Of a stretch of DNA of 64,000 bases, positions 1 to 64,000 are shown in pieces (the first letter of the stretch is position 1; the number at the start of each line of letters is the position of its first letter). This DNA is from an uncultured Gemmatimonadales bacterium. GTDB lineage: Bacteria > Gemmatimonadota > Gemmatimonadetes > Gemmatimonadales > GWC2-71-9. Under the pieces are notes generated by a model that saw only the letters and a program-made list of their open reading frames with translations, was not told the origin of the DNA and ran no database searches. The position numbers were made by a program, and so were the translations under genes. The stretch spans positions 1,888,001 to 1,952,000 of the forward strand of contig CAVZZO010000001.1 of the NCBI GenBank assembly GCA_963779755.1, read 5' to 3'.

Positions 1-153
1 CACCCCAGCGGAGATCCGACTCCCTCCGCGGAGGACCGCGCCGTGACCCGGCAACTGGTGGAGGCCGGGCGCCTGCTGGATCTCCCGGTCTATGACCACG
101 TGATCATTGCCGGCGACCGGTGGGTGAGCTTCGCGTCGGCAGGGTGGTTGTAA
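1..153 (+). CDS. radC: RadC/JAB-domain protein, 3' end (partial)
   Basis: Frame 1 reads [50 protein letters not shown], the typical RadC C-terminus. Confidence 0.9.
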
Positions 154-156
154 CGG

Positions 157-222
157 AAGTCGCTAGTCACTAGTCGCTAGCGGCCGATTCCCTGGTGACT
201 AACGACTAACGACTAACGACCT
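157..222. repeat. Inverted heptamer tandem repeats (AGTCRCT)x3 ... (GACTAAC)x3
   Basis: agtcgct agtcact agtcgct at 158-178, then ggtgactaac gactaac gactaac gac at 194-220; arms are near reverse complements. Confidence 0.85.
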
Positions 223-226
223 TCTC

Positions 227-2404
<2,178 letters not shown>

Positions 2405-2407
2405 AGA

Positions 2408-2432
2408 AGTCGTCAGCCGCCAGTCACCAGTC
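2408..2432 (+). repeat. Degenerate heptamer run AGTCGTC/AGCCGCC/AGTCACC
   Basis: 7-nt periodic run just after the rel stop, same unit family as 158-178. Confidence 0.55.
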
Positions 2433-2458
2433 CACGCCGCCACAGTCGGATACCCCCC

Positions 2459-2866
2459 ATGTACTGGATTCTCAAGACCGAGCCCTCGACCTATTCCTTT
2501 GACGACCTTGTGCGGGAGAAACGCACGACCTGGGACGGGGTGCGGAATCCGGTCGCCCTCAAGCACCTCCGCGCCATGCAGGCAGGCGACGAGGTCCTGA
2601 TCTACCACACCGGAAAAGAAAAGGCCGTGGTGGGCCGGTCGAGGGTGGCCCGGGCCGCGTATCCCGATCCGAAGGCGGGCGACGCCAGGCTCGTGGTGAT
2701 TGATCTGGAGGCCGGCCCCGCCGCTCCACGCCGGGTGACTCTGGCGGAGATCAAAGCCGAACCCGCCTTCAGGGATCTGGCCCTGGTGCGCCAGGGACGG
2801 CTGTCGGTGGTGCCGGTGCCGCCGGAGCTCTGGAACAGGCTCCGGTCCATGGCTGGATTCCCTTGA
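2459..2866 (+). CDS. EVE domain protein
   Basis: YWILKTEPSTYSFDDL, WDGVRN, GDEVLIYHTG, RQGRLSVVPV are EVE (PUA-like) signatures. Confidence 0.92.
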   Translation: MYWILKTEPSTYSFDDLVREKRTTWDGVRNPVALKHLRAMQAGDEVLIYHTGKEKAVVGRSRVARAAYPDPKAGDARLVVIDLEAGPAAPRRVTLAEIKAEPAFRDLALVRQGRLSVVPVPPELWNRLRSMAGFP

Positions 2867-2895
2867 GCCTCTCGAGCTTCTGGACCAGTAGTTGA

Positions 2896-2980
2896 GTCGA
2901 AGGTCAAAGGTCGAAGGTCAAACTCCGGAAGTTCACCAGGCGCTGCAGTTGCACTGGAATTCGACCTTCGACCTTCGACC
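2896..2980. repeat. Inverted heptamer repeats (GTCRAAG)x4 ... (TTCGACC)x3
   Basis: gtcgaag gtcaaag gtcgaag gtcaaa at 2896-2922; ttcgacc x3 at 2960-2980. Confidence 0.9.
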
Positions 2981-3011
2981 GCCGAGCGCCCGGCCGTTCG
3001 CCGCCCTCGAC

Positions 3012-3017
3012 TATATT
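3012..3017 (+). promoter_or_regulatory. Putative -10 box (TATATT) of a leaderless uvrB transcript
   Basis: TATATT-cccggc-ATG, no SD sequence. Confidence 0.6.
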
Positions 3018-3023
3018 CCCGGC

Positions 3024-5081
3024 ATGTCCGTCCAGTCTTTCCAGGTCGTCGCGCCGTTCGAGCCCGCCGGAGACCAGCCGCACGCCATCGAGCAGCTGAC
3101 GGCCGGCCTGGTGGCCGGACGGAAATACCAGACGCTGCTCGGCGTCACCGGCAGCGGCAAGACGATGACCCTGGCGCACGTCATCGCGAAGTACGGCAAG
3201 CCCACCCTGGTGCTGTCGCACAACAAGACCCTCGCGGCCCAGCTCTACGGCGAGCTGCGGCAGTTCCTGCCGCACAACGCCGTCGAGTATTTCGTGTCCT
3301 ATTACGACTACTACCAGCCGGAAGCGTACGTCCCCACCACCGACCTCTATATCGAGAAGGACGCCTCGCGCAACGAAGACATTGAAGCGCTCCGGCTCCG
3401 GGCCACCACCAGCCTGGCCGAGCGGGACGACGTCGTCATCGTGGCCACGGTCAGCGCCATCTACGGCCTGGGCGATCCGGTGGAGTACCGCAACCTGATC
3501 GCCGGCGTTCGGGTGGGCGAGGAGCGGGGACGCGACGATATCCTGGCGGACCTGGTCCGGATCCAGTACCAGCGCAACGACGTCGCCTTCGAGCCCGGCA
3601 CCTTCCGGGTCCGGGGCGACACCATCGAGATCTTCCCCGCCTACGATGAAGTTGCGGTGCGCATCGAGCTCTGGGGCGACCTGGTCGAGCGGATCACCAA
3701 GTTCCATCCGGTGAGCGGCCAGACGGTGGCGCAGCTGGACCGCTGCGCGATCTATCCCGCCACCCACTTCGTCACCCAGCGTTCCACCGTGGAGCGCGCG
3801 GTGGTGCGGATCCGCGAAGAGCTGGACGACCGTCTGCGAGTGCTGCGCGGCAGCGGTCGGCTGCTGGAGGCGCAGCGGCTGGAAAGCCGGACCAATTTCG
3901 ATATCGAGATGATGCTCGAGGTGGGCACCTGCGCCGGCATCGAGAACTACAGCCGGCACATCAGCGGCCGGGCCGAGGGCGAGCGCCCCGCCTGCCTGCT
4001 GGACTACTTCCCGCCCGAGTTCCTCGCGGTCGTGGACGAATCCCATGTCACCCTGCCGCAGGTTGGCGGCATGTACAACGGCGACCGCGCCCGCAAATCC
4101 ACGCTGGTGGAATACGGATTCCGGCTGCCCTCGGCGCTGGACAACCGGCCGTTGCAATTCGACGAATTCATGACCCTGGTGCCGCAGATGGTCTGCGTCT
4201 CCGCCACCCCGGGAGACTTCGAGCTGCGGCTCTCCGAGGGCCATGTGGTGGAGCAGATCATCCGCCCCACCGGGCTGATCGACCCGATAGTCTCGGTCCG
4301 GCCGGTCCGGGGGCAGGTGGACGACCTGCTGGAAGAGATCCGCCAGCGCACCGCCAGGAACGAGCGCGTCCTGGTGACGACGCTGACCAAGCGCATGGCG
4401 GAAGACCTGACCGACTATCTGCAGCAGACCGGCATGCGGGTCCGCTACCTGCATTCGGACATCGACGCCATCGAGCGTATGGAAATTCTGCGGGGACTCC
4501 GGCTGGGCGATTTCGACGTGCTGGTCGGCATCAATTTGCTGCGCGAGGGGCTCGATCTGCCGGAGGTATCGCTGGTCGCCATACTCGATGCGGACCAGGA
4601 AGGCTTCCTCCGCTCCGACCGGTCGCTCATCCAGACGGTAGGGCGCGCCGCGCGCAATGTGCACGGCCAGGCCATTCTCTACGCCGATCGGATGACCGGC
4701 TCCATGGAGCGCGCCCTGGCCGAGATGGACCGGCGGCGCGCCATCCAGCAGCAGTACAACCAGGACCATGGGATCACGCCGGTCTCGATCGTGAAGTCGC
4801 TGGAGCAGGTCCGTCTCTCTACCCGCGTGGCCGACGCCCGCACCCAGCGCCCCCCCGCGCAGACCGCCGCCATCGCCGGCGGCGACCTGCACGATCCCGA
4901 GCAGCGCGCGCGCGCCATCGAAGCCCTGGAGCAGCAGATGCGCGAGGCGGCCGCCAATCTGGAATTCGAGATGGCCGCCCTGCTGCGCGATCAGCTGACC
5001 GAGCTGCGTGCCCTGGGCGCGCCCAACGTGCGCCGGGAGTCCCCCTCGCGTCCCCGTGCCCGGACGCGCCGGCGGGCATGA
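3024..5081 (+). CDS. uvrB: Excinuclease ABC subunit B
   Basis: [24 protein letters not shown] beta-hairpin, [20 protein letters not shown]-terminal UVR. Start moved to ATG 3024 because the upstream extension runs through a repeat. Confidence 0.97.
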
Positions 5082-5485
5082 TCCGGCCCCTTACCCAGGC
5101 GGAGCTGGTTGCGGAGGGGCAGTCCCTGGGGCGCGCCCTGCCGCCCGGCAGCATCGTCTTCCTCGAAGGGGAACTCGGGGCGGGGAAGACCACGCTGGTG
5201 CAGGCGCTGGTGCGTGGCCTGGGTGTGCCCGAAGCCACCAGTCCGACCTATGCGCTGGTCCATCGCTATACCGGCCGCCGCGGCCCCGTCTTTCACCTGG
5301 ACTGCTACCGCCTCCGCTCCCCCGACGATGCCGCCGACTTCGACTGGGAGACGATGCTGCGCGAGGGCGACGCCATCCTGATCGAGTGGCCCGAGCGGGC
5401 CGGTTCCTGGGCGCCCGCGCCCACCATGCAATTGCGGCTGCATCACCTGGACGATCCCGTCCTCCGCGGACTGGAGATCGGCTGA
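5078..5485 (+). CDS. tsaE: tRNA t6A biosynthesis ATPase TsaE
   Basis: [26 protein letters not shown]. Confidence 0.95.
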
Positions 5486-6213
5486 TGTGGCTGGCACTGG
5501 AGACTTCCGCCGAGCTCGCCTCGGTTGCCCTGGGCACGCCGGGCAAGCCCGGCGCCGAGGTGGTGGTCGAAGGGCCGCGCCGGCATGCCTCCCAGCTGCT
5601 GCCGGCCCTGGAGCGCGCGCTGGTCCAGGCCGGCCGGGCGCCGGGCGACATCACCGGGATCGTCCTGGCCGACGGACCCGGCAGCTTTACCGGGCTCCGC
5701 GTCGCCGCCACAGTCGCGAAAGCGCTGGCGCACGATCGCGGCCTCCCGTTGCGAGCGGCGTCATCGCTCCTGGTGGTGGCATACGGCGGGTGGTGGGAGG
5801 CGATGCGGCCCCAGCCGGCTCGGGTGCGGTCCTTGTCCGATGCCCTCCGGGGCGAGGTGTATGCGGCGCAGTATCGGATCGAGGCGGAGACCATCGGCAT
5901 CGACCTCCCGGCCGGCGTCTTTCGGCCCGGGGCCCTCCCCTCGGGGCTGCCCCGGCCGGACCTGCTGGTCCATGCCCTGCCACCGGCGCTGTCGGACACG
6001 GTGTCGGTCCCCGGCGCCGCCCTCTGTGACGGCCTCCGGGCGCGGCCCCGTGCCGCCACCCTGATTCGTCTGCTGTCGGTCGAGGGAGGTACCCTGCCCG
6101 TGTCGGACATCGCCGGTTGGGAGCCGGAATATGGACGGCCTGCCGAAGCGCAGGCCCGCTGGGAGGCGGCGCATGGCCGACCCCTTCCGGATCCGGGCCG
6201 CGCGCAAGGCTGA
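5485..6213 (+). CDS. tsaB: tRNA t6A biosynthesis protein TsaB
   Basis: [38 protein letters not shown] coupling to tsaE. Confidence 0.93.
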   Translation: MWLALETSAELASVALGTPGKPGAEVVVEGPRRHASQLLPALERALVQAGRAPGDITGIVLADGPGSFTGLRVAATVAKALAHDRGLPLRAASSLLVVAYGGWWEAMRPQPARVRSLSDALRGEVYAAQYRIEAETIGIDLPAGVFRPGALPSGLPRPDLLVHALPPALSDTVSVPGAALCDGLRARPRAATLIRLLSVEGGTLPVSDIAGWEPEYGRPAEAQARWEAAHGRPLPDPGRAQG

Positions 6214-6646
6214 CGTGGCGGCGCTGGGAGCGCTGGAGCCCCGTTGCTTCAGCGATCCCTGGACGCCCGACGCCTTTCGCGAGGTGCTCGCTTCGCCGGC
6301 GGTGAGCGCGCTGGTGGCGGAGAGCGCGGACGGGGCGGTCACCGGGTATCTCATCGGCTGGGTGGCGGCCGACGAGGCCGAGGTCTTGAATCTGGGCGTG
6401 GCCCCGGAGTGGCGCCGCCGGGGCGTGGGCCGGGCGCTGGTGCGCGAAGCCGTCCGGCGGTACCGCGAACTGGGGGCGCGCCAGGTCTTCCTCGATGTCC
6501 GCGAGTCGAACGCGGCAGCCTTGCGACTCTATCAGGACGAAGGCTTCGTGCGGATCGGACGCCGCCGCCGCTATTACCGGCGCCCCGTCGAGGACGCCCT
6601 GGTGCTTCGGGCCGGCCTCGATTCCGATGCGGCGTTTCGTGCCTGA
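6173..6646 (+). CDS. rimI: Ribosomal-protein-alanine N-acetyltransferase (GNAT)
   Basis: FSDPW, EAEVLNLGVAP, RRRGVG, VRESN, GRRRRYY, EDALVL; usual tsaB-rimI synteny. Confidence 0.9.
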   Translation: MADPFRIRAARKADVAALGALEPRCFSDPWTPDAFREVLASPAVSALVAESADGAVTGYLIGWVAADEAEVLNLGVAPEWRRRGVGRALVREAVRRYRELGARQVFLDVRESNAAALRLYQDEGFVRIGRRRRYYRRPVEDALVLRAGLDSDAAFRA

Positions 6647-6747
6647 GGCCGTATCTTTCGGTTAGCCTGACGGGCGCGGACGCATTATTCTTGGCCCCTC
6701 GCTCCAGTCATCCAGTCCCAGTACAGTCCTGAACGCGGGAGGTTGTC

Positions 6748-7221
6748 GTGAGCCGGAGTCTCAACAAGGTGATGCTGATCGGAAACCTCGGCGCCGACCC
6801 CGAGGTCCGCAGCACCGGGAACGGAACCCGGGTCGCCACCGTCTCGCTGGCGACCAGCCGCCGCTGGAACAGCCAGAGCGGCGAAGCCCAGGAAAAAACC
6901 GAGTGGCACCGGGTGATCTGCTGGAACCGCAAGGGCGGCAGCGGGCTCGCCGACGTGGTCGAGAAGTACGCCAAGAAGGGCGACAAGCTCTACGTCGAGG
7001 GCAGTATCGAGTACCGCTCCTGGCAGGATCGCGAAGGCCAGACCCGCTACACCACCGAGATTCGGGCCTCCGAGATCATCCTGCTCGGCAGCCGCGGCGA
7101 CGGTGAGGGCGGGTCGCCCGCGCGGGTCACGGCCGGCGCCGCAGCGCCGCCCCGTAAGGAGGAGTCGTTCGACGACTTCCCCGAAGCGCTCGATTCCGAG
7201 GACGACGATCTGCCGTTCTAG
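6748..7221 (+). CDS. ssb: Single-stranded DNA-binding protein
   Basis: SLNKVMLIGNLGADPE, TEWHRV, acidic tail DDDLPF. Confidence 0.98.
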   Translation: MSRSLNKVMLIGNLGADPEVRSTGNGTRVATVSLATSRRWNSQSGEAQEKTEWHRVICWNRKGGSGLADVVEKYAKKGDKLYVEGSIEYRSWQDREGQTRYTTEIRASEIILLGSRGDGEGGSPARVTAGAAAPPRKEESFDDFPEALDSEDDDLPF

Positions 7222-7313
7222 AGGGCAAGGCGGCAGGGGCGGCAGGGGCGGCAGGGGCAAGGCATGCCTTGCCCCTGCCGCCCTGCCACCCTGCCGCCCT
7301 CCCGCCTTCCGCC
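7222..7313. repeat. 38-bp perfect palindrome (7246-7283) with REP-like core GGGGCAAGGCATGCCTTGCCCC, inside inverted GGCGGCAG(G) tandem repeats
   Basis: Base-by-base pairing around ggca|tgcc; flanking 8-9 nt units inverted on each side. Confidence 0.9.
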
Positions 7314-7533
7314 AGAGCGGCAGCATCCTGCCCTTTACCCCCGCCTGAACCGGTGTTTCACCCTCCCGGGGACCACGCATAAGTCCGCATCCTGTGGAAA
7401 CTTGCGGCGCCGCATCAGGTGTGCCGGCGTATGGCGTTGATTTTGCTGGACTTATATATTGACTCGCACCTCGGCACCAGCCGCTCACCCCCGGTGCCGG
7501 TCCGTTCCAGTCCGTTCTCTGGGAGACCTTACG

Positions 7534-8787
7534 ATGCTCCGTTGCGTTGCGCGGATCCTCTCTGCCCGCTCCACGGCCGGCCCGGCCGCCGCCTTGCTCC
7601 TGCTGCTGGTGCCGGGCCCGCTCCTGGCCCAGGCGCCGGTGCCGGAGACGCATACCGTCAAGAAAGGCGATACCCTCTGGGATATCGCGGGCCAGTACCT
7701 GGGCGATCCGGTCCTCTGGCCGCAGATCTACCGGCTCAACACGGACGTGGTGGAAGATCCGCACTGGATCTTTCCGGGTGAGGTACTGAAGCTCCGGGCT
7801 ACCGAGGGCCCGGTCTCGGCGGTTCCTGCCGAGGCCGCCCCCGCCCCGGGGCAGGTGGCGGAGCAGCAGCCCGCACCGGCGGCCGCCGAGCCCACCCCGC
7901 AGGCCCAGGTCGCGCCACCCGATACCACGGCGGCGATGGTCGTGGTCCAGGAGCCCCCGGCGCCCATGCCGGCGGTGGCGAACCGGTCAGAGGCGGAATC
8001 GGCCTATGCCCAGCCGCTCTCCGGCCTGTTCGGGCGCACCGGCACCCGGGACCTCGACGCCGAGCTCACCGCCTATGTCGAGCAGAACTACCGGCCGCTG
8101 CGCCGCAGCGAGGTGTATTCCTCGGGATTCCTGAGCGAGAATCAACCGCTTCCCTTCGGCGAACTGCTGGGGCCCGTGGCACCCTCCCAGATCGCGAGCA
8201 TCACCAATACGCCGACCGCCCAGCTCTACACCGAGGTGGCGGTCCGGCCGCCGGCCGGGGCCACCTACCAGGTGGGCGATACCCTGCTGATCGTGAATAC
8301 CGAGCCGGCCCTCAACGGAAAGTACGGCGAGGTGGTCATTCCCGCGGGACTGGTGCGGATCACGGACGTGAGCCGGCCGGAGAACCTGGGCGTGGTGGTG
8401 GCGGTCTACGGCCCGGTCCGGCGCGGCCAGCGGGTGATGCCGCTCGAGCCCTTCAACGATCCCGGCCGGGTGCGCCCGGTGCCCATCTCCGACGGAGTGA
8501 CGGCTCAGATCATCCAGTCGCGCGACGGCCAGGTACTGAAAGGCCTTGGCGACGTGCTCTTCCTCGACAAGGGCCGCACCGACGGCGTCGCCCCCGGCGA
8601 TCTGTTCGACGTGGTGCGGCAGGTGGAAGTCCGCGACGGCGGAGCGGCAACCATTCCGGAGACGATCGGAGTGCTGCAGGTGCTCCACGTGCGCGATCAC
8701 ACCGCCACCGTCCGCATCCTGCGCGAGACGTCTCCCGATGTCGGGGCCGGCGCGCAGACGGTGCAGCGGGCGAAGTTGCCAACCTGA
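7534..8787 (+). CDS. Secreted LysM peptidoglycan-binding protein (TsaP-like architecture)
   Basis: GGGAGA SD, signal peptide, HTVKKGDTLWDIA...LWPQIY...DPHWIFPG LysM, Pro/Ala linker, beta-rich C-terminus. Confidence 0.85.
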   Translation: MLRCVARILSARSTAGPAAALLLLLVPGPLLAQAPVPETHTVKKGDTLWDIAGQYLGDPVLWPQIYRLNTDVVEDPHWIFPGEVLKLRATEGPVSAVPAEAAPAPGQVAEQQPAPAAAEPTPQAQVAPPDTTAAMVVVQEPPAPMPAVANRSEAESAYAQPLSGLFGRTGTRDLDAELTAYVEQNYRPLRRSEVYSSGFLSENQPLPFGELLGPVAPSQIASITNTPTAQLYTEVAVRPPAGATYQVGDTLLIVNTEPALNGKYGEVVIPAGLVRITDVSRPENLGVVVAVYGPVRRGQRVMPLEPFNDPGRVRPVPISDGVTAQIIQSRDGQVLKGLGDVLFLDKGRTDGVAPGDLFDVVRQVEVRDGGAATIPETIGVLQVLHVRDHTATVRILRETSPDVGAGAQTVQRAKLPT

Positions 8788-8806
8788 TACGGCTCCAACC
8801 AGCCGG

Positions 8807-8842
8807 AACGGGGTGCCGCCCACGCGACACCCCGTTTTCTTT
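8807..8842 (+). terminator. Rho-independent terminator
   Basis: aacggggtgccgc-ccac-gcgacaccccgtt stem followed by ttcttt. Confidence 0.75.
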
Positions 8843-8950
8843 GGTGCAAGCCGTACCTTTTCGGGGAGTCGGGTTTATCCTTCACGCTCGAACAGCGCCC
8901 GGCAAGCGCGGCGGGTTTCCAGGTTCTCACACCATCCCGAGAGGAGTGGC

Positions 8951-9901
8951 ATGACCGGCAAAGTCCTGCTGACCGGAGGTGCAGGGTTCATCGGCTCCCA
9001 TCTGGCCGCCGAATATCTGAAAGCGGGGTGGGACGTGACCGTCATTGACGATCTCTCCCGCGGGCGGGCAGACCAGGTGCCCAGCGGTGTACCGCTGATC
9101 CGGGCGGCGGTGCAGTCGGCCGAAGCACGGCGGGCCGCGGCCGAAGGCGGGTTCGATGTGCTGAATCTTCAGGCGGCGCAGATCGACGTACGCGTCTCGG
9201 TGCGCGAGCCGGCGGTCGATGCCTCCACCAACCTGATGGGTCTCATCAACATGCTGGAAGGCGCGGCGGCCGGCGGCATTCGCCGCGTGGTGTTCGCCAG
9301 CAGCGGCGGCGTGGTCTATGGCGACCCGGAGCAGCTCCCCACCCCTGAAACGGCGCCCAAACAGCCGATCTCGCCCTATGGCGTCAGCAAGCTGGCCGGC
9401 GAGCACTATCTGCGCGCCCTGGGCGTGCTCCGGGGCTTCGAGACCGTCGCCCTGCGCTATGCCAACGTGTACGGCCCCCGACAGGACCCCAAGTCCGAAG
9501 CCGGGGTGGTGTCGATTTTCGTCTCGCACATGCTGGCGGGCGAGCCGCTTACCATCTTCGGCGACGGCGGGCAGACCCGCGACTACGTGTTCGTGCGCGA
9601 CGTGGCCCGGGCCAATGTGCTTGCCAGCACGGCGGCGGTGCCCGCCGCCGGCGATCATGACGCCCGGGCGTTCAACGTGGCGACCTCGCGCCAGCAGTCG
9701 GTGAACGACCTGGCCGAGGCGGTGGGCCGGGTGATGGGGCAGCCGCCCCGCATCGAACGGGCGCCGGAGCGGCCGGGCGAGCTGCAGCGGAGCGCGCTCG
9801 ACATCCGCAAGGCGGAGGCCGTCCTGGGCTGGAAGCCGGAGGTTTCGTTCGAGGACGGGCTGCGGGAAGTCGTGGCCTGGTTCCGGGAGGAGACGTGCTG
9901 A
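8951..9901 (+). CDS. NAD-dependent epimerase/dehydratase (UDP-glucose 4-epimerase-like)
   Basis: TGGAGFIGSH, SSGGVVYG, YGVSK (YxxxK), RYANVYGPRQ, GDGGQTRDY; GAGGAG SD. Confidence 0.92.
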   Translation: MTGKVLLTGGAGFIGSHLAAEYLKAGWDVTVIDDLSRGRADQVPSGVPLIRAAVQSAEARRAAAEGGFDVLNLQAAQIDVRVSVREPAVDASTNLMGLINMLEGAAAGGIRRVVFASSGGVVYGDPEQLPTPETAPKQPISPYGVSKLAGEHYLRALGVLRGFETVALRYANVYGPRQDPKSEAGVVSIFVSHMLAGEPLTIFGDGGQTRDYVFVRDVARANVLASTAAVPAAGDHDARAFNVATSRQQSVNDLAEAVGRVMGQPPRIERAPERPGELQRSALDIRKAEAVLGWKPEVSFEDGLREVVAWFREETC

Positions 9902-10611
9902 TGCTGCAGCAGATCGGTGGAGCGATGCCCAGCTCAGCCCTGGATCTGGTCTGGCGCTCCACTACCGAGACGAAGGTCGTACTCATCATCACGGCGGTCT
10001 TTTCGCTGGCGTCCTGGTTCATCATCGTCTACAAGTGGTGGCAGTTCCGACGGGCCCGCCGCCAGGCCGACCGCTTCTTCGCGGAGCTGGAGCGGACCAC
10101 CCGTCTGGACGACGCCTACCGCTCCGTCATGCGGCTGCCGCCCTCGCCCTACAACCGGATCTTCCGCGAGGGCATGGCCTTCATCGCCGACCTGCGCCCC
10201 ACCGGCAACCCGGAGCGGCAGGTCACCGCCGGTTCCCTGACGGGCACCCAGCTCGAGGCGTTCAAGATGGTCCTGGCCAAGGACATCACGGCGGAACGCG
10301 ACGCCATGGGGCACTATATCCCCTGGCTGGCGACGGTCGGTTCGGTCGGTCCGCTGCTGGGGCTGCTGGGTACGGTGCTGGGCGTCATGTCGGCCTTCAT
10401 CGGCATCGCCTCCAAGGGCTCGGGCAACATCGCCGCCGTGGCGCCCGGCGTGGCCGAAGCGCTGGTGACCACCGTGGCGGGCCTGAGCGCCGCCATCCCG
10501 GCGGTGATCGGCTACAACATCTTCGTCAACCGGCTCAACGTCTTCGCGGCCGAGCTCGAGGGGTTCGCCAACGAGCTGATCGGCACCATGGCGCGGGAGG
10601 GGGTGCTCTAG
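9895..10611 (+). CDS. tolQ: TolQ (MotA/TolQ/ExbB family)
   Basis: LATVGSVGPLLGLLGTVLGV, VAPGVAEALVTT, AIPAVIGYN; tol-pal context. Confidence 0.9.
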   Translation: MLMLQQIGGAMPSSALDLVWRSTTETKVVLIITAVFSLASWFIIVYKWWQFRRARRQADRFFAELERTTRLDDAYRSVMRLPPSPYNRIFREGMAFIADLRPTGNPERQVTAGSLTGTQLEAFKMVLAKDITAERDAMGHYIPWLATVGSVGPLLGLLGTVLGVMSAFIGIASKGSGNIAAVAPGVAEALVTTVAGLSAAIPAVIGYNIFVNRLNVFAAELEGFANELIGTMAREGVL

Positions 10612-10612
10612 C

Positions 10613-11047
10613 ATGGCCATGGGGCTGGGGTCCGGCGGCCGGCTGGGGCGGGGCAATCTGCCTCTCAACGCCGATATCAACGTCACCTCGCTGGTGGATG
10701 TGGCGTTCGTGCTGCTCATCATCTTCATGATCACCGCGCCCATCATGCAGGGTGGGGTGGACGTCCAGCTGCCCCGCGCCGAGGCGCGACCCCTCACCGC
10801 CAAGGAGGGGATGGTCATCTCGGTCGACCAGCAGGGGCGCATTTTCATCGACGAGACGCCGGTGAGCTATCGGGACTTCCGGGTCACCTTCGCGTCCATT
10901 GTGGCGACCCGCAAACCCACCGGGGTCTACCTCCGCGCCGACACCCGCGTGCCCTACGGCGACGTGGTCCGGGTGCTGGCGGTGATCCGGGCCGCCGGGG
11001 TCAACGACGTGGGGCTGGTGGCCGAAGAGGAGCAGCGCAGCCCATGA
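10613..11047 (+). CDS. tolR: TolR (ExbD/TolR family)
   Basis: INVTSLVDVAFVLLIIFMITAP, LRAD...YG. Confidence 0.9.
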   Translation: MAMGLGSGGRLGRGNLPLNADINVTSLVDVAFVLLIIFMITAPIMQGGVDVQLPRAEARPLTAKEGMVISVDQQGRIFIDETPVSYRDFRVTFASIVATRKPTGVYLRADTRVPYGDVVRVLAVIRAAGVNDVGLVAEEEQRSP

Positions 11048-11739
11048 GCAGGCGGCGGGCCCGGCGGAGCACCCATCGAAGCGGGACCATGATCGGGCTC
11101 GCCGGCACCCTGCTGGTCCACGGGGCGTTCATCGGGCTGTTGCTGCTGGGGGTCAGGCCGCCGAAGGCCCTGCCGCCGGTCTACGCCGTCCAGCTGGTGG
11201 CCGCGCCGGCCACCCCGCAGGTCCGGAAGGCGCCGGAGGCGGTGGAGCGGCCCGCCGAGCCGCCCCCGGCGCCGGTCAAGACCAGGCCCGCCAAACAGCC
11301 GGCGGTGCCCACGCCGAAGCCGGCGCCGGTCACGCCGCCCAAGAAGAAAGAACCGGCGCCGCGCGCCAAACCCACCACGCAGACGCCGGCGCCCGGGGAG
11401 ACGCCGGGCACCGGCACGGACGTCGCCAACATCAAGACGCCGGGCCTGACGTTTCCCTACCCCGATTATCTTGCCAATATCGTCGCGCAGATCTACAAGC
11501 GGTGGGAGCGGCCGGTCAGCGCGGCCCCGCTGCGTGCCGAAGTCAGTTTCCTGATTCTGAAGGATGGTACCGTGCGGGATATCCGGTTCGTGCAGCGCTC
11601 CGGCAACTTCTCGTTTGATCTGGGTGCCCAGGGGGCGATCGAGGCCGCGGGCAACGCCCAGGTCTTCGGCCCGCTGCCGGACGGGTACGAGGCCGATGTG
11701 CTGCCGGTGAGTTTTTTCTTTACCCCGCGCCAGCGGTGA
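11044..11739 (+). CDS. tolA: TolA/TonB-like energy transducer
   Basis: N-terminal TM helix with His, Pro/Lys-rich linker, TonB-C-like domain (SGNFSFD...AI); lies between tolR and tolB. Confidence 0.75.
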   Translation: MSRRRARRSTHRSGTMIGLAGTLLVHGAFIGLLLLGVRPPKALPPVYAVQLVAAPATPQVRKAPEAVERPAEPPPAPVKTRPAKQPAVPTPKPAPVTPPKKKEPAPRAKPTTQTPAPGETPGTGTDVANIKTPGLTFPYPDYLANIVAQIYKRWERPVSAAPLRAEVSFLILKDGTVRDIRFVQRSGNFSFDLGAQGAIEAAGNAQVFGPLPDGYEADVLPVSFFFTPRQR

Positions 11740-13043
11740 GGCGCCTCCTCGCCACCGCCCTCCTGTGCGTGGGCGCCGCGCTGCCGGTCCATGCCCAGGA
11801 CACCAGCGGCGTACGCGGTGTCCGGCTGGGCATCACCTACAGCCCGGGCGTGCGTCCCAGCCTGGTGGTGCTCCCCGCGTCCGGGCTCGACTCGGTCCGG
11901 GCCATTCTCTCGCGCGATCTCGACTACAGCGACCGCTTCGAGGTCGTGGTGCTGCCCCCGGGCGAGGTCTCCCGGGTGGGCAAAGGCAACGCCATCAATT
12001 ACAAGCTCTACCGCACCCTGGGCGCGCAGTACGGAGTCGAGGTCGTGCCGGCACCGGTGGGAGTGACCGTGCGGCTGCACGATCTGGACGCCGGCGCCGT
12101 CCGGGTGGAGCAGGCGGTGGCGCTCTCGGCCGTGGGCTCACCCGATTTCCGTATGCAGGTGCACCAACTCGCCGACCAGGTGGTGCGCTGGATTACCGGC
12201 GTTCCCGGCATCGCCGCCAGCCGGCTGCTCTATGTGGTCGAGGGGCGGGTCTGGCGGGTGGACAGCGACGGCTATGATCCCGGGATCGTCACCGGCGGCG
12301 CCGGCCAGGCGCTCTCGCCGGCCTGGGAGCCCGGGGGCCGCCGGTTCGCCTATACCCGCTTCGAGGACGGCCGCGGGAGCATCGTGCTGCAGGATATCCT
12401 GGGCGGCGGGAGCAGCGTGCTGCCGGGCACCACGCGCGAACTCAACATCACGCCGGCCTTCAGCCCGGACGGCCACTGGCTCGCCTGGGCCCGGGTGGGC
12501 GAGGACGGAACCGACATTTACAAGGAGAACGTCGCCCCGGGCGGGGGGCCGCAGCGCTTGACCGCCGGGCGCTTCGCGGATAACCTAAGCCCGACGTACT
12601 CGCCCGACGGGCGGCGCATTGCCTTCGTTTCCACCCGCGCCGGCCTGCCGCAGATCTACGTCATGGGCGCCGATGGAACCGACCAGGAGCTGCTCGCCCC
12701 GTTCGATTACGGCGTGACCGGCAGCTCCAATGCCCCCGAATGGTCGCCCGATGGAGCCAGCGTCGTGTTTCATCGCGAGGTCGACGGCACACCCCAGATT
12801 TTCGTGCTTGACGTGGGCAGTCACCGCGTCCGGCAGTTGACGTCCTCGGGGCGGAATACCGACCCGACCTGGGCGCCGGACGGCCGGCATGTCGCTTATG
12901 TTTCGGACCGCAGCGGCCGCCGGCAGTTGTGGGTGATCGACATCGAAACCGGGCGGATCCGGCAGATTCAGACGGCTGGCAGTGTTCGCCTTCCGGCGTG
13001 GTCTCCCCGTCTGGGCGGGACCGCGGCTCTCACAAACCCCTGA
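11736..13043 (+). CDS. tolB: TolB beta-propeller protein
   Basis: Signal peptide, RDLDYSD, repeated PD40 motifs (PAFSPDG, PTYSPDG, PEWSPDG, PTWAPDG). Confidence 0.9.
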   Translation: MRRLLATALLCVGAALPVHAQDTSGVRGVRLGITYSPGVRPSLVVLPASGLDSVRAILSRDLDYSDRFEVVVLPPGEVSRVGKGNAINYKLYRTLGAQYGVEVVPAPVGVTVRLHDLDAGAVRVEQAVALSAVGSPDFRMQVHQLADQVVRWITGVPGIAASRLLYVVEGRVWRVDSDGYDPGIVTGGAGQALSPAWEPGGRRFAYTRFEDGRGSIVLQDILGGGSSVLPGTTRELNITPAFSPDGHWLAWARVGEDGTDIYKENVAPGGGPQRLTAGRFADNLSPTYSPDGRRIAFVSTRAGLPQIYVMGADGTDQELLAPFDYGVTGSSNAPEWSPDGASVVFHREVDGTPQIFVLDVGSHRVRQLTSSGRNTDPTWAPDGRHVAYVSDRSGRRQLWVIDIETGRIRQIQTAGSVRLPAWSPRLGGTAALTNP

Positions 13044-13059
13044 TGCCGAAGGAGTGACG

Positions 13060-13659
13060 ATGCGCGTCTTCACGCTGTTCGCCCTGGGAGCCGCCGTGCT
13101 GGTCGGCGCCTGCGGCGGCAAGCCTCAGCCCGAGCCTCCCCAGCCGACGCCGACGCCGGTCGACAGTACGGCCATCAAGGCGCGGCAGGACTCCATCGCC
13201 CGGGCCGATTCCATCGCCCGTGCCCGCCAGGACTCCATCGACGCGGCCCGGCGCGCCGCGGCCGAGGCCGAGCGTAGCCGCCAGGCGCTGATGGCGGACA
13301 TGCAGGCCATGATCCACTTCGACTACGACAAGTCGGATATCAAGCCCGACGATCAGGCCACCCTGGACCGCAAGGCGGCCATCCTGAGCGCCAATCCGGA
13401 CCTGAAGATCCGGATCAGCGGCCACGCCGACGAGCGCGGCAGCGACGAATACAACCTGGCGCTGGGCAACCGCCGCGCCCTGGCCGCCAAGCGCTATCTG
13501 GTGAACCAGGGGATCAGCGCCGACCGGATCGACGTGGTCTCGTTCGGCGAGGAGCGTCCCATCGCCCAGGGCCACGACGAATCGGCCTGGTCGCAGAACC
13601 GGCGTGACGAATTCGAGATCACCGCCGGCGGGTCAACCCTGAAGGCGCCGGGCAGCTGA
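13060..13659 (+). CDS. pal: Peptidoglycan-associated lipoprotein Pal
   Basis: Lipobox VGAC, IHFDYDKS, GHADERGSDEYNLALGNRRA, SFGEERP, NRR; AAGGAG SD. Confidence 0.95.
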   Translation: MRVFTLFALGAAVLVGACGGKPQPEPPQPTPTPVDSTAIKARQDSIARADSIARARQDSIDAARRAAAEAERSRQALMADMQAMIHFDYDKSDIKPDDQATLDRKAAILSANPDLKIRISGHADERGSDEYNLALGNRRALAAKRYLVNQGISADRIDVVSFGEERPIAQGHDESAWSQNRRDEFEITAGGSTLKAPGS

Positions 13660-13663
13660 GTCC

Positions 13664-14482
13664 TTGCCCCGGCTTACTCCCGTTCTTGCGATCCTGGCGG
13701 GCGGCGTCCTTGCGGGCTGCGCCCTGAAGAGCGACGTCCGCCGGGTCGAAGAACAACTGGCCGCCTTTCGTGCCGAGTCCGCCCGGGCGAACTCGGCACA
13801 GGCGGCGCAGCTGGCCGAGCTCATCCGGTTTCAGCAGCGCATCATGGATTCCCTCGGCACCGAGATCGCTGCCACTCGCCAGACGGTGCGGGCCATGCAG
13901 GGCAGCGTGGCCGGCGATCTCTACAACATCCAGCAGCAGCTGGTGCAGGTCCAGGAACTCACCGGGCAGAGCCAGCGCCGGCTGAACGAGATGCGCGCCC
14001 AGCTGGAAACCAGGGGCGAGCAGCTCAATCAGACCATGAGCGATACCGCGCAGCCCGCCGGCGCGGGAGCGGGGCCGGAGCCGGCCGCCGCGGGCGGTCC
14101 CCCTCCGGCGCCGGAAGAGCAGATGTACCAGGCGTCTCTGCAGCAGCTTCGGCAGGGCAGCGTGAGCACCGCGCGGCTTGGCTTCCGGCAGCTGCTGCGG
14201 AGCTACCCCACCGGCAGCCACGCGGCCGATGCGCTGTATTTCATCGGCGAGAGCTATGCGGGCGACACCCCCGATTCGGCCGCGGCGTACTATCAGCAGG
14301 TCGTGAACAGCTATCCCTCCACCCCCCGGGCGCCGAGCGCGCTCTACAAGCTCGGGTTGCTGGCCGAGCAGCAGCACGACCTCCCGACCGCACGGTCCGT
14401 CTACCAGCGGGTGGTGCAGAAATACCCGCGGTCCGACGAGGCCGCCCTGGCCCGGGACAAGCTGAAGACGCTGGGTCCGTAG
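13664..14482 (+). CDS. cpoB: Tol-Pal protein CpoB/YbgF (lipoprotein, coiled coil plus TPR)
   Basis: LAGC lipobox, coiled coil, TPR with ALYFIGES, APSALYKLG, YPRSDEA; TTG start. Confidence 0.88.
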   Translation: MPRLTPVLAILAGGVLAGCALKSDVRRVEEQLAAFRAESARANSAQAAQLAELIRFQQRIMDSLGTEIAATRQTVRAMQGSVAGDLYNIQQQLVQVQELTGQSQRRLNEMRAQLETRGEQLNQTMSDTAQPAGAGAGPEPAAAGGPPPAPEEQMYQASLQQLRQGSVSTARLGFRQLLRSYPTGSHAADALYFIGESYAGDTPDSAAAYYQQVVNSYPSTPRAPSALYKLGLLAEQQHDLPTARSVYQRVVQKYPRSDEAALARDKLKTLGP

Positions 14483-14500
14483 GTCCGGCGCGGTTCGCCC

Positions 14501-17500
14501 ATGGCAATACGCACGGGGGAAATGCCGTTCCTCGACCACCTCGAGGAGCTCCGGCATCGCCTGCTCAAGGCCCTCTCGGCGGTGATCATCGGGTTTGCGG
14601 TCGGCCTCTGGATCGTCCAGCGCTTTCAGCTGGTCTCCCTGCTCAAGAAGCCGATCGAGAGTTATCTCCCCGGCGGCAAGCTCACCGTGCTCAGCCCGAC
14701 CGAGCCGGTGATGATCGTGCTCAAGCTGAGCTTCATCGTGGGCCTGGTATTCGCCTCCCCGGTGATCATCTACCAGACCTGGGCGTTTCTTTCGCCCGCC
14801 CTGTACGACAAGGAACGCAAGGCGGTGGTCCCGGCCCTGTTCGTGGGGCTGGTGCTCTTCCTGACCGGGGGCATCCTGGGCTACGTCTTCATCGTGCCCC
14901 AGGCGTTGCGGGTGCTGTTCAGCTTCCAGAGCGAAGCCCTGGCACCCTTCATCACCTACGACAATTACTTCGGCTTCGTCCTCCAGATTGTCCTGGCGCT
15001 GGGGATCTCCTTCGAGTTGCCCCTCGTCATCATCGTGCTGGCGGCGATCGGGCTGATCACGCCGCCGGCCCTGAGCCGCTTCCGGCGGTTCTTCGTGGTG
15101 CTGGCCTGCATCGCCGGCGCCATACTCTCTCCCGGCACCGACATCATCTCGATGATCATGATGACGGTGCCGCTGCTTTTCCTGTATGAGATCGGCTACG
15201 CGGGCACGGTGCTGATCTACCGCCGCCGGCGGCGCGCCGAGGCGCGCGCCGCGGCGGGCGAGCCGGGCAGCGGCGCCGGCCGGACCATGCTCATCCTGTT
15301 CTGCCTGCTGGCCCTGGGGGCGGGGGCGGCCCGGGCCCAGGTCCCCAAGCGGCCGCCCAAGCCCCTGAAGGGCGATACCACCCAGGTCCAGCCGGGGGCC
15401 AACGCTCCCCTGGGGGTCACCCGGGCCGGGGCCGATACGGGACAACCCCTCCCCCAGGCCATGGACACCGCGACCGCCCGCCGGCTCGGCCTCCCCACCG
15501 CCCCCACCCGCTCCTTCCCCGACCCCGATTCCCTGCTGCAGAGCCTGGTGGCGCTGCCGGGCTATACCAGCATCCGGTTCGCCTCCGACTCCGCCACGCT
15601 CTTGGCCGGCGAACGGCGCATCCTGCTCACGGGGCACGGCATCACCAGGCGGGGAACCAGCGTGCTGCAGGCCGATGCCATCGCGTTCGACGACAGTACC
15701 TGCACGCTGCGGGCGCGCGGCAGCCCGCAGCTGTTCGACCAGAGCTCGGTCCTGGTGGCCGACACCATCCGCTACAACACCTGCGAACGGCGCGCCCTGG
15801 TGGCCGGCGCGCTGACCAATTTCGACCAGAACGGCGCCACCTGGTTTCTCCGGGGCAACCTGGCGCAGGACTCCAGTTCCAGCCGGCTCTTCGCCTCCAG
15901 CGGCAACATCACCAGCTGCGATCTCCCCGTTCCGCACTACCACTTCTCGGCCAGGGAGGTGAAGTGGATTTCGCAGACCGTGCTGGTCGCCCGGCCGGCC
16001 GTGCTGTACGTGCGCGATGTCCCGGTGCTGTGGCTGCCGTTCATCTTCCAGGATGCGCGGCCGGGCCGGCGCTCCGGCATTCTCATTCCCCAGTTCGGCA
16101 TCAACGATATCGTCCGGCCCAATCCGGGGTATAACCGGCAGGTCACCAACCTGGGGTATTACTGGGCGCCGAACGACTATCTGGACCTGACGGCCCGGGT
16201 GGACTGGTACGCCAACCGGTACGTCCAGTTCGGGGTGACGGGGAACTACCGCTGGCTGGACCGGTTCATCTCCGGCGGGGTGAGCTACAGCCGGCAGCAC
16301 GAGAGCGGGGGAGGCGGGGCGACCGCCCTGCGCTGGACCCACCGGCAGAATTTCAACGTCAGCACCACGCTCAACCTGAACCTGAACTACATCAGCAATT
16401 CGTCGATCGTCAGCCGGAACGCGATCGACCCGCTGCTGACCACCCAGCAGATTACCAGCGCCGTCAACTTCACCAAGCGGTTCGCCTGGGGCAACGTGAC
16501 TCTGGGCGGCAACCGGCGGCAGAGCCTCACCGACAAGAGCGCCAGCACCCAGTTTCCCGCGTTTACCATCAGCCCCAAGCCGCTCGACCTGGGGCGTGAC
16601 ATCACCTGGTCGCCGGCGCTCACCGTGACCAACGATCTGACCAGCAACAGCCCCCAGCCCGACCTGCTGGTGGCGAACGCGGTAGGCGGCGTGGATACTC
16701 TGAAGGTCACCTCGGACAGCCGGGTGACCGCGGTGAGCTTCGATACCCCGCTCCGGCTGGGCGGGTTCAACTGGCGCAACAGCTTCAGCATGAGCGACCG
16801 GAAGGTTACCGGGCTCCAGTCCGTCGCGGCGGTGAAGGTGGACAATCCCGCCACGGCCGATCCGAACGACTCGCTGCTGGTGAGCCGGGTCTACGACGGC
16901 GACTTTTCGACCAGCCTCAACTGGGACACCGGCATCAACCTGCCGCCGATGTTCCGCGGCAGCTGGAAGCTGCAGCCCAGCGTCGGCATCGAGAACTCCA
17001 CCTCCCAGGGGCCCTTCGGCCTGCGCAACCGGAATACCGGCGGGAGCTACGTGTTCCAGGGGAAGCGGCTGTCGTTCGGGGTGAGCAGCTCGCCCACCAT
17101 CTTCGGGTTCTTCCCCGGCATCGGGCCGCTGCAGCGCATCCGGCACAGCGTCTCCCCGGTCATTACCTGGAATTACCGCCCGGCCGCCAACATCCCCGAG
17201 GCCTTTGCCCGGGCCCTGGCCGGGCCGGGCATCGCGCCCCAGCTGCGCAGCGATGCGGTCCAGACCGCCAGCATCAGCCTGTCGCAGAATTTCGAGGGCA
17301 AGCTGAAGGCGGCCCCGGGCGACACGACCGCCGTCGACCAGCCGGCGAGAAAGATCCGGCTGCTCAGCATCTCGACCAGCGCTCTCACCTATGACTTCGA
17401 GCAGGCCAAGAAGCCCGGCCGGACCGGTTGGACCACCAGCACCCTCTCCAACACGTTCCAGAGCGATCTGCTGCCGGGGTTCAACCTGAGCCTCACCCAC

Positions 17501-18082
17501 AGCCTGTGGGAGGGGACCGTGGGCACCGACTCCGCGAAGTTCAAGCCGTTTCTGCAGAGTGTCAGCGCCAGCTTCGCCCTGAGCGGAGGCACCGTCCAGT
17601 CGCTGCTCTCGATCTTCGGATTGGGCAGCAAGTCATCGGCGGCCCAGACGGGGAAGAACCGCGAGCCGCCGGCGTCCTATATCGCCGACGCGGGTCAGCG
17701 GCGCACCGGTTCGTTCTACAGCTCCGACCAGGTGAACAGCATCCGCAGCGGCGCAGGCTTCAGCGCGAACTTCAACTTTTCCCTGTCCCGGACCCGCCCC
17801 GTTCCGGGCCTGCCGCCCCAGAAGAGCCGCCAGAGCCTGGGGTTCAGCACCAGCTTCCAGCCGACCCCCCTCTGGCAGGTCTCCTGGACCTCCCAGTACA
17901 ACATCACCGACGGCCGCTTCGAGTCCCAGGTGGTGCGGCTGATCCGGGACATGCACGACTGGCGCGCCGGGTTCAACTTCGTCAAGAACGCCAACGGCAA
18001 TTTCGCCTTCTTCTTCAGTATCTACCTGGTAGACCTGCCGGACGTGAAGTTCGACTACGACCAGACGACGATTAAACAGTAG
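14501..18082 (+). CDS. tatC: In-frame fusion of TatC (aa ~1-245) and an LptD-like outer-membrane LPS assembly protein (aa ~280-1193)
   Basis: EMPFLDHLEELR, YQTWAFLSPALY, FELP TatC motifs with 6 hydrophobic helices; then MLILFCLLALGAGAARA-Q signal-like segment, OstA-like region, TSCDLPVPHYHF, RRSGILIP, beta-barrel-like C-terminus; no stop between the parts. Confidence 0.85.
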   Translation: MAIRTGEMPFLDHLEELRHRLLKALSAVIIGFAVGLWIVQRFQLVSLLKKPIESYLPGGKLTVLSPTEPVMIVLKLSFIVGLVFASPVIIYQTWAFLSPALYDKERKAVVPALFVGLVLFLTGGILGYVFIVPQALRVLFSFQSEALAPFITYDNYFGFVLQIVLALGISFELPLVIIVLAAIGLITPPALSRFRRFFVVLACIAGAILSPGTDIISMIMMTVPLLFLYEIGYAGTVLIYRRRRRAEARAAAGEPGSGAGRTMLILFCLLALGAGAARAQVPKRPPKPLKGDTTQVQPGANAPLGVTRAGADTGQPLPQAMDTATARRLGLPTAPTRSFPDPDSLLQSLVALPGYTSIRFASDSATLLAGERRILLTGHGITRRGTSVLQADAIAFDDSTCTLRARGSPQLFDQSSVLVADTIRYNTCERRALVAGALTNFDQNGATWFLRGNLAQDSSSSRLFASSGNITSCDLPVPHYHFSAREVKWISQTVLVARPAVLYVRDVPVLWLPFIFQDARPGRRSGILIPQFGINDIVRPNPGYNRQVTNLGYYWAPNDYLDLTARVDWYANRYVQFGVTGNYRWLDRFISGGVSYSRQHESGGGGATALRWTHRQNFNVSTTLNLNLNYISNSSIVSRNAIDPLLTTQQITSAVNFTKRFAWGNVTLGGNRRQSLTDKSASTQFPAFTISPKPLDLGRDITWSPALTVTNDLTSNSPQPDLLVANAVGGVDTLKVTSDSRVTAVSFDTPLRLGGFNWRNSFSMSDRKVTGLQSVAAVKVDNPATADPNDSLLVSRVYDGDFSTSLNWDTGINLPPMFRGSWKLQPSVGIENSTSQGPFGLRNRNTGGSYVFQGKRLSFGVSSSPTIFGFFPGIGPLQRIRHSVSPVITWNYRPAANIPEAFARALAGPGIAPQLRSDAVQTASISLSQNFEGKLKAAPGDTTAVDQPARKIRLLSISTSALTYDFEQAKKPGRTGWTTSTLSNTFQSDLLPGFNLSLTHSLWEGTVGTDSAKFKPFLQSVSASFALSGGTVQSLLSIFGLGSKSSAAQTGKNREPPASYIADAGQRRTGSFYSSDQVNSIRSGAGFSANFNFSLSRTRPVPGLPPQKSRQSLGFSTSFQPTPLWQVSWTSQYNITDGRFESQVVRLIRDMHDWRAGFNFVKNANGNFAFFFSIYLVDLPDVKFDYDQTTIKQ

Positions 18083-18086
18083 GAAG

Positions 18087-18139
18087 CAGGGACCGGGAAC
18101 CAGGAACCAGGGATTCCTGATTCCTGGTTCCTTGTCCCT
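18087..18139. repeat. Inverted heptamer repeats (CRGGRAC)x4 / (TTCCTGR)x4
   Basis: cagggac cgggaac caggaac caggga | ttcctga ttcctgg ttccttg tccct. Confidence 0.85.
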
Positions 18140-18213
18140 TGCCAGTGACAGGCGGAATGGCCGACGCCGGATCTCAAACGGTTGACGGGTAATAACTTCC
18201 GCCTAGGCCTCCG

Positions 18214-18229
18214 TGGCACATCTCGTGCT
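18214..18229 (+). promoter_or_regulatory. Putative sigma54 (-24/-12) promoter
   Basis: TGGCAC-atctc-GTGCT with exact GG-N10-GC spacing, 33 nt before ATG 18263. Confidence 0.7.
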
Positions 18230-18262
18230 GATCTCGCGGACACTCACCCACTGGAGCCGACC

Positions 18263-19390
18263 ATGCGTCTGATCTGGCCGCTCGCGATCCTCGGGCTGGT
18301 GACCGCAGGGTGCCGCGAGACCCTCGGGAGCAACGGCGCCGCCGTGGCGCCTCCCTCCAATCTGATCTACACTGTGGAACCGAGCGGTACGCCGGGCAGC
18401 CCGTCCGGTATTCTGCTCCACTGGGACTACGATAACAGCTCGGCGCTCGCGGTCTGGCACGTGTATTCCCGGGCCAACACCGCCGACGCCTACGGCCTGC
18501 GCGGCTCCACCACCAGCAATACGTTCCACGATAATGGGGTGCCGCACCTGCAGTATTACGTCACCGCCGAGGACGATCAGGGCATCGAGACCGGCCCCAG
18601 TAATGTGGTGACCGTGGATGAGCGGCTGGCGCTGGACGCGCCCGCGTGGCTCAACAGCACCTCGCTCAACGGAGCCATCGCCCTCGACTGGGCCGACAAT
18701 GCCTTCCAGGCCGAGCCCCAGGGCTTCAAGATCTATCGGGTCTACAGTACCCCCTACGATCTGGATCAGGGCACCTGCGGCGCGACCTGGGTACTGGAAG
18801 GCACCACGGTATCCCCCGAGTTCGTCGCGGGCGCGCTGCCCAACGGAGTGCCGCGCTGCTTCGGCGTTTCCGCCGAGAGCATCGAGGGCTTCGAGAGCCT
18901 GTGGTCGCCGATTCGCGATGACACCCCGCGGCCCGACGCGCGGAACGTGCTCATCTATGCACGACAGACGCAGGATGCCGGCAGCGGGTTCCGCTTCTGG
19001 CGCGATCTCAACAACGACCAGCAGAGCCAGCCCGGGGAGCTGGGCCTGATCAGCTCGGGCTCGGCGAGTGATATCGATTTCTCGGTGGAACGCGATGTCT
19101 CCGGCGCTTTATTCCTGACGCCGGTGCGGACCGGCACGGCCGTCCAGGCGTACGGCAGCATCCCGGTCGAGGACCTTACCGGGGTGGATTTCGCACCGCT
19201 CACCGGTTACTCCACGCTGCCGATCCAGGCGGTGCCGGGCTGGGGCTACGTCTTCGAGATGGACGAAGGGGACGGCTTCTACCGGTACGGGGCGGTTCGC
19301 GTCACCCACGTGGGCCAGGATTATCTGATCCTCGACTGGGCGTACCAGACCGACCCGGGCAATCCGGAGCTGGTGCGGGGCGGCAGGTAG
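18263..19390 (+). CDS. Hypothetical lipoprotein with fibronectin-III-like repeats
   Basis: GGAG SD, lipobox TAGC, two Fn3-like units (LHW..WHVY..YYVTAED; LDW..YRVY..FGVSAES). Confidence 0.75.
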   Translation: MRLIWPLAILGLVTAGCRETLGSNGAAVAPPSNLIYTVEPSGTPGSPSGILLHWDYDNSSALAVWHVYSRANTADAYGLRGSTTSNTFHDNGVPHLQYYVTAEDDQGIETGPSNVVTVDERLALDAPAWLNSTSLNGAIALDWADNAFQAEPQGFKIYRVYSTPYDLDQGTCGATWVLEGTTVSPEFVAGALPNGVPRCFGVSAESIEGFESLWSPIRDDTPRPDARNVLIYARQTQDAGSGFRFWRDLNNDQQSQPGELGLISSGSASDIDFSVERDVSGALFLTPVRTGTAVQAYGSIPVEDLTGVDFAPLTGYSTLPIQAVPGWGYVFEMDEGDGFYRYGAVRVTHVGQDYLILDWAYQTDPGNPELVRGGR

Positions 19391-19419
19391 CCCCGGGGAG
19401 CAGGGCCCGGACCTGACAG

Positions 19420-19482
19420 GACCGCGGGGGCGACGCATGCGTCGCCCCCGCGGTCTTTCCCTTTTCCTCTTTCCCTCTTCCC
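19420..19482. repeat. 36-bp perfect palindrome (REP-like GGGGCGACGCATGCGTCGCCCC) followed by a pyrimidine heptamer run
   Basis: gaccgcgggggcgacgca|tgcgtcgcccccgcggtc at 19420-19455, then ttccctt ttcctct ttccctc ttccc. Confidence 0.9.
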
Positions 19483-19497
19483 CGTAGTTTCCCGCGC

Positions 19498-21027
19498 ATG
19501 CCCGACACCCTTACGCTGGACGGCCGCAGTCTCACCGTCGAGGCCACGGCGCGGTTTGCCCGGACGGCCGATCTTCAGCTCCGGCTCGATCCGGCGGCCC
19601 TGGAGACGCTGGCGGCGAGCCGCCGGCGGGTGGAAGCGGCCATCGCCGGCGGGCAGGCGATCTACGGCATCAACACCGGATTCGGCAAGCTGGCGAATGT
19701 CCGGATCGACCCCGAACGGCTGGACGACCTCCAGGCCAACCTGATTCGCAGCCATGCCGCGGGCGTGGGCGATCCCCTCCCGCCCGACGTGGTGCGGGCC
19801 GTCATGCTGCTTCGGGCCAACGTGCTCCTGCGGCCCACCAGCGGCGTCAGGCCGGCCTTGGTGGAAGCGCTGGCCGCTCTGCTGCAGAGTGGGATTGTTC
19901 CCCGGGTGCCGGAGCAGGGAAGTGTGGGGGCGAGCGGCGACCTGGCTCCGCTGGCCCACATAGCCCAGGTGCTGATGGGCGAGGGCCAGGTGCTGGGGCC
20001 CGCGGGAGCGGAACCCGCCGCCGCCGCACTGGCGGGGGCCGGGCTCGCCCCCTACCGCCTCGCTCCCAAGGAAGGCCTGGCGTTCATCAATGGCACCCAG
20101 GCGCAAACCGCCCTGCTGGCGCTCCTGGTGTACGACAGCGAGGTCCTCTGGCGCACGGCAGTGGCCGCCGCCGCCCTCAGCCTGGAGGCGCTCCGGGGCA
20201 CGCCGGTGCCGCTCGACCCGCGCATTCACCAGGCCCGTCCCCATCCCGGCCAGATCCAGACGGCGGCCCTGATGCGGCGCCTGCTGGAAGGCAGTGAGAT
20301 TCGCGAATCCCACCGCGAGAACGACCCCAGAGTGCAGGACGCCTACAGCCTGCGATGTACCCCGCAGGTGCTGGGTGCGGTGGCCGACGCCATCCGCTTT
20401 GCCCGGGAGACGGTGGCCGTCGAGTTGAATGCCTCCACCGACAACCCTCTGGTCTTCGAGGGCGGCGACGTGCTCTCGGGCGGCAACTTCCACGGCCAGC
20501 CGGTGGCCCAGGCGCTCGATTTTCTGGGGGTAGCACTCACCACGCTCCAGGCGATCGCCGAGCGGCGGGTGGAGCGGCTGGTCAATCCCGATCTCTCTCA
20601 GGGGCTGCCCGCCTTCCTCACGGCCGATCCCGGTCTGCGCTCCGGGTTCATGATGGTCCAGATCACCGCCGCCTCGCTGGTGGCGGAGTCGCGGACGCTG
20701 GGGCATCCGGCCAGCACCGGCTCCATTCCGACCGACGCCAACCAGGAGGACTTCGTTCCCATGGGAATGGCGGCGGCGTGGAAGGTGCGGCGGATCCTGC
20801 AGAATGCGCGGCGCGTCGTGGCGGCCGAACTGCTCTGCGGCGCCCAGGGGCTGGAATACCTGCGCCCGCTCCAGCCGGGCCGGGGGGTGGGCCGGCTGTA
20901 CGCCCGGATCCGCGGCGAGGCGGGCATCCCGCCGCTGACCGACGATCGTCCGCCGGCGCCGGATCTGGAACGGCTGGCCGCAGCGCTGGCGGGCGGTCTC
21001 CTCGATCCCGGCCCCGGGGAGGGGTGA
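19498..21027 (+). CDS. hutH: Histidine ammonia-lyase
   Basis: YGINTGFG, NLIRSHA (HAL-type SH), GSVGASGDLAPLAH (MIO ASG), PKEGLAFINGTQ, QDAYSLRC, GGNFHG. Confidence 0.95.
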   Translation: MPDTLTLDGRSLTVEATARFARTADLQLRLDPAALETLAASRRRVEAAIAGGQAIYGINTGFGKLANVRIDPERLDDLQANLIRSHAAGVGDPLPPDVVRAVMLLRANVLLRPTSGVRPALVEALAALLQSGIVPRVPEQGSVGASGDLAPLAHIAQVLMGEGQVLGPAGAEPAAAALAGAGLAPYRLAPKEGLAFINGTQAQTALLALLVYDSEVLWRTAVAAAALSLEALRGTPVPLDPRIHQARPHPGQIQTAALMRRLLEGSEIRESHRENDPRVQDAYSLRCTPQVLGAVADAIRFARETVAVELNASTDNPLVFEGGDVLSGGNFHGQPVAQALDFLGVALTTLQAIAERRVERLVNPDLSQGLPAFLTADPGLRSGFMMVQITAASLVAESRTLGHPASTGSIPTDANQEDFVPMGMAAAWKVRRILQNARRVVAAELLCGAQGLEYLRPLQPGRGVGRLYARIRGEAGIPPLTDDRPPAPDLERLAAALAGGLLDPGPGEG

Positions 21028-21151
21028 CCGGCTCCGGGCGCGGCCCCGTTTCGGTCTCCCTGCCTGTCTCGTATCTTGGTACGTCCGGGGCAGTTCGGTT
21101 ATCTTGCCCAGATTACCCGCATCCTCTTTTCCCTCTCGTCGCCCGGGCCGG

Positions 21152-23629
21152 ATGAATCTCGAGAAACTCAAGGACGCGGCACGTAAATACGAGCAAAAGG
21201 AGGACTGGCGCCGGGCCATCGACGTCTATCTGAAGGCCATCCAGGAGTTCGAGTCGGGTCACGATCCCAATCCCGACCTCTCGATCTACAACCGGCTGGG
21301 CGACCTGTACATGAAGGCGAACGACCCGGCCGACGCCGTCCAGGCTTACGAGCGGGCCGCCGATCTGTACGCCGAGCAGGGGTTTCTGAACAATGCGGTG
21401 GCGCTCTGCGGCAAGATCCTGCGGGTGAACCCGGGCCGGATCCAGGCGTACCTCAAGCTGGCCTATCTGCACGCGCGCAAGAACGTGGTCATCGAGGCCA
21501 AGAAGAACCTGCTCGAGTACCTCGAGCGGATGAACGCCGCCAGGCAGCTGGATGAAGCCTTCAAGGCGATGAAATCCTTCGCCGACCAGTTCCCCGGCAA
21601 CCAGGAAATCCGTCTGATGCTGAGCGAGCTGCTCCGCGCCTCCTCCCGCGACGACGAAGCGCGCGAGGAGTTGGAGAAGCTCAACGTGGATATGGATTTC
21701 GAATCCCGGGGCGACACCCAGGGGGCCCGCAAGCCCCGGGAACGGCTCTCCCGGCTGGATTCCGACCTTCCCGGCCGCAAGAACGACCTGGTGTTCCTGG
21801 ATATCGGGATCGAAGTCTCCGAACCGGCGGCCCGCCCCGCGGCGCCGCCGCACCGGCGCGCGACCGTCCGCACCCCGCGGCCCACGGTACGCATGTCGCC
21901 GGCCTCGGAGGAACCCCTGGTGGCCGATGAGCCGGACACGGCCGCCCCCGCCGGGGAGCCGCTCGACCTGGAGCCCACCAGTCTGGCCGCCGAAGCAGCG
22001 GCCGTCGAACCGGCGCCGGAATCGCAGATGCCTGACGACCTGCTCCGCGCCGATTCCGGCCTGGGCGAGGAGACGGAGGCCGTGGGCGGGAATCTCGATC
22101 TCGAGACGACGGCCATGGAGGAGGACCTCGAGGCCGGCCCGGTTGAGCGCCTCGAGGGGCTGGACATCGAAAGGCCGCCCGACAATGTCCCCGGCGTCGA
22201 AGGGCTGGAGTCCACGGCGGAGGAGGGGCTGGAGGGCATCAGTCTCGACGAGGCCTTCGAGTCGCTGGAGGTGGAGCACACCTCGCTGATTGAAGAGCCT
22301 GCCCCGGGCGAGGCCGAGGCTTCGGCCGCCGACGATCTCGAAATCCTGATTGAAGCCGAGCTGAGCGACGGCGGCGACGCCGCCGACGACCCCGGGCTGG
22401 CCCCCTTCGGGACCGGTCTGGAGGAGATGGTGGTGGAAGTCTCGCCCGAGGCCGAGATCGGGCCCGCCGACGAGGGCCTGGACGACTGGGTCCTCATGGA
22501 CCAGTCGGACGCGGACCTGCCGACCGAGTCGGACGACGACTCCGAGGTGAGCGAGGCGGTAGCCTTCGTCGACCCCAACACCCCGCCGCAGATCGAAGCG
22601 CTGGAAGAGCAGGTGCTGGACGACCCGGAGAATCCGGAGCCGCATCGCCGGCTGGGCGAGGCGCTGCTCAGCGTGGGGCAGGTCGAGCGGGGCGCCGACG
22701 AGCTCGATCTGGCCCTCATGGCGTACGAGAATCTGGAAGACTGGGAACATGCGCTGGATGTGGTACACGAGCTCATCCGGCTCGATCCCGGCAGCGTGCG
22801 CTATTTCCAGAAGCGGGTGGAGATCGCCTATCGGATGGGTGAGAAGGGCCGGCTGATCGACGCCTACCTGGAGCTGGGTGATGCGTTGATGCGCTCCGGT
22901 TCCATGGAGAAAGCCCTGGCGGTGTACCACCGGGTAGCGGAGCACGATCCCCACAACACACGGGCCAATGCGGCCATCCAGGCCCTGGAATCGCCCGAGG
23001 AGCGGGGGTTGGTGCCGCCGGCCATCCCGGGCCAGGAGCCGAGCCAGGAGGAAGGCCCCCGTGCCCCGCAGCCGCCGCCGGAGGCGGTGGAGGAGAGCGG
23101 ATACGTGGATCTCGCCGGGCTCATCGCCGAGGTCGAGCCCGTCCGCGATACCCGCATGCGGATCGAAGACGAAGAGCCCACCGGCGATGAGGAAAAAGAC
23201 TTCGCCGAGATGCTGCGCCAGTTCAAGCGGGGGATCGAGGAGAACATCGAAGCCGAAGATTTCCAGTCGCACTACGATCTGGGCGTTGCCTTCAAGGAAA
23301 TGGGGTTGCTGGACGAAGCCATCGCCGAGTTCCAGAAGGCGCTGCGGGCCCCCGAAGGCCGGCTGCGGACCTCCGAAGCCCTGGGGATATGTTTCTTCGA
23401 GAAGGAGCAGTTCACCATCGCCGAAGCCATCCTCCGCCGGGCCACCGAGGGGCAGCCCGGGTCGGACGACGAAAAAGTCGCGCTGCTCTACTGGCTGGGC
23501 CGCTCGCTCGAAGCGCAGAACCGTGCCGACGAGGCGGTGGCGGTGTACCGGCGGGTGATGGCCGTGGACATCCGCTTCGCCGATACCGGAACCCGGGTGC
23601 GCCAGATCGGCGCGGGACGGCCCGCATGA
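21152..23629 (+). CDS. Multi-TPR protein with long acidic linker (SgmX/FimV-like polar-landmark architecture)
   Basis: N-terminal TPRs, ~250-aa Asp/Glu/Pro-rich region, central TPRs, C-terminal HYDLGVAFKEMGLLDEAIAEFQKA TPR block. Confidence 0.8.
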   Translation: MNLEKLKDAARKYEQKEDWRRAIDVYLKAIQEFESGHDPNPDLSIYNRLGDLYMKANDPADAVQAYERAADLYAEQGFLNNAVALCGKILRVNPGRIQAYLKLAYLHARKNVVIEAKKNLLEYLERMNAARQLDEAFKAMKSFADQFPGNQEIRLMLSELLRASSRDDEAREELEKLNVDMDFESRGDTQGARKPRERLSRLDSDLPGRKNDLVFLDIGIEVSEPAARPAAPPHRRATVRTPRPTVRMSPASEEPLVADEPDTAAPAGEPLDLEPTSLAAEAAAVEPAPESQMPDDLLRADSGLGEETEAVGGNLDLETTAMEEDLEAGPVERLEGLDIERPPDNVPGVEGLESTAEEGLEGISLDEAFESLEVEHTSLIEEPAPGEAEASAADDLEILIEAELSDGGDAADDPGLAPFGTGLEEMVVEVSPEAEIGPADEGLDDWVLMDQSDADLPTESDDDSEVSEAVAFVDPNTPPQIEALEEQVLDDPENPEPHRRLGEALLSVGQVERGADELDLALMAYENLEDWEHALDVVHELIRLDPGSVRYFQKRVEIAYRMGEKGRLIDAYLELGDALMRSGSMEKALAVYHRVAEHDPHNTRANAAIQALESPEERGLVPPAIPGQEPSQEEGPRAPQPPPEAVEESGYVDLAGLIAEVEPVRDTRMRIEDEEPTGDEEKDFAEMLRQFKRGIEENIEAEDFQSHYDLGVAFKEMGLLDEAIAEFQKALRAPEGRLRTSEALGICFFEKEQFTIAEAILRRATEGQPGSDDEKVALLYWLGRSLEAQNRADEAVAVYRRVMAVDIRFADTGTRVRQIGAGRPA

Positions 23630-24615
23630 GCTCCCCGACGCTTCCCGTCGAGCTCCAGGATCTGCAGGCTCCCGTGGCGCAGCAGCTCGAAGGGGTCATC
23701 GAGGAGCTGCAGCGGATCGTCTGGTCCGACTTCCCGCTGATCACCGAAGTCAACCACCATCTGCTCCAGATGCGGGGGAAGATGTTCCGGCCCACCCTGC
23801 TGCTGCTGGCCAACCAGGCCACCGGCGGCCAGGACGGCCGGGGCGCCACCATGGCGGCGGTGGTGGAGCTGATCCACCTCGCCACGCTGGTGCACGACGA
23901 CTCGGTCGATCACTCGGTCACCCGGCGCGGGATGCCGACCGTCAACGCACTCTTCAGCCACCAGATCTCCGTCATCATGGGCGACTATCTGTACTCGCGC
24001 GCGGTGATCGAGCTGGTGCGGCTGGACGACCTGGAGCCCCTGCGGGTACTGGCCCGGGTCACCAACGAGATGACCGTTGGCGAAATGCGCCAGCTGCTTT
24101 CGCACGAGCCGCTGACTTTCACCGAAGCCGATTACGACCTGCTGATCCGCTCCAAGACGGCGTCGCTCCTGTCGGGCGCGTGCGAGGTCGGCGCGCTGCG
24201 GGCCGATCCCGACGCGCGGGCGGCCCTCCGGCGCTTCGGCGCCAATCTGGGAATGGCGTTCCAGATTGTGGACGATCTGCTGGACTACACCGAACCCGAG
24301 GCGGTGACCGGCAAGCCCAGCGGCTCCGACCTGCGGGAACACAAGGTCACGCTCCCGCTGATCCGGGCTCTGCCCCGGCTCACCGCCGCCGAACGGGCCG
24401 AAGTGGACCTGCTGATGCAGACCGGCGAGCCCAGCGACAGCCAGATTGCCCGGGTGGTGGAGGCGGTTGGCCGGGCCGGTGGCCTGGAATATGCCCGCAC
24501 CCGTGCCCAGCGGTTCGCCGAACTGGCCGAGGCCGAGCTGGAGACCATTCCGGGCGGGCAGGCTACCGAGGCGCTCCGGGCCAGTATCACCTACGTGCTG
24601 GAACGGCGGCGCTGA
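23626..24615 (+). CDS. Long-chain polyprenyl diphosphate synthase (IspB/HepT-like)
   Basis: GKMFRP, ELIHLATLVHDDSVD, RRG, KTA, FQIVDDLLD, GKPSGSDLRE. Confidence 0.93.
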   Translation: MSSPTLPVELQDLQAPVAQQLEGVIEELQRIVWSDFPLITEVNHHLLQMRGKMFRPTLLLLANQATGGQDGRGATMAAVVELIHLATLVHDDSVDHSVTRRGMPTVNALFSHQISVIMGDYLYSRAVIELVRLDDLEPLRVLARVTNEMTVGEMRQLLSHEPLTFTEADYDLLIRSKTASLLSGACEVGALRADPDARAALRRFGANLGMAFQIVDDLLDYTEPEAVTGKPSGSDLREHKVTLPLIRALPRLTAAERAEVDLLMQTGEPSDSQIARVVEAVGRAGGLEYARTRAQRFAELAEAELETIPGGQATEALRASITYVLERRR

Positions 24616-24887
24616 TGGCGACCGGTCCCCGGCGGCCCGGCTTCTACCTGGGCGTACTGACGGCGGGCTTCCTCGCCGGGGGGTTCCTGACCGCCCTCCT
24701 GCAGGAGTTCCTGCCGGACAGCGTGGCGAAACAGGTGTTCACCTATACGGTGACCCCGTCCATCGGGCCCTTTTCGGCGGACCTGCTGGTGGTCAATTTG
24801 ACTCTGGGGCCCCTGGGGCTGCATGTTTCAATACTGAGTCTGCTTGGCGTCGTGCTGGCCTATCTGGTCGCGCGTTCGCTCTTCTGA
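24615..24887 (+). CDS. Small membrane protein (DUF4321-like)
   Basis: 90 aa with two hydrophobic ends and central PFSADLLVVNLTLG; TGATG coupling. Confidence 0.7.
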   Translation: MATGPRRPGFYLGVLTAGFLAGGFLTALLQEFLPDSVAKQVFTYTVTPSIGPFSADLLVVNLTLGPLGLHVSILSLLGVVLAYLVARSLF

Positions 24888-24899
24888 GGAGTCATAATC

Positions 24900-25154
24900 A
24901 TGTTCGGGAATCTGGGGTTCGGCGAAATCATGATGATCCTGGTGGTGCTGCTGCTCGTATTCGGGGCGCGGCGACTGCCGGAAATCGGGTCGTCGTTCGG
25001 GAAAGGCATCCGGGAGTTCAAGCGCAGCCTGACCGATACGCAGGATGCCATCGCCGGCCGTCCGAAGCAGGAGGATGGGGCCAGTCAGAACCGGCAGCTG
25101 GACGGGCCGCCGGCCCCGCCTTCCGGGGGAGAGCCCAAGCGGCTGTCCCAGTGA
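24900..25154 (+). CDS. tatA: Twin-arginine translocase TatA/E subunit
   Basis: GFGEIMMILVVLLLVFGARRLPEIGSSFGKGIREFK; GAGGAG SD. Confidence 0.95.
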   Translation: MFGNLGFGEIMMILVVLLLVFGARRLPEIGSSFGKGIREFKRSLTDTQDAIAGRPKQEDGASQNRQLDGPPAPPSGGEPKRLSQ

Positions 25155-25225
25155 TCCGTCGATGATCCGGAGGCCGCTGGAACACGCCGGAGATGCCGGG
25201 TAATCGGTGTCTGCCGTGACAGGAC

Positions 25226-25263
25226 AAAAAAGGGGGGCGGCCCATCGGGCCGCCCCCCCTTTT
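25226..25263. terminator. Bidirectional rho-independent terminator
   Basis: aaaaaa-ggggggcggccc-atc-gggccgccccccc-tttt between convergent tatA and ppiD. Confidence 0.85.
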
Positions 25264-25282
25264 GGTCCGGGCCGCCGTGCGG

Positions 25283-27121
25283 TCAGCGGCTCTGGGTCTG
25301 CGCGTTCTGGGCTTCGATCTGAGCGTTGGTCTTGGCCAGCTGTGCCCGGTTGTCGATCACCTCGGCTTCATCCTTCAGGTTGGCCACGTAGCTCTGGATC
25401 CGGTTCTGCTGTGCCTGCCGGATGGCCTGCACCCGCAGATCGTCCATCTGCTTGACGAAGGCGGCGGAATCGGCCGACGTATGCTGGAGTACCTGGAGGA
25501 AGTAGATCCCGTCCTTGGTGTCCAGCATGGGGCTGACCTGGCCCTCTTTCACCCCGAAGGCCGCCCCCACCAACTGGGGGCTGGGCAGCGGCGGACTCAC
25601 CCGGGGGAAGGGCCCCAGTTCCTGGTGCGGCAGCTTGAGGGCTTCCGCCACCTGCCGGAGCGAACTGCCCTCCTTGAGCCGCTTCTCCACCTGCTGCCCC
25701 AACTCGCGGGCCTTGGCCCACTTCTTTTCGTCCTGGACAGCCAGGGCGACGGCGGAGCGGATCTCGTTCAGAGGAGGGACGCCCGCCGCCTGAGTGCTGT
25801 CCAGCCGGAAGAGGAAGAAGGCGTCGGGAGACTCGATGACCGGGCTGACCTCACCCTGCTGCGCCTGGAAGGCCCAGACGCCCGCATCGGACACCGCGTA
25901 GCGGCCCACCTGGACGCGGCTGCCCTGTTGTACCGGGGCGGTCTTGCCGATGCGCAGGTTGAGCACGCGGGCGACCGTATCCAGGGCGGCGGGATCCAGC
26001 CGCTCGGCGGCCAGGGCATCCAGCGTATCGGCTTCGCTGTCGAGCTTGTCGCGGTGGTCGCCGGTGACCTCGATGGGGATGAGAATATGGCGGCCGGTGG
26101 CCTTGTCGCCCTTCCGGCTGGTGACCTCGATCAGGTGGTAGCCGAACTGGGTCAGGACCGGCTGGCTGACGGTATTGAGCGGCATCGAGAAGGCGGCGGA
26201 ATCGAAGGCCGGCGCGAACTGGCCCCGGGTCCACTCGCCCAGATCGCCGCCCTTCTTGGCGGAGACCGAATCGGCGCTTTCCTGCTTGGCCACCTCGGCG
26301 AACGGCGTCCCGTCCTCGATTTCCTTGCGGAGATCGCGGGCCCGCTGCAGGGCCGCGGCGGTATCCGAGGCGTTGGGCTGCCGCGCCAGCGCGAGGTAGC
26401 TCAGGAAGGCGGTCCGGGGGCGCTCGAATTCCTTCTGGTGCTGGTTGTAGTACCGGGAAATCTCGGCATCGGTGACCGTCACCGCCGAATCGGGGATGAC
26501 GGTCCGCGGCACGATGGCCGTGAGCAGGATCTTCACCTGCTCGTGCTGGTCCCGGTACTTCTGCCACAGCGCGGGATCGGACAGGAAGACGTCGGCCGTG
26601 ACCAGGCGCCACAGTTTGGCCTTCTTGATTTCGTCCCGGTACTGGGCCTCGAGGTAGGGGATCACCTGCTGGCCGCTGCTGGACTGGAGCCAGAGCTGGT
26701 ACTTGTTCGGGTCGAACTTGCCGTTCGTCTGGAAGTTGGGATCCTGCAGGATCTGCGGCAGCGGATTGTTCCGGATGGCGTCTGCGACCTCCTCCGGCGT
26801 CACCGTGATGTCATGCTGCTTGACCGCCTGGGTCAGCACCCGGTCCTGGATCAGCTGGTTCCAGATCTGATCCCGGATCTGCTGAATGTCCTCCAGGCTG
26901 AGCGGCGTGCTGCGCTGCTGCTGGCTCTGCTGAATGGCCTCCTGTACCGCCTGTTCGTAGCGCCGGGAGTCGATCGACTGGCCGTTGATCTTTCCCACGC
27001 TGGAACTGGAAAAGAGCCCCCCACTGGAGAGGCCGCTGAGTTCGCCCAGCAGCCAGAACACCAGCAGGGCGCCGAAGACGATGACGATGATTTTGCTGCT
27101 GCTGCGAAACGCTTGCATCAT
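25283..27121 (-). CDS. ppiD: PpiD/SurA-like periplasmic chaperone and parvulin PPIase
   Basis: N-terminal TM anchor, SurA-N-like helices, FAEVAKQESAD..SAKKGGDLG, SQPVLTQFGYHLI. Confidence 0.85.
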   Translation of the reverse strand: MMQAFRSSSKIIVIVFGALLVFWLLGELSGLSSGGLFSSSSVGKINGQSIDSRRYEQAVQEAIQQSQQQRSTPLSLEDIQQIRDQIWNQLIQDRVLTQAVKQHDITVTPEEVADAIRNNPLPQILQDPNFQTNGKFDPNKYQLWLQSSSGQQVIPYLEAQYRDEIKKAKLWRLVTADVFLSDPALWQKYRDQHEQVKILLTAIVPRTVIPDSAVTVTDAEISRYYNQHQKEFERPRTAFLSYLALARQPNASDTAAALQRARDLRKEIEDGTPFAEVAKQESADSVSAKKGGDLGEWTRGQFAPAFDSAAFSMPLNTVSQPVLTQFGYHLIEVTSRKGDKATGRHILIPIEVTGDHRDKLDSEADTLDALAAERLDPAALDTVARVLNLRIGKTAPVQQGSRVQVGRYAVSDAGVWAFQAQQGEVSPVIESPDAFFLFRLDSTQAAGVPPLNEIRSAVALAVQDEKKWAKARELGQQVEKRLKEGSSLRQVAEALKLPHQELGPFPRVSPPLPSPQLVGAAFGVKEGQVSPMLDTKDGIYFLQVLQHTSADSAAFVKQMDDLRVQAIRQAQQNRIQSYVANLKDEAEVIDNRAQLAKTNAQIEAQNAQTQSR

Positions 27122-27166
27122 AGGGAAAAATCCCCGCGGAGATTGCTGATCTGGGAAAGAAGGGGA

Positions 27167-27195
27167 ATCTTAAGCCGCCGGGGGGGGATTCTCAA
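27167..27195 (-). promoter_or_regulatory. Putative sigma70 promoter for ppiD
   Basis: Minus strand TTGAGA-17 nt-TAAGAT. Confidence 0.65.
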
Positions 27196-27227
27196 GCGGA
27201 ATCGGGCTATCATCCGCCGCGGGCCGG

Positions 27228-27256
27228 TTGACAGTCGCCCCCGCGATCGCTACTGT
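27228..27256 (+). promoter_or_regulatory. Putative sigma70 promoter for the TPR-aroQ-acc operon
   Basis: TTGACA-17 nt-TACTGT. Confidence 0.7.
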
Positions 27257-27296
27257 TTGTCTAACTCTGACAACAACTTAGCCCACAGGGCCTGGG

Positions 27297-29279
27297 ATGG
27301 CGCATACCAGCGAAATCGAGAAGCTCGAACAGCGTTGGCGCGACAATCCCCAGAGCCGCCACTTCGCTCCCCTGGCCGATGCCTACCGCAAAACGGGGCA
27401 GTTCGATCGTGCCATCGAGGTGCTGAGCGTCGGCCTGGAGCAGCACCCCGCCTACGCCTCCGCCCACATCGTACTGGGCCGGACCCGCATGGATATGGGG
27501 CAGCCGGCGGAGGCGGAAGCCGCCTTCCGCCGGGTGCTGGAGCTCGACGGCGAGAACGTCATCGCCATCCGCGCCCTCGCCGAGATCAGCGAGGCCGACA
27601 ATCGCCTGGAAGAGGCGGAGCACTGGCTTAACTACCTCCTGTCCATCGACGCCGGCAACGAGGATGCCCGGGAGCAGCTGGGCAACGTGACGGTGCGGCG
27701 TTCCCGGCAGGCCGCCGTTCCCGAGGTGCCGCCCGAGGACGAGCCCGCGGCCGAAGCCGAAGCACCGGTGGCGGAGGACGAGGCGCCGGTAGAGGGCGGG
27801 GAACCGTCCGTGGAGGACGAGGGCGTGGCGGAGCCGGTCGCCCTGGAGGAGGTGCAGGAAGCCGAGACCATGCAGTTCGTCGCCTCCTCCGGCGAGGAAG
27901 CCGGAGAGATCGAGCCCGAGGAAGCACTCCCCATCGAGAGCGCCGCCGACCAGCTGGTGCCCGAACCCATCGATCTGCAGGAGGAGCCGGAGGAGCCGGC
28001 CATCGACCACTGGGCCGATAGCCCCGAATCGCCCGAAGCGCCGGCCCCGCCGTTCGAGCTCGGCGTGGAGCGCCAGGAGGATATCGTCCTGCGCCCCTTG
28101 GGCTCGTCGGAATTCCAGGCGCCCGATGCGTCGCAGGACCTCGCGCCCACCGCCGGGCCGGACGCCACCGGCGAAACCCCGGAGGCGGGGGAAGCGCCGG
28201 CGCCGCCGGCGCCGCCGGCGCTGCCGGCCTGGGCCTCGGAGGAACGGTGGGGCGAAGATCAGTGGGCCAGCCTGAGAGAACCTCCCGGCCCGGCGGCCTC
28301 GGAGCCTCCCGGCAGCATGGAGCCGGCCGATGCCTTTGCCGGCGAGCCCTGGGAGGATGGCAGCCCTGAGGCCGGCATGTGGACCAGCCTCTCGGAGCCG
28401 GGGGCGGTAGTGGGTACGGACGCCGAAGCGGTGGAAGAGATGGCCGCGCCCGAATCCGGGCCTGACCTCGCCGCGGCGGCCGGGCCGAGGGCGTCCAGGG
28501 CCGAACCCACGTCGCCGGAGACCCCGCCCGAGCGCACCATGCTCTCGGAATCCGCGGCGCTCCAGAAGATCGAGGAGGCCCCCCTCGCGCCGCCACCGCC
28601 GCGGCCCGAGCCGGAGAGCGGCGGGCGGCGCCACCTGGAAGACGAACGGGCCGCCGCCGGCGCCCCCCTGACCGAGCCGGAACTGGTCGTGACCCAGAGC
28701 ATGGGCGATGTCTACGCGGCGCAGGGCCACCGGCGGGAAGCGCTCCAGGTCTACCGCCGGCTGCTGGAACGCACCCCGGGCGATGCGGCGCTCAGGCGGA
28801 AGATCGACGCCCTCTCCGAACCGGCGGTTCCCCCGCCGGCTCCGGTGGCCCATGCCGCCCGCGAAACCGGCGGCCAGTCGGTACGCGACTATTTCCACGC
28901 TCTGCTCACCCAGGCATCCAGCGGGGGCGCGGAGCCCGCGGAATCGGCGGCGCCCGAAGGGCCGGGCTCCAGCACTCCCGACGAAGCGTTTGCCGGCGAA
29001 CAGGGGATGAGCGGCGCGCCCACCCGGCCGGCGGCGGAACCGATCTCGCTGAGCGATATCTTCGGCGAGGACTCCTCACCCGTGCCGCCGGTCATGCCGT
29101 CGGGCGAGGAGGAAGAAGAAGAAGGAACCCGCTCCGGCCTGTCGTTCGACGAATTCTTCGGCGACACGCCGCCGCCCCGTCCCGAGGGCCGGCCCCGGCC
29201 GCGCGCGGCGCGCCTCTCCCAGGCGGAACAGGACGACCTCGAGCAGTTCCATAACTGGCTCAAGGGACTGAAGCGCTGA
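27297..29279 (+). CDS. TPR protein with long acidic/Pro-rich disordered linker
   Basis: FAPLADAYRKTG, HPAYASAHIVLGR TPRs; LVVTQSMGDVYAAQGH TPR; C-terminal DLEQFHNWLKGLK. Confidence 0.8.
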   Translation: MAHTSEIEKLEQRWRDNPQSRHFAPLADAYRKTGQFDRAIEVLSVGLEQHPAYASAHIVLGRTRMDMGQPAEAEAAFRRVLELDGENVIAIRALAEISEADNRLEEAEHWLNYLLSIDAGNEDAREQLGNVTVRRSRQAAVPEVPPEDEPAAEAEAPVAEDEAPVEGGEPSVEDEGVAEPVALEEVQEAETMQFVASSGEEAGEIEPEEALPIESAADQLVPEPIDLQEEPEEPAIDHWADSPESPEAPAPPFELGVERQEDIVLRPLGSSEFQAPDASQDLAPTAGPDATGETPEAGEAPAPPAPPALPAWASEERWGEDQWASLREPPGPAASEPPGSMEPADAFAGEPWEDGSPEAGMWTSLSEPGAVVGTDAEAVEEMAAPESGPDLAAAAGPRASRAEPTSPETPPERTMLSESAALQKIEEAPLAPPPPRPEPESGGRRHLEDERAAAGAPLTEPELVVTQSMGDVYAAQGHRREALQVYRRLLERTPGDAALRRKIDALSEPAVPPPAPVAHAARETGGQSVRDYFHALLTQASSGGAEPAESAAPEGPGSSTPDEAFAGEQGMSGAPTRPAAEPISLSDIFGEDSSPVPPVMPSGEEEEEEGTRSGLSFDEFFGDTPPPRPEGRPRPRAARLSQAEQDDLEQFHNWLKGLKR

Positions 29280-29717
29280 ATGCGCATAGCGGTGCTGAAC
29301 GGTCCCAATCTGAATCTGCTGGGCAGCCGCGAGCCGGAGGTGTACGGCACCGCCACCCTGGACGACATCGAACGGCTGCTGCGGGCGGAGGCTGGGCGGC
29401 TCGATGTGGCGCTCGACTGGGAGCAAAGCAATCATGAGGGCGCGCTGGTGGAGCGGGTCCAGGCGCTGGCCGGCCAGGCCGACGGCCTGCTGCTCAATGC
29501 GGCGGCGCTGACCCATACCAGTCTGGCCCTGCGGGACGCCCTGCTGGCGGTCCGGATTCCCTTCGTCGAAGTGCACCTCTCCAACATCTTTGCCCGTGAG
29601 CCGGAACGCCGCCGGAGTCTGCTCGCCGATCTGGCGGTGGGGATCGTGGCCGGGTTCGGGCCCCGGAGCTATCTCCTGGGGCTGCAGGGGCTGGTGATGC
29701 ATCTCCGTGCCGGCTGA
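29280..29717 (+). CDS. aroQ: Type II 3-dehydroquinate dehydratase
   Basis: [39 protein letters not shown]. Confidence 0.96.
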
Positions 29718-30801
29718 CCGGCGCGCGGAACGGCAGCAGGCCCTGCGGACGCTCCTCGAAGCGGAGGGGCTGGACGCGCTCCTGGTGCAGTCGCTGCCCA
29801 ACATCCGGGCGCTGACCGGCTTCACCGGATCGGCCGGGCTGCTGCTGGTGCGGTCCAGCGGGCTGGTGCTGGTCACCGATTTCCGCTATGCCGCCCAGGC
29901 GCCGCGAGAGGTGGGGCCGGCCGCGCAGATCGAGACCGATCGGGTAAGCCCGTGGCACCTGCTGCTGCGGCTGCTGGCCGATGCGCCGCCCGAGTGCCTC
30001 GGCTATGAAGCGCCGGTGCTCTCGGCGGCCGACCTGGGCCGCCTGGAAGGGGCGCGGCTCCCGCTGCGGCCGACCACCGACCTGGTGGAGCGGCTGCGCG
30101 CGGCCAAATTTCCGGAGGAGGTCGCCGCCATCCGGGCCGCGGCGGCGCTGGCGCAGGAGGCGCTGGCGGAGTTTGTGGCCACGGTGCGCGTGGGCCAGAC
30201 GGAGTTCGCGCTCGCGGCCAGCCTGGAGGCTGCCCTGCGGCGCCGGGGCAGCGAATGGCATCCGTTTCCCACCATCGTTGCCGGCGGGCCGCGCTCGGCG
30301 CTGCCGCATGCCGGGACCAGCGCCCGGCCGGTGGGCCGGGGCGAGTTGCTGCTGGTGGACTTCGGTGCCCGGGTGGACGGTTACTGTTCCGATCTCACCC
30401 GGACGTTCGTGGTGGGGGCACGGGCCGATGAGCGGCAGCGGGCGGTGTATGCTATTGTCGAGGCGGCCCAGCGTCGGGCCCGCGCGGGCGTGCGGGCGGG
30501 CCAGACCGGCCGGGAGGCCGATGCCCTGGCCCGCGACGTCATTGCGGAGCACGGATTCGGCGATGCTTTCGGCCACTCCCTGGGCCACGGTATCGGGCTG
30601 GAAGTGCATGAGGCGCCACGGCTTTCGCCGCTGGCCGAGGAGCCCCTGCCGGCCCACGCGGTGGTCACGGTGGAGCCGGGTCTGTATTTTCCGGGCTGGG
30701 GCGGGGTGCGGCTCGAAGACGACCTCTACCTGCACCCGGACGGAACCCAACTCCTTTCGGACGGGCGGACCGGTCTGGTAGAATTGGATGTTCCCGACTG
30801 A
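29707..30801 (+). CDS. Xaa-Pro aminopeptidase/dipeptidase (M24B)
   Basis: LTGFTGS, TDFRY, SALPHA, DFG...[34 protein letters not shown]. Confidence 0.93.
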
Positions 30802-30843
30802 CACCCGAGCCGGACTCGACCATTCCCACTGATCCCGGTGGCC

Positions 30844-31326
30844 ATGAATATCTCTGAGATCGAACGCCTGGCGCGGCTGCTCCAGTCCATGCCCGAGATC
30901 GGGTCCATCGAGGTGCGGGGCTGGTTCGGCCGTGGCGTCGTGGTCACCCGTAACGGGGCCGGCGGCGGCATGGTGCATTACGCCCCGGCGCCGGCGCACG
31001 GCGGCTTTCCCGCCGCGCCGCCCCCGGCGCCGGCCCCGGAGGCACGCGAGGCGCCGGCCGCCCCGGAGCCCCCGCCCAGCACCCTGCGGGAAATCAAGTC
31101 GCCCATGGTAGGCACGTTCTACAAGGCGCCGGAGCCGGGCGCCGAGCCGTATGTCAAATCGGGTAGCCGGGTGGCGGTGGGGCAGACCGTCTGCATCATC
31201 GAGGCGATGAAAATCATGAACGAGATCGAAGCGGAAGTGGGCGGGCTGGTCCGCGAGATCTGCGTGGAAGACGGCCAGCCGGTGGAGTTCGGCACCGTTC
31301 TCTACCGGGTGGATCCCAATGGCTGA
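30844..31326 (+). CDS. accB: Biotin carboxyl carrier protein
   Basis: KSPMVGTFY, EAMKIMNEI biotinylation motif, Pro/Ala linker; alternative GTG start at 30838. Confidence 0.95.
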   Translation: MNISEIERLARLLQSMPEIGSIEVRGWFGRGVVVTRNGAGGGMVHYAPAPAHGGFPAAPPPAPAPEAREAPAAPEPPPSTLREIKSPMVGTFYKAPEPGAEPYVKSGSRVAVGQTVCIIEAMKIMNEIEAEVGGLVREICVEDGQPVEFGTVLYRVDPNG

Positions 31327-32503
31327 TACCGCCGCCGGGCCGGCGGCGGCCCCGTTCAATTTCAAGCAGGCCATTTCGCAGATGGTCCAGCGCAACGGCT
31401 CGGACCTGCTGCTCAAGGTGGGCCGCTCGCCCAGCATCCGGGTGAACGGCGAGCTGACCAGCCTGGACATGCAGCCGCTCAAGCCGGAGGAGCTGAAGCT
31501 CCTGGCCGAGCAGATCATGACGCCGCGCCAGGTAAAGGAATTCTCGGAAAAGAAGGAAGCCGATTTCGCCATCGGCGTCCCCGGCGTGGGCCGCTTCCGC
31601 ACCAACATCTACCAGCAGCGGGGCACCCTGGCTTTTGCCTTCCGGGCCATTCCCTACGAGGTGAAGACCGTTCGGGAGCTGCACCTGCCCGAGGTGCTGG
31701 AGGAGATCTCCCTGCGCCCGCGCGGGCTGGTCCTGGTGACGGGGGTGACCGGCTCGGGCAAGAGCACCTCGCTGGCGGCGATGATCAACCACGTGAACCA
31801 GCATCGCCGGGTCAACATCATCACCATCGAGGATCCGATCGAGTTCCTGCATCGCGACGTGCACGCGAACATCTCGCAGCGCGAGGTAGGGAGCGACACG
31901 CTGTCGTTCGCGTCCGCGCTGCGGCACGTGTTGCGGCAGGACCCCGATGTCATCCTCATCGGCGAAGTGCGCGACATGGAAACGCTGGACACCGCGCTCA
32001 AGGCGGCCGATACCGGCCACCTGGTGTTCTCCACGCTGCACACCACCGATGCGACCCAGACCATCAACCGGGTGATCTCCTTCTATCCGCCGCACCAGCA
32101 CCAGGAGATCCGCTCGCTCCTCTCCACCGCGCTGGCCGCCGTGGTGTGCCTGCGCCTGGTGCCCCGAACCGACGGCAAGGGGCGGGTGCCGGCCTGCGAG
32201 GTGCTGATCAACACGGCCGCCGTGGCGGACAACATCCGCGATATCGAAAAGGCGCTCAACATTCCCGATCTCATCGCCGAGGGCACCGTCTCCTACGGCA
32301 TGCAGTCGTTCGACCAGTCGCTCATGAAGTGGTACCGGGAGGGCGTGGTGAGCTATGAAAGCGCCCTCTTCTATTCCAGCAACCCGAGCGAGTTCGCGCT
32401 GCGGGCCTCCGGGATCGATTCGGCCTCCGACCGCACCTTCACCGAGATCACCGGCGAAGAGCCGCGGCAGTCGGGCCCCCAGGACCAGCCCTTCTCACCC
32501 TGA
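31319..32503 (+). CDS. pilT: PilT/PilU family type IV pilus retraction ATPase
   Basis: [63 protein letters not shown]; the AIRNLIRE box reads AVADNIRD (PilU-like). Confidence 0.9.
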
Positions 32504-33861
32504 TGTTCAACAAGGTGCTGATCGCGAACCGCGGAGAGATCGCTCTGCGGATCATTCGCGCGTGCCGGGAGCTGGGTGTGCAGACCGTGGCCGTCTACAG
32601 CGAGGCCGACCGCGAGTCGCTGCACGTACGCTTTGCCGACGACGACGTCTGTATCGGGCCGCCGCCGGCCCGGCAGTCCTATCTGCGGATTCCTCATCTC
32701 ATCGCCGCGGCCGAGATCACCGGCGCCGACGCCATCCATCCCGGCTACGGCTTTCTGGCGGAAAACGCCGAATTCGCCGATACCTGCCGGGCCAGCAACA
32801 TCACCTTCATCGGCCCCACCGGCGACCAGATCCGCTCCATGGGCGACAAGGCCACGGCGCGCCGCCTGGCCCAGGAGGCGGGCGTCCCCACGGTGCCCGG
32901 CAGCACGGGCACCATCGAGGAGATGGACGAAGCCCTGGGAGTGGCCGGGGAAATCGGCTACCCCGTGATCATCAAGGCGACGGCCGGCGGGGGCGGGAAG
33001 GGGATGCGCATCGCCAACGACGCGGAGCAGTTCGCCCAGGTGTTCGGGCTGGCCCAGAACGAGGCGCTGGCCGCCTTCGGCAACAAGTCCGTCTACGTGG
33101 AGCGGTACCTCTCCCGCCCCCGGCACGTGGAAATCCAGGTCCTGGGCGACAGCCACGGAACCGTCACCCATCTGGGCGAGCGGGACTGCTCGGTGCAGCG
33201 GCGGCATCAGAAACTGATCGAAGAGAGCCCCAGCCCGGCGCTCACCACCGACCTGCGGGCGCAGATGGGCGAGGCGGCGGTCCGGCTGGCGGCGGCCATC
33301 AACTACGAGGGCGCCGGCACCATCGAATTCCTGCTGGACGAAGACGGCAGCTTCTATTTCATGGAGATGAACACCCGGATCCAGGTGGAGCACCCGGTGA
33401 CCGAGATGGTCACCAGTTTCGACCTGGTCAAGGACCAGATCCGCATCGCCGCGGGCGAGCGGCTGAGCTTCCAGGGCGACGGAACCAGGCTGCGGGGGCA
33501 CTCCATCGAGTGCCGGGTCAATGCCGAGGACCCGTACCGGAACTTCCAGCCCTCGCCGGGGACCATCAGCGCCTATCACCCGCCGGGCGGACCGGGGGTG
33601 CGTGTGGACAGCCATATCTACGACGGCTACACCGTCCCGCCCTATTACGATTCGCTGCTGGCCAAGGTCATCGTGCACGGGAACTCCCGCGCCGAGGCGC
33701 TCAACCGCATGGCCCAGGCGCTGGACAGCTTCATCATTGAAGGCGTCACCACGACCATCCCTTTCCTGGCGCGGGTGATCCGCCACCCCGATTTCGTCGC
33801 CGGCACCGTGGATACCCGGTTCCTGGAGCGCGAGCCCCACCTGCTGCGACCCGAGACATGA
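32503..33861 (+). CDS. accC: Acetyl-CoA carboxylase biotin carboxylase subunit
   Basis: [58 protein letters not shown]. Confidence 0.97.
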
Positions 33862-34594
33862 CGCTGGATGTCGTCTTCACGCCGGACGGCCTGGCACCCG
33901 GGGGGCTGGCGGGACGGGCGGTGTTCGTGATCGACATCCTCCGGGCCATGACCTCCATGTGTACCGCGCTGCGGCACGGCGCCCGCGCGGTGGTGCCCGC
34001 GCCCTCCACCGAAGAAGCGCTCCGGATGGCGCAGACCCTGGGCCCGCCCGACGTGGTGCTCGCCGGGGAACGGCACTGCGAGCGCATCCCCGGTTTTGCG
34101 CTGGGCAACAGCCCGCGGGAGATGGCGGCGGCGGCGGTGCGGGGCAAGACGGTGATCATGTGCACCACCAACGGCACCCGCGCGCTGCTGGCCACGCAGG
34201 GGGCGGCGGCGGTGTATCCCGCGGCGGCCGTCAACCTCGCGGCGGCGGGTCGGAGGGCGGAGGAGGTGCTGGAGCGCGACGGCAGTCTGGTAATCCTCTG
34301 CGCGGGCCGCGAGGGCGATTTTGCCCTGGAGGACGCCTATTGCGCCGGCCGTCTGGCCGTGGCCGCCATGGGGGGGCGGCGGCGTACCCGCGGCCTCAAC
34401 GATGCCGCCCTGGCTGCCCTCGATTTGGTCCGCCGCTACGGCGAACGCTGGGACCGGCCGCTGCGGGCCAGCCGGGCGGGCCGGCAACTGGCCCGCCTGG
34501 GCTACGGCGAGGATGTGCTGGAAGCGGGAAATCAGGACAGCTGCGCGCTCCTGCTCACCTATCACGACCGGCGCGTGACCGCGTCGGCAGCCTC

Positions 34595-34598
<4 letters not shown>
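33858..34598 (+). CDS. comB: 2-phosphosulfolactate phosphatase family protein (ComB-like)
   Basis: [28 protein letters not shown]...EDAYCAG. Confidence 0.88.
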
Positions 34599-36823
<2,225 letters not shown>

Positions 36824-36992
36824 GGGACCAGGAATCAGGGACCAGGGACCAGGGACTCAGGGACTCAGGGACCAGGGACTCAGGGACTCAGGGACCAGAG
36901 ACTCAGGGACCAGGGACCAGGGACCAGGGAACAGGTAACGGGAACGGGGTGCGACCCAAGGTTCCTGATTCCTGATTCCCGGTTCCTTTTTT
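36824..36992. repeat. Tandem array of ~17 GGGACCA/GGGACTCA units with an inverted TTCCTGA arm and T-tract
   Basis: 7/8-nt units at 36824-36947; ttcctga ttcctga ttcccgg ttcc at 36962-36986, then tttttt. Confidence 0.92.
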
Positions 36993-37053
36993 CCGCTCCG
37001 TTTCGCGCTCGGAGGGTGACACTCCTCCGTCGCCCCTGCGCTATCCTCGCTGC

Positions 37054-37452
37054 ATGCACACCCGTCGTTTCATCCCCACCGAAGAATGGGAAGACGCCCG
37101 GCAGCTCCGGGGGCTCCGCGGCGAGCGGGCTGCCCTGGCCTGGCTTATCGCCTGCGGCTGGGAGGTCGAGGCGCACCGGTTCCGCCTGGGGCGGCACGAT
37201 ATCGACCTCATCATGCGGCGCGGCGGCATCGTCGCCTTCGTCGAGGTCAAGACCCGGCGGGGCCACGCCTGCGGCACTCCCCTCGAGGCCGTGGGTCGCC
37301 GGAAACAGAGCACCATCGGACGTGTCGCGGAGCTCTGGCGGCTGCGCTACGGGAGGCCGGGAGATAGCTACCGGTTCGATGTGGTGGCGGTGGATGAGCT
37401 CGAAGCCGGTCGAATGGAGATTCAGCACCTGGAGGATGCGTGGCGGCTTTAG
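37054..37452 (+). CDS. yraN: YraN family (UPF0102) nuclease-fold protein
   Basis: GLRGERAA, DIDLI, FVEVKTR, PLEAV..RKQ, RFDVVAV, HLEDAW. Confidence 0.9.
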   Translation: MHTRRFIPTEEWEDARQLRGLRGERAALAWLIACGWEVEAHRFRLGRHDIDLIMRRGGIVAFVEVKTRRGHACGTPLEAVGRRKQSTIGRVAELWRLRYGRPGDSYRFDVVAVDELEAGRMEIQHLEDAWRL

Positions 37453-37919
37453 CGAGGGACCAGGGATCGGGAATCGGGAATCAGGGGAACGCACCCAGGA
37501 TTCGGAACTTTCGCGACCTGCTCGTCTGGCAAGCAGCCATTGACCTGGCAGTGGAGACATATCGTATCGCCGCCAACCTGCCAGATTCTGAGCGCTACGG
37601 CCTGCGTGCGCAAATGCAGCGGGCCTCGGTGTCTGTGGCCGCCAATATCGCCGAGGGAAATGGCCGAGCGGCGACCGGCGCCTATATCAACCATCTCGGA
37701 ATCGCGCACGGCTCCCTCATGGAGTTGGAAACCTATCTGGTGCTCGTGGTTCGCCTCAGGTTTCTCGGTTCCGAGGATACAGCCTCCTCCGCTTCCCTTG
37801 CCCGCGAAACAGGCAAGATGCTGCGACGCCTGATCCTGCGCCTGAAGGAACGTGTAGGCCGGACCGCCCAAGAGCCAGGATCAAGGGGAGAGGGCGGACG
37901 CCGTATTCCCGATTCCTGA
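37440..37919 (+). CDS. Four-helix-bundle protein (23S rRNA IVP/bAvd-like); start uncertain
   Basis: FRDLLVWQAA, PDSERYGLRAQMQRASVSVAANIAEG..R, IAHGSLMELETYL family motifs. Confidence 0.9.
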   Translation: MAALARDQGSGIGNQGNAPRIRNFRDLLVWQAAIDLAVETYRIAANLPDSERYGLRAQMQRASVSVAANIAEGNGRAATGAYINHLGIAHGSLMELETYLVLVVRLRFLGSEDTASSASLARETGKMLRRLILRLKERVGRTAQEPGSRGEGGRRIPDS

Positions 37920-37932
37920 TTCCTCGTCCCTC
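37454..37932. mobile_element. Candidate mini-cassette: four-helix-bundle gene bounded by 28-nt inverted heptamer repeats
   Basis: Left arm gagggac cagggat cgggaat cgggaat (37454-37481); reverse complement of right arm (37905-37932) gagggac gaggaat caggaat cgggaat; 25/28 identical. Mobility is inferred. Confidence 0.5.
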
Positions 37933-37961
37933 TTGCTTCGGATTTTGTTCGGCAATAGATT
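37933..37961 (+). promoter_or_regulatory. Putative recA sigma70 promoter with a TTCGG-N6-TTCGG direct repeat
   Basis: TTGCTT-17 nt-TAGATT; ttcggattttgttcgg overlaps the -35 and spacer. Confidence 0.6.
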
Positions 37962-38011
37962 AGTTCCTATCGCAGTGGCGCAAAATCAGTCACCCCAATA
38001 CCGAGGGCCCC

Positions 38012-39064
38012 ATGGCCGCAACCGATGAGTCCCGTCTCGACGCCGAGAAGCGCAAGGCGCTGAACCTCGCCATTTCCCAGATCGAAAAGCAGCTCGGCAA
38101 GGGGTCCATCATGCGGATGGGGTCGGAAACGCCCCGGGTCCGGGTGGCGGCCATTCCCACCGGGGCCATCAACCTCGATGCGGCCATCGGCATCGGCGGG
38201 GTGCCCCGGGGCCGGATCACCGAGATTTACGGCCCGGAAGCCTCCGGAAAGACAACCCTGACCCTGCACCTGGCAGCCAACGTCCAGCGGCTGGGCGGTG
38301 TCGCGGCCTACGTGGACGCGGAGCACGCGCTGGATATCGAATACGCCCGCAAGCTCGGTGTGGACGTGGAGAATCTCCTGGTCTCCCAGCCCGACACCGG
38401 GGAACAGGCGCTGGAGATCGTCGAAATCCTGGTGCGCTCGGGCGCGGTGGATCTGGTGGTGATCGATTCGGTGGCCGCCCTGGTGCCCAAGGCGGAAATC
38501 GAAGGCGAAATGGGCGACAGCCACGTGGGGCTCCAGGCCCGGCTCATGAGCCAGGCGCTGCGGAAGCTGGCGGGCGCCATCAACCGCTCCAACTGCGCCG
38601 TGGTGTTCATCAACCAGCTGCGCGAAAAGATCGGCGTCATGTTCGGCAACCCCGAGACTACCACCGGCGGCAAGGCGCTCAAGTTCTACGCCTCGGTGCG
38701 GCTGGATATCCGGCGGGTGGGTGCGGTGAAGGAGCGGGAAAACGTGATCGGCAACCACGTGCGGGTCAAAGTGGTGAAGAACAAGGTCGCGCCGCCCTTC
38801 AAGCAGGCCGAATTCGACGTCATGTTCGACGAAGGCATCAGCCATACCTCCCTCCTGGTAGATATCGCCGCCGAAGCCAACATCATCCAGAAGTCTGGGG
38901 CCTGGTACTCCTATGGCGACCAGCGCATCGGCCAGGGCCGGGAGAACGCCAAGCTCTTCCTGCGCGACAACGCCGCGCTGCAGGCCGAGGTCGAACAGAA
39001 AGTGCTCGATTATCTCGGCATCCGTCCCACGGTAACCGCCGGAGCGGCGGAGGATGAAGACTGA
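38012..39064 (+). CDS. recA: Recombinase RecA
   Basis: [58 protein letters not shown]. Confidence 0.99.
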
Positions 39065-39737
39065 GCTCCCGTTAAGCGGCGCCTCCGCCACGGAGGAGCG
39101 GGCTGCGGGGCGGATTACCGCCCTGGAGCCCGATCCTCGCATGCCCGGGGCCGTCCGGGTGGCGGTCGACGGCCGGCTGCAGTGGACCGTCGCCGCCGAG
39201 GCCGCCGATGGCGCCGGACTGCGGGCGGGGCTGGAGGTCACCGCGGCCCTGGAGCGTCTGCTGGAACGGGCGGCCGATGCCCAGGCCGCCTGGCGCGCAG
39301 TACTCGCCGCGCTGGCCCGCCGCGGCTATGCCCGGCGCGATCTGGCCCGCCGGCTGACCCAGCGTGGCCACCCCCGGCCGGCGGTCGATCAGGCGCTGGA
39401 TCGCGCCGCGGCGGCGGGGCTGCTCAATGATGCCGAGTTTGCCCGGCACTATGCCCAGGTGAAGGCGGCGCGCGGCCGGGGGCCCGCGCGCCTGCTGCGC
39501 GACCTGCTGTTGATGGGGGTCGAACGCGGGGTGGCCGACCAGGCGATTGCGCAGGAATGGGAGGAGAACGGCACCGGCGACGACATGCCGCGCCGGCTGG
39601 CGCAGCGCCGGTCGTCGCAGCTGGGCGATCTGCCGCGGGAGGTCAAGCTGCGGCGGGTGAAGGCCTACCTCGCCCGGCGCGGGTTCAGCGGGCCGGCGAT
39701 CAGCCGGATGGTGCGGGAGGTGCTGGGCGGCTCGTAG
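39054..39737 (+). CDS. recX: Regulatory protein RecX
   Basis: Directly after rec[28 protein letters not shown]. Confidence 0.88.
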
Positions 39738-39850
39738 GGGCGTGGCATGCCACGCCCCTGCGAGCCGCCACGGCATGCACGCCCCTACGAGCCGCCCGGC
39801 ATGCCACGCCCCTACGAGCCGCAGTGGGCACGGCGCCGCCGTGCCCTTAC
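39734..39850. repeat. GTAG-type REP cluster with three ~27-nt direct repeats
   Basis: GTAGGGGCGTGGCATGCCACGCCCCTGC palindrome, two more GGCATGC(C)ACGCCCCTACGAGCCGC units, then a GGGCACGGC..GCCGTGCCC-TTAC hairpin. Confidence 0.85.
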
Positions 39851-39859
39851 ATTTCCCGC

Positions 39860-42490
39860 ATGCACTCCAGCGCGATCCGCCGTCTCTTCCTCGACTTCTT
39901 TGTGGCTCGGGGGCACCGCGAGGTGCCCTCGTCGTCCCTGGTCCCCGCCGACGATCCCACGCTGCTCTTCACCAACGCCGGCATGGTGCAGTTCAAGCGG
40001 GTGTTCCTGGGGCAGGATCATCGCGACTATACCCGGGCCACCACGGTGCAGAAGTGCGTGCGGGCCGGGGGCAAGCACAACGACCTGGAGCAGGTCGGGC
40101 TTACCCGGCGGCACCACACGTTCTTCGAGATGCTGGGGAATTTTTCCTTCGGCGATTACTTCAAGCGCGACGCGATCGCCTTCGCCTGGGAGTTCGTGAC
40201 CAGCGCCGACTATCTCGGCCTGGACCCGGCCCGGCTCCGGGTTTCCGTCCATCACAGCGATGAAGAAGCCCGCGCCCTGTGGCGGGAGATCACCGGCCTG
40301 CCCGACCACCGTATCTACGGCCTGGGCGACGCGGACAATTTCTGGCAGATGGGCGACACCGGTCCCTGCGGCCCCTGCAGCGAGATCTTCGTGGATCTCG
40401 AATGGAATCCGGGCGCGGCGCCGGCGCGGATCGACCGGCCCGAATTCGAACGGCTGGCGGAGGCCGGCCGGTTCCTGGAGATCTGGAACCTGGTCTTCAT
40501 GCAGTATGACCGGCAGGCGGACGGTGCGCTGACCCCGCTGCCCCGGCCGTCGGTGGACACCGGGGCCGGGCTGGAGCGCATCGCCGCCGTGATGCAGCAG
40601 GAAGACGATAATTTTCACACCGATCTCTTCCTGCCCATTCTGCGGCGTGCCGAAGCGCTGATCGGCCGCCCCTATACCCGGACCGCCACCGGCACCGATA
40701 TCTCCTTCCGCGTGCTGGCCGACCACGCCCGTGCCGTCGGCTTCCTGCTGGCCGACGGCGTTTACCCCGGCAACGAGGGGCGCGGCTACGTGTTGCGCCG
40801 CATCCTCCGGCGCGCGGTGCGGCACGCCTGGCTGCTGGGCCGCCGGGAGCCGACCCTGGCGCAGCTCACCCGGACGGTGGTGGAGCTTATGGGCGAGGCC
40901 TATCCCGAGCTTCAGGCCCGCGCGGAGTTCATCCAGCAGACCACCGCGGCGGAAGAGCAGCGCTTTCTGGAGACCATCGAGGGCGGGCTGCGGCGCCTGG
41001 AGGAGCTCTTCGGCTCCGGGGCCAGGGAAATCCCCGGCGAGGAAGCCTTCAAGCTGTACGACACCTACGGGTTCCCGGTCGACCTGACGCAGCTCATCGC
41101 GGCGGAGCGCGGCCTGCAAGTGGACCTCGAAGGCTTCGAGCGCGCGCTGGAGGAGCAACGCGAGCGCTCCCGCGAAGCCGCCTCCCGGGCGAAGGGGACG
41201 GAATCCGGTGCGCCGGCCATCCACACCACCGACGGCGCCGACTGGCGGACGCTGCGCTCCGGTGCGCAGGAATTCGTCGGCTATACCAGCGACGAAGCCG
41301 AGACCGATCTGCTGGCCTTCCGGCAGGAAGGCGACCGGGTGGAGCTGGTGCTGCGGGAGAATCCCTTCTATGCCGAGTCCGGCGGCCAGGTGAGCGATAC
41401 CGGCGGCCTCACCGGCCAGGGCTGGTCGCTCCGGGTGGAGGATGTGCGCAAGGATCCGCGGGGGACGGTGCTGGGTGGCCGGTTCGGCGAAACCTTTGAG
41501 CCCACGCCGCTCGATGCCCGGGTGGACCGCAGCCGGCGCCGCAGCATCGAACGCAACCACAGCGCCACCCACCTGGTCCATGCGGCGCTGCGCCGGGTGC
41601 TGGGGACGCATGTGCGGCAGCAGGGCTCGCTGGTGGACGCCGACCGGCTGCGGTTCGACTTCTCTCACCACGGGCCGATCGACCCCGCCACGCTGCAGTC
41701 TATCGAGCGCGACGTGAACGAGCAGATCCTCGCCAACGCACCGGTTACCACCCGGGAGATGGCGTACCCCGATGCCCTGCGGCTGGGCGCCATGGCGTTC
41801 TTCTCCGAGAAGTACGGCGACATCGTCCGGGTGGTGCAGATGGGCGACTCCATCGAGCTGTGCGGCGGCACCCATGTTCGTTCCACCGGGCAGGTCGGGC
41901 TCTTCCGCTTCGCCAGCCAGGGCGGGGTCGCGGCCGGGGTCCGGCGCATCGAGGCGCTGACCGGCGAGCGGGCCTACGAGGCGGTGGTGGGGCTGCAGGA
42001 CCGGCTGCACCAGGTGGCCGATCTGCTCAAGGCGCAGCCCGAGCATCTGTCCCGCCGGGTGGAACAGCTGCTGGAAGAGCGCGCCCGGCTGGAGTCCCGC
42101 CTCTCGGAGCTGCTGAAGAGCGGCGCGGCGGCGCCGGAGGCCGGCACCGAGATGGACATCAACGGGGTGCGGCTGACGCTGGGCGAGGCGGGGACCGACA
42201 ACCGCGATGAAGTCGCCGCCATGGCCGACAGCTTCCGCAGCGGCCGCCAGAACGCCGTGCTGGTGCTGCTCGGCACGGGCGAACGCGCGTCGGTCCACGC
42301 CGCCGTCACCGACGACCTGGTGAAACGCGGCCGGCGGGCGGGCGATCTGGTGCAACGCATCGCGGCCGTGGCCGGTGGCCGTGGCGGCGGGCGTCCGCAG
42401 TTCGCCTCGGCCGGCCTGGGCGACGTCTCGCGGCTGGCGGCAGTGCGCGCCGCCGTTCCCACCGTGGTGGCACAGTGGCTGGCGGGATGA
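39860..42490 (+). CDS. alaS: Alanine--tRNA ligase
   Basis: DPTLLFTNAGMVQFK, HHTFFEMLGNFSFGDYFK, GPCGPCSE, DTGAGLER, editing HSATH and ELCGGTH, DHHA1 GGRGGG; start at ATG 39860. Confidence 0.98.
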   Translation: MHSSAIRRLFLDFFVARGHREVPSSSLVPADDPTLLFTNAGMVQFKRVFLGQDHRDYTRATTVQKCVRAGGKHNDLEQVGLTRRHHTFFEMLGNFSFGDYFKRDAIAFAWEFVTSADYLGLDPARLRVSVHHSDEEARALWREITGLPDHRIYGLGDADNFWQMGDTGPCGPCSEIFVDLEWNPGAAPARIDRPEFERLAEAGRFLEIWNLVFMQYDRQADGALTPLPRPSVDTGAGLERIAAVMQQEDDNFHTDLFLPILRRAEALIGRPYTRTATGTDISFRVLADHARAVGFLLADGVYPGNEGRGYVLRRILRRAVRHAWLLGRREPTLAQLTRTVVELMGEAYPELQARAEFIQQTTAAEEQRFLETIEGGLRRLEELFGSGAREIPGEEAFKLYDTYGFPVDLTQLIAAERGLQVDLEGFERALEEQRERSREAASRAKGTESGAPAIHTTDGADWRTLRSGAQEFVGYTSDEAETDLLAFRQEGDRVELVLRENPFYAESGGQVSDTGGLTGQGWSLRVEDVRKDPRGTVLGGRFGETFEPTPLDARVDRSRRRSIERNHSATHLVHAALRRVLGTHVRQQGSLVDADRLRFDFSHHGPIDPATLQSIERDVNEQILANAPVTTREMAYPDALRLGAMAFFSEKYGDIVRVVQMGDSIELCGGTHVRSTGQVGLFRFASQGGVAAGVRRIEALTGERAYEAVVGLQDRLHQVADLLKAQPEHLSRRVEQLLEERARLESRLSELLKSGAAAPEAGTEMDINGVRLTLGEAGTDNRDEVAAMADSFRSGRQNAVLVLLGTGERASVHAAVTDDLVKRGRRAGDLVQRIAAVAGGRGGGRPQFASAGLGDVSRLAAVRAAVPTVVAQWLAG

Positions 42491-42789
42491 ACCCTGCCGA
42501 TTGGGTGGTGGCGCACAGCGTCCGGGCGCCGGGGCCGTTGCGCGACCGGGTGCTGGGCACCCTGGCCTCGGTCGAGCCAGGCGGCACCGCACCGGAGACC
42601 CTGGCGCGCGCGGCCGATGCTGCCCTGGCCCGGGTACTGGAACAGGAGTCGGGAGGGCGCGAGCTGGCGCTCGATCTGCTGAGCGCCGACGCGCTCATCA
42701 CCCAGGCACTGGAAGCGCAGGCGGAGCTCGATCCCGCCGGCCTGGAGGACTTCGCCACGCAGCGTCTCGACGCCTCGCTCCTGGCGTGA
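42487..42789 (+). CDS. Hypothetical protein (100 aa, helical)
   Basis: ATGA/GTGA coupled on both sides; RELALDLLSADALIT. Confidence 0.7.
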   Translation: MNPADWVVAHSVRAPGPLRDRVLGTLASVEPGGTAPETLARAADAALARVLEQESGGRELALDLLSADALITQALEAQAELDPAGLEDFATQRLDASLLA

Positions 42790-43550
42790 TCGATCTCCAC
42801 TGCCATCTTCTGCCGGGAGTGGATGACGGCTCCCGCTCGGTGGAGCAGTCGGTGACGGTGCTGCGCGAGATGGCGCGGCACGGCATTACCGACGTCTGCC
42901 TGACGCCGCACCTGACGGCGAGCCGCCTGAACCACGGCATCCCGGCGCAGTTCGACGAGGCGTTCACCGCCCTGCGACAGGTGGCGCCCGCCTCGCCCCG
43001 GTTGACGCGGGCCGCCGAGGTCATGCTCGACTGCCCCCTGCGCTACGAGGTGGGTGCCGAACGCCGGGCCACGCTGGGCGGTTCCCGGTATATTCTCGTG
43101 GAGTTTCCCCGGCTGGTATCGGCGGACGTGGTCGAGCGCGCGCTGCGCGATGTGTTGCGGGTCGAACTGGTGCCGCTGCTGGCCCATCCCGAGCGTTACC
43201 GCTGCGGCACGGCGGGGAACGTGCGGAAGTGGCGCGCCCTGGGCGCCCGGATGCAGGTGGATGCGACCACCCTGGCCTCACCCCGCAAGCGGGGGCAGCG
43301 CGCGCGCGATCTCCTGGCGCTGGGTATGGCCGACATCGCCGCCGCGGACAACCACGGCGACGGACGCCTGCTTACCACGGTCCGCCAGCTGCTGGAGGCG
43401 CGCCACGGCGAGGAGCAGGCCGAGCTGCTGACCCGGGAGAACCCGGCCCGGATCCTGGCCGATCGCGAGCTGGAGCCGGTGCAGCCGGTTCCCTGGCATA
43501 CCTCCTGGTGGCGCCGTTTCAAACTCGCGCTGGAAGGCGACGATTTCTGA
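42786..43550 (+). CDS. CpsB/CapC family PHP tyrosine-protein phosphatase
   Basis: IDLHCHLLPGVDDG, TPH, YILVEF, LAHPERY, ADNH, NPARIL. Confidence 0.9.
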   Translation: MIDLHCHLLPGVDDGSRSVEQSVTVLREMARHGITDVCLTPHLTASRLNHGIPAQFDEAFTALRQVAPASPRLTRAAEVMLDCPLRYEVGAERRATLGGSRYILVEFPRLVSADVVERALRDVLRVELVPLLAHPERYRCGTAGNVRKWRALGARMQVDATTLASPRKRGQRARDLLALGMADIAAADNHGDGRLLTTVRQLLEARHGEEQAELLTRENPARILADRELEPVQPVPWHTSWWRRFKLALEGDDF

Positions 43551-43568
43551 CCCCCGCAGGGAGCCCGC

Positions 43569-44174
43569 GTGACTCCTGATTCCGGCTCGACCCGCGACGC
43601 GGCGGGGCTGGTGACCGCCGAATTGCATGCCCTCGCCGATCTGGCCCGTGCCACCGCGGCCGATGCCGGCCTCATCATCCGCATCGCCGATCGCTACGCC
43701 GCGGTGCTGCGCGAAGGGGGCGCGCTGCTCTTTGCCGGGAACGGCGGCAGCGCCGCCGACGCGCAGCACCTGGCCACCGAATACGTGGTGCGCTTCCGGC
43801 GTGCCCGCCGGCCCTTTGCCGCCCTTGCGCTCACCACCGACAGCTCCCTGCTTACCGCCGCCGGCAACGATCTCGGGTTCGAGGCGATCTTCGCCCGGCA
43901 GGTGGAGGCGCTGGCGCGCCCCGGCGATCTGCTGGTGCTCCATACCACGAGCGGCGAGAGCCCCAACCTGTTGCGGGCCGCCGAAGCCGCCCGCGCCCGC
44001 GGCATCCCGGTGGTCGCCTTCCTGGGGCGGGGCGGAGGCCGCCTGCGCGCCCTGGCCGACGAGGCGCTGGTGATCGCCTCCGCTGAAACCAGTCACATCC
44101 AGGAGCTGCAGATGGCGGTGGAGCATATCATTGTCGAGCTGGTGGAGCGCCGCTTCGCCGGAGACGACGCATGA
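43569..44174 (+). CDS. gmhA: Phosphoheptose isomerase (SIS domain)
   Basis: GNGGSAADAQHLATE, TDSSLLTAAGND, FARQVEA, TSGESPN, IQE...H. Confidence 0.88.
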   Translation: MTPDSGSTRDAAGLVTAELHALADLARATAADAGLIIRIADRYAAVLREGGALLFAGNGGSAADAQHLATEYVVRFRRARRPFAALALTTDSSLLTAAGNDLGFEAIFARQVEALARPGDLLVLHTTSGESPNLLRAAEAARARGIPVVAFLGRGGGRLRALADEALVIASAETSHIQELQMAVEHIIVELVERRFAGDDA

Positions 44175-44920
44175 TCGATCTGTCCGGCCGGATTGTGTTG
44201 GTGACCGGGGGGAACCGGGGCATCGGCCGTGCGACCGTGCTGCTGCTGGCGCGGGCCGGCGCCGACGTGGCGCTCACTTACCGCACCCGGGAAGCCGAGG
44301 CGCAGGGGGTGGCGGAGGAGGTGAGGGCGCTGGGCCGGCGCGCGCTGGTTGCGGGCGGCGACCTGGCCGAGGCCGGGGTCAATGACCGGATCTTCGGTGC
44401 CATCCACGACAGCTTCGGCCGGCTCGACGGCTTCGTCGCGAATGCGGGCATCTGGCCGGCGGACGAGGCGGCCCTGCGGGACATGTCCCCCGAGCGCTGG
44501 CGCCGGACGCTCGCCGCCAACCTCGATTCGGTCTACTACAGCACCCGCGGCGCGCTGCGCCTGATGCAAGGCGGGGCCGTGGTGCTGGTTTCCAGCACCG
44601 CGGGACAGCGGGGCGAGGCCTGGCACGGCGATTACGCGGCGAGCAAGGGCGCCATTATCTCGCTCACCAAATCGCTGGCGGTCGAGTGCGCGCCTGCGAT
44701 CACGGTGAATTCGGTGGCTCCCGGCTGGGTGGATACGGAGATGAGCGCCATTCCCTATGCCGGGGGCGGCAAGGAGCGGATCGCCGCGACCATTCCGCTG
44801 CACCGTGTGGCCAGCGCGGAGGATGTGGCCGGGCCCATCGTGTTTCTGCTCTCCGACCTGGCGCGCCACATTACGGGAGAAATCCTCAACGTGAATGGCG
44901 GCAGCGTTCTCTGTGGCTGA
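44171..44920 (+). CDS. SDR family oxidoreductase (FabG-like)
   Basis: TGGNRGIG, ANAG, YAASK, VNSVAPG, ITGEILNVNGG. Confidence 0.92.
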   Translation: MIDLSGRIVLVTGGNRGIGRATVLLLARAGADVALTYRTREAEAQGVAEEVRALGRRALVAGGDLAEAGVNDRIFGAIHDSFGRLDGFVANAGIWPADEAALRDMSPERWRRTLAANLDSVYYSTRGALRLMQGGAVVLVSSTAGQRGEAWHGDYAASKGAIISLTKSLAVECAPAITVNSVAPGWVDTEMSAIPYAGGGKERIAATIPLHRVASAEDVAGPIVFLLSDLARHITGEILNVNGGSVLCG

Positions 44921-46154
44921 TCTGGAGCCCGGTCGCGGCCGGCCGGGCGAAACGGCCGGCGTGCTCGACGTTCCCGACGAGGTTCTGGCCATCGCCCGCC
45001 GGCTGGAGGAGCACGGCCACGAGGCATGGTGCGTGGGCGGCGCGGTGAGGGACGCGCTGCTCGGCCTGGCCCACGCCGACTTCGACCTCGCTACCTCCGC
45101 CCGGCCGGAGGAGGTCCAGGCGCTCTTCCGGCGGACGGTGCCGGTCGGCATCCAGTTCGGCACGGTCGGCGTGCTGGACCGGCACGGCCGGCTGCACGAG
45201 GTCACCACCTTCCGCCGTGATGTCTCCACCGACGGCCGACGGGCGGTGGTCGCCTATGGCGTTTCGCTGGACCAGGACCTTGCCCGCCGCGACTTCACCA
45301 TCAACGCCATCGCCTATCACCCGCTGAAGCACGAGTGGCGCGACCTGTTCGAGGGTCGCGGCGATCTCGAGCGCGGGCTGGTCCGGGCGGTGGGCGTGCC
45401 GGGCGAGCGATTCCAGGAGGATTACCTGCGGATTCTCCGCTGTGTCCGTTTCGCCGCGCGATTCGACTTCGCGGTGGACCCGCCGACCTGGGAGGCGGCT
45501 CAGGCGGCCAGTCCCGGCCTGGGAGGCCTTTCCGCCGAGCGGGTGCGCGACGAGTGGTTCAAGAGCCTGGCCGGCGCGCAGCGGCTTCTCCGGTTCGTCA
45601 CGCTCTGGCGGGACGCCGGCGTGGCGCAGGTGTGGACTCCCGAGCTGCGGCCTGCCGGCGAGCTGGAGGCGATTCCCGCCCTTTCCCGGACGGCGCCGCC
45701 GCCCGGCGAGGCACGCGACGCGGTCCTGCTGACGGTGCTGCTCTGCCGGGATGCCGCCCGCCTGCTGGAACGGCTGCGGGCCTCGCGGGCGCAGATCGGC
45801 CGGGCCGAAGCCATGGAGCGGGGGCCGGTCGAGCCCGGCGGCAGCGGCGAGGTTGCTGTGCGGCGCTGGCTGGCCGCCACCGGCCCGGCGGCCGACGATC
45901 TCACCGCCCTGTGGACGCTGCGGCATGACGCGCCCGCCCCCTGGGAAGCACCGGTTCGGGCCATCCGGGCGCGGCGCGATCCCCTGGCCCGAGGCGACCT
46001 GGCGCTGAACGGGGCGGACCTCCTGGAGGCCGGCGTGCCGCAGGGGCCTGAACTGGGGCGCATGCTGGACTTTCTGCTCGACCGGGTGCTGGAGAATCCG
46101 GGGCTGAACCAGCGTGGCCGCCTGCTGGCGCTGGTGGCGGAGCGGCGGACATGA
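44913..46154 (+). CDS. cca: Class II CCA tRNA nucleotidyltransferase; start uncertain (44895/44913/44961)
   Basis: VGGAVRD, DFDLAT, EVTTFR, DGRR loop, DLARRDFTINA, EDYLR, LSAERVRDE. Confidence 0.88.
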   Translation: MADLEPGRGRPGETAGVLDVPDEVLAIARRLEEHGHEAWCVGGAVRDALLGLAHADFDLATSARPEEVQALFRRTVPVGIQFGTVGVLDRHGRLHEVTTFRRDVSTDGRRAVVAYGVSLDQDLARRDFTINAIAYHPLKHEWRDLFEGRGDLERGLVRAVGVPGERFQEDYLRILRCVRFAARFDFAVDPPTWEAAQAASPGLGGLSAERVRDEWFKSLAGAQRLLRFVTLWRDAGVAQVWTPELRPAGELEAIPALSRTAPPPGEARDAVLLTVLLCRDAARLLERLRASRAQIGRAEAMERGPVEPGGSGEVAVRRWLAATGPAADDLTALWTLRHDAPAPWEAPVRAIRARRDPLARGDLALNGADLLEAGVPQGPELGRMLDFLLDRVLENPGLNQRGRLLALVAERRT

Positions 46155-46870
46155 CGCCATTCTGGTTTGCGCTGGCTGCCGCGGCCGGCAACCTGCTCGG
46201 CGCACTCGCCGTGGTCCGGCGTGAGCGGCGCAGCCTGCAGCTCATCGAGTTGTTCGTGGGATTCGGCGCCGGGTTCATGCTGGCGGTGGCCGTGCTCGAG
46301 GTACTGCCCGAGGCGTTCGCCGGCTCCAGCCATGCCGCCTACTACGTGCTGCTGGGCTACCTGGCGGTGCACCTGGCCCAGCACGTCTTCGTGCCGCATT
46401 TCCATTTTGGCGAGGAGACGCATGCGGTCACCCCGCACGCCGGCACCGGCGCGCTGATCGGGTTGTCGCTGCATACCTTCTTCGACGGCGTGGCCATCGC
46501 CAGCGGGTTCCTGGTGTCGCCTTCGCTGGGCATTCTGCTGTTCCTGGCGGTCCTGCTGCACAAGCTGCCCGAAGGCGTGGCCATCGCCAGCGTCATGGTG
46601 GCATCGGGGCAGGGGCGCCGTCGCGCGATTGGCGCCGGCGCGCTGCTGGGGTTCGCCACACTGCTGGGCGTCTTTGCCACCGAGGGTGCCTCGGTCCTCA
46701 CCCGGCACGGTCTGGCGCTGTCGGCCGGCGTCACCATCTATGTGGCCGCCTCGGACCTGGTACCTCAGATCCAGGGGAAACACGGCTGGCGCATGCCGGC
46801 GGCTTTCTTCAGCGGAGCCGCGGCGTTTTTTCTTACCCAGCTGCTGCTGACGGCGGCGGGAGTAGGGTGA
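46151..46870 (+). CDS. ZIP family metal transporter
   Basis: FGAGFML, HFHFGEE loop, HTFFDG, LHKLPEG, YVAASDLVP. Confidence 0.9.
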   Translation: MTPFWFALAAAAGNLLGALAVVRRERRSLQLIELFVGFGAGFMLAVAVLEVLPEAFAGSSHAAYYVLLGYLAVHLAQHVFVPHFHFGEETHAVTPHAGTGALIGLSLHTFFDGVAIASGFLVSPSLGILLFLAVLLHKLPEGVAIASVMVASGQGRRRAIGAGALLGFATLLGVFATEGASVLTRHGLALSAGVTIYVAASDLVPQIQGKHGWRMPAAFFSGAAAFFLTQLLLTAAGVG

Positions 46871-46911
46871 GGGGCGTGGAAGAGCTGAGGACTGACGACT
46901 GAAGCCGGGCA

Positions 46912-47075
46912 CGCCAGGCTCAGTGTCACCCTGAGGGGCGCAGCGGCCGAAGGGGCCGACACCCGGGGAAGCTTCGGCCCCTTCGCTTCGCTCAGGGTGA
47001 CAATCGTATCCCGTCACGGGGCGCCAGGCTCGGTGTCACGCTGAGGGAGCGCAGCGACCGAAGGGGCCGACACCC
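46912..47075. repeat. TGTCA-type palindromic element (79-nt hairpin) plus a partial direct copy
   Basis: tgtcaccctgag...gaaggggccga...tcggccccttcg...ctcagggtgaca at 46924-47002; 46912-46964 repeated at 47022-47075. Confidence 0.85.
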
Positions 47076-47090
47076 TATTACGATTCAGGC

Positions 47091-48455
47091 ATGACCGCTC
47101 CCTCGCTGTTCTCCGCTCCCGAGCCTCTGGCCGCGCGGCTGCGCCCGCGCACCCTGGAGGAGTTCGTGGGGCAGGAGCACCTCCTGGGGCCGGGCCGCGC
47201 GCTGGGCGAGGCCATTCGCCGGGGCGATGTGGGGAGTCTCATCTTCTGGGGGCCGCCCGGCTCCGGCAAAACCACGCTGGCCCGGCTGGTTGCCCGGTAC
47301 ACGGACCGGGAGTTCGTGGCCTTCAGCGCGGTCACCGAGGGGGTGGCCCGGGTGCGGGAGATCATCCGGGAGGCCGAGCAGCGGCGCACGCTGGGGCGGG
47401 GAACCATTCTCTTCTGCGACGAAATCCACCGGTTCAACCGGGCGCAGCAGGATGCGTTTCTGCCGTTCGTGGAGAACGGCGTCATCACGCTGATCGGCGC
47501 CACCACGGAAAACCCCAGCTTCGAGCTGAACGCGGCTCTGCTCTCGCGTTGCCGGGTGTACGTGCTCCAGCCGCTGGGCGCCGGCGAGATCGTCACCCTG
47601 CTGCGCCGTGCCCTGGAGGATGCCGGCGAAGGTCTCGGGGCGTTGCGATTGCAGGCGGACGACGCGGTGCTGGAGTATCTGGCCGTGCAGGCCGATGGCG
47701 ATGCGCGCCGGGCGCTCAGCGTTCTGGAAGCGGCAGCCCAGCAACTCGGCGCCGGCGGCGAACTCACCCGCGATCTCGTGGCCGAGGTGCTGGCCCGGCG
47801 GTTACCGGCGTACGACAAAAGCGGCGAGGGACACTACAACCTCATCTCCGCGCTGCACAAGGCGGTGCGGGGCAGCGACCCGCAGGCGGCGCTCTACTGG
47901 CTGGCGCGGATGATCGACGGTGGCGAGGACCCGCTCTATATCGCCCGCCGGGTGGTACGCATGGCCGCCGAGGACATCGGCTTGGCCGATCCGCAGGCGC
48001 TCGCGCTCACCATCGCGGCGCGGGACACGTTCGAGTTCCTGGGCGCTCCCGAGGGCGAGCTGGCGCTGGCGCAGGCGGTGGTCTATCTGGCCACGGCGCC
48101 GAAATCGAACCGGGTATACGCCGCGTGGGACAAGGCGCTGCGAGCGGCCCGGGACACGCCCGCCGCTCCGGTGCCGCTGCACATCCGGAACGCGCCCACC
48201 GGCCTCATGAAGTCGCTAGGCTACGGCAAGGGCTATCGCTACGCGCACAGCGAGCCGGAAGGGTACGCGGCCCAGGAATACTTTCCGGACGAGGTCCGCG
48301 AGCGTCAGTATTATCAGCCGGGATCGTTCGGCTATGAAAAGAAGATCGGTGAGCGCCTGGAGTGGTGGCACCGGCTGAAAGCGCGGGCCGCGGCTGCGCC
48401 CGACGCCGGCGGCGATGCGGCCGGCGACCGGGACGAGCAGGAGGAAACGGAATGA
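47091..48455 (+). CDS. rarA: Replication-associated recombination protein A
   Basis: [65 protein letters not shown]. Confidence 0.96.
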
Positions 48456-48934
48456 AGCTGGCCGGAGTGCTGCTGAGCGGAGTCCTGGCCGGGTGTGCGG
48501 CAATCGGGATGACGAAGTTTCAGACGCCCGGCATCGTGGTGGATGCCGTGACGCTCCGGAGCGTGAGTACCTCGGGGGGGACGCTCGACGTCACGCTGAA
48601 CGTGGACAACCCCAATCGCTTCGATCTCAAGGGCGTCGGGCTCGACCTCGGACTGGATGTCGAGGGCGTGCACTTCGGGGACGCCCGGTACAGCGAGCAG
48701 TTCCAGTTGCCGAAGGAGCAGGTCACCGCGGTGACGGTGCCGGTGAGTTTCACCTGGGCGGGTGTCGGTACCGCGGCCCGGGCGATTCTCAGCCGGGGCG
48801 AGGTCGAGTACAGGGTGGACGGTACCACCCGGCTGCAGACGCCCTATGGCCGGGAACAGCTGCCTTTCACGCGCACGGGGACTCTGTCGCTTGGCCAGCC
48901 CGCCGGGAGCGGGCCGGCTCCGGGAAAGGACTGA
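48452..48934 (+). CDS. LEA type 2 (WHy) domain lipoprotein
   Basis: LAGC lipobox, [20 protein letters not shown] coupling to rarA. Confidence 0.85.
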
Positions 48935-48940
48935 GCAGGT

Positions 48941-50233
48941 ATTCGCAATCTGATTACGGTCGAACCACCGGTCGAGCGCGCCATCCTTGTGGCCGCGCCC
49001 CGGAAGGGCTCGCAGGACGCCGCAGAAATCGACGAACACCTGGCCGAGCTGGGACGGTTGGTCGATACCGCCGGCGCGGAGGTGGTGGGACGGCTCTCGC
49101 AGCAGATCGCCGCGCCCAATCCCGGATTGCTCATCGGGGAGGGCAAACTGGAGGAGCTGAAGGCGCTCGCGACCGGCGCGCGCGCCACCCTGGTGATCTT
49201 CGACGAGGAGCTGAGCCCGGTTCAGGGCGCCAATCTGGAGCGGGAGCTGGGGCTCCGCGTCATGGACCGGGCCGAGGTGATCCTCGACATCTTCTCCACC
49301 CGCGCCCGGACCCACGAAGCCAAACTGCAGGTCGAGCTGGCGCAGCTGGAATACCTGCTGCCCCGGCTGACCCGCATGTGGACCCACCTCTCGCGCATCC
49401 GCGGGGGCATCGGCCTGCGGGGCCCGGGCGAGACCCAGCTGGAAACCGACCGGCGGATCATCCGGCGGCGGATCCAGGCGCTGCGGGAGAAGCTGCGCGG
49501 GGTGGAGCGGCACCGCGAGACTCTGCGCGCCGGCCGGCAGGGTCTCCTGAGCGTCGCCCTGGTGGGCTACACCAACGCCGGCAAGTCCAGCGTGCTGCGC
49601 GGGCTCACCGGCGAGCGCGACATCTTCGTCGAAGACCGGCTCTTCGCCACCCTGGATACTCTCACCCGCGAGGTCGATCTGGGCGACGGCAGCCGGGTGC
49701 GGGTGAGCGATACCGTCGGTTTCATCCGGAAGTTGCCGCACCACCTGGTCGCCAGCTTCCGGGCGACGCTGGAGGAAGTCCGGCAGGCCGACCTGCTGTT
49801 GCATGTGGTGGATGCGAGCGACCCGCAGTGGGAGGAGCAGATGCGGGTGGTGGACGAGGTCCTGGCGGAGCTGGAGATTACCGACCGGACGATCGTTCCG
49901 GTCTTCAACAAGATCGATCGCGTGCCCCATCCGAAGGCCTTTGCCGAGCGGGCGCGCCGGCTCTATCCCGCCTCCGTCCTGACGAGCGCCACGCGGGAGG
50001 GCGGGCTCGACGACCTGCGCGCCCTGCTGCGCGAGCGGGAGCGCGCGTCGCGCCCGCCGGTGCGGGTACGCGTCCCGCTGGCCGACGGCGCCCGGCTGGC
50101 GGAGGTGTACCGCCTGGGCGAGGTGCTGAGCCGGGAACAGTCCAACGGGGTCTTCGAGCTGATAGTGCGTATGGATCCGGCGGAGGCGGAGCGTTTGCGC
50201 GGATCAGGTACCGACGTAAGGCGTGAGACGTAA
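48941..50233 (+). CDS. hflX: GTPase HflX (probable non-canonical start; first GTG at 48989)
   Basis: ERAILV, ILDIFSTRARTHEAKLQVELAQLEY, RGPGETQLETDRR, GYTNAGKS, LFATLD, DTVGF, NKID. Confidence 0.95.
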   Translation: MRNLITVEPPVERAILVAAPRKGSQDAAEIDEHLAELGRLVDTAGAEVVGRLSQQIAAPNPGLLIGEGKLEELKALATGARATLVIFDEELSPVQGANLERELGLRVMDRAEVILDIFSTRARTHEAKLQVELAQLEYLLPRLTRMWTHLSRIRGGIGLRGPGETQLETDRRIIRRRIQALREKLRGVERHRETLRAGRQGLLSVALVGYTNAGKSSVLRGLTGERDIFVEDRLFATLDTLTREVDLGDGSRVRVSDTVGFIRKLPHHLVASFRATLEEVRQADLLLHVVDASDPQWEEQMRVVDEVLAELEITDRTIVPVFNKIDRVPHPKAFAERARRLYPASVLTSATREGGLDDLRALLRERERASRPPVRVRVPLADGARLAEVYRLGEVLSREQSNGVFELIVRMDPAEAERLRGSGTDVRRET

Positions 50234-50268
50234 GGAGTACCAGCCCGCCTCACGCCTTACGCCTCACG
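50215..50268. repeat. Inverted heptamer repeats (CGTRAGR)x3 / (CCTYACG)x3 between convergent genes
   Basis: cgtaagg cgtgaga cgtaagg ... cctcacg ccttacg cctcacg; contains the hflX TAA. Confidence 0.85.
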
Positions 50269-50269
50269 A

Positions 50270-51400
50270 TCACTCCCCGTTCAATATCTGCTCCATCACC
50301 AGCCAGCGGTCCATGCCGGCGAACTTCTGGTGCATCCGGGTGCTGGGCGGCCCGTCCGGATGGGATTCTTCCTCGATCTGCAGATCGGCCAGCGCTTCCA
50401 GCCCCTGATTCAGGAACTTGCGCAACCCGCGCTCCAGCGCCTGCCCCGCCGTGCGGAAATTGAACAGCGTGGAGAACTGGAGGATGTAGCCCAGGTCGGC
50501 CAGTTGCTGATTGGTGATCAGGTGCCCCGCCTGCTTGGCCCGGCCAAAATAGAGGGAGGGCGACAGGTTGAATCCCAGCATCTGGGCAGGGTAGTGCTTC
50601 CGCACCCCCTCGGCGAACTCGGTGGGCTGCACCAGGTCGGTATTGTTGAATTCCGCCCAGATCACGTCCACGCCGAGGTCGGCGGCCTCCAGGGCATCGT
50701 CGATGGCCATGGAGACACCGCCCCGGTCGTGCCCGGGCACGGCGCCGTCCACCGAGTCGGTGCGGGCGATGATCACGACATCGATCCCGCTGGCCTGCGC
50801 GGCCGCCTTGATCGCCTTCAGTTTGGCAATCCACGCCTTGCGGGGGACCAGCACCTTGGCCCGCTTCTGGCCCTCCACCTTGACGATGTGCCCGCAGGTG
50901 CGCTCGGACGGGTCCTGGTTCTCGAGGTGCACGCCCCCGGCGCCGGCCCGGATGAGCTCGGTGGCCAGCGTGAAGGTCTGGCCCGGGCCGCCGAAGCCGG
51001 CTTCCATGTCCACGAAGAGGGGCGGCACCTGCAGCACCTCCTTGCCGCCGGTCTCGTAGAAGCGGGTGTGTCGGGCGCCTTCGATGCCACGCCACAGTTC
51101 GTGGACCAGGCGCACCATGTCATGGGAGCCATACACCCCGATATCCGGGTACATGCTCTTGGTGGCCGCCAGCTGCCACCCGCTGCCGTAGAGCGATGTG
51201 AACCCCAGGCGCGTCATGATGGCAGCGGTGAACGCATCGTAGGCGCCGACCGTATGGAGATAACTGCCCTGCTCGCGGGCCTGGTGCAGCAGGCGGCGCA
51301 GTTTGTCCGCGGGCCGCTCGCTCTCGGGGGGGGCGAACAGCCGCGACAGCTCCTGGGCGGGATAGTTCTCGCTCTTCCTCGGCGGTGTTGCCGTGGCCAT
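50270..51400 (-). CDS. aceA: Isocitrate lyase family protein, divergent
   Basis: YGSGWQ, MYPD, DMEAGFGG, HLENQ..RTCGH, KVLVP, IIARTD, NLSPS; AAGGAG SD before ATG 51400. Confidence 0.75.
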   Translation of the reverse strand: MATATPPRKSENYPAQELSRLFAPPESERPADKLRRLLHQAREQGSYLHTVGAYDAFTAAIMTRLGFTSLYGSGWQLAATKSMYPDIGVYGSHDMVRLVHELWRGIEGARHTRFYETGGKEVLQVPPLFVDMEAGFGGPGQTFTLATELIRAGAGGVHLENQDPSERTCGHIVKVEGQKRAKVLVPRKAWIAKLKAIKAAAQASGIDVVIIARTDSVDGAVPGHDRGGVSMAIDDALEAADLGVDVIWAEFNNTDLVQPTEFAEGVRKHYPAQMLGFNLSPSLYFGRAKQAGHLITNQQLADLGYILQFSTLFNFRTAGQALERGLRKFLNQGLEALADLQIEEESHPDGPPSTRMHQKFAGMDRWLVMEQILNGE

Positions 51401-51603
51401 CTGGGAGGCTCCTTTGGTCAGGGCACGAGTTCCCGGCCCTCGCGGGCGAGGCCTTCCGGGTTGTCTGTGTAAAATAACGGGTTTCGGCGTCTGTTCGGCC
51501 AGGGGCGCCGCCACCAGCAGGGGAGTTCAAGATGCGGGCCGCCGCCGGGGCGGCGATGTGGGCGGGCGCACGGCGGAGCGGTGGCCGCCCCACCGTCAGC
51601 GGC

Positions 51604-54219
51604 TCAGCGCTTGGATACGACGATGAGGGTGACTACGGTCGCCAGGACCTGGGCACCGGCCGAGAGAATAGTGGCGATACTAGTCCCCTGCTGCTCGGCG
51701 GCGGTGCGGCGCGGCACGTAGACCTGCCCGCCCGCGCCCAGGTGGGGTACATGGTCGGCCAGCAGCCAGCGGCGCTTGACCGCGTCCTTCTTGCCGTCGG
51801 GCTGGACCACGTAGGTGCGCTTGCGGTCGGCGTGCTCGGCATAGCCGCCCGCGCGACTGACGTACCAGTCGGCCGAGCGGCCGGGCTCCCAGGCAACCGG
51901 CCCGGGAGAGTTCACCTCGCCGTCCACAACCACGATGTTGCTGTACTCGGGGATGCTGATGCTGTCGCCATCGGCGAGGATCACGTTGTCTTTCGCGTCG
52001 GCATCCTTGAGCACGCGGGGCAGGTCGATGCCCACCCGTTCGCGCAGCACCATGGGGGCGGTGAGCACGCTGTCGGGTTTGCCGGTCATGGTGGCGGGTT
52101 TCGGCATGGTCGTGTCGCTGGTATCCTGCGCGACGCTGTCGCTGTCGGCCGCCGGATGCAGCAGGACGCCGGTCACCCGGTAGAATTCGATGCCGCCGGC
52201 GTAGGCCTGGTCGGTCAGGCCGCCGGCCCGCTCGACCAGGTCGCGCAGGCGCTCGGTCTTGCTGAGCAGGGCGTAGCGTCCCGGGTGGCGCACTTCGCCG
52301 GTGAGCGTCACCAGGCGGGGCAGGGCCCAGCCGGTCTGGCGGGTAATGAGCACATTGTCGTACGGCTGCAGCATCACCTCCGGCGCGCCGGACGCCCTGG
52401 TGGGAATGCCGGGAGGGCCGCCATAGCCCTCTGCCGTGCGCTCCACCAGGTAGGTGGAATCGAGCGGTGCCTCGATGGTGCGGGCCAGCGTGCCGGGCTT
52501 GCGGTCGTCCGGGACGCGGGCGATCTGCGCCTGCCGCAGGTCGGCGTCCTGGGTGACGCCGCCGGCCAGGAGCACGGCATCGCGGAGGGTCATGCCTTCG
52601 CGATAGGCCACCCGGCCCTGCTGGCGGACGGCACCCACCACCGACACGTAGCGCTCCGGCCGGAAGTTGCCCCGGCCGAAGACGGTGATCTCATCTTCCT
52701 GCTGCAGGACGATGTCCTGGGTGAGCGAGCCGGTCGAGTCGCGGAAGGCCGAGCGGAGCTGGACCCGGCTCGAGTCGGCGCGCACCCGGGAAACCAGGAT
52801 GCGATCGAGGTAGACGTCGGGCCGGGGGCCGCCGGCCAGGCGCAGCGCGTCGGAAAGCCGCATGCCCTCGCGGTAGCCGACCACGCCCGGGGTCCAGACG
52901 TCGCCCAGGACGGTGACATAGCTGCGCACGCGCGCCGGTACCTTGAAGACCACGATGGAATCGCCCGCCTCCATGGGCACGGCCGGCACCGCGCCGCCGG
53001 TGAACTGGTCGGGCCCGACGTCGATGACCACTCGGGTGCCCTGCGGCTCGCCCGCCCCGGAGGGCAGTATCCGGTGGATCTGCACCCGGCGCTGAATGGC
53101 TTCGGGGTCGAACCCCCCGGCATCGGCGATGGCGTCCCGGAGCGTTTCGCCCGTTTTCATCTCGTAGACGGCCGGGCGGATGACCGCGCCGGTGATCTTG
53201 ACCAGGGGGCCGTGCACCGGAACGAAGACCACATCGCCGGTCTGCAGACGCGCCTGGGTGCCGAGGTCGCCGTGCAGCAGGTAATCGTAGGCATCGACCG
53301 AGTCGACGATGGTCGAGCCGTGCCGCACCAGGATCCGCCGCAGGCTGCCCTGTTCCGTGGGGCCGGCGGCGGCATAGAGCGCGGTGAGGGGTGTGCCGGC
53401 GGCGGACACCTGGTAGGAGCCCGGCTGTATGACATCGCCGACGACATAGACCTGAATATTTCGCAGGGACGCGACGCTCACCTGGAAGTGGGTGGTGGCC
53501 GAGGCGCCGCGGCGGACCCCGGAATAGACCTTGCCCAGCCGCTGATACAGCAGATCGTTCAACTGCCCCAGCGTGAGGTTGGCCACATACACCGTTCCCA
53601 CCTGGGGAATGAAGACAAAACCTTCCCGGGTCACCTCCAGGGTGTAGGCGTTCTCCACGTCGCCCGAGAGGATGAGCACCAGCACGTCGCCCGGTCCCAG
53701 GCGGTAGTTCTCGTCCACCGGCCCGGTCTCCGGCGCCTGGAAGGCGCTGCTGACCCGCTGAAAGGCCTCGAGCCCGAATCGCTGCAGCCCTTTCTTGCGC
53801 CGCAGCGTATCGGCCGCCAGGGTATCGGCCCGGCGGCCGGCGAGGGAGTCGCGCAGCTGCTGCAGGGAGTCGGCGCCCTGCATGCTGACGATGCCCAGCG
53901 CGCCGATGGCGTCGAGCACGCCCTGGTTCGGCATGGGCGTCTGGGTGGTGTCGGCGCCCTGAAGGTAGGAATCGAGGAGATTCTCGGGATACCCCATGGC
54001 ACGGAGGCGCGCCCGTACCTGATCGGGCGTGAGTCCCGACTCGCCGATCCGCCGTCGCAGCTCCGACACGAGGCCGGGCTGGGTGCGGAGCAGCTGCTGC
54101 GCCTGGTCGGCCGTCGGCAACTGGGCGGATGCCCGCGCCGGGAGGAGCCAGACCAGAATGCAGAAGAGGAGAGCGGAGTGAAACGCGAGAACCCGGCTCC
54201 GCCGGGTATGTGATGGCAT
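51604..54219 (-). CDS. Polysaccharide export protein with multiple SLBB domains (Wza/KpsD-like)
   Basis: Signal peptide, YRLGPGDVL, repeated V.V.G.V..PG.Y...TL.DA...AGG SLBB units, C-terminal amphipathic helix. Confidence 0.9.
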   Translation of the reverse strand: MPSHTRRSRVLAFHSALLFCILVWLLPARASAQLPTADQAQQLLRTQPGLVSELRRRIGESGLTPDQVRARLRAMGYPENLLDSYLQGADTTQTPMPNQGVLDAIGALGIVSMQGADSLQQLRDSLAGRRADTLAADTLRRKKGLQRFGLEAFQRVSSAFQAPETGPVDENYRLGPGDVLVLILSGDVENAYTLEVTREGFVFIPQVGTVYVANLTLGQLNDLLYQRLGKVYSGVRRGASATTHFQVSVASLRNIQVYVVGDVIQPGSYQVSAAGTPLTALYAAAGPTEQGSLRRILVRHGSTIVDSVDAYDYLLHGDLGTQARLQTGDVVFVPVHGPLVKITGAVIRPAVYEMKTGETLRDAIADAGGFDPEAIQRRVQIHRILPSGAGEPQGTRVVIDVGPDQFTGGAVPAVPMEAGDSIVVFKVPARVRSYVTVLGDVWTPGVVGYREGMRLSDALRLAGGPRPDVYLDRILVSRVRADSSRVQLRSAFRDSTGSLTQDIVLQQEDEITVFGRGNFRPERYVSVVGAVRQQGRVAYREGMTLRDAVLLAGGVTQDADLRQAQIARVPDDRKPGTLARTIEAPLDSTYLVERTAEGYGGPPGIPTRASGAPEVMLQPYDNVLITRQTGWALPRLVTLTGEVRHPGRYALLSKTERLRDLVERAGGLTDQAYAGGIEFYRVTGVLLHPAADSDSVAQDTSDTTMPKPATMTGKPDSVLTAPMVLRERVGIDLPRVLKDADAKDNVILADGDSISIPEYSNIVVVDGEVNSPGPVAWEPGRSADWYVSRAGGYAEHADRKRTYVVQPDGKKDAVKRRWLLADHVPHLGAGGQVYVPRRTAAEQQGTSIATILSAGAQVLATVVTLIVVSKR

Positions 54220-54269
54220 AGGCCTCCAAAGTGCGCGGGCCCTGCGGGCAAATCAAGGCCGCAAGCCGG

Positions 54270-55376
54270 TCAGCCGGCCGCCTGCTCCACCTGCCGCCAG
54301 AACTCGAGCGTGCGGCGGGCCAGGGCGACGTCCACGAACTGATCCATGACGCGGGCCCGGGCCGCGGCACCGATCGCTTCGCGGCGCTCCCGGCTTTCCT
54401 GCAGTGTGCGCAGCGCCCGGGAGAGTGCGTCGACGTTCTCCTCGGGCACGATCAGTCCCGCGTCGCCCAGCACGTCCGGCAGCGCGCCGGAGTCGCTGGC
54501 TACCACCGGCAGCCCCCGCGCCATCGCTTCCAGCACGATCCGTCCGTGGGCTTCGACCCATCGCGGCGTGGTCCGGGCCGGTAGTCCGAGACAATCCGCC
54601 CGTCGCCAGGCCGCTTCCAGCTCCGCCGGGGGCAAGGCGCCCAGCCAGGTAATGCGCGAGGCGATCCCCAGCCGCTCCGCCAGCCGCTCCAGCTCTTCCT
54701 GGGCGGGCCCGGTGCCAACCACGACGATCTCCCAGCCGCCGAAGAGCTGCACGCAGGCGCGGAAGAGCAGGTCCAGCCCGCGTTCGGGCACCAGGCGGCC
54801 GATGAATACGATGGTGAACTCGCGCGTGCCGCGGGGCGGAGGCGCCGGCGGAACCGAGACGCCCAGCTGGGGCAACACGGCGGCGGGAATGCCGGGCCGA
54901 TCGCGCAGGAGCAGACCGGTGGCGCGCCGGTTGGGCCCCAGCACGCCGGCTACCCGGCCCAGCACCCGCTGCCGGCGCCAGCGTTGGCGCGCGGGCAGGC
55001 TGCGCTCCAGGCTCTCGGCGCTGAACAGCACGGTGGTGATGCCCAGTCGCGCCGCCGTCGCCGTGATGGCGCCGGCTACCTGGGTCCAGGGCTCTTCCTC
55101 CACCTGCACCACATCGGGGCGAAAGTCCCGGAGGAGCTTGCGCAGCGTGCGCCGGTCCCAGGCGGCGGTCTCGCTCCCCGGGCGCAGCACCGGCACCGGG
55201 GCGATGCGCAGCCCGCTGTCGTCTTCCCAGGCGGCGCGCAAGGTGCCCCGCGGGGCCGGGAAAGGCCAGGACTCTGGTACCGCCACGGTCACGGCGCAGC
55301 CCCGGCCCGCAAGCGCCCGGAGCTTTCCCCGGTTGGCGGGGTCGATATAGGGGTGGCCCACGATAACGGCCCGCAT
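54270..55376 (-). CDS. Glycosyltransferase family 4 (GT-B); alternative GTG start at 55382
   Basis: FIGRLVPERG, WVEAHGRIVLEAMARGLPVVASDSGALPDV. Confidence 0.88.
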   Translation of the reverse strand: MRAVIVGHPYIDPANRGKLRALAGRGCAVTVAVPESWPFPAPRGTLRAAWEDDSGLRIAPVPVLRPGSETAAWDRRTLRKLLRDFRPDVVQVEEEPWTQVAGAITATAARLGITTVLFSAESLERSLPARQRWRRQRVLGRVAGVLGPNRRATGLLLRDRPGIPAAVLPQLGVSVPPAPPPRGTREFTIVFIGRLVPERGLDLLFRACVQLFGGWEIVVVGTGPAQEELERLAERLGIASRITWLGALPPAELEAAWRRADCLGLPARTTPRWVEAHGRIVLEAMARGLPVVASDSGALPDVLGDAGLIVPEENVDALSRALRTLQESRERREAIGAAARARVMDQFVDVALARRTLEFWRQVEQAAG

Positions 55377-55378
55377 GC

Positions 55379-56449
55379 TCACCGCTCCAGCAGGGCGCGG
55401 ATGGCGGAGGCGGTGCGCTCGGCGGCGTCTCCTGTGCCGTAGGCGTCGCGGTCCCAGGGCCGCCCAGGCTTGTCTTCCAGCCGGGCCTGGACGGCGGCTG
55501 CCAGATCCCGGGAGGCATGCTCGGGCGCGACCAGGTGATTGGCGCCGAGTGCCAGCGTCTCGGTCCATTCGGTCTCGCGCCGGATGGTGATGCACGGGAC
55601 GCCGAGCCAGTAGGCCTCGCGCTGCACGCCGCCCGAATCGGTCACCACCAGGCTGGCATCCCGGGTGAATCCGATGCTCTCCAGATAGCCGACGGGGGGG
55701 ATGATCTCCAGGCTGCCATGGGCTTCCAGGCCCAGCCGGTCGAGCGCCAGCCGGGTGCGCGGGTGCGCCGCCAGCTTCACCGGCAGCGGCAGGCGGGCGA
55801 GAGCCCCGATCACATCGGCCAGCACCTCGGGGTGGTCGGTCAACTCGGCGCGGTGCAGGGTGGCGAAGACGTAGGGTCTGGTGCTGCCCCCGGTGGGGGG
55901 AAGATCCTCCGCCAGGACGTGTTGCAGAACGTCACGTGCGACGTCCCCCGTCTGGACCACGGTGGCCTCCGGCCGTTCGCGGCGCAGGCGCTCGGTCGCC
56001 TGGGCGGACGGGGTGCAGAGCAGCTCGCCGATGGCATCGGTCGCCCGGCGGTTGATTTCCTCGGCCATCTGGTGATCGGTGGCGCGCAGGCCCGCCTCCA
56101 CGTGCGCTACCGGGACGCGGAGCTGGGCGGCGGCCAGCGCCGCCCCCAGGGTCGAGTTGGTATCGCCGATCACGATGACGAGCCGGGGGCGGGCGGCCTC
56201 CAGCAGGGCGGCCGTCCGGGTGAGTACCGCCGCCGTCTGTTCGGCGTGGCCGGCGGAGCCGACCTCGAGGAAGTGGTCGGGGGGCGCGACACCGAGCTGC
56301 TGGTAGAGCAGGGCATTGAGGGCGAAATCGTAATGCTGGCCGGTATCGACCGAGAGGAGCCGCCAGCCCGGCGCCAGCGCCCGGCGCAGCGCGCTGGCCT
56401 TGATGACCTGGGGGCGGGTCCCGTAACACAAGGCGAGATCTACCGTCAA
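55379..56449 (-). CDS. wecB: UDP-N-acetylglucosamine 2-epimerase (non-hydrolysing) family
   Basis: GTRPQVIK, TGQHYD, GDTNST, HVEAGLR, EEINR, TDSGGVQREA, TEW; TTG start assumed. Confidence 0.92.
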   Translation of the reverse strand: MTVDLALCYGTRPQVIKASALRRALAPGWRLLSVDTGQHYDFALNALLYQQLGVAPPDHFLEVGSAGHAEQTAAVLTRTAALLEAARPRLVIVIGDTNSTLGAALAAAQLRVPVAHVEAGLRATDHQMAEEINRRATDAIGELLCTPSAQATERLRRERPEATVVQTGDVARDVLQHVLAEDLPPTGGSTRPYVFATLHRAELTDHPEVLADVIGALARLPLPVKLAAHPRTRLALDRLGLEAHGSLEIIPPVGYLESIGFTRDASLVVTDSGGVQREAYWLGVPCITIRRETEWTETLALGANHLVAPEHASRDLAAAVQARLEDKPGRPWDRDAYGTGDAAERTASAIRALLER

Positions 56450-56625
56450 TCCGGGTATGCCGATCCTCCGGGGAGTTCGCCGGACCCAGTCCGGCGGCGC
56501 TGTAAAATGACCGCACGTCCCCGCGGTTCCAAGCGGTGGCGCGGGACGACAGTTGACAAGGCGCCTTTTGTGGGCAGGTTCGGTCTCAGGAGCAGGCCTG
56601 TTTCTCACCCTGGGTGGCGGAGCGC

Positions 56626-57738
56626 ATGCGGATTCTGCATCTGGCGAAGTACTACTGGCCCCATTCAGGAGGAATGGAGCGGGTGGTCCAGGATCTGGCC
56701 GAGGGCGCGGCGGCCCTGGGGCACCAGGTCGAGGTGGTGGCCTATGAGAGCCGGATCCGCAGCCGCAGCGGCGGCGAGCGCCACACCGTCAAGCGGGTGT
56801 TCTCTTTCGGCGCAGTCGCCTCCCAGGAGATCGCGCCCGGCTACCTGGCCGCCGCCTGGGGCGCAGCCGACGTGGTTCACCTGCACCATCCGCACCCACT
56901 GGCCGATTTCGCCGTGATGGCGCGGCTCCGGCGCACCCCGCTCGTCATCACCCATCATGCCGATACCCGGCGGTTCACCTCCCGCCTGCTGGCGCGCTCG
57001 GCGCTGCGGCGCGCGCGCGCCGTCGTGGTGCCGAGCCGGGCGCATGTGGCGCTCTCGAGCGAGCTGCAGGATTACGAACCCAAGATCGAGGTCATCCCCT
57101 TCGGCATCGACGCCGAGCGCTGGCGCGCGGTTCCGCCGCCGCCGGAGGGTCCGCCCCGCGCCATCTTCATCGGGCGGCTGGCGCGCTACAAGGGCGTGGA
57201 CGTGCTGCTGCGGGCGCTGGAGCTGGTGCCGGAATTGTCGCTGGACATCGTCGGCACGGGTCCCGAGGCATCGCGCCTGCGCACCCTGGCGCGCGCGCTG
57301 GCCATTTCCGACCGGGTGCGCTGGTGGGGCGAGACGCCGGACGAGGACCTCCCGCGGCGGATGGCAGAGGCCAGCTTTCTGGTGCTGCCCTCGGTGACGG
57401 TGGAGGAGATGTTCGGACTGGTGCTGCTGGAGGCCATGGCGGCGGGACGTCCGGTGATTACCACGGCGGTGCCCAGCGGGGTGCGCGAGGTGACCTTGCC
57501 GGGAGAAACCGGGCTGGAGGTGCCGCTCCGGGATGTCCGGGCTCTGGCCATCGCCCTGGAGACTCTGGCTCGCGATCGCGCGTTGCGCCAGCGGATGGGT
57601 GATGCGGGGCGGCGGCGGGTCGCGGGGCAGTTCACCCGGGAGGAGATGGTGAGCCGCCATCTGGTCCTCTACCAGCGGTTGCTGGCCGGCGCGCCGCCCG
57701 TGGGGGTTGCCGATGCTTTAAGTCGGCCATCGCGTTAA
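56626..57738 (+). CDS. Glycosyltransferase family 4
   Basis: KYYWPHSGGME, HLHHPHP, IGRLARYKG, EMFGLVLLEAMAAGRPVI. Confidence 0.9.
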   Translation: MRILHLAKYYWPHSGGMERVVQDLAEGAAALGHQVEVVAYESRIRSRSGGERHTVKRVFSFGAVASQEIAPGYLAAAWGAADVVHLHHPHPLADFAVMARLRRTPLVITHHADTRRFTSRLLARSALRRARAVVVPSRAHVALSSELQDYEPKIEVIPFGIDAERWRAVPPPPEGPPRAIFIGRLARYKGVDVLLRALELVPELSLDIVGTGPEASRLRTLARALAISDRVRWWGETPDEDLPRRMAEASFLVLPSVTVEEMFGLVLLEAMAAGRPVITTAVPSGVREVTLPGETGLEVPLRDVRALAIALETLARDRALRQRMGDAGRRRVAGQFTREEMVSRHLVLYQRLLAGAPPVGVADALSRPSR

Positions 57739-57787
57739 GTTTAGGAAGCCGCTCGACCCTCGTTGGCGGGCACTTTGCCGGTAGACT

Positions 57788-59392
57788 ATGCCAGGACCAC
57801 GGATTGCTGTCGAAACTCCACCTACTCAGCCCGCGATGACGGCCAGTCCCCGTCCGGCCCTCCTGTCTTCGGAGTCAGTCCTTCCGCCCCCCCACGCCGT
57901 GCCGGTCGAGGTGCGGCTGGCCCTGCAGCGCCGCGCAGCGGGCAACTTCCGGCGCCATCTCTTCCGGGCGGTTCGCCGGGTTGCCGTCCTGATGCTGGCG
58001 GATCTGGGCACCTTCGAACTGATGCGGGTGGCGCTCCGGTCCCTGCGCGATCAGGCCACCGGCGGCAGCGACCTGGCCCGGATGCTCCAGGTCACCCTGC
58101 CGACCGGCTACCTGGGCGGGTGGCAGTTCGCCGCCGCGCTGCTGCTGGGGCTCTGGATTACCGGGAACTATGCCCCGGGTGACAACCGCCGCAGCGGGCG
58201 CCAACTGCTGGCCGGGTGCGCCTTTGCCGTGGCGCTGCCGCTGTGGCTGGCGCTGTGGAGCGAGGGCGCATCGCTGGTCCTTTTCCAGTATGCGCTGACG
58301 GTGTTTCTGGTCTGGGCGGTCATCATGGGCGAACGGCTGCTGATCGACCGGGTGGTGGCCCTGGTGCTGCCGGTGGAACATCGCGCGGCGCGCACCCTCT
58401 TCGTCGGGCCGGCCGCCGCCTGCCGCACCGCCATGGGCAACCGGGCCTTCTCCCGGTCCCCCGATCATTTGGCGGTGGGATTCGTGGATCTCAGTCTCCC
58501 CCCTGCCGCCGACGCGCTGGGGTCGATCCCCGAGCTGCCGCAGGTGCTGCAGCGCTCGCGGGCCGAGGCGGTGGTCGCCTGCGGGTACCTCTCCGACGCG
58601 CAGCTGCACGATGTGACCGAAATAACGCTGCTGGCCGGGTGCCAGCTGCTCTCGCTCCCCCGGACGATCAGCGTGGCAGGAGTGCAGCCGGCGGTGGTCT
58701 GGCGGCAGGGACAGCCCGTGGTGGAGCTGAGCGCGCCCAGCCTCAAGGGGCAGCAGTTGTTCATGAAGCGCACGCTGGATCTCCTGGGCGCCTCGCTGAT
58801 GCTGGTGGTGGCATCACCGGTCATGCTGCTGGCGGCGATCGCCATAGTGCTGGATTCCCGCGGGGGTGTCTTCTTCCTGCAGGACCGGATCGGCACCGGG
58901 GGGCGGACGTTCAAGGTGTGGAAATTCCGGACCATGGTGTACGGCGCTTCGGATACCGTCCACCGGGACCTGGTCAGCCGGATGATCCGGGAGAACGATC
59001 CCGAGGCCGGGCAGGCCGCGGGCGACGGCCGGCCGGTCTACAAGCTGGTCAACGACGCGCGAGTGACCCGGGTCGGCCGCTGGCTGCGCCGCACGTCACT
59101 GGACGAGTTGCCCCAGCTCTTTAACGTTCTGAAGGGCGAAATGAGCCTGGTGGGGCCGCGTCCGCCGCTGCACTATGAGTTCGAGGCGTACGATCACTGG
59201 CAGTACGACCGGCTCCAGGTGCGCCCGGGGATCACCGGCCTGTGGCAGGTTTCCGGCCGCAACCTGCTCACCTACCGGCAGATGTGCGAACTGGACGTGG
59301 AGTATGTCCGCCAGTGGTCGCTGTACCTGGATCTCAAGATTCTCCTGCGCACCGTGCCGGTGGTCCTGTTCAACAGCGGCCGGGCGGCGTGA
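57788..59392 (+). CDS. Undecaprenyl-phosphate sugar phosphotransferase (WcaJ-like, long form); start may be ATG 57836
   Basis: N-terminal TM helices, KRTLDL, KFRTM, DARVTRVGRWLRRTSLDELPQLFNVLKGEMSLVGPRP, PGITGLWQV. Confidence 0.93.
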   Translation: MPGPRIAVETPPTQPAMTASPRPALLSSESVLPPPHAVPVEVRLALQRRAAGNFRRHLFRAVRRVAVLMLADLGTFELMRVALRSLRDQATGGSDLARMLQVTLPTGYLGGWQFAAALLLGLWITGNYAPGDNRRSGRQLLAGCAFAVALPLWLALWSEGASLVLFQYALTVFLVWAVIMGERLLIDRVVALVLPVEHRAARTLFVGPAAACRTAMGNRAFSRSPDHLAVGFVDLSLPPAADALGSIPELPQVLQRSRAEAVVACGYLSDAQLHDVTEITLLAGCQLLSLPRTISVAGVQPAVVWRQGQPVVELSAPSLKGQQLFMKRTLDLLGASLMLVVASPVMLLAAIAIVLDSRGGVFFLQDRIGTGGRTFKVWKFRTMVYGASDTVHRDLVSRMIRENDPEAGQAAGDGRPVYKLVNDARVTRVGRWLRRTSLDELPQLFNVLKGEMSLVGPRPPLHYEFEAYDHWQYDRLQVRPGITGLWQVSGRNLLTYRQMCELDVEYVRQWSLYLDLKILLRTVPVVLFNSGRAA

Positions 59393-59396
59393 GTGC

Positions 59397-59506
59397 ACGG
59401 CAGGACGGCAGGACGGCAGGACGGCAGGACGGCAGGACGGCAGGACGGCAAGACGGCAAGACGGTAGGACGGCAAGACGGCCAGGACTGGCGACTGGTGA
59501 CTGGCA
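59397..59506 (+). repeat. Octamer tandem array (ACGGCARG)x11 followed by heptamer (ACTGGYR)x3
   Basis: acggcagg x6, acggcaag x2, acggtagg, acggcaag, acggccagg; actggcg actggtg actggca. Confidence 0.95.
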
Positions 59507-59577
59507 AGTTTCGCGACTTATTTTCCGCGGCCGATAACTGATAGCATGCTCCCACCCACCTGAGGTCATAGCGCATC

Positions 59578-60621
59578 GTGCCACCACTGCGTGTCGGGGT
59601 CATCGGGTGCGGGTACTGGGGCCCCAATCTCGTCCGGAATTTTGCGCGCCATCCGGAGAGCCGGGTCAACGCGGTCTGCGACCGGATGCATGAGCGTGCG
59701 GCGCGAGCCGGCGCGGAGTACCGCGTTCCCCTGGTATCAGACGACCCGCAGGACCTGCTCAGCTCGCGGGAGCTGGACCTGATCGTGATCGCGACGCCCA
59801 GCTTCACCCACTTCGATCTGGCGAAGGCGGCGCTGGCAGCGGGGAAACACGTGCTGGTGATGAAGCCGCTGGCGACGCGGGCGGAGGAGGCGGAGGAGTT
59901 GTGTGACCTGGCCGACCGCAAGGGGGTGCAGCTGGCGGTGGATCATACCTTCGTCTTTACCGCCGCCGTCCGGAAGATGAAAGAGCTGATCGACAACGGC
60001 GAGATCGGCGATCTCTACTATTTCGATTCGGTGCGGATCAACCTGGGCCTGATCCAGACCGACGTGAACGTGATCTGGGATCTGGCGCCGCACGACGTCT
60101 CCATCATGGACTACCTGCTGGCCGAGGAGGCGGTGGCGGTCTCCGCGGTGGGAGCGTGTCATGGCGGCAGCCCCACGGAGAACATCGCCTACATCCACGT
60201 GCAGTTCAGCGGCTCCCTGCTGGGGCACGTGCACGTCAACTGGCTGGCGCCGGCCAAGGTGCGGACCACCATTCTGGGAGGCTCCAAGCGGATGGTGATC
60301 TACGACGACATGGAACCCAGCGAAAAGCTCAAGATCTACGACAAGGGCGTGCTCATCTCCCAGGATCCCGGGCAGGAGAGTGAGTATCAGTGGATGATCC
60401 AGTACCGCTCCGGCGACATGCACGCCCCCAAGCTGGATGCCCGCGAGGCGCTGGCCACCGAGGTCGATAACATCATCCGCGCGACCCGCGGCCAGGAGCC
60501 GCTCATCTGCGACGGCCGGGCCGGGTGGCGGGTGGTCCGCATTCTGGACGCCGCCCAGCGATCCATCGAACAGGGCGGGATCCGGGTGGCGGTCAACGGC
60601 GCCGGGATCTCCTCCCGCTGA
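59578..60621 (+). CDS. Gfo/Idh/MocA family oxidoreductase (sugar-nucleotide dehydrogenase)
   Basis: GCGYWGPNLVRNF, IATP..TH, KHVLVMKP, WDLAPHD. Confidence 0.92.
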   Translation: MPPLRVGVIGCGYWGPNLVRNFARHPESRVNAVCDRMHERAARAGAEYRVPLVSDDPQDLLSSRELDLIVIATPSFTHFDLAKAALAAGKHVLVMKPLATRAEEAEELCDLADRKGVQLAVDHTFVFTAAVRKMKELIDNGEIGDLYYFDSVRINLGLIQTDVNVIWDLAPHDVSIMDYLLAEEAVAVSAVGACHGGSPTENIAYIHVQFSGSLLGHVHVNWLAPAKVRTTILGGSKRMVIYDDMEPSEKLKIYDKGVLISQDPGQESEYQWMIQYRSGDMHAPKLDAREALATEVDNIIRATRGQEPLICDGRAGWRVVRILDAAQRSIEQGGIRVAVNGAGISSR

Positions 60622-60626
60622 CGCGG

Positions 60627-61127
60627 ATGGCACCGGCGGACGACGATGCGCGGCTCTGCCGGATCGCGCCGGACGTGAAGCTGGGGCGCGGGGTGCGCCT
60701 CTACGCCTTCGTCAACCTCTACGGCTGCCAGATCGGCGACGACACCTCCATCGGTACGTTCGTCGAAATCCAGAAGGGCGTGCGGATCGGCGCCCGCTGC
60801 AAAATCCAGAGCCACACGTTCATCTGCGAAGGCGTCACGATCGAAGACGAGGTCTTCGTCGGCCACAACGTCAACTTCATCAACGACCGGTTCCCCCGGG
60901 CAGCCAATCCCGACGGGTCCCGCCAGACCGAGGTCGACTGGGCGGTCGAGCCGACGGTGGTCCGCCGCGGCGCGTCCATCGGGACTGGGGCCGTGCTGCT
61001 GGGCGGGATCACCGTCGGCGCGGGCGCGCTGGTGGGAGCCGGCGCGGTAGTGACCCGCGATGTCCCCGCGGGCGCGACGGTGGTGGGCAACCCCGCGCGG
61101 GTGGTGGAGCGGGAGGGCCCGGCCTGA
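60627..61127 (+). CDS. Hexapeptide-repeat acetyltransferase (WbpD-like)
   Basis: NLYGCQIGD, IGTFVEIQK, CKIQSHTFICEGV, GAGAVVTRDV, GNPAR. Confidence 0.9.
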   Translation: MAPADDDARLCRIAPDVKLGRGVRLYAFVNLYGCQIGDDTSIGTFVEIQKGVRIGARCKIQSHTFICEGVTIEDEVFVGHNVNFINDRFPRAANPDGSRQTEVDWAVEPTVVRRGASIGTGAVLLGGITVGAGALVGAGAVVTRDVPAGATVVGNPARVVEREGPA

Positions 61128-62356
61128 GCGTCTTCGCCCCGCAACCGCTGGCGGAGCTCTGGGGCCTGCAGCCGGCGCGCTCCGCCATCCCGCCCTCCGG
61201 GGCCGTGCTGCCGCTGGGGCGGCACGGCAGCGTGCTCGATCTGGGGGGCGGCGAATCCCTCGAGACCAGCGGAGGGGTGATCGTCAGGCTGCCGGCGCCG
61301 GGCGGCGCGGACGCCCCGCTCCTGAACGATCTCGAGGCGGCGGCCCGCTACGTACTCTCCGAAGCCTATCGAGGCGAGCACCCTGCGGAACCTTCCTGGC
61401 TGCTTCGGGCCTATTACCGGTTGCGGCCGCTGATGCCCCGGCCGGTGCAGCTCATGCTGCGGCGCCGGCACGCGCGCGGGCGGGCGGCGCGGGCCTGGCT
61501 CGGCTGGCCGGTGGATGGGCGGTGGGTGGCGCTGGCGGAATCGTGGCTGTTTCTGCGGCTGGGCGCGGCGGTCGAGGTGAAGGTGTTGCGCGCGTGGCCC
61601 GAACCGTTTCGCGCTGCCGCCGCCCTGACCCACGACGTCGAAGGCAGCGAAGGGCAGGCGCGCTGCCTGGAGGTAGCCGCGCTGGAGGAGCGCTACGGCT
61701 TCCGCAGCTGCTTCAACTTCGTGGCGGAACGCTATCCCCTCGACCAGGGCGTGATGGATGAGCTGCGGGCGCGGGGCCACGAAATCGGGCTGCACGGTAT
61801 CCGGCACGACGGCCGCAAATTCAGCAGCCGGTCCATCTTCGAGGAGCGGGTGCAGGCGATGCGGCGCTATCGTGACGCCTGGCGGGTCGAGGGGTTCCGC
61901 TCGCCCGCCACGCACCGGCGCTGGGACTGGATGCCCGAGCTTCCCTTTGCCTACGACAGTTCGTTTCCCGACACCGACCCCTACGAGCCGATTCCCGGTG
62001 GTTGCGGCAGCCCCTGGCCCTTCCGCCTGGGGGACCTGATCGAGTTGCCCATCACCCTGCCGCAGGACCACACCGTCTGGGAGATTCTGCGGCAGCCCGC
62101 GCTTCCGCTCTGGCTGGCGAAAGTGGACTGGCTGCGGCAGGTGCGCGGCCTGGCGACGATTATCGTGCACCCGGACTATCTCAGCCGGCGGGAACGGTGG
62201 GAGGAGTACGAGGCGTTCCTGGCCGGGCTGGCCGGCCGGCAGGAGGTCTGGGTTGCGCGGGCCGGGGACATCGCCCGCTGGTGGCGGGAGCGGCGCGAGC
62301 GGCAGCGGGCGACCCGGGTACGGGAGGGATCGGTATGGCGTATCCACTTCGCCTGA
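61124..62356 (+). CDS. Polysaccharide deacetylase family protein (probable CTG start)
   Basis: LTHDVE, EIGLHGIRHD, GFRSP, YDSS, ELPITLPQD, HPDY; GGAGG 7 nt before CTG 61124. Confidence 0.82.
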   Translation: MSVFAPQPLAELWGLQPARSAIPPSGAVLPLGRHGSVLDLGGGESLETSGGVIVRLPAPGGADAPLLNDLEAAARYVLSEAYRGEHPAEPSWLLRAYYRLRPLMPRPVQLMLRRRHARGRAARAWLGWPVDGRWVALAESWLFLRLGAAVEVKVLRAWPEPFRAAAALTHDVEGSEGQARCLEVAALEERYGFRSCFNFVAERYPLDQGVMDELRARGHEIGLHGIRHDGRKFSSRSIFEERVQAMRRYRDAWRVEGFRSPATHRRWDWMPELPFAYDSSFPDTDPYEPIPGGCGSPWPFRLGDLIELPITLPQDHTVWEILRQPALPLWLAKVDWLRQVRGLATIIVHPDYLSRRERWEEYEAFLAGLAGRQEVWVARAGDIARWWRERRERQRATRVREGSVWRIHFA

Positions 62357-62363
62357 GCACGCG

Positions 62364-63428
62364 ATGAGCGGCGACGGGCTGGTCCGGCGGGGGCGGCTGC
62401 CCTGGCGCCATCTCGCGTTCTTCGGCTGGATGCCGGGGCCGCTCAAGCGCTGGTGCTATCGGCACCTGCTGGGCTACCGGATCGGCCGCGGGGTCGAGCT
62501 GGGCTTCGGCTCGGCGGTGGTGGGGCAGGAGGTCGAACTGGGCGACGGGGTGTCAATCGGCTTTCTGACCATCGTGCGCGGCCGGCAGATCCGGATCGGC
62601 CGGCATACCCAGATCGGCGCCACCAGCTATCTCCTCTGTGAGCGCATCGAGATCGGCGAGGACGCGAAGATCAACGAGCAGGTATTCGTGGGCGGTCCCA
62701 TGCTGCCGGATTCGCTCTTCCGGCTGGGCAGCCGCACCATCGTGATGCAGATGGCCTTTCTCAACCCGACGCGCCCCCTGGTGATCGGGGATGACAGCGG
62801 CATTGGCGGTCACTGTCTCATCTTCACCCATGGGTCGTGGCTCAATGTGCTGGACGGCTACCCGGTGTCCTTCGAGCCGGTGACGATCGGCGAGAGCGTC
62901 TGGTTGCCGTGGCGAGTCTTCGTCATGCCGGGCGCGACCATCGGCGATGGCAGCGTGATCGGCGCCAACTCCCTGGTGCAGGGTGACATTCCGCCCTCCA
63001 GCCTGGCCGTGGGGTCGCCCGCGCGGGTCATCCGGTCGGCGCCGGAGTTCCCCCCTCGGCCCGACGAGCGCCGCCGCCGGCAGCTGGTGGACACGATGAT
63101 CGGCGCGTTCGACGAGTATGTGGCGCGCAACGGCGTGCAACGCGAGGGCCGGCGCTACCGGGCGGAGGGCCGGGAGTACACGCTCCTGTGGCGGCGGGAG
63201 CCGGCCCCGCTGCCGCCCGCGCTCACGGCCGGGACGCTGCTGCTGACGGAGGTCCCGCTCAGCGAGGCAGAGAAGGACATCTTGCGGCGGCAGCATGCCA
63301 GCTGGCTGGACCTGGCCGGCCGGAGCCGGAGCGAGCACGGCAACCGCCTGTGCGAAGAGCTGGCGCTCTTTCTCTCGCGCTACGGCATCCGCTTGCCGCG
63401 GGACGGCGGCCCGGGCCCCGGCCGATGA
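62364..63428 (+). CDS. Hexapeptide-repeat acyltransferase with C-terminal extension
   Basis: Left-handed beta-helix repeats, IFTHG, PVTIGESVW, IGANSLV, GSPAR. Confidence 0.85.
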   Translation: MSGDGLVRRGRLPWRHLAFFGWMPGPLKRWCYRHLLGYRIGRGVELGFGSAVVGQEVELGDGVSIGFLTIVRGRQIRIGRHTQIGATSYLLCERIEIGEDAKINEQVFVGGPMLPDSLFRLGSRTIVMQMAFLNPTRPLVIGDDSGIGGHCLIFTHGSWLNVLDGYPVSFEPVTIGESVWLPWRVFVMPGATIGDGSVIGANSLVQGDIPPSSLAVGSPARVIRSAPEFPPRPDERRRRQLVDTMIGAFDEYVARNGVQREGRRYRAEGREYTLLWRREPAPLPPALTAGTLLLTEVPLSEAEKDILRRQHASWLDLAGRSRSEHGNRLCEELALFLSRYGIRLPRDGGPGPGR

Positions 63429-64000
63429 CCGGAGGAACCGTCCCACGCCGGGCTGCCGCCCTGCTGGCCCTGCTCTGGCTGGCCGGGTGCCGCGATCTCA
63501 CCCCACCGAAGACGCCGGAAGGATCGGTGCTGCTTCCCTCCGCGCCCGCCCACGTCTTCTCGGCGTTGGCCGACACGCTGCAGCTGCGACCCCTGGCCTT
63601 CGATGACCGGGGTTGGCTGGCGGTCGATGCGCGTTTTTCATTTGCCAGCAGCGACACCTCGGTGGCGCGGGTGTCTCCCCGCGGGCTGGTTCGCGCCGTG
63701 GGCAATGGCTCGGCCCTGGTGGTCGCCGCCGTGCAGGGCCGGGCAGCCGCCGGCAGCCTGAGCGTGGTCGTGCGGCAGAAAGCCGACTCGCTCGCCGTGG
63801 CCCTGAGTGATACGTCTTCCATTCTCACCCTCGATGCCGGCGATCCGGTTCCACTGGTTTGCCAGGCCTGGGACCATAACCGGATGCCGCTGCAGTTTCC
63901 GCTGCCGGTGGAGAGCGCGACCGGAGTGGTTCCGGCCGGCTCGTGCGACGGTCTGCCGGCGCTCCGGTCCGGGCTGGATACCCTGACGGTCGCCGCCGGC
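63425..64000 (+). CDS. Lipoprotein with Ig-like (Big_2) domain, 5' part (runs off window)
   Basis: MTGGTVPRRAAALLALLWLAGC lipobox; FASSDTSVARVSPRGLVRAVGNG; ATGA coupling. Confidence 0.75.
   Translation, partial: MTGGTVPRRAAALLALLWLAGCRDLTPPKTPEGSVLLPSAPAHVFSALADTLQLRPLAFDDRGWLAVDARFSFASSDTSVARVSPRGLVRAVGNGSALVVAAVQGRAAAGSLSVVVRQKADSLAVALSDTSSILTLDAGDPVPLVCQAWDHNRMPLQFPLPVESATGVVPAGSCDGLPALRSGLDTLTVAAG

Follow-up and report, generated by a model that had tools for sequence, protein, structure and literature searches.

A 479-bp segment between yraN and the recA promoter of an uncultured Gemmatimonadales bacterium carries one four-helix-bundle gene between inverted arms of heptamer repeats, and sequence comparison makes it very probable that gene and arms come and go as a unit. 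Here, we report the layout of this cassette within the window (the whole stretch of 64,000 nucleotides that was analysed), its presence and absence in relatives, the arms around related genes, and a promoter box that cassettes of this family appear to share with DNA-uptake genes. Our main reading, drawn from motifs and held at a probability of about 0.45, is that the cassette is transposase-free, would be switched on together with some of the DNA-uptake genes, and would travel by transformation.

The cassette between yraN and recA

All features given here lie on the forward strand. The segment is placed between yraN (UPF0102; 37054 to 37452; PF02021 above cut-off) and the recA promoter (37933 to 37961; conserved before recA in relatives) and contains a single reading frame. 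Repeat comparison identified its ends as inverted heptamer repeats (identity, 25/28), namely, a left arm of four G-rich heptamers (37454 to 37481) that starts 1 nt past the yraN stop and a C-rich right arm (37905 to 37932) that contains the stop codon of the reading frame (37917 to 37919) and adjoins the recA −35 box. Of the three positions that differ, two would form G-U pairs on the plus strand, and in the RNA of 479 nt the arms fold as a single terminal stem (28 bp; z −3.3). A preliminary description had proposed this arrangement (28-nt inverted heptamer ends, a four-helix-bundle gene as sole content, and a stop codon in the right repeat), and each element of it stands.

Downstream, the recA promoter consists of a −35 box (37933 to 37938), a candidate LexA box of the form TTCGG-N6-TTCGG (37937 to 37952), and a −10 box (37956 to 37961), and is followed by recA (38012 to 39064; TIGR02012 above cut-off). 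By eye, the same direct repeat also precedes lexA in many relatives (loci L324 to L350) and is a candidate Gemmatimonadota LexA box. A second near-palindromic site, of the type GTG..C-N7-AGTCAC, lies in the recA leader (37975 to 37993), and in several close relatives, a further copy of it precedes the −35 box in the stretch behind yraN that the cassette occupies in the window. Upstream, the leaderless yraN promoter is made up of a box 50 nt before the ATG (37004 to 37019; box 6.7, total 13.7 bits) and a −10 hexamer (37042 to 37047; consensus match only). It is preceded by an empty hairpin, with a G-rich heptamer array directly after the ftsK stop as its left arm (36822 to 36949) and a C-rich right arm (36960 to 36987; 82% complementary). 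No Rfam family was matched at gathering level between 36500 and 38300 (one hit was sub-threshold), and a sigma-70 scan of 36800 to 38050 found no promoter.

The open reading frame (37440 to 37919; 159 aa) was assigned to the IVP/S23p family of four-helix-bundle proteins with TIGR02436 (101 bits; cut-off, 24) and PF05635 (108 bits; cut-off, 33.8), and it matches the solved IVP structure of Xcc0516 (XCC0516; 2GSC; E, 7e-19). The family has a solved structure and no known function (PMC4990558). The IVP domain spans 37512 to 37826, the core is basic (pI 9.7), 19/20 conserved family columns are retained, and the frame runs without stop or frameshift; alignment-free structure prediction returned a helical model at low confidence (pLDDT 50). 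The earlier link to the family of 23S rRNA intervening-sequence proteins is thus borne out, and membership of Avd, the DGR accessory protein, is rejected: the Avd models NF033474 (26 vs 80 bits) and PF22296 (21 vs 40 bits) fall below cut-off, the neighbours are yraN and recA, and the host genome (97% complete) has no match to the reverse transcriptase PF00078 (RVT_1). Neither a transposase nor a reverse transcriptase belongs to the cassette, which the preliminary description had put forward as transposase-less.

From 37454 to the FRDL motif, the frame holds no ATG, GTG, or TTG, as the preliminary description had stated, and only ATC (37473) and ATT (37500) are present; the start codons of relatives map to 37488 and 37491, which read AAC and GCA in the window copy. 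The only canonical option is therefore GTG 37440, which lies in the last yraN codons, 4 nt behind a GGAGG (together, 37431 to 37442), and which we infer to be the start. On balance, translation of the window copy is slightly favoured. A lesser but quite conceivable possibility, which concerns this copy only and is compatible with the other readings, is that of a silent relic with a decayed start codon. The altered codons at 37488 and 37491 point that way, as does the short gap of 27 nt that separates arm and domain (median, 94), a gap of at most 45 nt being found in no other of the 86 armed copies; the 17 extra open codons, moreover, are common by chance. The intact frame, the 19/20 retained columns, and the GGAGG before GTG 37440 argue against decay. 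Third codon positions are richer in A/T than those of the neighbours, as had been judged by eye (GC3 of 0.70 in the cassette core vs 0.83 in yraN, 0.86 in recA, and 0.89 in recX). Values of 0.702 or less occur in ~0.03% of 3478 genome genes, called with a codon-based gene caller biased against such genes, and in 163/3723 genes after 245 atypical ORFs are added.

Forty relatives were searched, and 29 of them yielded yraN-recA loci; the relatives recovered included no genome of the same genus. An IVP gene between yraN and recA was absent from all 29. Of 13 metagenome yraN loci, 1 (L163) contains a cassette, 9 reach recA without it, 1 has other genes, and 2 end early. In L163, a heptamer-armed IVP gene with its own ATG and two frame breaks lies right behind yraN, and a 38-nt spacer is kept before the −35 box. 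The mobile unit that had been proposed for gene plus arms therefore stands as something present or absent as a whole across yraN-recA regions, but precise insertion or excision was not seen: no target-site duplication is visible at the cassette flanks, where no close empty allele defines the ends; the window cassette replaces a spacer of ~20 to 45 nt found in empty relatives; and the right boundary of L163 differs from that of the window copy. In four DNA contig sets, whose cover is too low to be informative, no joint skips the cassette; one set, with three short exact pieces, may be the source sample.

A YraN tree groups the host with two empty loci (L162 and L013; support, 0.91) and places L163 elsewhere with weak support. 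The window and L163 IVPs are 48% identical, and the best protein matches of the window IVP come from other phyla (55%); in a tree limited to Gemmatimonadota IVPs, these two and a third copy form one clade (0.89). This pattern would fit either a single early insertion that was later lost in places or two independent gains. Other material was also seen near yraN. The yraN-recA gap of one relative (L022; genome G007) carries an insert of 556 nt with an open frame of ~148 codons and no arms, which looks like a helix bundle by eye but was rejected as IVP by profile (E, 0.18), and another locus (L171) has, downstream of yraN and instead of recA, a two-gene module that by eye resembles a toxin-antitoxin pair. 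The ftsK-yraN gap is equally changeable: the window has an empty heptamer hairpin there, several relatives have different units, and the gap is occupied by a GxxExxY cassette in L017 (2029 to 2400; genome G024) and by an IVP cassette in L064.

Arms around IVP genes and the repeat landscape

IVP copies were sampled as the best 89 of 114 matches listed in relatives (weakest left out), the 8 copies of the host, and 80 loci from named genomes. Arms were called at a score of at least 14, loci with <150 nt of flanking sequence were excluded from the counts, and kin within the sample are not independent. Of the eight host IVP genes over the Pfam cut-off, seven have matched arms (7-, 8-, or 9-nt units); the eighth has a right 11-mer arm only, with IS-like sequence upstream. 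Just upstream of an IVP gene with no left arm nearby (L392; G000:C3:1257500-1260500), IS3-like and IS30-like sequences were noted by eye. Matched arms flank 86/99 Gemmatimonadota copies, a sample drawn in part from the best 89 of 114 matches listed, vs 4/200 in a mismatched-pair control, in agreement with the expectation that paralogs would carry periodic inverted flanks. The count is 26/61 for IVP copies from other phyla, and inverted arms that score at least 14 occur at 8/350 random host genes. Arms match each other within a locus and differ between loci, and 19/112 left arms are not G-rich, with reversed polarity also found in L064. Among L123 to L161 (mostly Planctomycetota), many IVP homologs are preceded by a heptamer array that has no matching arm behind the gene within the range searched.

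Mapped on the IVP protein tree, the repeat period changes between 7-mer and longer 7 times on 82 labelled tips (at least 18 times in 1000 shuffles). Linkage alone could yield such a match, which is therefore no proof that the protein reads the repeat unit. Copy number ranges from 0 to 11 IVP genes per genome.

A periodicity scan of the host genome gave 370 arrays of 7-nt period, 179 of 8-nt, 168 of 9-nt, and 31 of 11-nt period (748 in total; almost none in shuffled DNA), of which 613 lie mostly outside called genes, and arrays are present in 451/1447 host gaps of 61 to 400 nt. Among the G-rich heptamer arrays (n = 194), an inverted partner lies downstream in 93 cases and upstream in 5. Empty hairpins, which had been suggested as non-coding relatives or scars of the cassette, have the repeat units and polarity of the cassettes. 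As simple deletion scars they are not supported, because their spacers are unique (2/57 share 16 nt) and carry cassette interior or promoter box in 1/65 cases only; an origin by internal deletion of cassettes likewise finds no support. At junctions where relatives have an IVP gene, the host has an array in 10/19 cases vs 31% (451/1447) of comparable gaps, often with a different repeat unit. Array density and IVP count are weakly correlated (rho, 0.37; p, 0.05), and some IVP sites are common across genera (L053 and L056; L081 and L001).

Arms also occur around other genes, with inverted 9-mer arms at GxxExxY genes (G000 loci L040 to L051, and L017) and long inverted repeats at the single DUF559 gene inspected. 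At G000:C3 ~1,489,000 to 1,506,500, incomplete GxxExxY genes are interleaved with RHS-core-like ends (by eye). In the window, further 7-, 8-, and 9-mer arrays or hairpins lie at gene junctions (195 to 220, 2896 to 2990, 7227 to 7310, 18111 to 18141, and 59394 to 59481), and a long palindromic REP-like repeat, which recurs elsewhere in the genome, is found twice behind a stop codon at ~46850 to 47120, a junction that has IVP cassettes in two relatives.

A promoter box common to Gemmatimonadota IVP cassettes and several DNA-uptake genes

Upstream of Gemmatimonadota IVP genes, a motif of the form ~YGCR-n3-WWW-n-GRT starts 49 to 50 nt ahead of the ATG and is followed, 38 to 43 nt past its start, by a −10 box; in most of these cassettes, the two make up a leaderless promoter motif inside the arms. 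The box also precedes yraN in relatives. Since YraN is described as the nuclease partner of ComM in natural transformation (PMC13663708), other genes of the transformation pathway were tested. The box model was trained on the relatives' yraN, comM, and radC starts only (78 sequences), and a start passed with at least 5 bits for the box and at least 2 bits for the −10. Passes in the training set, which are inflated by construction, numbered 25/28 (yraN), 12/25 (comM), and 15/25 (radC). Held-out Gemmatimonadota IVP genes passed in 56/95 cases (shuffled upstreams: mean, 1.2; maximum, 3) and held-out comEA in 10/23, on a background of 29/3478 called host genes. Passes for dprA (1/25), comEC (0/25), and comF (0/25) were few, and a free scan of the 300 nt upstream of these three genes, which may be operon-internal, found no strong site; a competence regulon therefore rests on 4/7 genes. 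ComM and RadC are members of a competence regulon described elsewhere (PMC1635313).

Two simpler accounts of the box were rejected. As a mere marker of leaderless genes it would be widespread among starts with a good leaderless −10, but there it was found in 30/36 IVP genes vs 12/382 genome genes. As an SOS box it fails at lexA (0/26), recA (1/30; total score), and uvrB (1/28). The box resembles the CRP-S sites of the Sxy regulon of gamma-proteobacteria (PMC1635313) in preceding comM, radC, and a ComEA-type gene, in a left half that resembles TGCG, and in a centre near −42; unlike CRP-S, it is not a symmetric CRP site, and dprA, comEC, and comF lack it. The host genome (G000) has one TfoX_N match, a candidate for the activator.

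Within the host, yraN (13.7 bits; among the top 8), comEA (12.9 bits), and comM (12.0 bits) all rank in the top 12 of 3441 genes, and passing scores of 12.5 to 20 bits were obtained for the four own IVP genes for which the ATG served as start, for 3/3 GxxExxY genes, and for 2/2 DUF559 genes scored. Two further own IVP genes fail the rule. The window copy has no box, and its 27 nt between arm and domain are too little to hold one; it sits directly behind yraN, as does the L163 copy, and the window yraN promoter has the box. In other phyla, the box was found before 1/54 IVP genes. For five genomes of other groups (26 upstream regions), the best totals were 2.5 to 8.9 bits, with no motif common by eye to IVP genes and comM, radC, or yraN, and most IVP copies inspected there consist of arm, SD, and start, with no promoter seen. 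Since the promoter link is seen only in Gemmatimonadota, the promoterless build of the window copy may be its clade's own. Taken from these upstream sequences, shared regulation of IVP cassettes with yraN, comM, radC, and comEA is rather probable.

Further genes scored on the box model, or with a box trained on IVP genes, were recorded in the host genome. Three Uma2 nuclease genes (L386 to L388; C3:1433900-1434500, C3:1447900-1448500, and C1:954100-954700 of G000) have an IVP-trained box ~60 to 90 nt before the start. An integrase, a prepilin-like gene, and recJ score ~10, the integrase (L389; G000:C3:405144-406136; 10.1) being of integron type by reading and a phage integrase by Pfam. Of all called genes, a 105-aa gene without Pfam match and with arrays on both sides (L385; G000:C1:398328-398645) reaches the highest box score (18.9) and may represent a further cargo family. 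The literature covered, which did not extend to subscription journals and bioRxiv supplements, holds no paper that links IVP genes to competence or to periodic inverted arms outside rRNA, and the promoter link of IVP cassettes to yraN, comM, radC, and comEA, not found in print, is new.

Candidate mechanism, rival explanations, and known systems

In the main reading, the 479-bp segment (G-rich arm, small cargo gene, and C-rich arm) is one copy of a cassette that is very probably gained and lost at gene junctions. The window copy would be transcribed from the boxed yraN promoter, and any translation would depend on re-initiation at GTG 37440, with expression during the cell's DNA-uptake and recombination programme. 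Transfer between cells would use natural transformation, for which the host would have to be competent; transformation needs no element-encoded enzyme and so offers a route for a transposase-free cassette. At an old site, flanking homology would serve, and at new sites, the hundreds of resident repeat hairpins would act as short anchors, a role with modest support (10/19 vs 31%). Transformation deletes inserts more readily than it adds them, according to one report (PMC13663708), which gives a cassette reason to interfere. The basic, Avd-like protein might bind to the hairpin formed by the arms in single-stranded DNA and help the cassette to be gained or kept; an action of the protein on the cassette's own transmission is a tentative proposal, with the odds against it. 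The promoter that cassettes appear to have in common with yraN, comM, radC, and comEA would indicate when cassette genes should switch on and which process to test.

A broader form of this idea, which we consider doubtful, would make repeat-armed cassettes a parasite class of natural transformation, with interchangeable cargo (Avd-like IVP pentamers or the PD-(D/E)XK nucleases GxxExxY, DUF559, and Uma2) under the host's DNA-uptake promoter and a repeat period particular to each clade. Such cassettes would act on the transformation D-loop for gain or retention, and the hundreds of hairpins with heptamer to 11-mer units would be their anchors and leftovers. If true, it would trace the unexplained heptamer repeats of bacteria, the protein of the 23S rRNA IVS, and a number of multi-copy nuclease families to one origin.

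The arms might instead act in RNA, as an intervening sequence outside rRNA whose arms pair in the transcript, whose stem is cut by RNase III, and whose loop is released; the insert would then be near-harmless at operon junctions and the gene a passenger, here largely untranslated. This is unlikely, although it keeps real weight because the 28-bp terminal stem (z −3.3) has the length of that in the Coxiella burnetii 23S IVS, which is described with a 28-bp stem, heptamer repeats ahead of the S23p ORF, and excision by RNase III with loss of the SD (PMC4990558). The start of the arms right behind a stop codon and the two G-U pairs among three window mismatches also fit. Over 112 armed loci, however, the arm mismatches show no G-U strand bias (sense, 116; antisense, 110), which does not favour the RNA-level action that the preliminary description had allowed for; most Gemmatimonadota copies are transcribed, by their motifs, from a promoter that lies between the arms, and the left arm is therefore outside their own transcript; and arrival at new sites is left unexplained. 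Like the Coxiella element, the window cassette has a protein of the same family in the loop of a ~28-bp terminal stem, heptamers before the ORF, poor or missing start signals, and a similar size (428 to 444 nt in Coxiella vs 479). Unlike it, the cassette lies between protein genes (yraN and recA) and not inside a 23S rRNA gene, both arms are periodic, and most relatives have an internal promoter.

A further account treats IVP as a normal accessory gene of the host, under a DNA-uptake or stress regulon, and the arms as by-products of slippage and template switching in an array-rich genome. The box common to host genes, the 748 arrays that reach 451/1447 of the longer gaps, and the IVP sites common across genera (L053/L056 and L081/L001) agree with it; it is nevertheless improbable, given that arms match within and differ between loci (86/99 vs 4/200), that such arms occur at 8/350 ordinary genes, that the period follows the protein clade, and that copy number varies from 0 to 11 per genome. 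Very improbable is a last account, in which the arms are written and not copied, with an IVP-associated polymerase adding G-rich units to break ends that are joined across a captured spacer or gene. It would suit the strong polarity (93/194 G-rich arrays with a downstream partner vs 5 with an upstream one), the unique spacers of empty hairpins, the clade-bound period, and the partnership of Avd with the DGR reverse transcriptase. The 97% complete genome nonetheless has no RVT_1 match, no partner gene was seen beside cassettes, and reversed polarity exists (L064; 19/112 left arms not G-rich).

Among known systems, the transposase-free cassette resembles ORF-bearing intervening sequences and REP-flanked genes in the way it works and belongs to neither class. 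In RAYT/REP systems (REPtron and REPIN), a gene for an HUH tyrosine transposase is flanked by inverted repeats, and many gene-less repeat pairs lie between genes. Here, by contrast, the cargo matches helix-bundle families only, each arm is a tandem array, and the spacers of the empty pairs are unique. As in a MITE or non-autonomous IS, terminal inverted repeats are present (25/28), but the arms are periodic; many near-identical dispersed copies, another mark of such elements, are missing, with paralogs at 32 to 39% protein identity and unique empty spacers. Avd serves as partner of the DGR reverse transcriptase. The cassette protein is like it in being basic, in its homologous fold, and in weak matches to NF033474 and PF22296, and unlike it in that both scores are sub-cut-off and the host genome has no RT match. 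The fold of Avd is a four-helix bundle homologous to IVP (PMC10053308).

The GGGNATC repeats of Xanthomonas and Nostoc form GGGAATC arrays and convergent pairs (Rehm et al. 2015, PMC4692102). The arrays described here share with them the GGGAATC unit, an intergenic position near stop codons, and frequent convergent pairs, so that the description of those repeats applies; they differ in that the host genome has many unit families of 7, 8, 9, and 11 nt. In that study, the repeats are treated as G-quadruplex formers with their role left open, its main text has 0 mentions of a helix bundle or intervening sequence, and its supplement has a repeat over the start of XCC0516, the gene of structure 2GSC.
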